DNA of 46,079 nucleotides, taken from positions 1 through 46,079 of the forward strand of contig JBGSWE010000002.1 in assembly GCA_041752595.1 (NCBI GenBank), given 5' to 3'. This document shows, piece after piece, positions 1 through 46,079 of this stretch. This stretch comes from Candidatus Saccharimonadales bacterium (GTDB taxonomy: Bacteria; Patescibacteriota; Saccharimonadia; Saccharimonadales; JACDBH01). Below the pieces are notes generated by a model. The model worked only from the letters and a program-made list of their open reading frames with translations, searched no databases and was not told the DNA's origin. Each line of letters begins with the position of its first letter. Position 1 is the first letter of the stretch. A program made the translations under genes and the position numbers.

Positions 1-25
1 GGAGAATAAGGTACAATAAGCGTAT

Positions 26-1084
26 ATGCTTAGTGTAGTAATAATTCTTGGGATAATTTGTTTAGTTCTGGTTTTTGTTGTTGCTCGTAATACTCAAAAA
101 AAACAACCAGATACTCAAAGTGCGCTGTTAATCAAAGAAGATCTAACTAAGCTCAGTATTGATATTGAATCCCTAAAAGAAGGATTACAGGGTCACTTAA
201 CTTCTAGATTAGATAAAAACCAAGAGAGCATGACTAAACAATTAGAGGCTAGCTCTCAACTAATTAAGGACGTCACCGAGCGGTTAACTAAGCTTGATGA
301 TACGAACAAACGGGTAGTTGATGTGGCTGATGAGCTAAAACAATTACAAAACGTTTTACAAAATCCAAAACAGCGCGGAGTTTTGGGCGAATTTTATTTG
401 GATCAAATATTACAAAACTTGTTGCCGCCAAGTAGCTACGAGCTTCAATATAAACTTGCAGAAGGACTGGTTGTAGATGCAGTAATAAAGCTAGACGGCA
501 AACTACTTCCAATTGATAGTAAATTTAGTCTAGAGAACTATAACCGTTTATTAGATGCAAAGGGCGAAGCAAAAACATTGTTAGAAAAGCAATTTAAAGA
601 AGATCTAAAAAAGCGAATTGATGAAACCTCTAAATATATACAGCCCAACAAAAACACTCTTGAGCAAGCACTAATGTTTATACCTTCTGAGGCAATATAT
701 TACGATCTACTAGCTAACAAAGTCGGAGCGGGAGGAGTAAATGGTCGAGATCTTATGCAGTATGCGGCTATAGATAAACACGTTACAATTGTTGGCCCCA
801 GTACGCTAAGCGCAATGCTACAAGTTATTGTGCAGGGTCTTCGAAGTCTAGAAATTCAAAAAGATACTGATGTGATTCGTAAAAATGTTGAGCAATTAAC
901 CAAACACCTAGTTGGTTATGATATATATTTTAAAAAAGTTGGAACTTCTCTTGGTGCAACGGTTGGACATTATAATAATGCATCGAAAGAACTTGGCCGT
1001 ATAGATAAAGATATAGTCAAAATTGCCGCCTCAGATCCAGTACTTGAAACGCTACTGCTTGACAAGCCCCTTAGCGACGAATAA
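26..1084 (+). CDS. rmuC: DNA recombination protein RmuC
   Basis: N-terminal TM, coiled coil, then RGxLGE, DAVIKL..PIDSKF and ALMFIPSEAIY motifs typical of RmuC. Confidence 0.9.
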   Translation: MLSVVIILGIICLVLVFVVARNTQKKQPDTQSALLIKEDLTKLSIDIESLKEGLQGHLTSRLDKNQESMTKQLEASSQLIKDVTERLTKLDDTNKRVVDVADELKQLQNVLQNPKQRGVLGEFYLDQILQNLLPPSSYELQYKLAEGLVVDAVIKLDGKLLPIDSKFSLENYNRLLDAKGEAKTLLEKQFKEDLKKRIDETSKYIQPNKNTLEQALMFIPSEAIYYDLLANKVGAGGVNGRDLMQYAAIDKHVTIVGPSTLSAMLQVIVQGLRSLEIQKDTDVIRKNVEQLTKHLVGYDIYFKKVGTSLGATVGHYNNASKELGRIDKDIVKIAASDPVLETLLLDKPLSDE

Positions 1085-1087
1085 ATT
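1059..1087 (+). promoter_or_regulatory. sigma70-type promoter for the 1099 ORF
   Basis: TTGACA (1059-1064), 17 bp, TAAATT (1082-1087). Confidence 0.5.
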
Positions 1088-1098
1088 AATATCAAGTT

Positions 1099-1320
1099 AT
1101 GAGTTACGAAGCATTCCCTGTCGATGAAACAGACGAACTATACGGAGATGTTTATGTGCTTGGTGGTCAAGGAGCTGTAGACGAAATGGTGGAATATGTA
1201 AAAGCTGGACATAGCCCACCCAGTGCAGCAGAACATGCAAAAAACACCATTCCCTTAAACGGTATCAAAATACACGATTATAGAATAAGACATATGGGTA
1301 ACCATCAAGGTGAATACTAG
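1099..1320 (+). CDS. small hypothetical protein (73 aa)
   Basis: Fills the gap between rmuC and a convergent gene, with a promoter-like element upstream; no recognisable motif. Confidence 0.55.
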   Translation: MSYEAFPVDETDELYGDVYVLGGQGAVDEMVEYVKAGHSPPSAAEHAKNTIPLNGIKIHDYRIRHMGNHQGEY

Positions 1321-1323
1321 GAG

Positions 1324-2670
1324 TTAATTCTTATTGTTAGCTAGATCAATTGCTAGTGCAGCCGTCCAAGCAAAATCAGCAGCGCCCAAACCCTTGCCAT
1401 CAATTGCAGAAAAATATTCATACGGTCCAGATTTGTCGACCATTGTTAGGGTTCGCTCTGTAAGCTCGCTAGCTTCTTCGTGGAAGCCGTAGCGTTTTAG
1501 GCCGTCAATAATTAACCAGTTTGTGTTTACCCAAGCCGGGCCTTGCCAATACCTGTTGGCGTCAAAAAAAGTTGAGTCTAGTGGTACCGAAGGTACGGGA
1601 TGGTGAAGCCAGAATTTACGGTGGTCTTTTAGTAATTTAACTAGTTCCTCGGCCCGTTGTTTAGTAATTGTGCCAGCGTAAAGCGGCATAAAAGTTCCAA
1701 TGCTGGGCTCTAGTATTAACTTATGAGTTATAAAATCGCGTGAGTAATATTGACCGGTTGGTTGATCGTATAATTTTTCTAATGCTTCTTCTGAATGTTT
1801 AAAGTTAGTAACCAAGTCCTCAGGTAATTTACGCCTCAAAAAATCCGCAATAGCCACGAGTTGAGAGTTATTTCTAACCATAATACTGTTAAATGTAATA
1901 TCTTGGGTGCAAAAGTCAGAACGGTGCAATATTTTATCAATATCATACTTCTTTCGCCTAAGCCTGCGTACGACATCCCAAAGCAGTAACGCTTCTAGGC
2001 TACTGATACGCTGACCGGGATTTACTTTGCGGGTATCGCGTCTAAGCCAGTTAATAATTTTTTGCAGGTGCATTGTTTCTATTAGTGCTATCCACCATGG
2101 ACGCGAATGTTCGTATAGTTGTCTAACCCAGGGCGGAGTATTATCTAAGCCAACTTCATACGGGTGTATTTGCAAAGTAAGTCCTTCGTTGTGTGGATCG
2201 CGTTCGGCATACATCCAGGTGTGATAACTAACCAGTGGTTCATACATAAATCGATAAAATTCACGCTTGAGTTCGGTTGGAAGTTTTTCTCCAACTTTTA
2301 TAACCGCATCTGCAATCATTGGTGGTTGAGTAACGCCACTAGTTGCAACTGTATCTGGAGCATATGGACTAAGCCAGCTTCGCCATGCGTCACGTTCCCA
2401 CCTGTAGGCACGCCCAGAATTAAATATCATATTAGGGATCATACCGTTTGCCCATTGACCCCTTACTAGATTGGCAATTTCTGTAGCGGCGCGGTTCGGA
2501 TCTAGGTGTCTTAATCCAATTGCTATAAAAGCACTATCCCATAGCCACTGGTGGGGATAAAGTACTGCGGGTGAAGTATGTGTTCCGTTATCGTTTGCCT
2601 TTAATACTTCGGCCATTCGTTCAGTAAACTCAACGGGTGAGTCAGCTGGTTCTGTAGGGATAGTTTCCAT
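1324..2670 (-). CDS. GH63-like (alpha/alpha)6 glycoside hydrolase, mannosyl/glucosylglycerate hydrolase type
   Basis: YPHQWLWDSAF, GVTQPP, EVGLDNTP and YWQGPAWVNTNW motifs; start moved to ATG 2670, 8 nt after TATACT. Confidence 0.8.
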   Translation of the reverse strand: METIPTEPADSPVEFTERMAEVLKANDNGTHTSPAVLYPHQWLWDSAFIAIGLRHLDPNRAATEIANLVRGQWANGMIPNMIFNSGRAYRWERDAWRSWLSPYAPDTVATSGVTQPPMIADAVIKVGEKLPTELKREFYRFMYEPLVSYHTWMYAERDPHNEGLTLQIHPYEVGLDNTPPWVRQLYEHSRPWWIALIETMHLQKIINWLRRDTRKVNPGQRISSLEALLLWDVVRRLRRKKYDIDKILHRSDFCTQDITFNSIMVRNNSQLVAIADFLRRKLPEDLVTNFKHSEEALEKLYDQPTGQYYSRDFITHKLILEPSIGTFMPLYAGTITKQRAEELVKLLKDHRKFWLHHPVPSVPLDSTFFDANRYWQGPAWVNTNWLIIDGLKRYGFHEEASELTERTLTMVDKSGPYEYFSAIDGKGLGAADFAWTAALAIDLANNKN

Positions 2671-2704
2671 TAAGCTTAAGTATAGCGATGTTCTGCTCAG
2701 AAAC

Positions 2705-2726
2705 AAAAAAGCCCCTCAAATAGGGG
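2705..2726 (-). terminator. intrinsic terminator of the minus-strand cassette
   Basis: Minus strand reads CCCCT-atttg-AGGGG followed by cTTTTTTgTTT. Confidence 0.55.
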
Positions 2727-2761
2727 ATAATACAAAAAGTTGTTGAGTACGGTGAGTTTAG

Positions 2762-2828
2762 GAGTGATAGCCAGAGTGGCTGGGGGTAGGGCGATAGCCT
2801 TAATTCCAGCCACTCTAGCATAACACTT
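2762..2828. repeat. long hairpin in the cassette 3' UTR
   Basis: AGAGTGGCTGG (2773-2783) / CCAGCCACTCT (2806-2816) is a perfect 11-bp stem, extendable inward and outward. Confidence 0.85.
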
Positions 2829-2829
2829 A

Positions 2830-3798
2830 CTAGCAGCCTTGAATGTTCGGCCAGTTTACAGCAATACAGATTTGCTTTCGTTGTATTTCGTTCAACACGT
2901 CTTGTCCGTTAACCATGTCTGTTGCTTCACCAATTGGAGGAATAGTAGCCGTTGGTTGTTGTGTGAGTTCAGGGAAGTAAGTCACGAAGCAATCGACGAT
3001 GCCCTGGTTGATGAGAGCTTTGTCTTCGTAAGGTCTCAGCATTCCAAGACTAACTGCATCAAACCGTTCTTGTGGTGTTCCATGGCTCCCCCCCAGGGGC
3101 TCGCCGATATCAATTGCAGTTTGTAGGATTGCTTCGACATCTTTTATCTCGAAGACTCTTTCTACTCCGGCAATTGCAACTCCTCCCAAGCAATCTGCAT
3201 TGTTTTCTACAGAAACACTTGGTAATAGCTGCATCACCTCCGCCCCAAATATTTCGTACTGGATGTTATGGCCCCATTCGTGAGCGAGGAGAAAGAAAAC
3301 TCCAGCTTCTCCGGCAGGGTTGATTTGGATGCTACCACTTTGGATCGTAATGACATCACCATTGACCAGATCAGTGGTAAGTCCGGTGGGAACAGAAATG
3401 ACATCTGTTAGAGTGCAATATGCTGGGCCAACGCTATTACTAGCCGTATCTACAAGATCACCGCATGCAATTGCTTCGGTGCCTGTAAGGAACTCGGTAT
3501 CAACAACCTCTGACGCAAATGGTACACCGTGAAAGACGTACTGATCGCTCCAAAATCGTTGAATTTCGTCAACCATGGGCTGGTATACCTGAAGCTCAAC
3601 TATTAAGTCATCAGCAGTATCGCAGATGATTCCACAGTTTGATGGAATTGGTGATGGAGTAGCAGGGTCTTCGGGGAAAAGAATGATATCACCCTCACTT
3701 CCGGTTTCGCCTGTATCACCACCTGTGTCATCATCTGAGCCACAAGCCGTCAGTGCAAGGGCAATAGTAGCTGCGATGGCCAATTTTTTGAAACGCAT
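2830..3798 (-). CDS. lipoprotein, neutral zinc metallopeptidase (YpfJ/Zn_peptidase-like)
   Basis: Signal peptide with LTA-C lipobox; GPAYC, AHEWGHNIQ (HExxH), ENNADCLGG and SHGTPQER motifs. Confidence 0.85.
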   Translation of the reverse strand: MRFKKLAIAATIALALTACGSDDDTGGDTGETGSEGDIILFPEDPATPSPIPSNCGIICDTADDLIVELQVYQPMVDEIQRFWSDQYVFHGVPFASEVVDTEFLTGTEAIACGDLVDTASNSVGPAYCTLTDVISVPTGLTTDLVNGDVITIQSGSIQINPAGEAGVFFLLAHEWGHNIQYEIFGAEVMQLLPSVSVENNADCLGGVAIAGVERVFEIKDVEAILQTAIDIGEPLGGSHGTPQERFDAVSLGMLRPYEDKALINQGIVDCFVTYFPELTQQPTATIPPIGEATDMVNGQDVLNEIQRKQICIAVNWPNIQGC

Positions 3799-3923
3799 TA
3801 GTCAACCTTCTTTCGCTTTTCTCGGATGATTGTTACTGCGGTCGCAGTCACAATAATAACTAACAAACCGAAAACTCCCCATGCTCCTAAGAGCAAGATT
3901 ATTGGTGCAGGTCCTTGGTTCAC
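3798..3923 (-). CDS. 41-aa single-TM peptide (not in ORF track)
   Basis: GTG start after TAGGA; MNQGPAPIILLLGAWGVFGLLVIIVTATAVTIIREKRKKVD; TAATG overlap with the peptidase start. Confidence 0.75.
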   Translation of the reverse strand: MNQGPAPIILLLGAWGVFGLLVIIVTATAVTIIREKRKKVD

Positions 3924-4190
3924 TAACTGGTCCTACTCTTTGTTCCGGTTTTCCCACCATTTGATCAAAGCCCCAACAGCAAGAACGCTGCCAAAGGCGA
4001 TGAAAATGATAAAGGGCATCGGCAGGTTAGTTCCCGCTACGTCAATTTGTCCATTGCAATCTTGATCAAATTGTCCGCAATCAAGCTCGAAGTCGTCTAC
4101 TGAATTCTGGGGCAAAACTTCTTCGCCCAAATAAAAGAGTTGGTATGTTGAGGTCACTATCTGCTCCTACTTCTTGTTCCGGTTTTCCCA
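3921..4190. repeat. two 36-bp direct repeats (3921-3956, 4155-4190)
   Basis: 32/36 identical; the minus strand of each encodes WENRNK[K/E]-stop, an SD and the next GTG start. Confidence 0.9.
3933..4157 (-). CDS. 74-aa peptide: acidic N-terminus with Cys pair, C-terminal TM, WENRNKE tail
   Basis: AGGAG SD 6 nt before GTG; TM followed by a charged tail. Confidence 0.75.
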   Translation of the reverse strand: MTSTYQLFYLGEEVLPQNSVDDFELDCGQFDQDCNGQIDVAGTNLPMPFIIFIAFGSVLAVGALIKWWENRNKE

Positions 4191-4256
4191 GGACTTGTAT
4201 GCTTGATAGGCGACAATCATGATGATTGCTGCAGCACCCAAAGGCAAAACTTCCAT
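4167..4256 (-). CDS. 29-aa single-TM peptide (not in ORF track)
   Basis: AAGGAGAG SD, then MEVLPLGAAAIIMIVAYQAYKSWENRNKK-stop. Confidence 0.7.
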   Translation of the reverse strand: MEVLPLGAAAIIMIVAYQAYKSWENRNKK

Positions 4257-4284
4257 GTTTATTCTCTCCTTGTTAAGGCAAGCA

Positions 4285-4328
4285 TCCACTAAAAATAGTA
4301 GAAAAAATGAAGGAACTATTCCTTCATT
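4285..4328 (-). promoter_or_regulatory. structured 5' leader (two hairpins)
   Basis: 10-bp stem AATGAAGGAA/TTCCTTCATT (4306-4328) followed by a U run on the minus strand; 7-bp stem 4285-4302 with a minus-strand G-U pair. Could also terminate yajQ. Confidence 0.6.
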
Positions 4329-4359
4329 AACCTGCGGGCACTCACCGTACTTGATACAA

Positions 4360-4388
4360 ACTATAAACTAAAAATTAATATATGACAA
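4360..4388 (-). promoter_or_regulatory. sigma70-type promoter for the cassette
   Basis: Minus strand TTGTCA (4388-4383), 17 bp, TATAGT (4365-4360); predicted TSS ~4353. Confidence 0.7.
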
Positions 4389-4396
4389 ATAAAAAC

Positions 4397-4891
4397 CTAA
4401 CGGAAGTTTGTAAAATTAATCGGGAAGTCGAAATCTTGTTCACGTAGCAGTTGCATAACGTCTTGCAAATCATTTTTGCTAGCACTAGTTACGCGCACTT
4501 CGTCGCCCTGGATTTGTGGTTTAACTTTGGGGTAGGTTTCACGTATTTTGGCGGTGATTTTTTTGGCTTTTTCTTGATCGAGGCCCTTTTTGAACGGCAC
4601 TTCCTGTGTAGTTTTGAGGTTACTGGTGATGGGTTCTTTGGTTGTGTCTAATAATTTTTGTGATTGGCCGCGGGTAGCGAGTTTTTTGCGAACAATATCA
4701 AGTATTGCCTCAATCTGCCAATCACCATTTCCAGTGATTTTAAAACCAGTTTTATCATCCATCCACTCGATTGCTGCCGGAGTGCCCTTAAAATCATAAC
4801 GGCTATCGAGCTCACGCAGGGTTTGATCATAAACGTTATTAAGCTCAGCCTTGTCGTAGTCGCTCACAATATCAAAACTAAAATTTGCCAT
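4397..4891 (-). CDS. yajQ: YajQ family nucleotide/c-di-GMP-binding protein
   Basis: SFDIVS, RYDFKG, QIQGDEVRVT..KNDLQ and F.NFR motifs; likely start MANFSF. Confidence 0.92.
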   Translation of the reverse strand: MANFSFDIVSDYDKAELNNVYDQTLRELDSRYDFKGTPAAIEWMDDKTGFKITGNGDWQIEAILDIVRKKLATRGQSQKLLDTTKEPITSNLKTTQEVPFKKGLDQEKAKKITAKIRETYPKVKPQIQGDEVRVTSASKNDLQDVMQLLREQDFDFPINFTNFR

Positions 4892-5007
4892 ACCACAAGT
4901 TTCGCACCACATGAGTCCGTTGTCCAGCGGAGCTGGCACTTTCTCATGTTCCTGACACCCAGCAAATTTTTTATCAAAGCCCCGCCAAGGTGTTATAATT
5001 TGGTTAA

Positions 5008-6033
5008 ATGAATTACCAAAATCAAGATATTGCCCGTATTGCTGATGAGCTTAAGCTAAAACTTGCTGATTTGACTGATAAGAAGTCAATTCTTCGCGAT
5101 CCAGCGCTAAAGAGCTTGTTTGATCAGCTTAAAACACTGCCACCAGAAGAACGTGGACCGTTTGGTAAAGAGGTTAATCTACTAAGAATTGAGCTAACTG
5201 AAATAGTTGAATCAGCAGCTAGTACCGAAATACTAGCGCCAATAGATATAACAGCACCTTGGGACATAAATACTCCTACGGACAAGTTGCCTAAACTCCT
5301 GCCCACAGAGCAAGGTAGTTTGCACCCGCTCACTCAAGAGATAGCTGTAATTACTGACATTTATGAAAGAATGGGATTTGTGGTAGAGGAATCTCGAGAG
5401 ATTGACGACGATTATCATATGTTTAGCAGTCTAAATTTTCCAGCTGATCACCCAGCCAGAGATGACTATGACACCTTTATGACAGACGAAGGTTTGGTTG
5501 CACCTGCCCATACAAGCACAATGCAAAATCGAGTGCTACAAAAATACCGAGAAAATTTAGAAAACGGCGAACCAATCGCGGTTGTAATCCCAGGTCGAGT
5601 CTTCCGAAATGAAGACGTAGATGTTACTCACGAACACACCTTTTATCAAATTGAAGGAGTCTATGTAAACAAGGGAGTTAATGTTGGCAACCTGGTTGCA
5701 GTGCTCAAGGCCTATATGAGCGAATTCTTTGGACAGGAACTAAATGTAAAGATTCAGCCATTTTACTTTCCGTTTACTGAGCCGTCATTTGAGTTTGCAG
5801 TAGAGCGCCCTGAGATACTACGCAAAAATGATTCAGAAGAGCAAAAATGGCTCGAGCTAGGCGGCTGCGGCATGATACACCCAAACGTATTAAAAGAAGC
5901 CGGCATCGACCCAATAGAATACGCTGGTTTTGCTTGGGGCTTTGGCGTTGAGCGTATGGTGATGATGAAAAACGCCATAGAAGATATCAGGCATTTTGAA
6001 AGTGCAAATTTAAAGTTCTTGAGGCAATTCTAG
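5008..6033 (+). CDS. pheS: phenylalanine--tRNA ligase alpha subunit
   Basis: GSLHP, HPARD, HTS, FYQIEG, YFPFTEPS, GFAWGFGVER. Confidence 0.97.
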   Translation: MNYQNQDIARIADELKLKLADLTDKKSILRDPALKSLFDQLKTLPPEERGPFGKEVNLLRIELTEIVESAASTEILAPIDITAPWDINTPTDKLPKLLPTEQGSLHPLTQEIAVITDIYERMGFVVEESREIDDDYHMFSSLNFPADHPARDDYDTFMTDEGLVAPAHTSTMQNRVLQKYRENLENGEPIAVVIPGRVFRNEDVDVTHEHTFYQIEGVYVNKGVNVGNLVAVLKAYMSEFFGQELNVKIQPFYFPFTEPSFEFAVERPEILRKNDSEEQKWLELGGCGMIHPNVLKEAGIDPIEYAGFAWGFGVERMVMMKNAIEDIRHFESANLKFLRQF

Positions 6034-6034
6034 T

Positions 6035-6376
6035 ATGAAAATTGTAGACAAAATTTCTGTTACTGAGCTTAAAGATATGGCCCAAAAGATGTTTGGAGAA
6101 CTCGTAAAAGCAGATGTGGACATTTTAAAAAGGGTTGTTATTGTAGATATGCCAATGCATTATGATGGTGAACAAGAACTATTAGATAATGGTTCAAAAC
6201 AAAAAGATTTGTGGGGTATAAACCTGCATCCTGATGATTATGGAACAGATGAGTTTATAGAATTTGATTCGATGATAAACATTCGGCCATCTCAGGGCAA
6301 TCCATCCCGTGACGTTATAGATGAAAATGTTCGAGCTCAAATTAAAGAAATTATTGCAGAGGTTGTGTATGAGTAG
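6035..6376 (+). CDS. DUF5674-like protein
   Basis: VKADVD, LWGINL and IEFDSMINIRPSQGN pattern recalled for this family. Confidence 0.7.
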   Translation: MKIVDKISVTELKDMAQKMFGELVKADVDILKRVVIVDMPMHYDGEQELLDNGSKQKDLWGINLHPDDYGTDEFIEFDSMINIRPSQGNPSRDVIDENVRAQIKEIIAEVVYE

Positions 6377-6686
6377 CCACGAATTTGACCAAAATGCATG
6401 GAGTGAGCAATCTGTTTTTTGGCAAATGGGCAACATTGGGTCTGAGGTTGGAAGGGCTATGAGTGCAAAACGCAGTGGAAACGAGAGACGGAAGTTAAGC
6501 GCCTTTTACCGAGGAATGGATTTAATAAATGCAACCGTAGATGCGTGGACGATACGTGGTATATCAACTTACGAACTATTAATAGCCCGTGAACAATTTG
6601 CAAAATCTGTTTTAACAGATGACGAAGATCTAAAATTAGAAAATTATTTTATGCAGTATGCGGTTGCTGAAAGGTTAAATCGATGA
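6369..6686 (+). CDS. helical hypothetical protein (QMGNIGSEVGRA motif)
   Basis: ATG 6369 overlaps the upstream gene end; ATGA overlap with the next gene. Confidence 0.7.
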   Translation: MSSHEFDQNAWSEQSVFWQMGNIGSEVGRAMSAKRSGNERRKLSAFYRGMDLINATVDAWTIRGISTYELLIAREQFAKSVLTDDEDLKLENYFMQYAVAERLNR

Positions 6687-7102
6687 TTCCAAATTGTGCA
6701 TTTTGTGACCCTGAAGAATTAGATTGGCGTACTATTCGCCGTGACGACAATATGCGGTCTGTCGTATCGAACCCAAGTTTTCGAAATGGACATAGCTTAG
6801 TAATTCCTAATAGACATATTTTTCGGGTAGAAGAATTGGAAGATCAAGAGTCGGCAAGTATTATGCGTGAACTCGGCCGGCTAGGAATGCTTCTAGATAA
6901 TGGTTTTGGAAATGGCGTGATGCAAAAATATCAACCACTTCAAGCTGAAAATGGTATAAAAGTAAGTCATTTGCATTTTCATGTGTTTCCTCGTTTTGAA
7001 GATGAAGTTGGTTTATTTCCAGTACCCGAACCAAATAGCTTCGACGGCTTTACCCGGCAACAACCAGAAGAAGTACTTGATATGGTAGAGAAATTAAAAT
7101 GA
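6683..7102 (+). CDS. HIT family hydrolase
   Basis: CAFC, GHSLVIPNRH and HLHFH histidine triad. Confidence 0.9.
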   Translation: MIPNCAFCDPEELDWRTIRRDDNMRSVVSNPSFRNGHSLVIPNRHIFRVEELEDQESASIMRELGRLGMLLDNGFGNGVMQKYQPLQAENGIKVSHLHFHVFPRFEDEVGLFPVPEPNSFDGFTRQQPEEVLDMVEKLK

Positions 7103-7653
7103 AAAATGCCTTACTTTTACATGGGACAAGCGCTAACCCAAATATGAACTGGTTTGATTGGCTTAAAGATAAGTTAGAAAAAGATGGCTATAAAGTTTGG
7201 GTGCCACAACTACCTGGGTCCGAACACCCTGACATGAATAGCTACAGGGAGTTTATATTCGGTAGTAATTGGGAGTTTGATGATAATTCTATTATTGTTG
7301 GACATTCTTCGGGTGCAGTAGCAGCCCTGTCCTTATTAGAAGCCATGCCTGAGGGTGCGCAGATTGATACCGCCGTAATGGTGGGAGTTTATAGACCAGA
7401 AGAAAAAGAATATTCTACTCGTGAACCAATAGATATAGAAAAAGTACACAACAAGGCTAAGCGATTTGTTTTTGTGCATTCAGACAATGATCATCTTTGC
7501 CCCTTGGAAGATGCCCAGTTTTTCGCCGATAAACTAAACGGTGAACTGTTAATTGTTCCTGGTGGTAGACATTTTAGTGAGATGCAAGATATTAAGCACA
7601 AAGAATTACCAGAATTACTTAGTGTTTTAGGTTTAGAAAGTGAAAAAATATGA
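7099..7653 (+). CDS. RBBP9/YdeN-family alpha/beta hydrolase
   Basis: LLHG, GHSSG nucleophile elbow, HSDND, GGRHF. Confidence 0.88.
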   Translation: MKNALLLHGTSANPNMNWFDWLKDKLEKDGYKVWVPQLPGSEHPDMNSYREFIFGSNWEFDDNSIIVGHSSGAVAALSLLEAMPEGAQIDTAVMVGVYRPEEKEYSTREPIDIEKVHNKAKRFVFVHSDNDHLCPLEDAQFFADKLNGELLIVPGGRHFSEMQDIKHKELPELLSVLGLESEKI

Positions 7654-10103
7654 AAGTTAGTCTAAACTTAGCTCAAGAATTTTCCAATGTTGATTTGAAG
7701 GCTATTCCAAGAGATGAGTTATTGCAACGAATTGGTGTACAGCTTGGTGCTGTTGAAGAGGTTTTTGACTGGGGATCAAAGCTAGAAGGCGCTGTAGTTG
7801 TGCGTGTTGTATCATGCGAAAAACACCCAGACGCTGATAAATTAAATGTCTGCCAGGTAGATGACGGAAGTGGTGAGACAACTCAAGTTGTTTGTGGGGC
7901 TCCAAATGTTAGGGCTGGCATGTATGCTGTTTGGCTTAAGCCTGGCGTTACAGTTCCAAGTAGCCGAGAAACTGATCCGTTCGTACTTGAAGCCAGGGAA
8001 ATCCGCGGCGTAGTTAGCAATGGCATGATGGCAAGTGCGCATGAACTTGGTATTTCTGATAATCACGATGGAATACTAGAAATTGATCCTAACCAAGTTG
8101 GGCACGAGCCAACTCCGGGTGAACCGATTACGAATTATTTTGGTTTAGATGATTTTGTTGTGAACTGCGAGAACAAGATGTTTACACACCGCCCCGATTG
8201 TTTTGGAAATCTTGGTGTTGCAAGGGAACTAGCCGGAATTTCTGGACTTGGTTTTGTATCGCCTGATTGGTATCTCGAAACACCTCAGTTTGAAAATGTA
8301 GAAAGTTCAAGACTGGATGTTAGTAACGAAATTAGTGACATCGTGCCTAGATTTATGGCCGTAGTTTTGAAGGACATTAGCGTAAAACCAAGCCCTGTTT
8401 GGATGCAGGCATTTCTAACTCGGGTAGGTATTAAACCGATTAATAACGTTGTTGATGTTACTAATTACGTCATGCATTTAACCGGTCAGCCTTTGCACGC
8501 CTTTGATTATGACAAATTACTGGAACTATCTAATTCACCGACTCTTATGCCAAGAATAAGTGTAGCGGGCGAAAAATTAACCTTGCTTGGAAAAAAAGAA
8601 ATAGAACTAACCGGCAACGAAATTGTGATCGCAACCGACAAACAAGCAGTTGCTCTGGCTGGAGTAATGGGCGGGGCAGATACTGAAGTAGACGAGACAA
8701 CCAAAAATATTGTCATAGAGTGTGCAACATTTGATATGTACAGTATTCGCCGAACCTCTATGCGTTTTGGGTTATTTACAGATGCCGTAACAAGGTATAA
8801 CAAAGGTCAAAGCCCTGTACAAAACGACAGAGTATTAGTATTTGCAATCCAGGAAATGTCAAAGCACTGCGGAGCAAATCAGGCTAGTAGTGTTTACGAC
8901 GAAGGTCGTTACGATAACCCTAGTACCACAATAGAATTGCCAATTTCTTTTGTAAATGACCGCTTAGGTTCAAGTATGAACGGGCCAGAAATGAGTCAAC
9001 TACTTAATAATGTAGAGTTCGAAGCTGAAACCGATGATGTAAACCTGATAGTTAAAGCTCCTTTTTGGCGCATGGATATAAAACTTCCAGAAGATATTGT
9101 TGAGGAAATAGGCCGACTTTATGGCTACAATCTTTTGCCTGTTAATTTGCCCAGTCGAACCGCTAGTCCCGCTAGCAAAAATAAGTTAATGGAATTCAAG
9201 CAAGAACTCCGCAAACGTCTACTTAGAGCTGGAGCAAACGAAGTGTTAACTTATAGTTTTGTGCATGGAGATTTGTTACGTAAAACTGGTACCGATCCAG
9301 ACACCTCTGCTTATCATCTTCGTAATGCCATTAGCCCAGACCTGCAATATTATAGGACCAGCCTAATTCCGAGCCTGCTTTCAAAAGTACATCCCAACAT
9401 TAAAGCTCAAGCCGGAAGTGACTTAAATCAGTTTGCTATATTTGAAATTGGAAAAGCGCACGTAAAGGGTCATGAAGTGGACGGGTTACCAAAACAGATG
9501 GAACGACTAGCATTAGTTGTGGCAGCTGATGATAAGACCGCCAACAATAAACAAGCCGGCGCAGCATATTATTTGGCTAAAAAATATTTAGACTATTTAA
9601 CAAACGGCCAGCTTAAATATTCTGAACTTGATAACGACACTTACCCGATTACTTCTGTATATCAAAAAGGCCGAAGTGCAAAAGTTATGATAGACGATCA
9701 AATCCTGGGTGTTATAGGAGAATTTAAACCAACGGCAACAAAATCACTCAAGTTGCCAAGTTTTTGTGCGGGCTTTGAACTAGATCTAGAACTACTAAAT
9801 GGGTTTTTGAAAGCTAAATCTTATCAGCCTTTGCCAAATTTCCCAGTAATTCAACAAGATATAACGCTAGAAACAGATAAGAGTTATAGCGAAGTTAATG
9901 ATCAGTTAATCGAAAAACTTAAGGTTGCTTCTGAACATAATGGCTACAAATGGCAAATAGAGCCACTAAATATATTCAAAAAAGATACAGAACAAAAGCG
10001 CATAACATTCAGACTTACCTTTTCACACCCAAGTAGAACACTTTTAACAGAAGAAATAAATAAAGTTATAGAAACTATTGTCAAAAATGAAAGCAATAAC
10101 TAA
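7650..10103 (+). CDS. pheT: phenylalanine--tRNA ligase beta subunit
   Basis: HPDADKL, VCGAPN, RPDC, GQPLHAFD, LAGVMGG, DIVEEIGRLYGY. Confidence 0.97.
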   Translation: MKVSLNLAQEFSNVDLKAIPRDELLQRIGVQLGAVEEVFDWGSKLEGAVVVRVVSCEKHPDADKLNVCQVDDGSGETTQVVCGAPNVRAGMYAVWLKPGVTVPSSRETDPFVLEAREIRGVVSNGMMASAHELGISDNHDGILEIDPNQVGHEPTPGEPITNYFGLDDFVVNCENKMFTHRPDCFGNLGVARELAGISGLGFVSPDWYLETPQFENVESSRLDVSNEISDIVPRFMAVVLKDISVKPSPVWMQAFLTRVGIKPINNVVDVTNYVMHLTGQPLHAFDYDKLLELSNSPTLMPRISVAGEKLTLLGKKEIELTGNEIVIATDKQAVALAGVMGGADTEVDETTKNIVIECATFDMYSIRRTSMRFGLFTDAVTRYNKGQSPVQNDRVLVFAIQEMSKHCGANQASSVYDEGRYDNPSTTIELPISFVNDRLGSSMNGPEMSQLLNNVEFEAETDDVNLIVKAPFWRMDIKLPEDIVEEIGRLYGYNLLPVNLPSRTASPASKNKLMEFKQELRKRLLRAGANEVLTYSFVHGDLLRKTGTDPDTSAYHLRNAISPDLQYYRTSLIPSLLSKVHPNIKAQAGSDLNQFAIFEIGKAHVKGHEVDGLPKQMERLALVVAADDKTANNKQAGAAYYLAKKYLDYLTNGQLKYSELDNDTYPITSVYQKGRSAKVMIDDQILGVIGEFKPTATKSLKLPSFCAGFELDLELLNGFLKAKSYQPLPNFPVIQQDITLETDKSYSEVNDQLIEKLKVASEHNGYKWQIEPLNIFKKDTEQKRITFRLTFSHPSRTLLTEEINKVIETIVKNESNN

Positions 10104-10109
10104 AAATCT

Positions 10110-11066
10110 ATGACTCAAGAAGACGCGGCAATATTTTATGGTCTTATGACACTAGGTGGTTTTTTTCTAATTATCATATTGGCAGCTTACTTTGGAACTA
10201 AATGGTACAACAAATTTCTCAAAAAACAACAGTTAATATTTGAGCAATGGGCTCAAAGTAAAGGGTTAAATATTTCGCCAAGTGCAAGAGTCGCAAGTAT
10301 AAGCTTGTCGAGTTTCAACGAGGGTGAAGTTATAAAAGCGGTTAGTGGTGTCGTGGAAAATGCAAACAACCGTTTTGATATCTATTGGCAAAGCGAGTCA
10401 AGGGGTAGCGGTAAAAATAGGCGTGTTTATAATCGTACAATTCTTGCAATAGTTATACCCGACACTCAATTACAAATGATTATAAACAGTAAGATTAATA
10501 ATGATTCAAACAGTGGCGGCAACCTGAACGTATTTAATAAACAACAAAGGTTTAGCCTAGAAGGTGATTTTGGCACATTTTTTGATATCTATATGCCGCA
10601 AACTACTCAGAGCGAGACGCTAAGTATGCTTACGCCAGATAGTATGCTCTATATAATGAGCGAATTTGCAGACTATGATATTGAGATAAACGGCCCGCTT
10701 TTATACATCTATTCATATCGTAATATGCATACAAGTCAAATAGATATACTACTTCCAAAGCTGGATAAGCTACTAACAGAAATGCGACTTAGAACAAGTG
10801 ATACAAGGCAAGAAAAAGTCACCAATGCTCTGGTGGCACGCACGGCCACAGATTCGGCCACTCACCGCAAAAGTCTTAAAAAAGATGTAAGGTATGTTGG
10901 AATTTTATTCGTAGTACTGTATGCAGCATCGTACATTGACCACCCTATTGTAAGCTATGTAATTGTCGTGGTGTTTTTATTTTTTGTTATAAAACTATTA
11001 TACGATAGTGCGAAACAGGCCAGCTTAAAACGTAAATACAACAAAGTTATCAGTCAATATAAGTAA
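10110..11066 (+). CDS. membrane-anchored hypothetical protein
   Basis: N-terminal TM, soluble middle (FSLEGDF), two C-terminal TMs. Confidence 0.75.
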   Translation: MTQEDAAIFYGLMTLGGFFLIIILAAYFGTKWYNKFLKKQQLIFEQWAQSKGLNISPSARVASISLSSFNEGEVIKAVSGVVENANNRFDIYWQSESRGSGKNRRVYNRTILAIVIPDTQLQMIINSKINNDSNSGGNLNVFNKQQRFSLEGDFGTFFDIYMPQTTQSETLSMLTPDSMLYIMSEFADYDIEINGPLLYIYSYRNMHTSQIDILLPKLDKLLTEMRLRTSDTRQEKVTNALVARTATDSATHRKSLKKDVRYVGILFVVLYAASYIDHPIVSYVIVVVFLFFVIKLLYDSAKQASLKRKYNKVISQYK

Positions 11067-11092
11067 AAAAACTGTTACTACTAAAAATAATA

Positions 11093-11101
11093 TGGTATTA
11101 T
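11093..11101 (+). promoter_or_regulatory. extended -10 promoter upstream of the structured RNA
   Basis: TG-g-TATTAT; predicted TSS ~11107 coincides with the start of the outermost helix. Confidence 0.55.
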
Positions 11102-11103
11102 AT

Positions 11104-11808
11104 GGTTCGTTTATAGGTCGAGTTAGCTCCCTTTTAAACGTCCTTTAACAGACGTAAATAATAAATTCGAGCGGTGGAAATGCGTTGTCAACAAGTGACA
11201 ACAATCGACCCCCGTTTGCTGAGTCCTACACTTCAGTATAAAACCTCGCAGCCTTCAGTGGCGCAGATTTTATTGTCTTTTGATGTGGGAGACAAGATTT
11301 GTAGTACTCAGCAAGTTCGCGAGATTGTCTACTCCAAAGAGATTCAACGTCAGCGCCTGGCGCTCGTTCAGTAGACACATAGTTTCGACTATGCCATCCC
11401 TGTATTGTCATGTTTATCGCGCTTTACATGAGAATATAAATGGATCTCGTATTTCGTGGCAGTATTTGCCCAATTACTGGTGTCGCGTTGGTTTCGTGCT
11501 TTCTGGTCCTTTCGGTACGAGCAAGATTGCATGCCCCTTTGCCTTCTGCTAACGCGACACCAGACCAATCGATCCTCCGGCTTTTATAGAAGCCATGGCC
11601 ATAGAAGCTGGCTGTTTGCTAGAAAACTATAAAAGCCGGAGGGTCAGCCAATCACAACTTAGTCTTAATCGTATTAATATGATTGAGAAATCAAAATAAC
11701 CACCCGAATTTGCCATTTAGCTTTGTAGAGCTTTTGCTCCAAAATTACTATACGTCTGTTTCATCCCCGAGATCATAAACGAGTTAGTTTGTGGAATCAG
11801 GAATGATA
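11104..11808 (+). ncRNA. candidate large structured ncRNA (~700 nt), class unrecognised
   Basis: Nested long-range helices plus many internal stems of 6-19 bp; G-U pairs favour the + strand; no convincing long ORF. Confidence 0.7.
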
Positions 11809-11862
11809 ATAATATAAAACCTTTTTCGCATTTAAGGTGGTAGACCTTATAATTGCTATGTA

Positions 11863-13635
11863 ATGAGGCATATTCTTAGAATAATTAAATTCACCAGCAG
11901 TTTGTGGCGCTATTATGCCGCGGTTTCTGTTTTTACTATTTTGCTTGCCGTAATTTCACTAGTTGCTCCTTTATTAACAGGTAGGGTTATAGACCAGCTA
12001 AGCCTAGGAACAGATGCAAGTATTAGGTTTGTTCTTTGGGTAGCGTTTATTATTTTCTTACTCGATGTTGCATCGACTCTACTTAGCAATATTGGTGGAT
12101 ACTACGGTGATCAAATGAATGTCAGACTCACTAAAACATTGAGTGAAAAGTATTATCAACATATTTTGAGTTTGCCACAGCAATTTTTTGACACAGAACT
12201 TACCGGAAAAATAATTAGCAGACTAAATAGATCAATTACTCAAATAGCAAGCTTTATGCAAATGATGAGTAATAACTTTTTGCAGTTTATATTTAGTACT
12301 ATTTTTTCATTAATTGTAGTTGCTTTTTATAGCTGGCAGGTAGCGCTTTTGCTCTTTTCACTATATCCAATATTCATTTTTATGACAGTTCGAACAAGTA
12401 ACACCTGGCAAAAGTACCAAAAGCAGAAAAATGATCACCTAGATTTAGCAAGCGGACGTTTTGCCGAAGCCATTAGCCAGGTTAAAGTTGTAAAAAGCTT
12501 CAATCAAGAACCGAGAGAACTTAAGTTCTTTAACGGGCATCTTTCAAAAATTATCGGCATCAATAAGCCTCAATCTATCTATTGGCATACAAATGATGTC
12601 AAACGTCGACTTTTACTAAATGTAATATTTTTTGGTGTTTATGCGTTCATATTTGTTCAAGCGGTTCAGGGTCTATTGACTCCTGGTGAAGCTGTTGCAT
12701 TAATCTTATACGCAATGAACATTAGAATTCCTATATTTACTATTAGTTTTTTGGTTGAGAACACCCAGCGAGCAGTTGCAGATAGCAAAGACTACTTTGA
12801 AATAATGGAAATCGAGCCCGCCATAACAGACAAGTCTAATTCAAAAGACCTACAAGTTAAAAAAGGAATAATTAGTTTTGATAAAGTTTCTTTTGCATAT
12901 GATAAAAAACCAACCCTAACTGATATTAGTTTTACAATAGAGCCAGATTCTAAGATTGCTTTAGTAGGTGAGAGCGGCGAAGGCAAAACCACGCTAACGA
13001 ATTTATTAATGCGTTTGTATGAACCCCAGAAGGGTCAAATAAGTATTGATAATCAGGATATCGCTGGTGTATCACAACGTAGTTTGCACAGTTCGATTGG
13101 TGTTGTGTTCCAGGATCCAGCGTTGTTTAGTGGAACAATTAAAGAAAATATTTCTTATGCCAACCCTAATGCGACTGATAACCAAATAAAGGCTGCAGCC
13201 CGCGCTGCCAACGCTAATGAGTTTATAGAGAAACTAGAAAAGGGATATGATACCGAAATTGGTGAAAGAGGCCTTAGATTATCTGGTGGTCAAAAGCAAC
13301 GTATCGCAATCGCCAGAGCTATATTAAAAGATGCACCTATATTAATTCTCGATGAGGCGACTAGTTCGCTCGATAGTAGGTCGGAATCTATGGTCCAAGA
13401 AGCGCTAGAGAGGTTAATGAAAAAACGTACAACAATCATTATCGCCCACAGGCTTAGCACCATACAGTCGGTTGATAAGATTATTACTCTTAGAAACGGT
13501 ACTATTGATGAGATTGGCTCGCCTAGCCAATTAGCTAAAACCAATGGCATCTATGCCCAGTTATTGGCTCTCCAAAACCGCAAACCTACTGATCGTACAC
13601 GCAAGCAACTCAAAGAATTCGAAATTTCTCGATAA
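11863..13635 (+). CDS. ABC exporter, fused TMD-NBD (MsbA/MdlB-like)
   Basis: TM domain; GESGEGKT, LSGGQKQR, ILDEATSSLD, IAHRLST. Confidence 0.93.
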   Translation: MRHILRIIKFTSSLWRYYAAVSVFTILLAVISLVAPLLTGRVIDQLSLGTDASIRFVLWVAFIIFLLDVASTLLSNIGGYYGDQMNVRLTKTLSEKYYQHILSLPQQFFDTELTGKIISRLNRSITQIASFMQMMSNNFLQFIFSTIFSLIVVAFYSWQVALLLFSLYPIFIFMTVRTSNTWQKYQKQKNDHLDLASGRFAEAISQVKVVKSFNQEPRELKFFNGHLSKIIGINKPQSIYWHTNDVKRRLLLNVIFFGVYAFIFVQAVQGLLTPGEAVALILYAMNIRIPIFTISFLVENTQRAVADSKDYFEIMEIEPAITDKSNSKDLQVKKGIISFDKVSFAYDKKPTLTDISFTIEPDSKIALVGESGEGKTTLTNLLMRLYEPQKGQISIDNQDIAGVSQRSLHSSIGVVFQDPALFSGTIKENISYANPNATDNQIKAAARAANANEFIEKLEKGYDTEIGERGLRLSGGQKQRIAIARAILKDAPILILDEATSSLDSRSESMVQEALERLMKKRTTIIIAHRLSTIQSVDKIITLRNGTIDEIGSPSQLAKTNGIYAQLLALQNRKPTDRTRKQLKEFEISR

Positions 13636-13660
13636 GATGTAAAAATTACCCTTGCCCCTA

Positions 13661-13680
13661 TATACCCCATCTAGGGTATA
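13661..13680. promoter_or_regulatory. palindromic operator-like site overlapping the -10
   Basis: TATACCC-catcta-GGGTATA; -10 TATACT at 13677-13682. Confidence 0.55.
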
Positions 13681-13710
13681 CTTAGGCAACAGCATTTAGT
13701 GGAGGTATTT

Positions 13711-14289
13711 ATGGGTAAAGATTCAGATTATGGTAGGCGCTTTGGCGCGCTTTTTCTTGCGGGTATTTTTTTAATAACAACATTGGCCTTTACGGGAATT
13801 GTTATTTGGGAGGCAACTAAAAAAGATGATTCAACTAGTTCTGTAGATAATTTAGAACAAAGTCTCGAACAACCACAAACTAACGAAACAGGAGAAACGA
13901 CAATGCTTCAAGGTACAATACTAGCTAACTTTACACCAATAACTACACCGGTTAGCGAACTACAAATTATTGATCTTTCAGAGGGAACCGGTGAAGTAGT
14001 TCCAGAGGGAGCTACAATTACGGCTCACTATACAGGGGCATACGTTGTAAATGGTTTAATTTTTGAAAGTTCAAAAGACGCTGGCCAGCCAGCAACATTT
14101 CCTTTGTCGGGTGTTATACCTGGATGGACTCAGGGAGTACCTGGTATGAAAGTAGGCGGAATTCGTCGTTTGGTAATTCCTGGTCCACTAGCTTATGGTG
14201 AAGCACCAGAAGGCTATACACCTGGTAGCGGTGGGCGTCCTTTGGGTCCACTAGTCTTTGACATAGAATTAGTCTCTTTGGGCGAGTAA
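13711..14289 (+). CDS. membrane-anchored FKBP-type peptidyl-prolyl isomerase
   Basis: GGAGG SD; TM; HYTG, VIPGWTQG, MKVGGIRRLVIP..LAYG, LVFDIEL. Confidence 0.92.
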   Translation: MGKDSDYGRRFGALFLAGIFLITTLAFTGIVIWEATKKDDSTSSVDNLEQSLEQPQTNETGETTMLQGTILANFTPITTPVSELQIIDLSEGTGEVVPEGATITAHYTGAYVVNGLIFESSKDAGQPATFPLSGVIPGWTQGVPGMKVGGIRRLVIPGPLAYGEAPEGYTPGSGGRPLGPLVFDIELVSLGE

Positions 14290-14306
14290 ATGTGCAAAAA
14301 CACAAC

Positions 14307-14344
14307 ATATAGCGTATTGACGGACGGCATAAGCGCTATATAAT
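14307..14344 (+). promoter_or_regulatory. promoter of glutaredoxin-trxB with an overlapping 8-bp inverted repeat
   Basis: TTGACG (14317-14322), 16 bp, TATAAT (14339-14344); ATATAGCG (14307-14314) / CGCTATAT (14334-14341). Confidence 0.6.
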
Positions 14345-14385
14345 GGGTAATAGAGTTTTAAACCAACACTAACAGGAGCAAAAAA

Positions 14386-14634
14386 ATGGCAAAAAAAATA
14401 ACTATCTATACTACTAACACCTGCGCATACTGCGTTATGGTCAAGCGGTATTTGAGCAATAAAGGTATTGGCTACGAAGAAGTTAACATCGATACCGAGC
14501 CACACAGGCAACAAGAAGCCCTAGCAATCAGTGGCGCCCTAACTGTACCTGTTACAGTTGTTACCCAGGATGATGACTCTCAAGAAGTTATTATCGGATT
14601 TAATTTGCAAAAACTTGCTCCAGCTGTAGCATAG
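14386..14634 (+). CDS. glutaredoxin-like protein (NrdH/YruB type)
   Basis: CAYC active site, TVPV, IIGF; AGGAG SD. Confidence 0.88.
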   Translation: MAKKITIYTTNTCAYCVMVKRYLSNKGIGYEEVNIDTEPHRQQEALAISGALTVPVTVVTQDDDSQEVIIGFNLQKLAPAVA

Positions 14635-14654
14635 GAAAATTTAAGGAGATTTTG

Positions 14655-15626
14655 GTGAGCGATAAAAAAATTCATGATTTGATTATTATTGGTGCTGGTC
14701 CTGCGGCACTCAGTACGGCTATTTATACAACCAGGGAAGACGTCGAGACTTTACTATTTGAAAAAGCAGTGCCAGGTGGACTCATATCTACGACTGATTG
14801 GGTGGATAACTATCCTGGATTCCCAGATGGAATTTCAGGAATAGAACTCGGCGATGCAATGCGCAAACAAGCCGAACGATTCGGCGCTGTTATTGAACTA
14901 GGTGAAGTAACCAAAATAATCGACGAAGGTGACACCAAAAAACTCGAAACTACAGATGGTGATGTTCATGCCAAAACATTATTAATCGCAACTGGATCTG
15001 GTTATAAGAAACTAGGAATTCCCGGAGAAGACGAATACTATGCGCGCGGCGTCCACTACTGTGCTACCTGTGACGGAGCCTTTTATCGAGATAAGAAAAT
15101 AGTTGTTGTTGGTGGTGGTAATTCGGCCGTTCAAGAAGCTATGTTTCTAACTCGTTTTTCCTCAGAAATTGTTATGTTAGTCCGTAATGATTTTAGAGCC
15201 TCCGAAGTATTACTGCACGAGCTTGAAAAATTCAAAGATAAAATTACAATTTATAAAAACACCACAACTGATGAAATTGTAGGCGAAAACAATAAGCTAA
15301 CAAAAGTTTTAGGTACAGATTCAACTACTGGCGAAAAGAAAGAATTCATAGCTGATGGCGTGTTTGTGTTTGTGGGCCTAAAACCCAACACAGTATTTGC
15401 AGGAGAAAGCGGCATAGAATTAGACGAAATAGGCCTAATCAAAAGCAACGAAAAGCTTGAGACATCAATGCCTGGAGTATTTGTAGCTGGCGATTGTCGT
15501 AGTGGAGCAACTATGCAAGTAGCAACAGCGGTTGGAGAAGGCGCTACGGCGTCAATACGCATACGTGAATATCTAGAAGCTCATTCAAGGAATGCTGATA
15601 AAAAAGCAGTCGAAACTACCTACTAA
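14655..15626 (+). CDS. trxB: thioredoxin reductase
   Basis: GAGPAA, NYPGF, CATCDG, GGGNSA, GVFVAGD; AAGGAG SD favours GTG 14655. Confidence 0.95.
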   Translation: MSDKKIHDLIIIGAGPAALSTAIYTTREDVETLLFEKAVPGGLISTTDWVDNYPGFPDGISGIELGDAMRKQAERFGAVIELGEVTKIIDEGDTKKLETTDGDVHAKTLLIATGSGYKKLGIPGEDEYYARGVHYCATCDGAFYRDKKIVVVGGGNSAVQEAMFLTRFSSEIVMLVRNDFRASEVLLHELEKFKDKITIYKNTTTDEIVGENNKLTKVLGTDSTTGEKKEFIADGVFVFVGLKPNTVFAGESGIELDEIGLIKSNEKLETSMPGVFVAGDCRSGATMQVATAVGEGATASIRIREYLEAHSRNADKKAVETTY

Positions 15627-16306
15627 GTAATTCTGTAGCCATCCATAAATTTCTGAGGACTGTCTGTTATAACACCGTACAGACCATGTTTTTGTAATCT
15701 TTTGGCCTTTTTAGGGTCATTAAGAGTGTAGGCAGTTAGTTTATAGCCTTGTTTTGTTATAGATCTTACGAATCCACTCCACATCCAACGGTGATTCATT
15801 ATTAGACGCTTGGTGTTTAACTTTCTAGCCCGGCTTGTTGCCCGCACTCCTGACCATTTTTCTATAACTGCAATGGGTACGCCTGGGAATTGATTGTGTA
15901 GTTCTTTAAGGATCTTAAAATCAAAAGATGCAAACAAAAAGTCGCTTTCTATCCATTTTTTCATGATCCTTGGTTCTATGCAGGCTGCAATTGGTTCAAC
16001 TCTTTCACCTGGTTTTATTTCTATAATTACGTCAGTTCTTCTGTCGATAAACTGCAAAGCAGCTTCTAGTGTCAAAAGATCAGACTTAGCAAGTTGGAGT
16101 TTTGTGAAGTTAGTTTTACGAATATCTAATTTCTTGCCATCATCTGTAATAATTGCTCTGTCGTGGTTAAGTATTGGAACGTCGTCTAATGTAACTCGAA
16201 TATCGATCTCTATCATAGCAACATGTGCGTCTAGAGCAGATTGCAAACCCGCTAAAGTATTTTCTGGTGCTAAGCCCTTGGCGCCGCGGTGTCCGATTAT
16301 CAACAT
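15623..16306 (-). CDS. glycerophosphodiester phosphodiesterase
   Basis: GHRGA..APENT, EIDI, HD, IEIK, ITD; start MLIIGH 9 nt after TACACT. Confidence 0.9.
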   Translation of the reverse strand: MLIIGHRGAKGLAPENTLAGLQSALDAHVAMIEIDIRVTLDDVPILNHDRAIITDDGKKLDIRKTNFTKLQLAKSDLLTLEAALQFIDRRTDVIIEIKPGERVEPIAACIEPRIMKKWIESDFLFASFDFKILKELHNQFPGVPIAVIEKWSGVRATSRARKLNTKRLIMNHRWMWSGFVRSITKQGYKLTAYTLNDPKKAKRLQKHGLYGVITDSPQKFMDGYRIT

Positions 16307-16372
16307 CTTACGCTTAGTGTACAATAAAACTAGTTAACAAGTAGATATTAATTTTAATTATCAGGAGTATGT

Positions 16373-16903
16373 ATGGCAGACTTTAATCAAATTTTTGACG
16401 CAGGCGATGTAGACGCGGGGCTCATAAATGTTATTAATGAAATACCAATGGGAAGCAATTTAAAGATTGAGTGGAATCGTCACCAGGCTATTTTTGAGCT
16501 AGACAGGGTAGAGCCACAAATTTTTGCAAAACCATGCAACTATGGTTTTATTCCTCAAACCTTAGACGAAGATGGTGATGAACTAGATGTACTACTTCTA
16601 ATTGATGCAGCCGTACCAACTGGAATCAAGGTCAACGCCAAAGTTATCGGCATAATGAACTTCGAAGATGACGGTGAAATGGATCATAAGGTTATCTGTG
16701 TTGCAGCAGACGATCGCCACGATGGAAATGATTGGAATGACATTGATGATGTAGATCAAGCCTGGAAAAACCAAGCAGAGCATCACTTTAGTCACTACAA
16801 AGATCTTAAGAAACCTGGTAGTACAAAAGTTTTAGGTTGGGGCAACGTAGAAGACGCCAAAACAATAATTAGAGAGTGTCAGGTTCGTTGGACAGAGCAG
16901 TAG
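16373..16903 (+). CDS. ppa: family I inorganic pyrophosphatase
   Basis: NYGFIPQT..EDGDELDV, DHKVI, F.HYKDL. Confidence 0.93.
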   Translation: MADFNQIFDAGDVDAGLINVINEIPMGSNLKIEWNRHQAIFELDRVEPQIFAKPCNYGFIPQTLDEDGDELDVLLLIDAAVPTGIKVNAKVIGIMNFEDDGEMDHKVICVAADDRHDGNDWNDIDDVDQAWKNQAEHHFSHYKDLKKPGSTKVLGWGNVEDAKTIIRECQVRWTEQ

Positions 16904-17340
16904 TGATAAAGCGCACAGCTGGTGGGATAATTATTGGTAACGGTGGCAGGGTGGTTGTAGTAAGTCAAAACTTTGATTCGTGGTCACTACCCAAAGGGGG
17001 AATTGAAAAGGGAGAAGATGAGCTAGACGCCGCTAGAAGAGAAATATTTGAAGAAACTGGGCTATATGAGATTACACTTGTTGAGAGGCTAGGATCGTAC
17101 ACTAGACCCAGGGGTGGGAATGGTGAAAACAAAAAAAGAATAAAACACTTAACTTTTTTCTTGTTCACAACAACCCAAATTGAGCTTCAGCCGATTGACC
17201 CAATAAACCCCGAAGCAATCTGGCTCTATCCAGAAGAAGTGGGTTCAAGACTTTCGCATCCCAAAGATGTAGAGTTTTATGTTAGTCAAATTCCAAAAAT
17301 TCAAGAGCTTGCACATAAAAGCATAACCGATATACAATAG
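16903..17340 (+). CDS. NUDIX hydrolase
   Basis: Nudix box GGIEKGEDELDAARREIFEETG; GTG overlaps the ppa stop. Confidence 0.9.
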   Translation: MIKRTAGGIIIGNGGRVVVVSQNFDSWSLPKGGIEKGEDELDAARREIFEETGLYEITLVERLGSYTRPRGGNGENKKRIKHLTFFLFTTTQIELQPIDPINPEAIWLYPEEVGSRLSHPKDVEFYVSQIPKIQELAHKSITDIQ

Positions 17341-17376
17341 CTACAGATAGAAAAAATTCTAATGTGGGAGACATGA

Positions 17377-18447
17377 ATGAAAACTAAAGTGGCAATTAAT
17401 GGTTTCGGGCGTATTGGCCGAAATGCCTTTAAAATCGCGTTTGCACGCACAGATGTAGAAATCGTAGCCGTAAATGACCTAACAGATACAAAAACTCTAG
17501 CTTATTTACTAAAGCATGATAGTAACTATGGTACTTATGAAAAAGAAGTTAGCTTTGATGACACCGGAATTATTGTCGACGGGCATCATATCAAAGTCAC
17601 TGCAGAACGTGAACCGGCTAATTTGCCATGGGGTGATTTGCATGTCGATGTCGTTATTGAATCAACTGGTCGTTTTACCGCCAAAGAAGACGCCGAGCTT
17701 CATATCAAAGCTGGTGCAAAAAGAGTTGTTATTTCTGGCCCAACCAAAAGTGACGGCGTAGATACTATTGTACTTGGTGCCAATGACGATAAGCTCGAGG
17801 GTGCTACTGAGGTTATTAGTAACGCTTCATGTACAACTAACAGCCTCGGAGCCGTAATGTCGGTACTAGATAGTAATTTTGGTATAGAAAAATCTATGCT
17901 AACTACTGTGCATAGCTATACTGCCAGCCAAGCTTTGCAGGATGCTCCAGCCAAAGATTTGCGAGAAGGCCGCAACGCTGCAGAGAATATGGTACCTACT
18001 ACAACAGGTGCAGCGATCGCAGTAACACTCACTATGCCTCAGCTTAAGGGCAAATTTGACGGTGTTAGTGTACGCGTTCCAACACCTGTTGTATCTATTA
18101 GTGACATTACCGTCTTATTTAAACGAGACGTAACTGTTGATGAAATAAACGATGCCTTCAGAAAAGCTTCAAAAGAACCATATTTCCAAGGAATCCTGGG
18201 TGTTTCTGAAGAACCACTAGTTAGCAGCGACTACATTGGCAACAGCCACTCTGGAATTGTTGACCTATTACTAACTAAAGTTGTCGACGGAAACCTGGGC
18301 AAAGTAATGGTATGGTATGACAATGAATGGGGCTACTCTAACCGACTTGTTGAAGTTGTTGCCGATACTGGTCGTTTACTACATGCAAAAGGACATCACA
18401 GTGCACACAACACCGATCATGAACATGGTCATGAACACCATGAATAA
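17377..18447 (+). CDS. gap: type I glyceraldehyde-3-phosphate dehydrogenase with His-rich tail
   Basis: INGFGRIGR, SNASCTTN, WYDNEWGY. Confidence 0.97.
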   Translation: MKTKVAINGFGRIGRNAFKIAFARTDVEIVAVNDLTDTKTLAYLLKHDSNYGTYEKEVSFDDTGIIVDGHHIKVTAEREPANLPWGDLHVDVVIESTGRFTAKEDAELHIKAGAKRVVISGPTKSDGVDTIVLGANDDKLEGATEVISNASCTTNSLGAVMSVLDSNFGIEKSMLTTVHSYTASQALQDAPAKDLREGRNAAENMVPTTTGAAIAVTLTMPQLKGKFDGVSVRVPTPVVSISDITVLFKRDVTVDEINDAFRKASKEPYFQGILGVSEEPLVSSDYIGNSHSGIVDLLLTKVVDGNLGKVMVWYDNEWGYSNRLVEVVADTGRLLHAKGHHSAHNTDHEHGHEHHE

Positions 18448-18449
18448 AT

Positions 18450-18734
18450 ATGAGCATAGAGAAAAATAAAGCTTTAAAAAGCGTTATAAAAATAATATTT
18501 GTTTTAAGTTTTATTGTTGGAATAGTTGTGGGAATTTTGATGCTAAACGATAACATACCCTATGATAGTTGTAGCGCTTGGGATGGTGGCATTCCTGGGG
18601 GTTATTGTGATGCGCCAAACTATACAACTCTTGGGACTTTCATATTTTTCTTAGCTCCAATTTCTTTGCTAGCCTTTATTGTGTCCGGTGCGGCAATTTT
18701 AATTACATCACCTAAAGGAAAGAAAAAAAACTAA
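18450..18734 (+). CDS. small two-TM protein with a Cys-flanked loop
   Basis: Two hydrophobic segments flanking CSAWDGGIPGGYC; tight operon spacing. Confidence 0.7.
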   Translation: MSIEKNKALKSVIKIIFVLSFIVGIVVGILMLNDNIPYDSCSAWDGGIPGGYCDAPNYTTLGTFIFFLAPISLLAFIVSGAAILITSPKGKKKN

Positions 18735-18736
18735 CT

Positions 18737-19189
18737 ATGAAAATATATATAGGGGCCGATCATGGTGGCTTTCATCTTAAGGAAGAAGTAGAAAACTACT
18801 TAAGAGGTAATGGCTACGAAGTTGTAGACGAAGGCAATACAGTGATGGATACAGAAGATGATTATCCTCAGTTTGCAGCCAAGGTTGCAACTTCTGTTTT
18901 ATCTTCAGATGATCATGAAGCAAAGGGCATTATTGTATGTACTGGAGCTCAGGGGGTGGCAATAGCAGCCAATCGATATAAAGGCATACGCGCATCAGTG
19001 GTTTGGGATGCACACGAGGCGCGAATGACCAGAAATGACAACGATAGTAATGTTCTTTGTTTGTCTGGTCGCCTCATGCAAGATAACCCTACTCTTTGGC
19101 AAGGAGTTATAGAAACTTGGCTGAACACACCCTTTAGTCGTGCAGCTAGACACCGACGACGTGTCCAAGAACTCGATAATCTCAATTAA
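18737..19189 (+). CDS. rpiB: ribose-5-phosphate isomerase B
   Basis: GADHGG, DYP, catalytic Cys, AANR, NDSNVL, RHRRR. Confidence 0.93.
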   Translation: MKIYIGADHGGFHLKEEVENYLRGNGYEVVDEGNTVMDTEDDYPQFAAKVATSVLSSDDHEAKGIIVCTGAQGVAIAANRYKGIRASVVWDAHEARMTRNDNDSNVLCLSGRLMQDNPTLWQGVIETWLNTPFSRAARHRRRVQELDNLN

Positions 19190-19287
19190 GTAGTAGATTT
19201 TAATAGGTATATATTATAACTACATCATACTTATTAAGTAATGTCAATATTTACCCCTGTTAACTTTACGGTTATGCTTGTAGTTAC

Positions 19288-19914
19288 ATGGCTGTAATTT
19301 GTCCAACGGTTATGGGGAAGAATTCGCGGGAGTACCGCGCGGCTATTGAGCGTGTTAGTAATTTTTCAGAGCGAATTCATATTGACTTTGCAGATGGCAA
19401 GCTTGCACCAACAAAGCTAATTTCTATTAGTGACGCCTGGTGGCCGGTAGGGCTCATGGTAGATTTTCATATCATGTACCAGAACCCATTTGAATTTATT
19501 GACGATATTATAGCCCAACAACCAAGTTTGGTAATTATTCATGCCGAAGCAGAAGGAGTAGAAAAGTTTTTAGACGAGCTAGACGGGCTTGGTATTAAAA
19601 GAGGCGTAGCATTATTAAAACAGACCCCGGTAGAGTCTATTAATAAACTGTTAAACAAATTAGACCACGTTCTAATATTTAGTGGTGATTTGGGCTATTA
19701 CGGTGGCATTGTCGATTTTGAATTATTAGAAAAAGTTAAATTATTAAAAAAGCTTAAACCAGATATTGAAATCGGCTGGGACGGTGGCGTCAAAGACGTT
19801 AATGCCTCTAAGCTGGTTGAAGCTGGCGTGGATGTACTAAACGTAGGTGGATTTATCCAAAATTCCTCTGATCCTGAAGCCGCTTATGATACACTTAATG
19901 TGGTAATTAAATAA
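19288..19914 (+). CDS. rpe: ribulose-phosphate 3-epimerase
   Basis: HIDFADG, DFHIM, HAE, DGGV. Confidence 0.88.
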   Translation: MAVICPTVMGKNSREYRAAIERVSNFSERIHIDFADGKLAPTKLISISDAWWPVGLMVDFHIMYQNPFEFIDDIIAQQPSLVIIHAEAEGVEKFLDELDGLGIKRGVALLKQTPVESINKLLNKLDHVLIFSGDLGYYGGIVDFELLEKVKLLKKLKPDIEIGWDGGVKDVNASKLVEAGVDVLNVGGFIQNSSDPEAAYDTLNVVIK

Positions 19915-19923
19915 AATAAAAAA

Positions 19924-20775
19924 ATGACATTATACGAACTAGAATTACAAGCCAATCTGATAAGGCAAGACATAATTAAAATGTTAGAACATGCTGGTTC
20001 TGGGCATTCCGCAGGTCCATTGGGACTTGCGGACATTCTTACTGCACTTTATTTTGAAGTAATGCAACTCGATCCCAATAATCCAACCTGGGATAAGCGT
20101 GACATATTTCTGCTTAGTAACGGCCACTGCGTGCCAGTACAGTATGCGACCATGGCAAATCGAGGCTATTTTAAACACGCAGAGTTAATGACACTTCGCA
20201 AACTTGGTTCGCGCCTGCAGGGACACCCAGAACGAACAAAATTACCTGGACTCGAAAACACTAGTGGTCCCTTAGGTTGTGGCTTGTCACAGGCCTGTGG
20301 CATGGCACTTGCGATGCGCATGAATAAAGAGCACCACCGTTGGGTTTATGTGGTCATGGGTGACGGTGAGTTAAACGAAGGCAATATCTGGGAAGCCGCA
20401 ATGCTTGCGAACAAGTACAAACTCAATAATATTATTGGTATAATTGACCGCAATAACATTCAGATTGATGGTCCAACCGAAACTGTAATGCCACTAGAAG
20501 ACCTGAAGGCCAAGTGGGAAGCATTCGGCTGGCATGTTATTGATGTTGACGGCAATAATATAGAAGACGTTATAGACGCCTGTGCGATGGCTAGAGCGAT
20601 TATCGAAAAACCAGTTATGCTGATCGCGCATACCATACCAGGCAAAGGTGTAGATTTTATGGAATATGATTTTCGTTGGCACGGCGCATCACCTAATCAC
20701 GACCAAGCCCAAGAAGCCTTAAAAGACCTGAGAACCCTAAAGGGCAAGATTAAAAGCGAGGCAGATCATGCCTGA
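19924..20775 (+). CDS. transketolase, N-terminal subunit
   Basis: SGH, LSNGH, LQGHP, GDGELNEG..WEA (TPP motif), TIPGKG. Confidence 0.95.
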   Translation: MTLYELELQANLIRQDIIKMLEHAGSGHSAGPLGLADILTALYFEVMQLDPNNPTWDKRDIFLLSNGHCVPVQYATMANRGYFKHAELMTLRKLGSRLQGHPERTKLPGLENTSGPLGCGLSQACGMALAMRMNKEHHRWVYVVMGDGELNEGNIWEAAMLANKYKLNNIIGIIDRNNIQIDGPTETVMPLEDLKAKWEAFGWHVIDVDGNNIEDVIDACAMARAIIEKPVMLIAHTIPGKGVDFMEYDFRWHGASPNHDQAQEALKDLRTLKGKIKSEADHA

Positions 20776-21742
20776 AATGCATCTAGTTGATTTGAACGGT
20801 GAACTGGCAGCTGAGCCGATTCGTAAAGGTTTTGGGCGAGGCCTCAAAATTGCTGGCGAACAAAATGAACATGTTGTGGCTGCTTGCGCAGATTTAACAG
20901 ACTCAACTCAAATGAGCTTATTCAAAGAAGCATATCCTGATAGATTTGTAGAAATCGGTGTAGCCGAGCAAAATCTTGTAACTGTTGGTTCTGGCTTAGC
21001 AGCAATGGGTAAGATTCCATTTGTTAGCTCATATGCGGCCTTTAGCCCTGGACGCAACTGGGAACAAATCCGTACTACAATTTGTTTGAATGAACAGCCT
21101 GTAAAAATTGTTGGCTCGCACGCTGGCATATCGGTAGGTCCAGACGGCGCAACCCATCAAATGCTAGAAGATATTGCCCTCATGCGAGCTTTGCCAAACA
21201 TGGTGGTGTTAGCACCGGGTGACAGTTTAGAAGCTGAGAAAATGACAATTGCTATGGCTAAAAATGAGCACCCAAACTATATGCGTTTAGCTAGAGAAGC
21301 AACGCCAATTTTTACTACACCTGAAACACCGTTTGAAATTGGAAAAGCATATATTCTCCGCGAGGGAGCGGATGTAACTATAGTTGCCACTGGAACTATG
21401 ACCTATCAAGCGCTCATGGCAGCCGAGAAACTCGCTAAAGACGGTATACAGGCAGAAGTTGTTCATTGTCCAACTATTAAGCCACTAGATAGTGAAACAA
21501 TTATCAGGAGTGCACAAAAAACACGCGCAGTTGTAACGGCCGAAGAAGCCCAGATTACTGGTGGACTTGGTGGAGCAGTTGCAGAAATATTATCTGAACA
21601 ATTGCCAACTGTCATGCAAAGAGTTGGAGTACAGGATAGATTTGGCGAATCTGGAACACCTGATGAATTACTAGAAAAATTTGGACTTACTGCTAAACAT
21701 ATTGCAATGGCGTCTCACCACATCATTGATAAAAAAGGCTAG
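20768..21742 (+). CDS. transketolase, C-terminal subunit
   Basis: GVAEQN, GPDGATHQ, IKPLD, DRFGESG. Confidence 0.95.
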   Translation: MPEMHLVDLNGELAAEPIRKGFGRGLKIAGEQNEHVVAACADLTDSTQMSLFKEAYPDRFVEIGVAEQNLVTVGSGLAAMGKIPFVSSYAAFSPGRNWEQIRTTICLNEQPVKIVGSHAGISVGPDGATHQMLEDIALMRALPNMVVLAPGDSLEAEKMTIAMAKNEHPNYMRLAREATPIFTTPETPFEIGKAYILREGADVTIVATGTMTYQALMAAEKLAKDGIQAEVVHCPTIKPLDSETIIRSAQKTRAVVTAEEAQITGGLGGAVAEILSEQLPTVMQRVGVQDRFGESGTPDELLEKFGLTAKHIAMASHHIIDKKG

Positions 21743-21751
21743 GAACTAAAC

Positions 21752-22651
21752 ATGCAAATATCCTGGCAAGTATTCATAATGCTGCATGCGCTTTTTTCGG
21801 CCTTGCAAGCTTTACAATTCCGGGCTATTGCAAGAGACAAAAAATTGCGTCGAGCCGGGTTAGCGATAAACGCCATAGCTTTTAGTACGCTGTATGTTTG
21901 TGGACTAATAATACTTCCATTAATTGGTGGAGTTAGTTTTAGTAACTTCACGGCTATCTGGCCATTATTTTTAGCATCTTCAGCGTTATTTGTTTTTGCG
22001 CTTTATCTTATGTATAAGGCATTTACACATTTAGAGAGCGCAACGGCCACAGTGCTAGGTACATCATCGGCGCTATTTACTATTATTATTGCGGGTGTAT
22101 TTTATGATGAACGACTCAGTACTACACAGGTACTTGGTATCGCTATAGTCTTACCATGTATTTGGTATGTATTATTACTTGCTAAACGAAGTCATAAGTT
22201 AATTGACTTCAAGGATCATAACTGGCTACATGGTTTTTGGTTTATGATTGCATCTAGCTTGTGTCTAGCATTTGCACATGTGATTGAAAAGGACATATTA
22301 AGTCAGGTAGAAGTGGGTACGTATATTGCTTTTGGCTGGTTGTTGCAAGTTGGCTTTGCGTGGCTATTTTACTTTGTTTTTGGAAGGCACGCAAAAAAGA
22401 TTTTTGCTAAACAAAAGACAGTTCGTAGCGCAATGCAGCTCGGAGCAGTTCGTGCAGCGACTGGCTTTTTTTTCATATTAGCACTAGATATAAGCAATAA
22501 TGTGTCCCTTGTTACTGTAATTGCAAACTTTAGGATTGTGATTGTTGCGATACTTGCCGGAGTGCTACTAGGTGAACGTAGATTTTATTACAAAAAGATC
22601 GCAGCATCAGCGATATCTGTGATTGGGTTAAGTATTATATTTTGGAATTAA
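21752..22651 (+). CDS. DMT/EamA family transporter
   Basis: About 10 TM segments in two repeats ending YDER / LGER. Confidence 0.8.
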   Translation: MQISWQVFIMLHALFSALQALQFRAIARDKKLRRAGLAINAIAFSTLYVCGLIILPLIGGVSFSNFTAIWPLFLASSALFVFALYLMYKAFTHLESATATVLGTSSALFTIIIAGVFYDERLSTTQVLGIAIVLPCIWYVLLLAKRSHKLIDFKDHNWLHGFWFMIASSLCLAFAHVIEKDILSQVEVGTYIAFGWLLQVGFAWLFYFVFGRHAKKIFAKQKTVRSAMQLGAVRAATGFFFILALDISNNVSLVTVIANFRIVIVAILAGVLLGERRFYYKKIAASAISVIGLSIIFWN

Positions 22652-22700
22652 AATGATATGATAAACATAAGCGAAATAATAATCATAAACAAGGATTAAA

Positions 22701-23666
22701 ATGTCACAATCAATTAAGAAAATTAGGTCCAATACACTAAAAGCTAGAGAGTTAATGGCTCGAAGTCGGAGTGAGGGGTTTGCGGTAGGTGCATTTAATA
22801 TCGACAACCAAGAAACTCTAATTGCAATCGCCAGAGCAGCAGCCAAGAAAAGTTCACCCGTAATGATACAGCTAAGCAAGGGCGAGATAGATGCAATTGG
22901 TTACGACAATGCAAGATGCATGGTAGATAATTATTGTTCTGAGTTCGGTGCAGAAATGTATCTTAATCTTGACCATTCACCATCAGTAGAAGATGCCATA
23001 AAAGGTATAGATGCTGGATTTGAATTTATACATATTGATATTTCTCAAGCAAAAAAAGATGCTTCAGTCGATGAAATTATTGAAGGCACCAAGAAGGTCG
23101 TCGAGTACGCTAAATTTACTGGAGCACTAGTAGAGAGTGAACCTCATTATTTTGGTGGTGGATCAAATGTGTTTGAAGAGGCATTTGACTACGAAGAGAT
23201 CAAAAAAACCTTTAGTACACCAGAAGGTGCAAAAGCATTTGTTGATGCAACCGGAATAGATACATTTGCAGCCGCTGTTGGTAATTTACACGGCAGCTAT
23301 CCCGTTCCTAAACAGCTTGATCTGGATTTGCTAAGACAAGTCCGCGATGCAATTTCTTGCCAGATATCTCTACATGGTGGAAGTGGAACTCCTGGACACT
23401 TCTTCGAAGAAGCTGCAAAGATCGGCGTAAGTAAAGTTAATATTAATTCAGATATGCGTAGAGTTTTTAGAGATACCTTAGTTAAGGTTCTACAAGACAA
23501 CCCAGAAGAATACGCCGTTGTTAAGCTTATGGGAACAGTCGTAGACGCAGTTCAAGTAGTTGTAGAAGAGAAAATAGATATGTTTGGATCTGCAGGCAAA
23601 GCAAAACTTGTTTCGCGTTACGTCGGAAATGAAAACAAAGTTGTTGATCAAGAAGATTTCAACTAA
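22701..23666 (+). CDS. fba: class II fructose-bisphosphate aldolase
   Basis: AVGAFN, LDH, GNLHG, LHGGSG, KVNI. Confidence 0.92.
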   Translation: MSQSIKKIRSNTLKARELMARSRSEGFAVGAFNIDNQETLIAIARAAAKKSSPVMIQLSKGEIDAIGYDNARCMVDNYCSEFGAEMYLNLDHSPSVEDAIKGIDAGFEFIHIDISQAKKDASVDEIIEGTKKVVEYAKFTGALVESEPHYFGGGSNVFEEAFDYEEIKKTFSTPEGAKAFVDATGIDTFAAAVGNLHGSYPVPKQLDLDLLRQVRDAISCQISLHGGSGTPGHFFEEAAKIGVSKVNINSDMRRVFRDTLVKVLQDNPEEYAVVKLMGTVVDAVQVVVEEKIDMFGSAGKAKLVSRYVGNENKVVDQEDFN

Positions 23667-23730
23667 AAATAAGTTTACAAATAATAACAAAATAAGTTAA
23701 AGTAAACATAAGTAGTATAAAGGGGTGGGG

Positions 23731-24738
23731 ATGAGTAATCAAAAGGTTGATGTTCTAAGTGTGGGAGACGTCGTTTCAGACGCATTTATTAGGTTATTTG
23801 ATGAACAGGCACACACTTATGAAAATGAGCATGGTAAATGGATTGCTATGCAGTATGGAACAAAGCTTCCTTTTAAAGAAGCCGTCATAATAGAGGGAGT
23901 CGGTAACGCTGCTAATGCAGCAGTTTCGTTAACTCGATTAGGTTTATCATGTGGGTTTGTTACAAATGTCGGAGAAGATAAATACGGCAGAGGTATAATT
24001 GCTGCTTTGCAAGCAAGCAAAGTCGATACACGTTGGGTAACTGTTAATCCTGGCAAAGTCAGCAACTATCACTATGTTTTATGGTACAAAGAAGAACGAA
24101 CAATCTTAATTAATCACGAAAAATACGAATATTCATGGCCAAACATTCGTAAAAAAGATGCACCAAAATGGATATATTTTAGTTCTATAGCTGAGAACTC
24201 ATTAGAATTTCACGACGATATGGCGGAATGGCTAGAAGAAAATCCTGAAACACAATTTGCATTTCAACCAGGTACCTTCCAGATGAAATTCGGAGCTGAA
24301 AGACTAGCAAGACTATACAAAGAAGCCGATATTCTGGTTCTTAACAAAGAGGAAGCTGCGCTAGTTGGCGGTGGAGACGTTAACAGCGTACATGATCTAT
24401 TTGATAAACTACACGGTTTAGGGCCAAAAATTGTATGTATAACAGACGGCCCTAACGGAGCGTATGCAAGTAGTGAACAGGGTAGACTGTTTATGCCGAT
24501 ATATCCAGATCCAGCACCACCATTTGAAAGAACTGGAGCGGGTGATGCATTTGCCTCTACTTTCACAGCGGCTCTTATGAAGGGTAATTCAATTGAAGAT
24601 GCACTTAAATGGGCTCCTATTAACTCTATGAACGTTGTCCAACATGTTGGCGCTCAGGAAGGATTACTCTCAGAATCTGAACTTCAGGAACTGCTTAATA
24701 ATGCACCAGAGTGGTACCATCCAACTCCAATGGAATAG
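23731..24738 (+). CDS. PfkB family carbohydrate kinase
   Basis: GNAANAA, VGED.YG, NKEEA, TGAGDAF. Confidence 0.9.
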   Translation: MSNQKVDVLSVGDVVSDAFIRLFDEQAHTYENEHGKWIAMQYGTKLPFKEAVIIEGVGNAANAAVSLTRLGLSCGFVTNVGEDKYGRGIIAALQASKVDTRWVTVNPGKVSNYHYVLWYKEERTILINHEKYEYSWPNIRKKDAPKWIYFSSIAENSLEFHDDMAEWLEENPETQFAFQPGTFQMKFGAERLARLYKEADILVLNKEEAALVGGGDVNSVHDLFDKLHGLGPKIVCITDGPNGAYASSEQGRLFMPIYPDPAPPFERTGAGDAFASTFTAALMKGNSIEDALKWAPINSMNVVQHVGAQEGLLSESELQELLNNAPEWYHPTPME

Positions 24739-24768
24739 TCGGGCTAGTTGTTAAATACAGTTATTAAT

Positions 24769-25488
24769 TTAATTTGTATCTGCTGATGGCATATTGAAAA
24801 CCGAGGTATTTTCCCTATATGACTCTACGATTCTAATTACTTCATTCAGATCATCAGTTACTACGTATAGTTCTTCGTCACCATGGCTAATAACTGCATA
24901 ATCATTTAGCATGCTTGTTTTAATAAAGTTATCAAGCGGTGTCCAGAATTCTTTGCCGATTAAAATCACAGGTACCTTCGGCATTTTTTCGGTTTGAATC
25001 AAAGTGATAACCTCAAATGTTTCGTCTAGTGTACCAAACCCACCCGGGAAACAAATAAGCGCACTTGCAGCATAGGCAAGCATTACCTTGCGACTAAAAA
25101 AGTAACGAAATGGCATTGATTCAGTCAGGTAGGGATTAAGTTGCTGCTCGTGTGGCAGCTGAATATTAAATCCCACAGTATGACCACCCGCCTCAAACGC
25201 ACCTCGATTAGCGGCTTCCATAATACCTTCACCGCCACCAGTTATTATCGTAAAACCGTTTTTTGCTAACATTCCACCAAGCTGACGTGCCTTTTGGTAG
25301 CTTGGATTATCTTCTAAAAAACGTGCCGAACCAAAAACTGTTACTGTATGGTTATATTTGTTGACCATTTCAAAACCAGCTCTAAATTCTTTTTCTATTC
25401 TATCTACACGTTCACTTGTTTCGTGATCAACTAGCTGTACTATAGCGTCTCGGTGAGGTGTTATGGCACTATATTTATTATCTGACAT
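24769..25488 (-). CDS. LOG family protein (TIGR00730-like)
   Basis: VFGSAR, TGGGEGIMEA, PGGFGTLDE; start MSDNK 9 nt after TATACT. Confidence 0.9.
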   Translation of the reverse strand: MSDNKYSAITPHRDAIVQLVDHETSERVDRIEKEFRAGFEMVNKYNHTVTVFGSARFLEDNPSYQKARQLGGMLAKNGFTIITGGGEGIMEAANRGAFEAGGHTVGFNIQLPHEQQLNPYLTESMPFRYFFSRKVMLAYAASALICFPGGFGTLDETFEVITLIQTEKMPKVPVILIGKEFWTPLDNFIKTSMLNDYAVISHGDEELYVVTDDLNEVIRIVESYRENTSVFNMPSADTN

Positions 25489-25598
25489 ATATATACAAGT
25501 ATAACACTCATGCTTTGAAGTCATTAGTAGATAAAAAAACAACGTTATTGGCCAACAAATCTGTTATGCTTAATACGAATGTAATCTGAGGTAAATAG

Positions 25599-26837
25599 GT
25601 GGGTAACTTACTTTCACAACTTTTGGAGGCTGATGAGCCGCTGTTTAGTTTGAGCATAAAGCAGCTTGAACAAGCTACTGGTCATACGGGAATGGACGTT
25701 AGATTAATTAGCGAGATTTTGCAAAAAACAAAAGCTACTGCGAAAGCATTAAAACTTGATCCAAAGGACACAACCGGCGAAGAGCTTTATCAGGCATTGC
25801 TACAAAAAATTAGTGTCCACGACAAGCATCTTGTTAAACATATTGGTGGAAATGAACCCGATGATGTTCAAGCATTAATTCCTCTAATTAAAAAGGCAGT
25901 AGATAAAGCTAAGTTACCAAAATCTGCCTGGGTATTGAAGCGTAGTGTTGCTAAGCGAATGCTACACGATAATCCACCCATTAATATCATGAAGCATCTA
26001 GGTTATACGTCTATAGATTCAATGACAAAACGCGAGAATCTATTTGAAATTTATGGAGCATTAAGATTTGCAGAATCTAATGCCTGGTTAAAAAAGTTTA
26101 ATAAAAGCTACAAAAACCTCCATCCGTCAGATTTTGAGTCAAGAGACATAGAAATTGTAATTATGGATAAACTCAGATGGGGCGATATAGCTGAAGATTT
26201 TGTAAAGAAAAAGCGCCACAACATAACGCATTTGAAAGAGCTAGGCGTAATTCTTATGTTGCCCACAAAGATTGAAAAGCTTCATGGTATCGCAATTACA
26301 GCGCTTCCATTACTACTTCATTATTTAAACGAAATAAGACTATACAGCGCATTCTTTAAATTACAGCAGGTTAAGTCTAACTTCGGTAAAATAGTTGCAG
26401 AAACTCTTAATGCAGATATAAAATCAACGGCAGTAATGGCCGGAAGCCATGTGCACTGGCGCGTAATTCAGCGCTACTACGGAAAATTAGAAAACGAAAA
26501 ACATCCAGAAATATTTGAACCACATGTTCAGCCAGAGGATTTGCATTGGCGTAGAGCCGAAGAACAATTGTTTCAGATAGATCCAGAATTAGGATTTTGG
26601 AGAGACCTAGATTACGTAGGGGTAATGGCTGGCAATAGACCTGTTAGTTTAAATCTTATGGACATAAGTATGGCTTATTGCACAGGAGCTAACTACCAGC
26701 AGCGAGTAATATTTCATATGCGCGAAAGTTTGTGGAATGAAATATTTATGCGTTATATGGGTCATGAAGTATTAGAATCTCAGATTCTGCAGCAGCTGGA
26801 TAACAATATGATTAAACCCGAAAAACTCAAGCTCTAA
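25599..26837 (+). CDS. hypothetical protein (412 aa)
   Basis: Long ORF with a GAGGT SD; no recognised domain. Confidence 0.8.
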   Translation: MGNLLSQLLEADEPLFSLSIKQLEQATGHTGMDVRLISEILQKTKATAKALKLDPKDTTGEELYQALLQKISVHDKHLVKHIGGNEPDDVQALIPLIKKAVDKAKLPKSAWVLKRSVAKRMLHDNPPINIMKHLGYTSIDSMTKRENLFEIYGALRFAESNAWLKKFNKSYKNLHPSDFESRDIEIVIMDKLRWGDIAEDFVKKKRHNITHLKELGVILMLPTKIEKLHGIAITALPLLLHYLNEIRLYSAFFKLQQVKSNFGKIVAETLNADIKSTAVMAGSHVHWRVIQRYYGKLENEKHPEIFEPHVQPEDLHWRRAEEQLFQIDPELGFWRDLDYVGVMAGNRPVSLNLMDISMAYCTGANYQQRVIFHMRESLWNEIFMRYMGHEVLESQILQQLDNNMIKPEKLKL

Positions 26838-27080
26838 ATGAAACAATTTGCAGGAGTACTAAGTAAGCGAAAAACTGCATTTTTAATTGTTTTCTTTTTA
26901 TTCATACTTGGGGCTGGTATTTATGCATGGCAAGTAAACATGAGTAATCGGGAAAAGCTCCAGTCAATAGATAGTTTTGAAGAATGTGCAGCAACTGGCG
27001 TACCGATTAGAGAAATTTACCCAGAACAATGTGTTATAAATGGTAAAACATTTACTAATCCAGCTCAGTCCATACAATAA
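26838..27080 (+). CDS. small membrane-anchored protein with a two-Cys motif
   Basis: TM then SFEEC..G.PI.E.YPEQC..NGKTF, a motif I recall from CPR proteins. Confidence 0.75.
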
Positions 27081-27097
27081 CTTGTTACAATGTAGTA

Positions 27098-29062
27098 ATG
27101 TCAGGATTTAATCTAAAGAGTAAATACACTCCAGCCGGTGATCAACCGGCAGCAATCGATTTAATTACAAAACGTTTAAATGAAAACCTAAAAGAACAGA
27201 CACTTTTAGGAGTTACTGGTTCTGGTAAGACCTTTACCATGGCTAATGTTATTCAAAATATTCAAAAACCCACTCTCGTACTTAGTCATAACAAAACTCT
27301 TGCAGCACAACTATACAGTGAGTTTAAAAACTTTTTTCCAGATAATGCCGTACATTATTTTGTTAGCTATTTTGATTACTATCAACCAGAAGCTTACATA
27401 GCAAGATCAGATACTTACATAGAAAAAGATAGCCAAATTAATGAAGAAATTGATAGACTACGTCACGCCGCCACTGATGCGCTACTGACTAGAGACGACG
27501 TAATAATTGTTGCCAGCGTTAGCTGTATCTACGGCATTGGGTCGGTTGAGGACTACGAGGGATTATCGGAAATTGTTGTTAAGGGTGAGCGTAAAGTCCG
27601 TGATAAGTTTCTACGTAAGCTGACTGACATTCAATATCAGAGAAATGATATAGATTTTCATCGTTCTACATTTAGAGTAAGAGGTGACGTTGTAGACGTA
27701 TTTCCTGCCGGAGAAGAAACAGCTTATAGAATAGATTTTTTTGGCGACGATGTAGACAGGATTACTAAGATAGACCCACTCACAGGCGAAATAATTGAAA
27801 GCCTAGACAGATTACAGATTTTCCCAGGTTCTCACTATGTAACTCCTTACGATAAGCTTAAGATAGCCTTAGGTAGGATTCAGCAGGAACTAGAACAACA
27901 AACAGAGATATTCAATAAGCAAAACAAATTATTAGAAGCTCAACGTCTTAATCAACGCACAAAGTTTGATCTAGAAATGCTCGAAGAGACAGGTTTTGTT
28001 AAGGGTATCGAAAACTATTCTAGATATCTAACCAACCGCGAACCAGGTGAACAGCCGGCAACTTTATTAGACTACTATCCAGATGATTTTTTGATGTTTG
28101 TAGACGAATCACATATGACTATGCCGCAAGTTAGGGGTATGTATAACGGAGACAGGGCTCGCAAAGAAGTGCTTGTGGAGCATGGCTTCCGCCTGCCTAG
28201 CGCACTAGATAATCGTCCATTAAATTTTGCTGAGTTTGAACGCCATGTTAACCAAGTTGTATATGTCAGTGCCACGCCAGCACAATATGAACTTGAGCGT
28301 TCTCCCGAGCCGGCCCAGCAAGTGATTAGACCGACAGGCTTACTCGATCCGCCAATAGAAGTGAGAAAGATAGATGGTCAAATTGACGATTTGATTAATG
28401 AAATACGCGCTACAATTGCCAAGAAACAACGAGTACTTGTAACGACACTCACAAAACGCATGTCAGAAGACCTTACTGATTACCTTAAAGAAATAAATAT
28501 TAAAGTAACATACCTTCATAGTGATGTTGACACATTAGAGCGTACGGATATTTTACGCGATCTTAGACTTGGTATTTATGATGTTGTTGTAGGAATCAAC
28601 CTGCTACGAGAAGGACTGGACCTGCCAGAAGTATCACTTGTCGCAATTCTTGATGCCGACAAAGAAGGATTTCTGCGTAGTGAACAAGCCCTCATACAAA
28701 CGGTTGGCCGTGCAGCACGTCACGTTGAGGGAAGAGTAATAATGTACGCTGATAGAATCACAGGTTCTATGCAACGCACAATTGACGAAACTAACCGCCG
28801 TCGTAAAATCCAAAAGACCTACAACGACGATAACGGCATAACACCAGAGGGCATTAATAAAGCAATTGATAAGAGTATGAGTGTCGATCTAGGTGAGGAA
28901 GCCAAAAAGGCCAAACTTGACCTTAAGAAGATTCCAAAAGAAGAATATAACCATCTAATCAAGGATTTGACTGTTCAGATGGATTTAGCTGCGGCTAATT
29001 TGCAGTTCGAAAAAGCTGCTGAGTTACGAGATATTATAGAAGATGTAAAGAGTAAGCTGTAA
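27098..29062 (+). CDS. uvrB: excinuclease ABC subunit B
   Basis: [37 protein letters not shown]-terminal UVR domain. Confidence 0.98.
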
Positions 29063-29079
29063 CTATAGTCTATAACTTA

Positions 29080-29108
29080 ATTATATCACACAAATTATAA
29101 AAAGTCAA
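29080..29108 (-). promoter_or_regulatory. near-consensus promoter pointing antisense into uvrB
   Basis: Minus strand TTGACT (29108-29103), 17 bp, TATAAT (29085-29080), with an extended TG. Confidence 0.65.
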
Positions 29109-29148
29109 TATGACGTTAGCTATTGTACGGTGTTATAATTAACAATAC

Positions 29149-29442
29149 ATGGCGCAAATAACTAAAAAAGATGTATTAAAATTGGCTCAATTAGCCAGAT
29201 TAAAACTAAAAGACGACGAAGTTGAAGCTTATCAGTCCGAAATTAGCGAAATTATTAGTTACGTAGAAATGTTAAAAGATGTAGATACCGAGGGTCTTAA
29301 ACCGACCTACCAAGTGACTGGCCTGGTAAATGTTACTCGTAGCGACGAGGTTGTTGATTACGGCAGTGACCAGGCGGAATTATTAAAAAACTTACCAGAC
29401 CGAGAAGGTGACTATATAAAAGTTAAGCGGATGATTGCTTAA
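29149..29442 (+). CDS. gatC: Asp/Glu-tRNA amidotransferase subunit C
   Basis: LA.LARL, VDTEGL.PT; immediately upstream of gatA. Confidence 0.93.
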   Translation: MAQITKKDVLKLAQLARLKLKDDEVEAYQSEISEIISYVEMLKDVDTEGLKPTYQVTGLVNVTRSDEVVDYGSDQAELLKNLPDREGDYIKVKRMIA

Positions 29443-30863
29443 TGAACTGGCAGCCAATTGACGAGATAGCGAATTCTGTACGAACTGGGAAAGTTTCAGC
29501 CCACGATTTAGTAATTAAATCTCTCGATAATATCGAAAGCCTCAAAGAATTTAATTCAATAATCTCTACAACTTCAGAACGCGCAAAAGAGCGAGCGCAG
29601 TTTATTGATGAACTAGTGCGTAGTGGTAAGAATCCTGGCAAACTTGCCGGCGTACCCTTTATTGCTAAGGATAATTACCTTGCATTCGGTTCTGATACGA
29701 CCGCTGCTAGTAATATACTAAAAGGCTTCAATGCTCCTTATCAAGCAACTGTTATAGAAAAACTGGAAGCTGAGGGTGCGATACTAGTAGCCAAAGCTAA
29801 CCTAGACGCATTCGCACATGGTTCTAGTACAGAGAATAGTGATTATGGCCCTAGTCTTAACCCCCACGATAAAACCCGTGTTCCAGGTGGAAGCTCTGGT
29901 GGTTCGGCAGCAGCAGTTGTGCTTGGCCTAACGCCCTTTGCGCTCGGATCCGACACGGGCGGATCAATTAGATTACCAGCAAGTTTTGTAGGTGCGGTTG
30001 GATTAAAACCAACTTATGGACTAGTTTCACGTAGCGGAGTTGTGGCAATGGCTAGTAGCCTAGATTGTATGGGGCCTATAACTAATAACGTCAAAGATGC
30101 AGCGCTTATTCTAGATATAATCAGCGGAAAAGATGAGCTAGATAGCACAACTATTGTGCGTGATGAAGCTAGCTATAACAATTTAGACACCAATTTACGA
30201 GGCAAGGTAATTGGAGTTGTAAAAGAATATATGAGTGATGATTTGGACGAATCCGTTAAGTCTGTGATAAAAAAGGCCGTTAATGATTTAGAGGTTGCCG
30301 GTGCCGTAATAAAAGAAATCAGCTTGCCGTCACTGCCCCTAGCACTAGCTGTTTATTATATTATTTGCCCAGCTGAAGTCAGTAGTAATTTGAGTCGATA
30401 TGACGGTCAAAGATTCGGTTATTCATATGATAATGCAAACGATATAACAGAAAGTTATGAACTTTCACGAGAGCAAGGTTTTGGCGCAGAAGCAAAACGA
30501 CGTATTATGATCGGAACCTATGTACTAAGTTCTGGATATTATGATGCTTATTACACAAAAGCACAGACAGTTAGAACTAAATTAATCAATGAGTTCGAAC
30601 AAGCCTTTTCGCAGGTAGATTTTTTGCTGGGACCGACAGCGCCTGGGCCGGCATTTAAGCTTGGTGACAAAGGCGACGATCCACTAAAAATGTATCTTGT
30701 TGATATTATGACGGTTGCAGCTAATTTGGTCGGAGTGCCATCTATAAGCGTACCTGCAGGGTTGGTTGATGAATTACCGGTTGGTTTACAGTTAATGAGT
30801 GCTCAAGGCCAAGACAGGGCTCTACTTGGCGCAGCTTTAGCCTATGAGGGGTTAAATGTATGA
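29442..30863 (+). CDS. gatA: Asp/Glu-tRNA amidotransferase subunit A
   Basis: PGGSSGGSAAA, GSDTGGSIR, SNLSRYDG, RRIMIGTYVLSSGYYDAYY. Confidence 0.97.
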   Translation: MNWQPIDEIANSVRTGKVSAHDLVIKSLDNIESLKEFNSIISTTSERAKERAQFIDELVRSGKNPGKLAGVPFIAKDNYLAFGSDTTAASNILKGFNAPYQATVIEKLEAEGAILVAKANLDAFAHGSSTENSDYGPSLNPHDKTRVPGGSSGGSAAAVVLGLTPFALGSDTGGSIRLPASFVGAVGLKPTYGLVSRSGVVAMASSLDCMGPITNNVKDAALILDIISGKDELDSTTIVRDEASYNNLDTNLRGKVIGVVKEYMSDDLDESVKSVIKKAVNDLEVAGAVIKEISLPSLPLALAVYYIICPAEVSSNLSRYDGQRFGYSYDNANDITESYELSREQGFGAEAKRRIMIGTYVLSSGYYDAYYTKAQTVRTKLINEFEQAFSQVDFLLGPTAPGPAFKLGDKGDDPLKMYLVDIMTVAANLVGVPSISVPAGLVDELPVGLQLMSAQGQDRALLGAALAYEGLNV

Positions 30864-31270
30864 GTATTGAAATAATAATTGCAATTATTGGAGCTGGTTT
30901 AGCAATGCTAGGTATTATTACCTTTTTAGCTAGACGACCCCGCAAAGAACTAGACCGTGGATATTTTACGGGTAAATGGAACGAACTACAAAAGGGGTTA
31001 AGTCAAAAAGAAACTTGGCCAATGGCAATTATCCAAGCAGATAATTTGCTGGATGAAGCGCTAAAAAGAAGTAGATTTAAAGGCAAAACTATGGGTGAGC
31101 GAATGGTTGCTGCGCAGAAGTCGTTCACTAATAATGATCAAGTTTGGTTTGGGCACAAATTAAGAAACAAAATAGTGCACGAGACAGATATAAAACTTAA
31201 CGAAAAAGACGTTAAGTCCGCTCTACTTGGTTTACGGCAAGCACTCAGAGATTTAGGGGCGTTGAAGTAA
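30860..31270 (+). CDS. membrane-anchored hypothetical protein between gatA and gatB
   Basis: N-terminal TM; AII.AD.LLD, G.TMGER, HKLRNKIVHE; overlaps both neighbours. Confidence 0.8.
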   Translation: MSIEIIIAIIGAGLAMLGIITFLARRPRKELDRGYFTGKWNELQKGLSQKETWPMAIIQADNLLDEALKRSRFKGKTMGERMVAAQKSFTNNDQVWFGHKLRNKIVHETDIKLNEKDVKSALLGLRQALRDLGALK

Positions 31271-32703
31271 TGAGTGACTACAAGGCCACGATTGGTATCG
31301 AGTGTCATGTTCAGCTAAAAACAAATACCAAACTATTTGCAGCAGTTGCAAATGATGCGAGAGACGCTGAGCCGAATACACTAATTAGCCATATCTGTCT
31401 TGGAATGCCAGGTGCATTACCGGTACTTAATGATAAAGCAGTTGAACTTGCTACTAAGGCTGCCTTTGCCCTAAATACCCGACCACAACTTTTTAGTAAG
31501 TTTGACCGTAAACATTATTTTTACCCCGACCTACCAATGGGGTACCAGATTACCCAGTATGAAGAACCGATTATCTTAGGTGGACATGTTGATATCGAGG
31601 TAGATGGAAGCAAAAAACGTATTAACATAACCCGTGCTCATCTAGAAGCTGATGCTGGAAAATCTACTCATCCAACTGGTACTGACTATAGTTTGGTTGA
31701 TTTAAATAGAGCCGGCACACCACTTTTAGAAATTGTGTCAGAACCAGAAATGCACAGTGCAGCTGAAGCTAAAGCTTTTGCCCACGAATTATACCTACTT
31801 ATGAAATATGGTGGTGTAAGTGAGGCCGATCTATATCACGGAAATATTAGGTTTGATGTAAACGTATCGGTAAGTAAAAATGATGAGCTTGGTACACGAA
31901 CAGAAACTAAAAACCTAAACTCATTCCGTAGCGTTGCTGGCGCAGTTGATTATGAAATACAAAGACAAACTGAAATATTAGAAGCTGGCGGCGAGATAGT
32001 ACAAGAAACACGTGGCTGGGATGATAACAAACTATCTACATTTAGTCAGCGCACCAAAGAAGATGCTCATGACTATAGGTATTTCCCCGATCCAGATCTG
32101 CCACCAATTGTGCTAGATGAAAAATTTATATCTTCTATTGAAGCCACGATGGCCGAGTTACCTCAATCACTGCGCATTCAATTTAAGGATATAGGTTTAG
32201 ATGATTCGCAGACGGCCAGCTTATTAGAAGAACCAGAACTAGCTAATTTTATTAGATCGATAAATGATGCCCATGACATTAAAACAGCCCGAACAATTGC
32301 TCACTGGATGACTGGCGAGGCATCCAGGCTGGTTACTGAAGGAACATTCGCTTGGTCTGACGTGTTTAATAAAAATGTCCAATTAGTTGCACTTGCATCT
32401 ATGGTAGATAGTAATTTATTAAGTTCTAGTGCGGCAAAGCAAGTATTAATTGAAGTAATAAAAACTGGGGATGATCCCAAATCTATTGCAGAGGCTAAAA
32501 ACTTAATACAAGAGTCTGATGAGTCGGCGCTAGTTATGATTGTAGAACAAGTTTTAAGTGAAAACGTAAAAGCTGCCGAAGATGTGAAAAACGGCGAAAT
32601 GAAGGTAATCGGATTCTTAGTAGGTCAAGTTATGAAGGCAAGCGGTGGCAAAGCCAACCCAAGCGTAGTTGCTGAGCTTATAAAAAAACAACTTGTAGAA
32701 TAA
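31270..32703 (+). CDS. gatB: Asp/Glu-tRNA amidotransferase subunit B
   Basis: IGIECHVQL, RKHYFYPDLP, DLNRAGTPL, YRYFPDPDL. Confidence 0.97.
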   Translation: MSDYKATIGIECHVQLKTNTKLFAAVANDARDAEPNTLISHICLGMPGALPVLNDKAVELATKAAFALNTRPQLFSKFDRKHYFYPDLPMGYQITQYEEPIILGGHVDIEVDGSKKRINITRAHLEADAGKSTHPTGTDYSLVDLNRAGTPLLEIVSEPEMHSAAEAKAFAHELYLLMKYGGVSEADLYHGNIRFDVNVSVSKNDELGTRTETKNLNSFRSVAGAVDYEIQRQTEILEAGGEIVQETRGWDDNKLSTFSQRTKEDAHDYRYFPDPDLPPIVLDEKFISSIEATMAELPQSLRIQFKDIGLDDSQTASLLEEPELANFIRSINDAHDIKTARTIAHWMTGEASRLVTEGTFAWSDVFNKNVQLVALASMVDSNLLSSSAAKQVLIEVIKTGDDPKSIAEAKNLIQESDESALVMIVEQVLSENVKAAEDVKNGEMKVIGFLVGQVMKASGGKANPSVVAELIKKQLVE

Positions 32704-32730
32704 TTCAATAAGTTGTAAAGTTATTTTCTA

Positions 32731-33336
32731 ATGAGTGAGCTAAGCCCAATATCGCAATTTGAAGAAGTAGTGGATGAAATATTGGCTGTTAATGGCCAGC
32801 CCCAGGATCAATTTTACGCACGTTTAGCTGCGGAAATGTACGTCAATAGGCACCTAGCTTCACCCACAGTAATGTGGGGTGCCAATTTTGGCGATGTATC
32901 AGTAAGTCGAGAAATGGTAATCCTTGAATTACCAGATGAGATGTTGTCATATCGTCGTGTAACTATTGCAAAAAATCTCGGAGTTCAAGCCATGGAGGGT
33001 ACAGGTCAAATTACACGTACACTAACTTTTGAATTTCCACTAAGTTATGCAATGGCTAGTCAATTAGCAGGAGAGTATCGATCGACCAGACAACTTGAAG
33101 ATGCCGAACAGCAAGCAGTAGTAGATTGGCTTAAAAGCCCTTTGTTAACAACTAATCCATCGGAATTACTTAAGAAGCTTAGTGAAGTTGAAGAAGAGCA
33201 AATTGAAAAAGCTCGTATTGATGCAAAAAAGTTAGACGCTCAATTTAATGATATTCATCAACGTGACATTAGGCCCAATAGTATACCAATTAGTTTCTTT
33301 AACCCTACACCAAGGCGCAGGGGTCCCCGTAGATAG
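32731..33336 (+). CDS. hypothetical protein (201 aa)
   Basis: Fills the gap; TAAAGT -10 lies 9 nt upstream; no recognised motif. Confidence 0.7.
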   Translation: MSELSPISQFEEVVDEILAVNGQPQDQFYARLAAEMYVNRHLASPTVMWGANFGDVSVSREMVILELPDEMLSYRRVTIAKNLGVQAMEGTGQITRTLTFEFPLSYAMASQLAGEYRSTRQLEDAEQQAVVDWLKSPLLTTNPSELLKKLSEVEEEQIEKARIDAKKLDAQFNDIHQRDIRPNSIPISFFNPTPRRRGPRR

Positions 33337-33435
33337 TGGGGGTAGGTACAAAGTTAATTTGCCAAATTCCAATAACTGTTTAGTTAAATTTCTTTCAAGC
33401 AAGCATAAGCATTTGGGTGTGATACAATCTTTGGG

Positions 33436-34335
33436 ATGTCACATAAACCTGTAAGAAAAGCCGTAATTGCCGCAGCCGGTTTTGGTACCCGCTTTTTGCC
33501 ACAAACCAAAGCAATGCCCAAGGAAATGCTCCCACTTATCGACAAGCCAATTATTCAGTACATCGTAGAAGAACTCGTTGATGCCGGCATTCAAGACATA
33601 ATAATTGTAACCGGCTATCACAAACGATCTATAGAAGACCACTTTGATCAAATGAGCGCTGATTTACGCGCCAATCTAGAACAAGGTAACAAGCATGAGT
33701 TACTAGAATCAACATCAAAAATATCAAACTTGGCTAATTTTGCTTATATTAGGCAAAAAGGACCATATGGTAATGGAACTCCAGTGCTTAATGCCGAACA
33801 TTTGATTGGCGATGAGCCATTCTTTTACACATTTGCAGATGATTTCTTTGTTGCTAATCCATCACGCTTTAAACAGATGGCAGAACATTATAATACGTTT
33901 GATGCGAGCGTTCTGCCATGCATTCGCATGGGTAGCGACGAAGATTATAAACGCTATGGTATTGTTGCAGGCGAGCAAATTAATGACGGCATCATCAAAA
34001 TGCATACAATTATCGAAAAACCAGGTAAGGAAAAAGCCCCAAGTGATCTAGGCAGCGTATCTGGTTATTTATTAACCCCAGACATTTTTAAATATTTGCA
34101 TGAAGCAAAAGCAGAACTTCAAGAAGGCCAAGAATTCTATATTCATTACGGCATGCAGCGCATGATCGATGACGGTAAATCTATGTATGCGTTTGAGGTC
34201 CAAAACGGCAAGTATTATGACACCGGTAATAAGCTAGAATATCTAAAGACAGTTGTAGATTTTGGCTTAAAGCACGATGAGCTAAAAGATGAGTTTATGG
34301 TGCATCTTCGCAATATTATTGACAAAGATGTATAA
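33436..34335 (+). CDS. galU: UTP--glucose-1-phosphate uridylyltransferase
   Basis: AAGFGTRFLP.TKAMPKEML, IEDHFD, IEKP, YDTG. Confidence 0.93.
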   Translation: MSHKPVRKAVIAAAGFGTRFLPQTKAMPKEMLPLIDKPIIQYIVEELVDAGIQDIIIVTGYHKRSIEDHFDQMSADLRANLEQGNKHELLESTSKISNLANFAYIRQKGPYGNGTPVLNAEHLIGDEPFFYTFADDFFVANPSRFKQMAEHYNTFDASVLPCIRMGSDEDYKRYGIVAGEQINDGIIKMHTIIEKPGKEKAPSDLGSVSGYLLTPDIFKYLHEAKAELQEGQEFYIHYGMQRMIDDGKSMYAFEVQNGKYYDTGNKLEYLKTVVDFGLKHDELKDEFMVHLRNIIDKDV

Positions 34336-34343
34336 TAATAAGT

Positions 34344-34598
34344 ATGCAAGACGCAGAAACAGTTTTAGTTATCATTCTTTCAGTCACCTTAACTGTGTTT
34401 TTAATAATAGGAATAATCTTATTAACTTTTTTGGTTAAACTAGCAAAAACTCTAAACGAAATTGCCTCAAAGGCTCAAGACGTTGTAGGTAACGTAGAAT
34501 CTGCCTCCGAAATACTTAAGAACGCAGCTGGACCAATAGCTATGGGTAAACTATTAGTTGGAGTAGCGGATATATTTAAAACCAGAAAGGGTAAATAA
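34344..34598 (+). CDS. DUF948/YoxC-like membrane protein
   Basis: TM plus helical tail, directly upstream of a YtxH-like gene. Confidence 0.65.
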   Translation: MQDAETVLVIILSVTLTVFLIIGIILLTFLVKLAKTLNEIASKAQDVVGNVESASEILKNAAGPIAMGKLLVGVADIFKTRKGK

Positions 34599-34600
34599 TT

Positions 34601-35002
34601 ATGAGTAAAAATTCCGGAAAATGGGCATTTGGAGCGGTGGTATTTGGTGTAACTGGTTATATAGTTGGTGTTTTAACAGCTCCAAAATCTGGCAAAGAAA
34701 CCCGTAAGGATATTGGAGTTGCTGCAAACAAGGCCAAAACTGATGCTGAAAAAATGCTAAAAGTAGTTCTAAAAGACCTTAACACTCAAATAGAAAAAGC
34801 TAAAGAAGTTGGCAATAATTTGCGCGGTAAAGCCAAAGATGATCTAGACAAGGCAGTTGCAAAAGCAATTATCGCAAAAGATAAAGTTCGTGAGATACTA
34901 AGTACACTACACGACGGTGATGCTGATGATCCAGAACTAAAAAAGGCTATAAACGATGCAAAAAGCGCCCTCAAAAACCTCGAAACCTACATCAAAAAGT
35001 AA
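34601..35002 (+). CDS. YtxH domain protein
   Basis: G..G...GVLTAPKSGKETRKD motif. Confidence 0.88.
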   Translation: MSKNSGKWAFGAVVFGVTGYIVGVLTAPKSGKETRKDIGVAANKAKTDAEKMLKVVLKDLNTQIEKAKEVGNNLRGKAKDDLDKAVAKAIIAKDKVREILSTLHDGDADDPELKKAINDAKSALKNLETYIKK

Positions 35003-35264
35003 CCAAGTTACTTCCCCCAAAGACTACGAACGTTTTGGGCGCTATATGGCAGACGTATATGAATCTGGTTATATAAACAGAAAGCGTATGTATTATGCAA
35101 GTTTTGTTAAGGGTATACTATTAGGTTTTGGTGGTGTTGTTGGCGCAACGGTTGTAGTCGGATTATTATTATGGGGATTATCGCTATTTAGCGAAGTACC
35201 CTTTATTGGGGATATTGCTAAGAATTTAGAAAGCACAATTAACACTAGCACAGGAAGTAATTAA
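34956..35264 (+). CDS. DUF5665-like membrane protein (start uncertain)
   Basis: SF.KGI..GFG.VVGATVV...VPFIG pattern. Confidence 0.7.
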   Translation: MQKAPSKTSKPTSKSNQVTSPKDYERFGRYMADVYESGYINRKRMYYASFVKGILLGFGGVVGATVVVGLLLWGLSLFSEVPFIGDIAKNLESTINTSTGSN

Positions 35265-35266
35265 CT

Positions 35267-35440
35267 ATGACTGAAACAAGTCTTGAAACTATTGATGATC
35301 AGATAAATGAACGTACAACTATAATAGGACGTGCAGTTGGAGTAATTGCAACCCCAGTAGAACTAGTTAGAAACATTCGTAATAAATTTTCAGATCTTGG
35401 AAATCAGGTTCTCACAGCAATAGGCGAAGAAAGACAGTAA
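35267..35440 (+). CDS. 57-aa hypothetical protein (not in ORF track)
   Basis: MTETSLETIDDQINERTTIIGRAVGVIATPVELVRNIRNKFSDLGNQVLTAIGEERQ; starts 2 nt after the upstream stop and fills the gap. Confidence 0.55.
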   Translation: MTETSLETIDDQINERTTIIGRAVGVIATPVELVRNIRNKFSDLGNQVLTAIGEERQ

Positions 35441-35500
35441 TTATAGTTGTAATTACCACCCTCGCAGGATAAGTAGTTTTTGCCTATAATAGTTACATCT

Positions 35501-38500
35501 ATGGCTGGAAAAAACTTAGTATTATCACCAAGTGATTATGTTCACTTACATAATCATTCTCATTATAGTTTGCTTGATGGTTTAACTAAGATTCCATCAC
35601 TTATTGAGTATGTTAAAACTATGGAAATGAAGGCCGTTGCAGTTACTGATCACGGAACAATGTCAGGATTAATAGAGTTATACAAAGAAGCAACTCAAAA
35701 CGACATTAAACCAATTCTTGGCATGGAAACTTACATGTCTGCACGTACTTTATCCGATAAAGAAGCAAATAAAGACAAGCAGAATTTTCACTTGATACTA
35801 CTTGCTATGAATAACGTCGGATATCAAAACCTGATGCATCTAAGTACAATTGCTAACTTAGAAGGTTTTTATTACAAGCCTCGAATTGACCGTGAAACTC
35901 TCTTAAAATTTAACGAAGGACTAATCGTTTTAAGTGGATGTATAGGTAGTGAAGTTGGTGATGCTTTACGCCAAGGCCAATATGATCAAGCCAAAGAAAT
36001 AGCTGAGTGGTATAAATCAGTTTTTGGCGATAGGTATTATTTAGAAGTTCAAGATCATGGACATCCTAAGCACCCAACCGTTTGGCAAGAGCAAGTAGGT
36101 GTAAACGAGCAATTATTTAAACTTGGTAAAGAACTTGAAATACCTTGTGTTTTAACCTGTGATGCTCATTATTTAACACATGCCGATCAAGAGGCGCATG
36201 AAATACTGCTTTGTGTTCAAACAGGTTCGTTTTTAACGGATACAAATCGAATGAGCCTAGCAAATATGGAACTTCACGTTACTGATCCAAACGAATTAAT
36301 TGATCGTTGGGGAGAAGAGCACCCAGAAATAATTACTAATTCAAGAAAAATTGCAGATCGTTGTGATGTAAAACTAGAGGTAGGAAAAATATTAATTCCT
36401 AAATTTCCAACGCCAAAAAAAGAAACAGAAAAAAGCTACTTAGACTACCTAACCTTCAATGGACTCGTTAGTCGATATTTAGGCAAAGCCAGTGATTCTA
36501 AAGATATCGAAAAGCTAAAACAAATACTGCCACCAGAAGTTGTTGAGAGGGCTGTTTATGAGATGGGCGTAATAGACCGCATGGGCTTTAATGGCTACTT
36601 TCTTATTGTTCAGGATTTTATAAATTGGGGCAAAGACAGGGGCATAATTTTTGGACCAGGAAGAGGTAGTGGTGCAAGTTCAATTGTTGCGTACGCACTT
36701 AGAATTACAGAAATTGAACCGCTAAAATACGATTTGCTTTTTGAAAGGTTTTTAAACCCCGACCGAATTAGCATGCCGGATTTCGATATCGATATACAAG
36801 ACAGTAGACGTGGCGAAGTTATTCAGTATTGTATCGACAAATATGGTGCGAACAGGGTTGCTAGTATTGTTACTTTTGGAAAGATGGCTGCACGTAACGC
36901 TGTAAGAGATGTGGCACGTGTATTACAGGTTCCATATTCTGAAGCAGACAGATTAGCTAAAATGATTCCACCTCCAGTTCAGGGCCGTCATATCCTACTT
37001 TCAACTTCGCTTATTGAAAACCCAGAATTAAAACATGAAAACGAAACCAATCAACAATCTGCACGTGTTTTTGCACTAGCCACAAAATTAGAAGGTACAA
37101 TAAGGAGCCACGGCGTACACGCAGCTGGCGTAGTAATTGCGCCCGATGAAATAGTTAAATTTGTACCTCTTGAAATGGCGCAGAAGGGAATAGTTGCTAC
37201 CCAGTATTCAATGGGGCCAGTAGAAGATCTCGGGCTGCTAAAAATGGATTTCCTAGGTTTAAGTAACCTTACTACAATTAAAAATGCGCTTAGAATTATC
37301 AAAAAAGTATATAAAAAAGATATTGATATAAACACAGTACCACTTGATGATCAGGAAACTTTTGAACTATTGCAGCGCGGTGATACAACTGGCGTTTTTC
37401 AGCTTGAATCTTCTGGTATGAAGAGATATTTAAAAGAACTCAAGCCTACCGAATTTAGTGATATTATCGCCATGGGTGCACTATATAGACCCGGCCCGAT
37501 GGCCGAAATACCGAGGTTTATTAAAGGCAAACATAATCCAGATGAAGTTCAGTATTTACATGAATCCCTCGAACCAATACTGAGCGACACCTACGGCGTG
37601 ATGGTTTATCAAGAGCAAATAATAAAGCTTCTTCAACTTGTAGCTGGCTATACGCCCGGAGAAGCAGATCTAGTACGTAAGGCGATTGGTAAGAAAAAAA
37701 GAGATATAATGCAGGCCGAAGAGCCAAAATTTATTAAGGGTTGTATTAAGCAGGGCTTATCTAAAACAGAGGCCGAAACTTTGTGGGCTCAGATTCAACC
37801 TTTTGCAGATTATTCCTTCAATAAGGCTCACGCAACGTGTTATGGGTTAATATCCTACCAAACCGCATATCTTAAGGCTCATTACCCATCAGCATTTATG
37901 GCTGCACTAATGACAAGCGACTATGACGATACCGATCGGTTAAGTATCGAGATAAGCGAATGTAAACACGTGGGCATAGAAGTTCTACCACCAGATGTAA
38001 ATGAATCTTTTGTAGAATTTGCGGTTGTGTCTAAGGGTGATCCGCTTCATGATCCAATTCGTTTTGGAATGAATGCTGTTAAAAATGTAGGCACTGGGGC
38101 AGTAGAAGAAATATTACGCGCCCGAGAAGAGGGTCATTTTGATAAGCTAGAAGACATATTTGAAAGAGTTAATCCCCGAACAGTTAATCGTAAGGCACTT
38201 GAAAGTTTAGTTAAGGCTGGAGCCTTTGATGCATTTGGTGACAGAAATCAGTTGCTCGGTAATATTGAGGTATTTTTAGCTTTTGCTAATCGTATGCAAA
38301 AAGAGCATGCTGCTGGACAAGTAGGTCTATTTGGTGAAAGTCACGGAGCTTTAACGCCCCAAATCGTCATGGAAAAAACTGTAGAAATACATAGTCAACA
38401 AGAACAGCTTAAGTGGGAAAGAGATTTGCTAGGCTTGTATTTGTCGCAGCATCCACTAGAGGCATTCCAAACTTATTTAACAGAACTAGCTATGCCAATT

Positions 38501-39124
38501 AGCGAACTTAAGTCAGAAATGGACGGTAAATCGGTTGTTATTGGTGGGGCAATTACAGATGCTAGAGAGATAACTACAAAAAATGGCCAAAAAATGGCCT
38601 TTGTTAAACTAGCAGATTTAAAAAATGACATTGAATTAATATTGTTCCCTAGTGTTTATCAACAAACACTAGGCATCTGGGAACGTGACAATGTTGTACT
38701 GGTTCGAGGTAAGTTAAATGGATTAGACCGTCAATCTGGCGAAGTAATGGTTGATATGAAAATACTTGTTGATGAAGCTAGAGAAATTACAGTTTCCCAA
38801 GCAGAAGCCTATCAATCAACCGGCAAAACTATTAAAATTCCTACAATTTCAAAATCTAGTAAAACTAAAAAATCTAGTAAAAGCGTATCTGAAAGCAAGC
38901 CAGTAAGGGTTTATATAAGACTTAATGATGGAAGTGATTCTTCTATGTTAGTTGATTTAAAATCTGTAATCGATAAGAACAGCGGACTAACGGAAGTTGT
39001 TCTGGTTCTTGGTCCGTCTGATAAGAAACAAATAATTAAACTACCAGGTGGGGTAGAAAATAGTGAGGAAGTTATTAAATTAATAGAAAATGTGGTTGGC
39101 GACTCTAAGGTTGTAGTTCAGTAG
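35501..39124 (+). CDS. dnaE: DNA polymerase III alpha subunit
   Basis: PHP domain (HLHNHSHYSLLDG, TDHG), GPGRGS, FERFLNPDR.SMPDFDID, FNKAH; start moved to ATG 35501. Confidence 0.97.
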   Translation: MAGKNLVLSPSDYVHLHNHSHYSLLDGLTKIPSLIEYVKTMEMKAVAVTDHGTMSGLIELYKEATQNDIKPILGMETYMSARTLSDKEANKDKQNFHLILLAMNNVGYQNLMHLSTIANLEGFYYKPRIDRETLLKFNEGLIVLSGCIGSEVGDALRQGQYDQAKEIAEWYKSVFGDRYYLEVQDHGHPKHPTVWQEQVGVNEQLFKLGKELEIPCVLTCDAHYLTHADQEAHEILLCVQTGSFLTDTNRMSLANMELHVTDPNELIDRWGEEHPEIITNSRKIADRCDVKLEVGKILIPKFPTPKKETEKSYLDYLTFNGLVSRYLGKASDSKDIEKLKQILPPEVVERAVYEMGVIDRMGFNGYFLIVQDFINWGKDRGIIFGPGRGSGASSIVAYALRITEIEPLKYDLLFERFLNPDRISMPDFDIDIQDSRRGEVIQYCIDKYGANRVASIVTFGKMAARNAVRDVARVLQVPYSEADRLAKMIPPPVQGRHILLSTSLIENPELKHENETNQQSARVFALATKLEGTIRSHGVHAAGVVIAPDEIVKFVPLEMAQKGIVATQYSMGPVEDLGLLKMDFLGLSNLTTIKNALRIIKKVYKKDIDINTVPLDDQETFELLQRGDTTGVFQLESSGMKRYLKELKPTEFSDIIAMGALYRPGPMAEIPRFIKGKHNPDEVQYLHESLEPILSDTYGVMVYQEQIIKLLQLVAGYTPGEADLVRKAIGKKKRDIMQAEEPKFIKGCIKQGLSKTEAETLWAQIQPFADYSFNKAHATCYGLISYQTAYLKAHYPSAFMAALMTSDYDDTDRLSIEISECKHVGIEVLPPDVNESFVEFAVVSKGDPLHDPIRFGMNAVKNVGTGAVEEILRAREEGHFDKLEDIFERVNPRTVNRKALESLVKAGAFDAFGDRNQLLGNIEVFLAFANRMQKEHAAGQVGLFGESHGALTPQIVMEKTVEIHSQQEQLKWERDLLGLYLSQHPLEAFQTYLTELAMPISELKSEMDGKSVVIGGAITDAREITTKNGQKMAFVKLADLKNDIELILFPSVYQQTLGIWERDNVVLVRGKLNGLDRQSGEVMVDMKILVDEAREITVSQAEAYQSTGKTIKIPTISKSSKTKKSSKSVSESKPVRVYIRLNDGSDSSMLVDLKSVIDKNSGLTEVVLVLGPSDKKQIIKLPGGVENSEEVIKLIENVVGDSKVVVQ

Positions 39125-39126
39125 AG

Positions 39127-40215
39127 TTATCGTACTACGCCACTTGATGACAATAAAACAAATCCTAAGTAGATAAACGCTAGCACTGTTAAATCAATGT
39201 GAATATGGTGAATGAAATAATTTTCTCCAGCTATAATGTATTTTTTGAGATGAATGCCCTTGTGTATCAACCAGAATACCCCTACTGCTAGTACAGATAT
39301 TGTTAATAGTCCAACGCTCAGGAACGTATTACCACCAGTTAGTAATTGAAGCCTCTGTGTTGTTGAAGGGCTAGCTACGATATTTGCTTCTGAAGTTACC
39401 AAAGTGGTATCAGAAATTTTTTCAATCGGTGCTGCAGCTACTGGTTCTTGAGATTCTACCGGAGTATCTACTTCGATTGTTGTAACGGGTTGAGCCTGGG
39501 AATTTTTAACAGCCTGGGAGTCTGAATTACCTGAAGGAGTAGTTGGTGCTGCAGATGGAGCTGGTGGCGCTACTGCATTCAAGGGTTTGCCATACATCGC
39601 AACAACAATTGTCTGCGGCCCAAAACACTGATTAGTGTTGGCGGTATTAACGTTAGAATCGTGATCACCTAAGTAACAATAATCACTAGTGTTGGCTATT
39701 CCAAAGCCAACTTCTGTAAATGTGCCATTGATAAGGTTTGCTTTATGTGGAGGACTATTCATCCATCCTAAAACAGTGCTGTCGCTCGTAAGATATCCGT
39801 AGGCAAGATTTTCACCAGCAGCCGAATATTGGTATCCCGCATTATTAAAAAATACCCAAGGCTCAAGTCCGTCTGGAGTATTGTGTGACCAATAGCCGCG
39901 CGTAGCCATGTCATTGGCCTTTGCTTGAGCTGCACTAATAAGTGAATTATTTGAAGTCAAACCACCAACACTGTTGTTAGATCTTTGTGCATTAGTACTG
40001 GAAAGTAATCCTGCTTGAGAGGTGTTTGTGGCATATGCGAGCACACTACGTGAACCTGGCAGGCTGGAGTGGGGCTGTAATGATAGAAAAGTTGCAAAAA
40101 CAGCTATAGCAATAGCTGGAATAAACTTAAAACCTTCGAGTTTAGATCTTTCTCTTTTTATGACACGACGGTTTCTAGGCGTTGATTTGGTTATAGTTTT
40201 TCTTTGTTTTTGCAT
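39127..40215 (-). CDS. CAP/SCP domain membrane protein
   Basis: AQAKANDM, YWSH, AGENLAYG, WMNSPPH; P/T-rich linker; C-terminal TMs. Confidence 0.88.
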   Translation of the reverse strand: MQKQRKTITKSTPRNRRVIKRERSKLEGFKFIPAIAIAVFATFLSLQPHSSLPGSRSVLAYATNTSQAGLLSSTNAQRSNNSVGGLTSNNSLISAAQAKANDMATRGYWSHNTPDGLEPWVFFNNAGYQYSAAGENLAYGYLTSDSTVLGWMNSPPHKANLINGTFTEVGFGIANTSDYCYLGDHDSNVNTANTNQCFGPQTIVVAMYGKPLNAVAPPAPSAAPTTPSGNSDSQAVKNSQAQPVTTIEVDTPVESQEPVAAAPIEKISDTTLVTSEANIVASPSTTQRLQLLTGGNTFLSVGLLTISVLAVGVFWLIHKGIHLKKYIIAGENYFIHHIHIDLTVLAFIYLGFVLLSSSGVVR

Positions 40216-40249
40216 ATTATACCGCTTAAGAATATTATAACAGATATGT

Positions 40250-40744
40250 TTAATCTGAGCGAAATTTTTGTAGTGCAATTGCAGCCGCAATTATTACATT
40301 AAATGACTCTTTTTTACCGTACATTGGAATGTGGATATGTGTATCAATCATGTTTAAAAATTTATCAGGTACGCCGCTTACTTCTTCGCCAAGTAATAGG
40401 GCAAGACTATCAGGAGTTTTATATTCTTTAAGTGGTATTGATATATCTGATTGCTCTAGGGCAATTACCGGAATATCCTTCGCAGCAAGAAGGGCTAATA
40501 GTTCGCTTAAGTCATCAAATTGCTCCCAATCTTGAAGTTTTTCGGCGCCCAAAGCGGTTTTACTTATTTGGTTGGTTAGTTTTTCTGATATGTGAGGCAA
40601 CCGATTATCTATATCTTTTTTGGGATAGGGTGTATAGCCAGTAAGGTAGACCTTTTTAACGCCTAAGCCCTCAGCTGTTCTGAGCAATGAACCAACATTA
40701 AAAGTGCTTCTCATATTGTGCGCAATGACATAAAGATCTTTCAT
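40250..40744 (-). CDS. TrmH/SpoU family RNA methyltransferase
   Basis: N.RS.FNVGS..R, LGEEVSG, IPMYG.KESFNV. Confidence 0.9.
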   Translation of the reverse strand: MKDLYVIAHNMRSTFNVGSLLRTAEGLGVKKVYLTGYTPYPKKDIDNRLPHISEKLTNQISKTALGAEKLQDWEQFDDLSELLALLAAKDIPVIALEQSDISIPLKEYKTPDSLALLLGEEVSGVPDKFLNMIDTHIHIPMYGKKESFNVIIAAAIALQKFRSD

Positions 40745-40819
40745 TATATTATCTTTACATCTGTTCGGGCATGAAGCAAGCTTTTAGACTTGGCTCGCTT
40801 ATGCTTTAATTAGATTAAT

Positions 40820-42424
40820 ATGCAATCAGCAAGAGTCGAGGAAGAGCAAAATACAAAGCGACGTGCCCAAATATTAGGGCTACAATATGTCGATACTTCG
40901 CAATCGCCCAACAAGCAGCTTTATCTTCAGTTCCTTTCTGTGCCAGAGCTTAGGTCGCTACGTGTAATACCTTTGTATAGCGAACAGTCAGTAGTTACGT
41001 TCGGAATTACTAACAACACCTCACAAAGCACAATGAAGAATTTACAAATGCAGTTTGCTGATTATAAAGTCAGCTACGTTTTAATTTCAGACACAAGCTT
41101 CGATGATTATATGAAATTATACGATCCACCCAAGCAAGTTGTATATCAAGATATAGAACTTAACACAGCAGGCACAGACGATCTTGTCTCTAGAGTTTCA
41201 AAAATGCTTCAAGAGATTAGGCCAGATGATATGTTGGCCTATCTTGTTGAGCAGGCCCATAATCTTAACGCAAGCGATATTCATATCGAAACACAAAGAG
41301 ACAATGTCAGGTTTAGATTTAGATTGGACGGAGTTCTTCATCCTATTGGTACTATTACCCATGATCGCTACCGGACTTTACTTGGACTAATTGCTAGTGC
41401 TGCAAACGTATCAAGTGCTGATCCTGATGCTCAACAGGGGCATATTTCCCAAGTAGTTAAGATGGCCGACGAACGAGAAGTACAAGTTAATGTTAGACTG
41501 GAGACCGTACCAACTGTTAATGGTACTGATGTGGTTATGCGTTTGTTTAACATGCAACAGGATAATTACAATCTGGATAGGTTGGGCCTGAACGAGCAAG
41601 AAAGACAATTAGTAGACGATATTATTGCAAAACCCAGTGGTTTGGTTTTGGTGGTCGGGCCAACCGGCTCGGGTAAAACTACTACACTTTATTCAATGCT
41701 AAATTCTCTTAACACTGAAAGCCGTAAGATAATTACCGTCGAAGACCCAGTAGAATACCAATTCGCAGGTATTATGCAAATACCAGTAGACACACATGCT
41801 GGGGGCAATGACGGTAGCTTTGCGTCAAAACTTCGTGCGGTTTTACGACTAGACCCAGATATTGTGATGGTCGGAGAGATTAGGGACATGGAGACAGCTA
41901 AAACAGCCCTACAAGCGTCATTAACTGGGCATTTAGTTCTTAGCACCTTTCACGCGTCGTCAGCTGCAGCAGCTCTTACGAGGATTGAGGACGTAGTTGG
42001 TCAGAACCCATTGTTTGTATCAGCTGTTAGGCTTGTAATGGCTCAGCGTTTGATTCGGCGTCTTGATGATGGACTCAAACAAGCCTATCAACCTACTGAT
42101 GCAGAAATAGCTAAAATTAATAGCGTTCTTGATACTTTACCACCCAATTATGAGCGACCTAATATTGATAATTTACAGCTGTTTCATCCCGGTTCTTCGC
42201 CGCAAAATCCCTATGGTTTTAATGGGCAGATAGCACTTCGCGAACAATTCACCATGACTCATACTATTCGTGAATTATTCGAGAACATGAACCACGCACT
42301 TTCGGCTCAGCAAATTGAAGAAGCGGCAGTTAAAGACGGAATGCTTACAATGCTTCATAAGGGAATACTTAAAACTATTGCCGGAGAGACTACACTCGAA
42401 GAGGTCTACAGAGTAGTTGGTTAG
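40820..42424 (+). CDS. GspE/PulE/PilB-family secretion/pilus ATPase
   Basis: ASDIHIE, RLDG, GPTGSGKTTT, EDPVEY, LR.DPDIVMVGEIRD, TGHLVLST.H. Confidence 0.93.
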   Translation: MQSARVEEEQNTKRRAQILGLQYVDTSQSPNKQLYLQFLSVPELRSLRVIPLYSEQSVVTFGITNNTSQSTMKNLQMQFADYKVSYVLISDTSFDDYMKLYDPPKQVVYQDIELNTAGTDDLVSRVSKMLQEIRPDDMLAYLVEQAHNLNASDIHIETQRDNVRFRFRLDGVLHPIGTITHDRYRTLLGLIASAANVSSADPDAQQGHISQVVKMADEREVQVNVRLETVPTVNGTDVVMRLFNMQQDNYNLDRLGLNEQERQLVDDIIAKPSGLVLVVGPTGSGKTTTLYSMLNSLNTESRKIITVEDPVEYQFAGIMQIPVDTHAGGNDGSFASKLRAVLRLDPDIVMVGEIRDMETAKTALQASLTGHLVLSTFHASSAAAALTRIEDVVGQNPLFVSAVRLVMAQRLIRRLDDGLKQAYQPTDAEIAKINSVLDTLPPNYERPNIDNLQLFHPGSSPQNPYGFNGQIALREQFTMTHTIRELFENMNHALSAQQIEEAAVKDGMLTMLHKGILKTIAGETTLEEVYRVVG

Positions 42425-42434
42425 CTAATTGCTT

Positions 42435-43568
42435 TTAAACAATAACCGAAGCAACTGACTTAACTAAGTCTGGATGCATTGGGCTTGGAATGATTTCTTC
42501 TGCAGTTGGATTAGGCACGAGTGACGCAATTATTTTAGCGGCTGCTAATTTATGCTCATCTGTAATTTTGTTGACTCTGTTATCAAGCGCGCCGCGGAAA
42601 ATCCCAGGGAAGGCAAGAGCATTATTAACTTGATTAGGATAGTCACTACGACCCGTGGCCACAACTACTGCCCCGGCCCCAATTGCGTTAGCTGGTAATA
42701 TTTCAGGCTCTGGGTTTGCCATTGCAAAGACAATTGGTCTATCGGCCATGTTCTGAACCATGCTGGTTGTAAGTATGCCGGCTTTTGATACACCTATAAA
42801 AATATCGGCACCCATAAGGGCATGTTCAAGAGTTCCGTCGATTTGATTAGGATTGGTGAAAATTAGTAAACCATGCTTTTCTTCGTTTAGATCTTTTCGA
42901 TGAATACTAATAATACCTTTGCTATCGACGGCTAAAATTTCGGCTTTTGTATACAGATTCAGCAGTTTAATAATTGCTGTGCCAGCGGCACCCGCACCAA
43001 CAACAACAATTCTAGTGTCGTCCAGATTCTTTTTGGCTACTTTTGCTGCGTTAATTAGCCCTGCAAGGGTTACAATTGCTGTACCGTGCTGATCATCGTG
43101 CATTATTGGCATATTTAGCTCTGCCTTAAGCCGTTCTTCTATTTCAAAACACTTTGGAGCAGCAATATCTTCGAGATTTATACCGCCAAAACTCGGAGCG
43201 ATTGCTTTTATTGTCGCTATAATTTCTTCAGTCTCGTGTACTCTTAGGATAATTGGCACTGCATCTATATTTGCAAAATGTTTAAATAGCATTGCTTTGC
43301 CTTCCATGACTGGCATTGCTCCATAAGGACCAATATCCCCAAGCCCTAAAACTGCAGAACCATCAGAAATAACCGCTACAAGGTTATTAGTCCACGAGTA
43401 ATCCCTGAGCTCTTCCGGGTGTTCGGCGGTATATTTAGCAACCGCACCCACGCCCGGGCTGTAATAGCTACTTAGCTTTTCTTTAGAATCAGGAACGTCT
43501 CTTAGCGAGATTTGTATCTTTCCCTTAAATTGCTTGTGTAGGTTTAGGGCTTGTTCGTAAATATCCAT
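42435..43568 (-). CDS. NAD(P)-dependent malic enzyme
   Basis: DGSAVLGLG, PVMEGKA, GGINLEDI, DDQHGTA, GAGAAG, ATGRSDYPNQVNN. Confidence 0.93.
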   Translation of the reverse strand: MDIYEQALNLHKQFKGKIQISLRDVPDSKEKLSSYYSPGVGAVAKYTAEHPEELRDYSWTNNLVAVISDGSAVLGLGDIGPYGAMPVMEGKAMLFKHFANIDAVPIILRVHETEEIIATIKAIAPSFGGINLEDIAAPKCFEIEERLKAELNMPIMHDDQHGTAIVTLAGLINAAKVAKKNLDDTRIVVVGAGAAGTAIIKLLNLYTKAEILAVDSKGIISIHRKDLNEEKHGLLIFTNPNQIDGTLEHALMGADIFIGVSKAGILTTSMVQNMADRPIVFAMANPEPEILPANAIGAGAVVVATGRSDYPNQVNNALAFPGIFRGALDNRVNKITDEHKLAAAKIIASLVPNPTAEEIIPSPMHPDLVKSVASVIV

Positions 43569-43659
43569 ATATATAAAATTGTACACTAGATTGCGCAAAC
43601 TAGTTTTATATTTTAGATATAGCTACCCATAACCAAGTTTATTAGCTCTACCCCTATGA

Positions 43660-43706
43660 CAGGGTCAGTCTTTGACCTGCTAAAACCTCTTCCAAGGTCA
43701 GACCTT
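43660..43706. repeat. short REP-like palindromes
   Basis: GGTCA-gtctt-TGACC (43663-43677) and AAGGTC-a-GACCTT (43694-43706). Confidence 0.4.
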
Positions 43707-43858
43707 TGCGGAGCGTTTCAATGCAAGATTTGTCAGTATGTTAATTGGGTAGTTTTGTCTAGCAATCTCTAGCGGTGGATAACTCATAAAAAATTAAAGA
43801 TTATGCAGGGGAAAAGTATAGTAGTTTTCTAACCATAATTGCTATACTAGTAAAGGCC

Positions 43859-46079
43859 ATGAGGTATAACACAAAAACTCTCGCAAAGAAGTTTTTAAGC
43901 AAGGGCCATAGCCTTGCTGTTCTTGTACTTCGTTTCCTTAAAAACCTTATACCTTCCTCCCGTGTCTTTAGAATTATCTACACATTAGTACTAGTCATAC
44001 TCTTTAGTGGTGTCTTAACTACCATTAGCTACATAATTAAAGATAAGTCCTACAACCTATCAGAACCAATCCTCTCAATCATAGACTCAAGCTCCGTAGA
44101 CAAACAACTCATTAAAGATGAGCAAGATACCATTACCTACAATAGAGCCGATGAAGACTCCCCCAAAGAACTCCAACAAGTCTTATCTGCTGCCGCCAGC
44201 AAACAAGACTCTACTGGTGACAAACCCTACCAAGCCACTCTACATAAAGACACTAAGAAGGGTATTACATTCTCTGACAACACAGGCGACAAAAGCTTTA
44301 CCCTCACCCCCCGCTTTAATACCAACTCACCAAGACTAGATGACGGTAGAGTCATCTACCCAGACGGCTCTAACGAAAAACATATCTACTCATTCAAAAC
44401 CAACGGTATTAAAAGTGACATAGTATTGAACCAACTACCAAATGACATTACTAAAGATAATAACGGTACCAAACAGTACATATGGGATCTAAACCTAAGC
44501 AGCGACCTAGAAGCTAAAATGCTACCAGACGGAGGAGTAGGTATCTACGGCCCAGACCTAAGTATCCTTAACAATGCAACTGCAGGTGATGACAAAAGCA
44601 AAGAATTACTAGACAAAGCCAAACAAAACGCTGGCAGCACAGCTGACAAAAGCCTCTTAGTCTTTGAATTACCCAAACCATTCATAGTTAGTTCTAACAA
44701 AGACAAAAACTACGATGATGTTAACTACTCCCTAGACAGTACCAATAAAGTACTTACTCTAACTACCCGTAACCTAAACAACCAACCCTACCCAATATCC
44801 ATAGACCCAACCATAACAGTCACTACCACCAGTGACTTCAACCAAAAGACAGGTGATACAGGCAACATAGACAGCTCTACTGCAGATGAGATACGACGAG
44901 GGAATATTGGGAGTGGGGCGGTGGGGGGGTGGACTAGTACCACGAGTTTTACTACGGGACGCGGTGATCACACCACTGTTGCATACAACGGTTATTTGTA
45001 TATTCTCGGAGGTAACGATTTCAGTAGCATATATAACACCGTTCAATACGCCCCCATAAACGCCAACGGTACCATCGGCTCTTGGACCGCCACCACCAGT
45101 TTTACCACTACCAGAAATAACCACACCACAGTTGCCCACAATGGCTATATATATGTAATTGGTGGGTATAATGGTGGTGTTTTTTTAAACGACGTTCAAT
45201 ACGCCCCCATAAACGCCAACGGTACCATCGGCTCTTGGACCGCCACCACCAGTTTTACCACTACCAGAAATAACCACACTTCTGTCGCTTACAACGGCTA
45301 CCTATATGTTGTTGGTGGCTTTAGAGGCACCTATTTAAACGACGTCGAATACGCCCCCATAAACGCCAACGGTACCATCGGCTCTTGGACCGCTACCACC
45401 AGTTTTACAAATTCACGTCAAGGACACACCTCCGTCGCTTACAACGGTTATATGTATATAATTGGAGGTAACAACTTATTTACTGATTATTCTGACATCC
45501 AATACGCCCCCATAAACGCCAACGGTACCATCGGCTCTTGGACCGCCACCACCAGTTTTACTGGCGTACGTGCGGAACACACATCTGTTGTGTCTGGCGG
45601 CTACTTATATGTTATAGGCGGATATTTTAATGGTAGTGGTACCGTGTATAACGACGTTCAGTACGCACCCATAAATGCTAATGGCACAACCGGTACATGG
45701 TCTACTTCCACTAGCTTTACTACGGCTCGACGTACACAAACATCAGTTGTGTACAATGGTTTTCTTTATGTTGCAGGCGGCAGGAACGCTTCCAATACCA
45801 GATATAACGACGTCCAATACACTCCAATCGGGCAGGGCAGAGCCAGCACCTGGACCGCTACCACCAGCTTTACCACCGGCCGAAATAACCACACATCAGT
45901 TGCATACAACGGCTATTTATATGTAATGGGTGGAGTAGGGTCTGGAGGTTTTTACCTATCGGATGTCCAATACGCCCCCATAAACGCCAACGGCACTATA
46001 GGCACTTGGACGGCCACCACCAGCTTCACCACCACCAGAGGTAGCCACACCTCTATCGCCTACAATGGCTACCTGTATG
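43859..46079 (+). CDS. large membrane-anchored Kelch-repeat surface protein (runs off the window end; not in ORF track)
   Basis: Open frame from ATG 43859 (10 nt after TATACT) to the window end; N-terminal TM; GIKSDIVL and YPISIDPT motifs; at least 8 repeats W..TTSF...R..HT.V.YNGY.Y..GG. Confidence 0.9.
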   Translation, partial: MRYNTKTLAKKFLSKGHSLAVLVLRFLKNLIPSSRVFRIIYTLVLVILFSGVLTTISYIIKDKSYNLSEPILSIIDSSSVDKQLIKDEQDTITYNRADEDSPKELQQVLSAAASKQDSTGDKPYQATLHKDTKKGITFSDNTGDKSFTLTPRFNTNSPRLDDGRVIYPDGSNEKHIYSFKTNGIKSDIVLNQLPNDITKDNNGTKQYIWDLNLSSDLEAKMLPDGGVGIYGPDLSILNNATAGDDKSKELLDKAKQNAGSTADKSLLVFELPKPFIVSSNKDKNYDDVNYSLDSTNKVLTLTTRNLNNQPYPISIDPTITVTTTSDFNQKTGDTGNIDSSTADEIRRGNIGSGAVGGWTSTTSFTTGRGDHTTVAYNGYLYILGGNDFSSIYNTVQYAPINANGTIGSWTATTSFTTTRNNHTTVAHNGYIYVIGGYNGGVFLNDVQYAPINANGTIGSWTATTSFTTTRNNHTSVAYNGYLYVVGGFRGTYLNDVEYAPINANGTIGSWTATTSFTNSRQGHTSVAYNGYMYIIGGNNLFTDYSDIQYAPINANGTIGSWTATTSFTGVRAEHTSVVSGGYLYVIGGYFNGSGTVYNDVQYAPINANGTTGTWSTSTSFTTARRTQTSVVYNGFLYVAGGRNASNTRYNDVQYTPIGQGRASTWTATTSFTTGRNNHTSVAYNGYLYVMGGVGSGGFYLSDVQYAPINANGTIGTWTATTSFTTTRGSHTSIAYNGYLY
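45040..45561 (+). repeat. coding tandem repeat with near-identical 61-bp cores
   Basis: Cores start at 45045, 45198, 45348 and 45501 (period 150-153); 45040-45126 and 45193-45279 are identical over 87 bp. Confidence 0.95.

Follow-up and report, generated by a model that had tools for sequence, protein, structure and literature searches.

CydX, KdpF, AcrZ and MgtS are small (<50-80 aa), single-pass, operon-encoded accessory subunits or regulators. In phage holin-endolysin cassettes, the genes of small TM proteins with a charged C-terminus overlap the start of the downstream gene for an exported hydrolase, and in type I toxin arrays (ldr, ibs, hok-type) every toxin is transcribed separately and is paired with an antisense RNA of its own. 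On the side of the peptidase discussed below, the closest described family is YpfJ/KPN_02809 (PF04228, NF050010), and KPN_02809 is described as an active zinc protease (PMC3269727). A literature search on YpfJ, small membrane proteins, tandem duplication and operons returned, within the library searched, no description of a layout like the one reported here.

This layout lies in a 46,079-nt stretch of DNA, hereafter the window, from a Candidatus Saccharimonadales bacterium (contig JBGSWE010000002.1 of assembly GCA_041752595.1). Its minus strand carries three mini-ORFs of 29, 74 and 41 aa, followed by the gene for a 322-aa lipoprotein zinc peptidase. A sequence-only reading had described three mini-genes, each a TM segment with a charged tail, and a TAATG overlap with the peptidase gene, and all of this is confirmed in the sequence. 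The features of the cassette are the following.

2688..4396, minus strand: insertion of ~1.7 kb with the whole cassette, between the yajQ-like (DUF520) and MGH1-like glycoside hydrolase genes
4264..4271, minus strand: Shine-Dalgarno sequence AAGGAGAG of ORF1, 9 nt upstream of the ATG
4256..4167, minus strand: ORF1, ATG start, 29 aa, one TM helix, tail KSWENRNKK, stop TAG
4154..4197, minus strand: junction repeat copy 1, with tail codons, TAG, GGAG, a 6-nt spacer and GTG
4157..3933, minus strand: ORF2, GTG start, 74 aa, one TM helix, tail KWWENRNKE, stop TAG
4041..4067, minus strand: ORF2 residues 31-39, DQDCNGQID, a DxDxNGxID loop adjoining Cys27 and Cys34
3920..3963, minus strand: junction repeat copy 2, with tail codons, TAG, GGAC, a spacer and GTG
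3923..3798, minus strand: ORF3, GTG start, 41 aa, one long TM stretch, tail REKRKKVD, stop TAA
3824-3807, minus strand: third, diverged tail module, CGAGAAAAGCGAAAGAAG, 13/18 against tail 1 and in register
3798..2830, minus strand: lipoprotein zinc metallopeptidase, 322 aa, HEWGH motif, a divergent YpfJ/PF04228 superfamily member by sequence

The mini-ORFs resemble CydX, KdpF, AcrZ and MgtS in size, in having one TM helix and a short charged tail, and in their apparent co-transcription and coupling with a larger partner gene. They differ from these proteins in being three tandem paralogues without homologues, and in that the putative partner is a lipoprotein peptidase outside the membrane. Like the type I toxin arrays, they comprise several short peptides, hydrophobic with a polar tail, whose number has grown through local duplication, whereas the ORFs here appear to be coupled within one operon that includes an enzyme, and positions 2600-5100 contain no Rfam match.

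The two junctions between the mini-ORFs (4190-4155 and 3956-3921) are identical at 32 of 36 positions, as had been noted before, and a repeat search extended this match to 44 nt at 84% identity (37/44), with the copies 234 nt apart. An identity of 37/44 was reached in 0/500 mononucleotide shuffles of 3798-4290, the best of which gave 30, and the window contains two occurrences of the WENRNK 17-mer where 0.12 are expected. The weaker echo that had been proposed for the end of ORF3 is real. Its residues read R-E-K-R-K-K where the first tail has W-E-N-R-N-K, and matches of 13/18 or better to that tail are found at only 78 of 1,778,450 genome positions (4.4e-5 per position). The other proposed echo, ahead of ORF1 (AACAAGGAG), proved to be nothing other than the Shine-Dalgarno sequence of that ORF. 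Both junction tails use the same synonymous codons, including CGG, the rarest Arg codon of the genome at 1.64 per 1000, indicating that the tails are alike by descent, through duplication, and not by convergence. Tandem duplication, previously offered as the mundane alternative, is the best-supported origin, given that the repeat carries the stop, the Shine-Dalgarno sequence and the start, and that CGG stands in both copies. These observations strongly indicate serial tandem duplication as the source of the three mini-genes, the duplicated unit consisting of tail codons, TAG, Shine-Dalgarno sequence and GTG. Since the two junctions are copies of each other, their good Shine-Dalgarno and start geometry counts once, not twice.

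A single hydrophobic stretch is present in each mini-ORF. The 17-residue Kyte-Doolittle maxima are 1.98, 2.72 and 2.82 for ORF1, ORF2 and ORF3, respectively, and all 12 Lys/Arg residues of the three mini-ORFs together lie C-terminal of this stretch. The peptides are thus predicted to insert with the N-terminus outside and the C-terminus inside. With this topology, the N-terminal domain of ORF2 (~45 residues, acidic, with 9 Asp/Glu, 0 Lys/Arg and 2 Cys) would be an ectodomain facing the outside of the cell. Its DxDxNGxID loop, for which Pfam gave no match, is one that we take, by motif only, to resemble calcium-binding EF-hand/DxDxDG loops. When ORF2 alone was modeled with AlphaFold2, residues 47-72 came out as a confident helix, and the N-terminal part was left unstructured. 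Taken at the level of sequence, these properties strongly indicate that the mini-genes are three paralogues, each predicted to encode a small single-pass membrane protein.

The in-frame codon log-odds are +0.16 for ORF1, +0.23 for ORF2 and +0.28 for ORF3, while the other two frames are negative for all three ORFs and opposite-strand ORFs score about 0. These values lie between the mean of spurious small ORFs, -0.045 (sd 0.225), and that of chunks of real genes, 0.44, and 7-19% of spurious small ORFs reach the individual scores. Shine-Dalgarno-like tetramers precede 128/408 long ORFs in comparison with 37/408 control positions. ORF1 could alternatively begin at a GTG at 4289, which would give a product of 40 aa.

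All four genes lie on DNA that the relatives lack. In 5/5 relatives examined (G001 of the same genus; G002, G006, G008 and G010 of the same family), yajQ is followed by the glycosidase gene, directly or past a short spacer. When G001 was compared with the window using blastn, homology ended at 4401 and restarted at 2687, and no remnant of the insert was seen in G001. The GC content is 45-48% inside the insertion and about 40% in its flanks. The insertion is bounded by no direct repeats and contains no mobile-element genes, and the surroundings of the cassette are housekeeping genes with no prophage. Because the insertion holds both the mini-ORFs and the peptidase gene, and because they are joined by stop-Shine-Dalgarno-start junctions and by the TAATG, in which the last A of the ORF3 TAA is the first base of the peptidase ATG, the earlier claim of a physical coupling between peptides and peptidase stands. 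The arrangement strongly indicates that the four genes form one unit, a predicted four-cistron operon, on a lineage-private insertion.

The peptidase, as judged from sequence comparison and modeling, is a divergent YpfJ-superfamily protein with a predicted zincin fold. It shares with YpfJ/KPN_02809 the HExxH motif, the downstream E..ADC and the zincin fold, and hhalign against the canonical 280-aa YpfJ of G018 gave a probability of 99.1% (E 1.6e-18, 164 columns). The pattern AHEWGH...E..ADC..G...HG..R is invariant (E198, A201-D202-C203, G206) in a 13-sequence alignment of which three members carry PF04228, and 30/30 ESM Atlas matches to the peptidase are PF04228 clusters. Its scores nonetheless fall under the curated cut-offs: 21.3 bits for Pfam PF04228 against a gathering threshold of 23.2 (18.3 bits in a six-frame search), and 31.1 bits for NCBIfam NF050010 against a cut-off of 250, which indicates that it is no equivalog of KPN_02809. 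In the AF2 model (mean pLDDT 72; residues 60-280 mostly >80), VIA-align placed M13 enzymes in the best rows (Z 9.5-10.3), followed by M1, M48 and M4. Foldseek returned no match at E <= 0.001 for the same model, and we found no solved structures related by sequence.

Whereas canonical YpfJ relatives begin with an MA.WDK...GNV.DRR cytoplasmic segment followed by a TM anchor, the N-terminus here (MRFKKLAIAATIALALTAC) is a lipoprotein-type signal, recognized by motif only (MRFKK-LAIAATIALA-LTAC, with basic n-region, hydrophobic core and lipobox Cys). Lipoboxes are also present in at least 6/7 high-GC homologues of its clade, in a list that took in 6/8 loci, and the peptidase groups with these high-GC lipoprotein homologues, away from the canonical copies that its own phylum carries. 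A further difference from YpfJ is a C-terminal extension of ~45 aa with two Cys, common only to P0002, and the upstream mini-ORFs were seen in no family member examined. The only close relative of the peptidase, the 332-aa protein of the P0002/P0008/P0012 cluster, is 60-65% identical to it and is encoded on contigs of up to 341 kb, one of them in NCBI. Searches of genome contigs yielded relatives at <=38% identity together with signal-peptide-only matches, and those of metagenome contigs yielded only relatives at <=41% identity. Among 20 genomes of the family and 401 of the order, the peptidase was found in G000 only, besides one weak match in G018, and a plasmid search gave one weak Nonomuraea match.

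We then turn to the distribution of the peptides, for which the sequence-only reading had proposed a modular, recombination-expandable cassette. Two protein searches at billion scale and six-frame searches covering some 800 related genomes detected no peptide homologues, ESM Atlas offered no usable match for ORF2, and the peptide tail was found nowhere else in the 889-kb genome, in which the tandem array of TM-plus-basic-tail mini-ORFs is the only one. The best six-frame match within the phylum (G124, E 5e-4) lies inside a GatB gene and was rejected as noise. Small TM ORFs were found upstream of 0/12 other PF04228-family peptidase loci, a set that leaves out the P0002/P0008/P0012 cluster, and the pairing of peptides and peptidase is therefore no conserved family feature. 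The contigs of four metagenome runs, all from one study, contained no copy-number or length variants of the array and no joints within it, so the claim of expandability is not borne out in these runs. Since the peptides are orphans, purifying selection on them is not demonstrable. The locus is a real feature private to a single lineage, confined to one species and seen in runs of one study, and as it stands it is a curiosity.

The reading that we tentatively favor, with a probability of about 0.45, is that these are tandem-duplicated N-out/C-in mini membrane proteins, translationally coupled to the peptidase and possibly its membrane partners. Ribosomes stopping at each TAG would restart 9 nt downstream, and would do likewise at the TAATG overlap, and such termination-reinitiation would yield the lipoprotein peptidase jointly with the three peptides encoded upstream of it. 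The peptidase would be a zincin tethered at the outer face of the same membrane, and the peptides could serve it as tether, regulator or docking site, as opposed to forming a free-standing expandable cassette. Co-insertion and coupling suggest this partner role.

We weighed this reading against four others. One is that the mini-ORFs are evolutionary debris, by-products of duplications within the leader of a peptidase gene that was acquired recently; they would then be untranslated or functionless. That the peptides are orphans in every search, are absent from 12/12 other peptidase-family loci, occur in one species in the runs of one study and have intermediate codon scores would all be expected of debris. 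On the other hand, debris does not readily account for a 189-codon frame that is open apart from 2 TAG, for a codon signal that is positive in frame and negative off-frame, or for the retention in each ORF of a TM helix, a basic tail, a Shine-Dalgarno-like element and a start codon. The third copy, too, has diverged in DNA, yet its tail still reads x-E-x-R-x-K and it is still membrane-like in character. We regard debris as unlikely, though deserving of serious consideration. The same open frame invites a different explanation, namely a single gene for a ~150-aa membrane protein with three helices, translated by read-through of two TAG codons, or else a pseudogene broken by nonsense mutations. 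ORF1-ORF3 do share one reading frame, with TAG and three codons between neighbors, a point absent from the sequence-only reading, and a public gene call on a 909-nt contig reads a 152-aa fusion; this call is probably an artefact of an alternative-code gene caller. However, TAG ends 124/436 open frames of >=250 codons in the genome and a CUA anticodon is carried by 0/40 tRNAs; TAG being a normal stop with no suppressor tRNA, the ORFs are read as separate cistrons. The TAG also lies inside the duplicated unit and is thus older than the duplication, which argues against two independent lesions. In the fusion, moreover, helix 2 would have its basic tail outside, contrary to the pattern of the separate peptides, and a search of 1.84 billion representatives yielded no homologue of the fusion, whatever the length. 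A single gene therefore seems very improbable to us. The sole non-self match to the fusion (P0014, E 1.9e-5) is an unrelated translated tandem DNA repeat and was rejected.

The layout also recalls that of holin-lysin cassettes, in the charged C-termini of the mini-ORFs and in the overlap with the start of an exported hydrolase gene, and the peptides could accordingly act as holins or membrane toxins, with the peptidase as the released or co-acting effector. Yet no PHROGs family matches any single peptide, PADLOC gave no hit, the peptidase is unmatched in 50,697 phage records and in viral contigs, and a phage context is lacking among the housekeeping neighbors. A YpfJ-like lipoprotein belongs to no known muralytic family, ORF1 and ORF3, with 29 and 41 aa, are short for holins, and a peptidase with its own predicted signal and lipid anchor would make a holin unnecessary. 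We judge such a lysis or attack function to be quite improbable. Least probable of all, in our view, is that the peptidase has the peptides as its dedicated substrates, or processes them as tags resembling sorting signals. A TM helix with a basic tail is reminiscent of C-terminal sorting signals, LP-x-[GP] stands right ahead of the helix in ORF1 and ORF2, and there are sub-threshold NCBIfam CTERM-type matches (E 0.07-0.15). Every one of these matches is far under its cut-off, though, and the three sequences at this position (LPLGA, LPMPF, GPAPI) contain neither LPXTG nor another defined motif. An N-terminal signal peptide is present in none of the three peptides, and homologous peptidases lack such neighbors.

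A bolder version of the favored reading, in which duplicated membrane peptides serve the peptidase, sees the array as self-multiplying. Junction duplication would repeatedly mint single-pass peptides that become dedicated surface docking or regulatory partners of a foreign-type lipoprotein peptidase in this ultra-small bacterium. The clade-specific, Cys-bearing C-terminal extension of that peptidase would dock the acidic, two-Cys, calcium-loop-like ectodomain of ORF2, and the P0002 lineage would carry a differently sized array. We consider this improbable. A complex prediction for the ORF2 ectodomain (1-52) and the peptidase (55-322), run without controls, gave a score of 0.00, which speaks neither for binding nor against it. 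If the peptides are real, the locus would provide a clean, datable case of the birth of small membrane-protein genes, in which copying a junction that holds stop, ribosome-binding site and start creates a further cistron at once. YpfJ-type peptidases are poorly understood, and the locus would then also open a first way into their function, here in a bacterium with a reduced genome. For such bacteria, proteases at the cell surface may matter for living on other cells.

Several putative control elements are located at the two ends of the cassette.

4360..4388, minus strand: candidate promoter TTGTCA-17-TATAGT, by sequence match
4306..4328, minus strand: hairpin with a 10-bp stem, then the T-run TTTTTC
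2770..2819, minus strand: imperfect 23-nt inverted repeat just past the peptidase stop, 78% complementary, with a 4-nt loop
2712..2726, minus strand: terminator-like hairpin with T-run at the cassette end, ahead of the glycosidase gene

Promoter-like sites of this kind are no commoner in the region than in shuffles, and the first element is therefore a candidate only. For leader and array together, RNA folding gave z = -2.09 and showed no defined element. The hairpin at 4306..4328 could be either the terminator of yajQ or a leader hairpin of the cassette.

Positions 4290-2830 of the window hold four consecutive minus-strand cistrons, namely three mini-ORFs and a peptidase gene:

4256..4167, minus strand: ORF1, ATG start, 29 aa, with AAGGAGAG 9 nt upstream of the start
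4157..3933, minus strand: ORF2, GTG start, 74 aa
3923..3798, minus strand: ORF3, GTG start, 41 aa
3798..2830, minus strand: peptidase gene, ATG start, 322 aa

An SD-like element lies 6-9 nt before the start of each mini-ORF; genome-wide, SD-like tetramers were found at 128 of 408 long ORFs compared with 37 of 408 control positions. The overlap of ORF3 with the peptidase start is as the sequence-only reading described it, a TAATG in which the ORF3 TAA and the peptidase ATG share one base.

That reading had also put the identity of the two junctions between the mini-ORFs at 32 of 36 positions, which was correct when we re-read the sequence. The junctions belong to a 44-nt direct repeat whose copies, 4154-4197 and 3920-3963, are 84% identical and spaced 234 nt apart. 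In 500 shuffles of the region the best match was 30, short of the 37 of 44 seen here. The original observation is confirmed and exceeds chance. A weaker echo proposed at the end of ORF3 is likewise borne out: in its tail (CGAGAAAAGCGAAAGAAG), 13 of 18 positions agree in register with the tail module, a level reached at only 78 of 1,778,450 genome positions, indicating that a module of helix plus x-E-x-R-x-K tail is present three times, with the third copy diverged. The genome-wide search that had been suggested for the WENRNK tail returned no occurrence outside the array in the 889-kb genome. In the two well-kept tail copies the synonymous codons are the same throughout; among them is CGG, the rarest Arg codon in the genome (1.64 per 1000). 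This shared usage speaks for common descent through duplication and against convergence. Local tandem duplication, raised earlier as the mundane alternative, explains the repeat, and these results show that ORF1-3 are three paralogous mini-cistrons derived from junction duplication.

All three mini-ORFs lie in a single frame, with a TAG and three codons between neighbors, and could be taken for one gene read through TAG. However, 124 of the 436 open frames with at least 250 codons end in TAG, no CUA anticodon occurs among the 40 tRNA genes found, and the TAG sits inside the duplicated unit and is therefore older than the duplication. Together these observations argue against read-through and show that TAG acts as a stop in this genome; ORF1-3 are separate cistrons under the organism's code. 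A public gene call in the ORF2 protein cluster, P0006, is a 152-aa fusion of ORF1-3 from a 909-nt contig with TAG translated as Gln. This call, which could mislead database users, is probably an alternative-code gene-caller artefact on a short contig.

A codon log-odds model built from 421 long ORFs gave in-frame scores of 0.16, 0.23 and 0.28 for ORF1, ORF2 and ORF3, negative values for all three in both other frames, and values of about 0 for opposite-strand ORFs. These in-frame scores exceed the mean for spurious small ORFs (-0.045, sd 0.225) but fall short of the mean for segments of real genes (0.44). Since 7% to 19% of spurious small ORFs score at least as high, the codon usage is only suggestive of coding.

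Each mini-ORF encodes one hydrophobic stretch, and all 12 of the Lys/Arg residues lie C-terminal to it, in agreement with the single TM and charged tail first noticed. Under the positive-inside rule, each peptide would be N-out and C-in, leaving an acidic ectodomain of ORF2 exposed; its N-terminal ~45 residues contain nine Asp/Glu, two Cys and no Lys/Arg. AlphaFold2 modeling of ORF2 alone gave a confident helix at residues 47-72 and nothing confident N-terminal to it. Residues 31-39 (DQDCNGQID) resemble a calcium-binding loop in motif; Pfam reported nothing for ORF2, this segment included, and no meaningful family was found for ORF1-3 in Pfam, NCBIfam, PHROGs or PADLOC. Elsewhere in the genome, a 68-aa minus-strand ORF (contig C1:15527-15733) with a C-terminal TM helix and a KRRKKRRRY tail is an unrelated small protein outside any array.

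The cassette is flanked by a yajQ-like gene (DUF520) and an MGH1-like glycosidase gene, which are adjacent in all five relatives examined, one congeneric and four from the same family. In the comparison with the same-genus genome, homology breaks off at 4401 and picks up again at 2687, no remnant being left in between; this delimits an insertion of ~1.7 kb that holds just ORF1-3 and the peptidase gene. From these comparisons we infer a gain in this lineage, repeated loss elsewhere being less parsimonious. The insertion has a GC content of 45-48% against about 40% around it, and neither flanking repeats nor mobile-element genes were found there. The mini-cistrons were thus co-inserted with the peptidase gene, and the proposed link between them holds physically, as one insertion of coupled cistrons, but is not conserved among the family loci examined. 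In the same-genus genome, yajQ is split over two contig ends (C21 end and C3 start), with a TAG inside the match in one of the two copies, probably reflecting an assembly break.

The peptidase has a lipoprotein-type N-terminal signal (MRFKK...LTAC) and a HEWGH motif. It scores 21.3 bits against Pfam PF04228, just below the 23.2 cut-off, and 31 against the NCBIfam YpfJ equivalog (cut-off 250). AHEWGH, E..ADC..G and HG..R are invariant in a 13-sequence alignment, hhalign gave 99.1% against the canonical 280-aa YpfJ of a family relative, and all 30 Atlas matches are PF04228 clusters. The AlphaFold2 model (pLDDT 72, core high) matches zincins, among which M13 enzymes rank highest (Z 9.5-10.3), ahead of M1, M48 and M4; Foldseek alone gave no significant match, nor is the peptidase related in sequence to any solved structure. 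Taken together, the sub-cut-off score, motifs, alignments and fold place the peptidase in the YpfJ superfamily, as a divergent member. For one protein of that family, KPN_02809, zinc protease activity has been demonstrated (PMC3269727). Our tree places the peptidase with P0002, its closest relative, in a group (support 100/98) that also contains seven high-GC lipoprotein homologues; the canonical, TM-anchored copies of its own phylum fall elsewhere, as does the second PF04228 gene of the genome, located on contig 3. Branching within the high-GC lipoprotein clade is unresolved, so we state no direction of transfer. The second gene (C3:73720-74166; L055, ORF 1252..1983) encodes 243 aa with a lipoprotein-type signal, sits on a very long branch and is followed by another lipoprotein gene; no small TM ORFs lie upstream of it.

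Among 41 relatives, the peptidase was found only in the genome of the window itself, which was also the only match to P0002 among 401 genomes of the order. Only three others matched the peptidase among 401 phylum genomes, all weakly. Across 5.8 billion protein clusters, the sole close relative was the P0002 cluster, with six members of 332 aa and 60% (BLASTP) or 65% (MAFFT) identity. For the peptides, no homologue was found among proteins of 40-130 aa, proteins of 30-82 aa or 1.84 billion representatives, where we rejected the sole non-self match as a translated satellite repeat. Protein databases tend to miss small ORFs, a problem partly answered by our six-frame searches, which yielded no peptide relatives in the 401 order genomes (best other E 0.008; the set includes the unpublished G653, on which no result rests) or the 401 phylum genomes (best other match rejected, being inside GatB). 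A comparison of peptide number and payload upstream of peptidase homologues had been suggested. In none of 11 other family loci does a small TM-like ORF end in the 520 nt upstream, while the same script recovers three in the window; the genome's second copy has none either. Nor did the suggested expandability show itself: the locus is covered by contigs assembled from four runs of a single hot-spring study, two of these runs being possibly the source of the window DNA, and the contigs are identical, without joints or indels. Assembled contigs drop rare variants, so this identity excludes only assembled alternatives.

The locus holds orphan genes for small membrane proteins that are private to this lineage, and its significance is modest as long as no related array turns up in the P0002 lineage. 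Its translation may be coupled by termination-reinitiation at both 9-nt junctions as well as at the TAATG, and the peptides, inserted N-out/C-in, would be co-located with the lipid-anchored peptidase on the outer face of the membrane. Speculatively, they could be its partners, whether tethering it, regulating it or providing a docking site. Such a role is hinted at by a ~45-aa C-terminal extension (residues ~280-322, window ~2830-2960) with two invariant Cys, common only to the peptidase and P0002, absent from all high-GC homologues and modeled with low confidence by AlphaFold2. This extension might conceivably dock the two-Cys ORF2 ectodomain.

Between the yajQ stop and ORF1 lie a good candidate for a sigma-70-like promoter (TTGTCA-17-TATAGT, 4360-4388, minus strand) and, downstream of it, a terminator-like hairpin (4306-4328, minus strand), which might terminate yajQ or serve the cassette as an attenuator-like leader; this stretch has no Rfam match. 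Directly after the peptidase stop is an imperfect 23-nt inverted repeat (2770-2819, 78% complementary, 4-nt loop), and beyond it a second terminator-like hairpin (2712-2726), so that the cassette seems to have two 3' hairpins.

What the first reader, a model, noticed from the sequence alone, without database searches (positions are those of the whole stretch)
11104..11808. Candidate new large (~700 nt) structured ncRNA with paired 5'/3' ends
Seen in sequence: this ~800-bp gap in a gene-dense genome is almost fully covered by complementary segments. Nested outer helices: 11104-11114/11775-11785, AACAGACGTA 11147-11156/11751-11760 (10 bp perfect) and AAATTCG 11163-11169/11705-11711. Inner domains: 11184-11202 (7-bp hairpin); 11216-11230/11300-11314 enclosing 11273-11295; 11326-11333/11370-11377 enclosing 11346-11368; CATAGT-TTCG-ACTATG 11378-11393; 11395-11443; 11458-11470; 13-bp perfect 11477-11489/11551-11563; 19-bp 11571-11589/11627-11645; GAGC-TTTT-GCTC 11728-11739. 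Wobble pairs are mostly G-U on the + strand, and an extended -10 (11093-11101) puts the TSS at the first helix. Inference: an independently transcribed multi-way-junction RNA in the size range of OLE/ROOL/GOLLD. I see no RNase P, tmRNA or group II intron signature.
Basis: partly seen in the sequence, partly recalled or inferred. Interest (0 to 1): 0.88.

Follow-up and report, generated by a model that had tools for sequence, protein, structure and literature searches.

The report
New large structured RNA in Saccharibacteria
The gap holds a gene for a roughly 700-base, densely folded RNA that matches no known RNA family, is kept with its own promoter in related tiny bacteria, and whose job is still unknown.

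Summary
Window 11104-11808 folds far better than shuffles: z -10.6 on +, -8.6 on -. The outermost one is not.

Rfam 15 gives no match in the window or in 14 homologous loci. RNase P RNA and tmRNA lie elsewhere.

I found homologues in 15 of 20 genomes of the same Saccharimonadales family, in two further families, and in one metagenome contig. They are 565-1143 nt long and share five features:
- a sigma-70 promoter at a fixed distance
- a bulged 5' hairpin (P1)
- a 10-17 bp long-range helix (P2) closing 520-1030 nt
- a second bulged hairpin
- a 3' hairpin (Pterm) with a conserved internal loop

P1, P2 and Pterm covary. G000's inner helices covary with the metagenome relative. The + strand folds better in 17 of 18 elements.

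Four relatives carry a small Cys-rich ORF inside, and G000 has none. In other families the same end modules flank protein genes.

Verdict: a real, previously undescribed large structured RNA. No expression data exist, and the function is only inferred.

The parts
11093..11101 (+). Extended -10 promoter element (TGgTATTAT). The transcription start is inferred near 11104-11110.
   Evidence: Sequence. It ends 14 nt before GGUCGAG. In 15 of 16 relatives scored, a promoter matching at least 9 of 12 positions ends 13-17 nt before that motif. The simple scan does not list it because it has no -35.
11108..11140 (+). P1: 5' hairpin with a conserved 2-nt bulge module, GG-UC-GAG / CUC-CC (11116-11130).
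   Evidence: MFE. In 15 sequences 82% of cells are paired and 8 of 12 columns show double changes. GAG/CUC is invariant and the bulge is U plus Y in 14 of 15 (UA in G012).
11147..11156 (+). P2, 5' strand (AACAGACGUA) of the long-range clamp.
   Evidence: Pairs with 11751-11760. In 15 sequences 94.4% of cells are paired and 7 of 12 columns show double changes, with enclosed loops of 520-1030 nt.
11163..11177 (+). P2a/P2b 5' strands (pair with 11700-11711), extending the clamp in G000.
   Evidence: MFE only. Not kept in the metagenome relative M1: 3 of 7 pairs for one helix, a gap for the other.
11184..11202 (+). 7-bp hairpin. It sits where most relatives have a long near-perfect hairpin (P3).
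   Evidence: MFE. P3 hairpins of 17-25 bp in relatives. By alignment G000 lacks about 210 nt that M1 and G001 have here.
11215..11315 (+). Domain closed by 11215-24/11306-15 and 11226-30/11300-04, with two inner hairpins.
   Evidence: MFE. The closing helix keeps 9 of 10 pairs in M1, with a compensatory change at 11224/11306. The inner hairpins differ in sequence in M1.
11319..11450 (+). Best-conserved core domain: helices 11319-25/11444-50, 11326-33/11370-77, 11348-62, 11378-93 and 11394-11443.
   Evidence: In M1 these keep 7/7, 7/8 (two compensatory pairs), 6/6, 6/6 (one compensatory) and 4/4 (one compensatory) pairs.
11458..11470 (+). Small hairpin GGCA-loop-UGCC, preceded by UUCGYGGCA.
   Evidence: MFE. 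By my reading, similar strings occur in M1, G009, G007 and G008. Strain variants 11462 and 11464 fall in its loop.
11477..11563 (+). Domain closed by a 16-bp helix (11477-92/11548-63).
   Evidence: MFE. 10 of 16 pairs are kept in M1, with a compensatory change at 11485/11555. Strain variants 11490 and 11498 turn G-U into A-U.
11571..11645 (+). 19-bp perfect hairpin with a variable apical part.
   Evidence: MFE. 15 of 19 pairs are kept in M1, with three compensatory pairs. The CCUCCGG/CCGGAGG core with different complementary extensions is seen in G001 and G009. One DNA contig replaces 11586-11665 with 72 other letters.
11663..11688 (+). Hairpin AAUCG-loop-UGAUU.
   Evidence: MFE. Similar hairpins in G001, G009 and G017 by reading. 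Absent from M1.
11700..11711 (+). 3' strands of P2b/P2a.
   Evidence: MFE only.
11722..11743 (+). Plast: second bulged-hairpin module (GAGC-UUUU-GCUC-C), like P1.
   Evidence: MFE. The strict pattern is found in 9 of 18 elements, and I read variants with compensating stems in others, such as G007 GAGG/CCUC.
11751..11760 (+). P2, 3' strand (UACGUCUGUU).
   Evidence: See the P2 5' strand.
11761..11806 (+). Pterm: 3' hairpin with a conserved internal loop (CCCGAnnU / GnnUCAGG) and an inner stem with invariant C-G, A-U, U.G and A-U pairs.
   Evidence: Alignment A7: 91.2% of cells paired, 11 of 18 pairs with double changes, 0 of 500 shuffles reach this, slid controls 32-47%. Model R1 scores 65.1 bits here, and 50.8-72.4 bits on + against 18.7-32.1 on - in relatives.
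11825..11853 (+). Separate promoter of the downstream ABC exporter gene. Not part of the RNA; it bounds the RNA.
   Evidence: TTCGCA-17-TATAAT, 10 of 12. The -10 ends 9 nt before ATG 11863, so the leader is very short or absent.

Best explanation
Window ~11104-11808 (+) is the gene of an independently transcribed, stable RNA of about 700 nt that is about 65% base-paired. It belongs to a previously undescribed RNA family of Saccharimonadales (Saccharibacteria).

Shown by computation:
- It has its own promoter.
- It has a conserved chassis. This consists of a 5' hairpin with a 2-nt bulge module (P1), a long-range clamp (P2) that closes the whole interior, a second copy of the bulged module (Plast), and a 3' hairpin (Pterm) with a conserved internal loop and an invariant U.G pair.
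- The interior is a set of helical domains that evolve fast in sequence and length but keep pairing.
- In G000 there is no ribosome-binding site followed by an ORF, so it acts as RNA.

Inferred:
- The clamp and the two terminal hairpins shield both ends from exonucleases.
- The invariant single-stranded and bulged nucleotides of P1, Plast and Pterm, brought together by P2, are the functional platform, most likely a protein-binding site. The RNA would then work in trans as an RNP scaffold or sequestering RNA.
- The variable, near-perfect long hairpins are structural ballast or double-strand-specific processing sites.
- The recurrent position next to an MsbA-like ABC exporter and a membrane-protein gene hints at a role tied to the envelope. 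That link is weak.
For: Excess folding:
- z is -10.6.

No known family:
- 0 gathering-level matches in the 46-kb window.
- Only chance-level hits at E up to 10.
- Nothing but one tRNA in 14 homologous loci.

Conservation in tiny gene-dense genomes:
- Model R1 hits 14 of 20 family genomes. G019 adds a fifteenth through its 5' part.
- G048 and G101 in two other families have the full architecture.
- The metagenome contig M1 is a further homologue.
- The neighbouring protein is only 35-54% identical across these genomes, so neutral DNA would not stay alignable.

Promoter:
- 16 of 17 elements match at least 9 of 12 consensus positions, at a fixed distance from P1.

Covariation:
- Pterm has 11 of 18 pairs with double changes and 0 of 500 shuffles reach this.
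- P2 has 7 of 12 columns with double changes and 94.4% of cells paired.
- P1 has 8 of 12 columns with double changes.
- G000 against M1: 18 double-compensatory pairs against 4-14 in slid controls. Substitutions are 27.6% at paired positions and 45.2% at unpaired ones.

Strand:
- The + strand MFE is lower in 17 of 18 elements, and G-U pairs are 10.8% on + against 7.4% on -.
- R1 scores far higher on +.

Non-coding in G000:
- No Shine-Dalgarno-led ORF of 20 aa or more.
- No conserved peptide shared with relatives.
Against: - No RNA run holds the sequence, so transcription, ends and abundance are untested.
- No intrinsic terminator lies on the + strand, so the 3' end is inferred.
- Four of 18 members carry a well-supported small ORF.
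- In families f4 and f56, and in G490, similar end modules flank protein genes. The chassis may therefore primarily be a UTR or cassette scaffold.
- P2 has few G-U pairs. Its covariation alone could also arise from co-evolving inverted repeats in DNA.
- Of the 192 G000 pairs alignable in M1, 42 are broken, partly through misalignment.
- Strain SNPs are only weakly informative: 8 of 10 are compatible with the fold.
- Five of 20 family genomes gave no hit.
- No protein partner has been identified.
Confidence: 0.6

Rival explanations
1. Structured mRNA or cassette chassis. P1, P2 and Pterm are 5' and 3' UTR modules that pair the two ends of a transcript to control stability or translation of a small gene inside. 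The G000 copy would be a lineage in which the ORF was lost. It would then be either a relic or a former dual-function RNA that kept only its RNA role.
For: - G007, G008, G048 and G101 hold a 44-53 aa Cys-rich ORF behind a perfect AGGAGGTGA site, conserved across three families with E 1e-10 to 1e-23.
- In L075 and L076 (family f4) I read P1-like and P2 helices enclosing ORFs that follow a Shine-Dalgarno site and ATG, and in L071 (f56) a P1-like hairpin and an ORF before Pterm. Pterm follows in each.
- G490 has three Pterm copies, each after a small ORF.
Against: - In G007 the ORF starts at position 834 of 1143, and in G008 at 656 of 945, so most of the RNA is structured non-coding sequence even there.
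- 14 of 18 elements have no such ORF, yet they keep the promoter, the chassis and 450-700 nt of paired interior.
- G000's genome has no copy of the peptide.
- G000's interior covaries with M1, which a dead relic would not do.
Confidence: 0.18
2. Cis-acting leader or regulator of the downstream ABC exporter. Transcription from the RNA promoter would read into or occlude the exporter's promoter, and the structure would sense a signal.
For: - The element lies directly upstream of the exporter orthologue in G000, G004, G005, G007, G008, G009, G010, G011 and G014.
- It also lies before exporter-like N-termini in G048 and G101, by my reading.
- There is no + strand terminator between the RNA and the gene.
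- In G009 the next gene's -10 abuts Pterm, and in G001 the -10 of a different gene does.
Against: - The exporter has its own promoter close to the ATG.
- In G001 and G019 the exporter orthologue lies on another contig, without the element before it.
- In G012 and G017 the next gene is a small ORF I read as Nudix-like.
- At 565-1143 nt with freely varying interiors, it is far beyond known leaders.
Confidence: 0.1
3. DNA-level element. This would be a remnant of a mobile unit bounded by inverted repeats, or a palindrome-rich spacer, whose hairpins arise from DNA processes rather than from selection on RNA.
For: - P2 looks like 10-17 bp terminal inverted repeats with almost only Watson-Crick pairs.
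- Interiors hold many perfect 13-25 bp inverted repeats whose sequences turn over fast.
- One strain variant swaps the tip of a hairpin.
- G011 has two tandem copies.
Against: - There is a single copy in G000 and a fixed genomic position across genera.
- The conserved P1 and Pterm lie outside the repeats.
- There is an invariant U.G pair, and many G-U pairs in P1.
- The + strand folds 5-55 kcal/mol better than the - strand in 17 of 18 elements. DNA palindromes would not give that asymmetry.
- The promoter is conserved.
- I saw no transposase-like ORF in the ORF lists of the loci read.
Confidence: 0.05
4. A very divergent member of a known RNA class, such as OLE, ROOL, GOLLD, an ORF-less or permuted group II intron, SRP RNA or 6S RNA.
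For: - The size class and the multi-domain fold resemble OLE, ROOL and GOLLD.
- The genome shows no SRP RNA or 6S RNA with the Rfam models, so those roles look unfilled.
Against: - No family scores even at E up to 10 in 10900-12000, apart from three chance-level families.
- None scores at E up to 0.1 in 14 homologous loci.
- No Ffh M domain was found in G000 or in 0 of 41 genomes of the order, so there is no SRP protein to bind.
- The hairpin loops are not conserved, unlike SRP helix 8 (a feature I recall, not tested).
- The whole 46-kb window has no tRNA match. ROOL and GOLLD often sit near tRNAs (also recalled).
Confidence: 0.03

Closest known systems
OLE RNA (ornate, large, extremophilic; about 610 nt; Firmicutes). 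Features are recalled; the Rfam model was tested.
   Same: A large, multi-domain, highly paired bacterial RNA with its own gene, sitting next to membrane-protein genes. The likely way of working is as an RNP scaffold.
   Different: No match to the Rfam model. The phylum is different. The interior is not conserved in sequence, whereas OLE is highly conserved (recalled). I did not look for OapA or OapB-like partners.
ROOL and GOLLD RNAs (about 580 and 800 nt; RNA-only multimeric cages by cryo-EM; abstract of 10.1101/2024.12.08.627333 seen in the listing).
   Same: The size class, the ornate multi-helix fold, the unknown function and the narrow phyletic range.
   Different: No Rfam match. No tRNA in the 46-kb window. 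No convincing copy in viral contigs: 13 pattern hits, none above 18.7 bits with R1. Self-assembly was not tested.
Staphylococcus aureus RNAIII (514 nt, encodes delta-haemolysin). Recalled, not tested.
   Same: A large structured regulatory RNA with long-range helices that in some members also carries a small ORF. That makes it a dual-function RNA.
   Different: No sequence or structural homology was tested. The G000 copy has no ORF. No target complementarity has been identified.
hok-type type I toxin mRNAs with 5'-3' fold-back pairing. Recalled, not tested.
   Same: A long-range helix joins the 5' and 3' ends of a compact, very stable transcript. In relatives of families f4 and f56 the enclosed cargo is a small membrane protein.
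   Different: I looked for no antisense RNA. The cargoes are diverse, and absent in G000. The element is 2-3 times larger.

Membership tests
Any Rfam 15 family (4227 models) | A score at or above the family's gathering threshold with its covariance model. | tested here: not met
   There are 0 matches in the whole window. At E up to 10 in 10900-12000 only mir-3119, snR4 and Histone3 appear, at 13-20 bits against cut-offs of 34-80. In 14 homologous loci at E up to 0.1 there is only an unrelated tRNA.
RNase P RNA / tmRNA | Being the genome's copy of that RNA. | tested here: not met
   RNase P RNA is at G000:C13:17972-18308 with 253 bits. tmRNA is at C1:14902-15299 with 70.1 bits.
SRP RNA | An Rfam small or large SRP model match, and an Ffh M domain in the genome to bind it. 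| tested here: not met
   RF00169 and RF01854 find nothing in G000. RF00169 finds 0 of 20 family genomes. PF02978 finds nothing in G000 and 0 of 41 genomes.
Group II intron (including ORF-less forms) | A domain V or D1-D4 covariance-model match. The 5' GUGYG motif and a reverse-transcriptase ORF are recalled features. | tested here: not met
   No Rfam intron model scores. The ORF list shows no long ORF in or beside the gap that could be a reverse transcriptase. The flanks are pheT, an unknown 318-aa protein and an ABC exporter.
ROOL / GOLLD | A covariance-model match. Frequent tRNA or prophage neighbourhood is a recalled feature. | tested here: not met
   No model match. No tRNA in the 46-kb window. 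No strong copy in viral contigs.
OLE | A covariance-model match. An adjacent oapA-type gene is a recalled feature. | tested here: not met
   No model match. Neighbour proteins have no Pfam family (the 318-aa protein) or are a generic ABC exporter. OapA itself was not searched for.
Riboswitch or cis-regulatory leader | Lies in the 5' UTR of the gene it controls and is always linked to that gene. | tested here: inconclusive
   It is upstream of the exporter in 9 family genomes. It is unlinked in G001 and G019, and the exporter has its own promoter.
Mobile element with inverted-repeat ends, or integron-like cassette | Multiple copies, variable sites and a recombinase. | tested here: not met
   There is a single copy in G000 and the synteny is fixed. 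I saw no transposase-like or integrase-like ORF in the ORF lists of the loci read. attC core sites were not tested.

The most novel reading that the evidence does not exclude
P1-P2-Plast-Pterm may be a modular 'end-clamp' RNA chassis of Patescibacteria that carries interchangeable cargo inside the clamp. The cargo ranges from small protein genes (families f4 and f56, and G490), through a zinc-knuckle-like basic micro-protein gene, to 0.5-1 kb of pure structured RNA as in G000.

In the ORF-less forms the RNA itself would have become the product. It would be a new class of large RNP or self-assembling RNA in ultra-small epibiotic bacteria, which, in the genomes searched, also lack the SRP ribonucleoprotein.
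Probability: 0.2. Interest if true: 0.9.

Novelty: categorically new. Interest (0 to 1): 0.8.

Why it matters
Large, intricately folded bacterial RNAs are rare. OLE, ROOL, GOLLD, HEARO and raiA are the main examples, and each has opened new biology. This one is found in Saccharibacteria, whose 0.7-1.1 Mb genomes have little room for non-functional DNA. Even so, they keep 0.6-1.1 kb for it, with a strong promoter.

Its build is unusual. A conserved chassis clamps both ends, while the interior turns over quickly but stays paired. Relatives use the same chassis around small protein genes.

That offers a testable case of how a structured mRNA might become a large non-coding RNA, or the reverse. 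It also offers a candidate RNP in a lineage with a very reduced set of RNA-protein machines.

The claim rests on computation only. What is shown is a conserved, covarying structure. What it does is not shown.

Tried and rejected
- Expression: no RNA holder was listed for the stretch. The four runs laid were DNA contigs only.
- blastn of the element against 40 relatives found only a 78-nt piece in G001. The interior is too diverged for DNA search.
- A protein-synteny scan of genome contigs returned only 5 loci, in the same species already seen.
- Full-length and 3'-domain MAFFT alignments (A5 and A6) misplace the P2 and Plast strands. I counted P1 and P2 with anchored scripts instead.
- RNAalifold on three divergent sequences was uninformative.
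- The pattern hit in G079 lies in coding sequence and is chance.
- Viral contigs: 13 pattern hits, none above 18.7 bits with R1.
- The metagenome pattern scan gave one contig only.
- SRP RNA and 6S identities were considered and dropped.
- The Cys-rich peptide and the f4/f56 cargo proteins have no Pfam or NCBIfam family, and the peptide has no copy in G000.
- Six literature searches and three in-paper term searches found no description of such an RNA. These cover open full text only, and supplements were not consulted.
- Strain SNPs were too few for a test.
Full report
**The observation**

The region lies between a 318-aa ORF (10110-11066, no Pfam family) and an ABC exporter gene (11863-13635). 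pheT lies upstream.

Window 11104-11808 folds to -242.4 kcal/mol on the + strand. Twenty dinucleotide shuffles average -177.0 +/- 6.2, giving z = -10.6. On the - strand the values are -233.1 and z = -8.6. GC rises to 0.42-0.47 against 0.30-0.39 in the flanks.

The exception is the outermost pairing, 11104-14/11775-85. Those segments instead form two local hairpins, P1 (11108-11140) and Pterm (11761-11806).

It has 19 G-U pairs on + and 20 on -.

**Not a known RNA**

Rfam 15 gives no gathering-level match anywhere in the 46-kb window. In permissive mode on 10900-12000 it gives only three chance-level families.

The genome is 889 kb in 14 contigs and 98.8% complete. Its RNase P RNA and tmRNA lie on other contigs. 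The element is single-copy.

**Relatives**

Record titles of related loci name Saccharibacteria / Saccharimonadales.

blastn found only a 78-nt 3' piece in the same-genus genome G001. Reading that locus showed the same upstream gene followed by a gap of about 900 nt with conserved ends.

Further copies came from four approaches:
- a 3'-end pattern search
- synteny through the 318-aa protein
- synteny through the ABC exporter
- a covariance model of the 3' hairpin, R1

The elements I found are as follows:
- **Family f1:** G000, G001, G004, G005, G007, G008, G009 (cut at its 5' end), G010, G011 (two tandem copies, A and B), G012, G014, G017, G019 (cut at its 3' end), G003 and G016. That is 15 of 20 genomes.
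- **Unpublished genomes:** the tool flags G003 and G016 as unpublished. Without them the count is 13 of 18.
- **No hit in f1:** G002, G006, G013, G015 and G018.
- **Other families:** full-architecture copies occur in G048 (f30) and G101 (f19).
- **Metagenome:** one contig, M1 (L083), is a closer relative of G000.

Lengths run from 565 to 1143 nt. None of 14 homologous loci matches an Rfam family, apart from one unrelated tRNA.

**Common architecture**

1. **Promoter.** Sixteen of 17 elements with an intact 5' side have a sigma-70-like site matching at least 9 of 12 consensus positions. G019 has a perfect TTGACA-17-TATAAT. The site ends 13-17 nt before the motif GGUYGAG. G000 has the extended -10 TGgTATTAT (11093-11101), ending 14 nt before the motif.

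2. **P1.** This is a hairpin whose top is G-[2-nt bulge]-GAG-loop-CUC-C. Counted without gaps on 15 sequences, 82% of cells pair and 8 of 12 columns show changes on both sides. GAG/CUC is invariant.

3. **P2.** This long-range helix is AACAGACGUA/UACGUCUGUU in G000 (11147-56/11751-60). It encloses 520-1030 nt. On 15 sequences 94.4% of cells pair and 7 of 12 columns show double changes, for example A-U to G-C in 5 against 10 sequences at one column. Reading the rows, the same seven columns still vary if G003 and G016 are dropped.

4. **Plast.** This is a second copy of the bulged module just before the 3' strand of P2 (GAGC-UUUU-GCUC at 11728-39). The strict pattern is found in 9 of 18 elements, and I read variants with compensating stems in others.

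5. **Pterm.** On 11 sequences 91.2% of cells pair and 11 of 18 pairs show double changes. None of 500 shuffles reaches the observed values, and sliding the partner drops pairing to 32-47%. Its inner stem holds invariant C-G, A-U, U.G and A-U pairs. Its internal loop is conserved (CCCGAnnU / GnnUCAGG).

**Strand**

R1 scores 50.8-72.4 bits on + and 18.7-32.1 on the reverse strand. Whole elements fold better on + in 17 of 18 cases, often by 20-55 kcal/mol. G-U pairs are 508/4685 on + against 328/4428 on -. This asymmetry argues for selection on an RNA of the + strand rather than on DNA palindromes.

**The interior of G000**

Interiors are not alignable across genera. Most elements nevertheless place a 17-25 bp near-perfect hairpin right after P2. 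I also read long hairpins at matching positions with unrelated sequences.

For G000 the metagenome relative M1 allows a direct test. Of 192 G000 MFE pairs with both partners aligned in M1:
- 119 are unchanged
- 13 are kept after a change on one side
- 18 are kept after changes on both sides
- 42 are broken

Sliding the partner by 1-3 gives 4-14 double changes. Substitutions hit 27.6% of paired positions and 45.2% of unpaired ones.

The best-supported helices are:
- 11215-24/11306-15
- 11319-25/11444-50
- 11326-33/11370-77 (two compensatory pairs)
- 11348-62
- 11378-93
- 11394-97/11440-43
- the 16-bp helix 11477-92/11548-63
- the 19-bp hairpin (three compensatory pairs)

Not supported in M1 are 11163-77/11700-11, the inner hairpins of 11238-94 (M1 has hairpins of different sequence there) and 11663-88.

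Relative to M1 and G001, G000 lacks about 210 nt after P2.

Strain variants in DNA contigs are few. There are 10 SNPs. Six fall in unpaired positions, two turn G-U into A-U and two break pairs, in a fold where 65% of positions are paired. One contig swaps the tip of the 19-bp hairpin. This is compatible with the fold but not significant.

**Coding potential, and the twist**

G000 has no Shine-Dalgarno-led ORF of 20 aa or more. It shares no peptide with relatives.

Four elements do contain a 44-53 aa ORF behind AGGAGGTGA. These are G007 and G008 (f1), G048 (f30) and G101 (f19). The product is Cys-rich and basic, with the pattern GC.GCC..C...GGLS..TC..C....H...CP.RP. It is conserved at E 1e-10 to 1e-23. 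It has no Pfam or NCBIfam family and no copy in the G000 genome. Even there, most of the RNA (834 of 1143 nt in G007) precedes the ORF and is structured.

Weaker R1 hits lie further away:
- **Family f4:** 5 of 41 genomes have hits.
- **Family f56:** G074 has a hit.
- **What I read at these loci:** in L075 and L076, P1-like and P2 helices enclose GC-rich ORFs that follow a Shine-Dalgarno site and ATG. In L071, a P1-like hairpin and an ORF precede Pterm. In L072 and L073, a local P2-like hairpin and Pterm follow a protein gene.
- **Phylum sample:** in G490, three Pterm copies each follow a small ORF.

The chassis is therefore older and wider than the large non-coding form. It can carry coding cargo.

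**What it most likely is**

I take the G000 element to be an RNA gene whose product acts as RNA. The promoter, the chassis, the covarying interior and the strand asymmetry are shown by computation.

The way it works is inferred:
- P2 and the terminal hairpins would protect both ends.
- The invariant bulges and loops of P1, Plast and Pterm, brought together by P2, would form a binding platform, probably for a protein.
- The variable helices would be scaffold.

The recurrent neighbours are an MsbA-like exporter that is below all NCBIfam cut-offs, the 318-aa membrane protein, and an ORF I read as DUF2207-like without a family search. These suggest, weakly, a link to the envelope.

**Rivals**

- **UTR or cassette chassis that lost its ORF.** This has the strongest support among the rivals, for the reasons given above.
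- **Cis leader of the exporter.** Against it: the exporter has its own promoter 9 nt before its ATG, and the RNA and the exporter are unlinked in G001 and G019.
- **DNA-level inverted-repeat element.** Against it: the strand asymmetry, the single copy and the fixed site.
- **Divergent known RNA.** Against it: the Rfam results.

An SRP RNA identity was considered because no SRP RNA is detectable. However, no Ffh M domain exists either, in G000 or in 41 genomes of the order.

**Limits**

- No RNA-seq run holds the sequence, so transcription, ends and abundance are untested.
- Covariation counts for P1, P2 and G000 against M1 come from my own anchored scripts. They are not from a phylogeny-aware test.
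- The P2 anchors require purine/pyrimidine classes at two columns. They do not require complementarity.
- The homology of the f4, f56 and G490 loci rests on 22-35 bit R1 hits and on my reading.
- Literature searches found no description of this RNA. They cover open full text only, and I saw listings, abstracts and term searches, not whole papers or supplements.

Noticed in passing
Whole genome G000 and 40 relatives of the order: No SRP machinery was detected. RF00169 and RF01854 find nothing in G000, and RF00169 finds nothing in 20 of 20 family genomes. The Ffh M domain (PF02978) is found in 0 of 41 genomes across 22 families, while all 14 control genomes ring. PF00448 gives only an 18.5-bit P-loop hit. 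A six-frame motif scan for SRP GTPases (motifs recalled from memory) finds nothing. If this is real, the order lacks SRP. It could also be a limit of the tool's first look.
   Followed up: partly
L017:1599-1754, L039:1168-1326, and inside the elements of L070 and L074: A conserved ORF of 44-53 aa behind AGGAGGTGA lies inside four homologous RNAs. Its product is Cys-rich and basic, with two CxxC-type clusters. It has no Pfam or NCBIfam family and is absent from the G000 genome.
   Followed up: partly
L031 (G011), read on the - strand, about 2137-712: Two tandem paralogous elements, A and B, lie between an ORF I read as DUF2207-like (no family search) and the ABC exporter. B has a variant 3' hairpin that model R1 does not detect.
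   Followed up: partly
L071, L072, L073, L075, L076 (families f4 and f56); G490:C1 about 321300-323100: The same end modules (P1-like hairpin, P2, Pterm) flank GC-rich small protein genes of several unrelated kinds. In G490 three Pterm copies alternate with small ORFs and a repeated promoter-like spacer, which looks like a cassette array.
   Followed up: partly
window 11825-11865 and the homologous sites: The ABC exporter gene has a -10 box only 6-15 nt before its ATG in G000 and several relatives. This suggests a leaderless or near-leaderless mRNA.
   Followed up: no
window 10110-11066: A 318-aa protein with N- and C-terminal hydrophobic segments has no Pfam or NCBIfam family. It has a well-conserved core (IPDTQLQ.IINSKINND..SGGN...LEGDF...ADYDIE.NG). 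It was found in only 7 of 20 family genomes, in five of them right before the RNA.
   Followed up: partly
window 11586-11665: One DNA contig of another sample (run X5) replaces the apical part of the 19-bp hairpin with 72 other letters and keeps the stem base. A contig in another run (X6) joins opposite strands at the 13-bp inverted repeat, which is probably an assembly fold-back.
   Followed up: no
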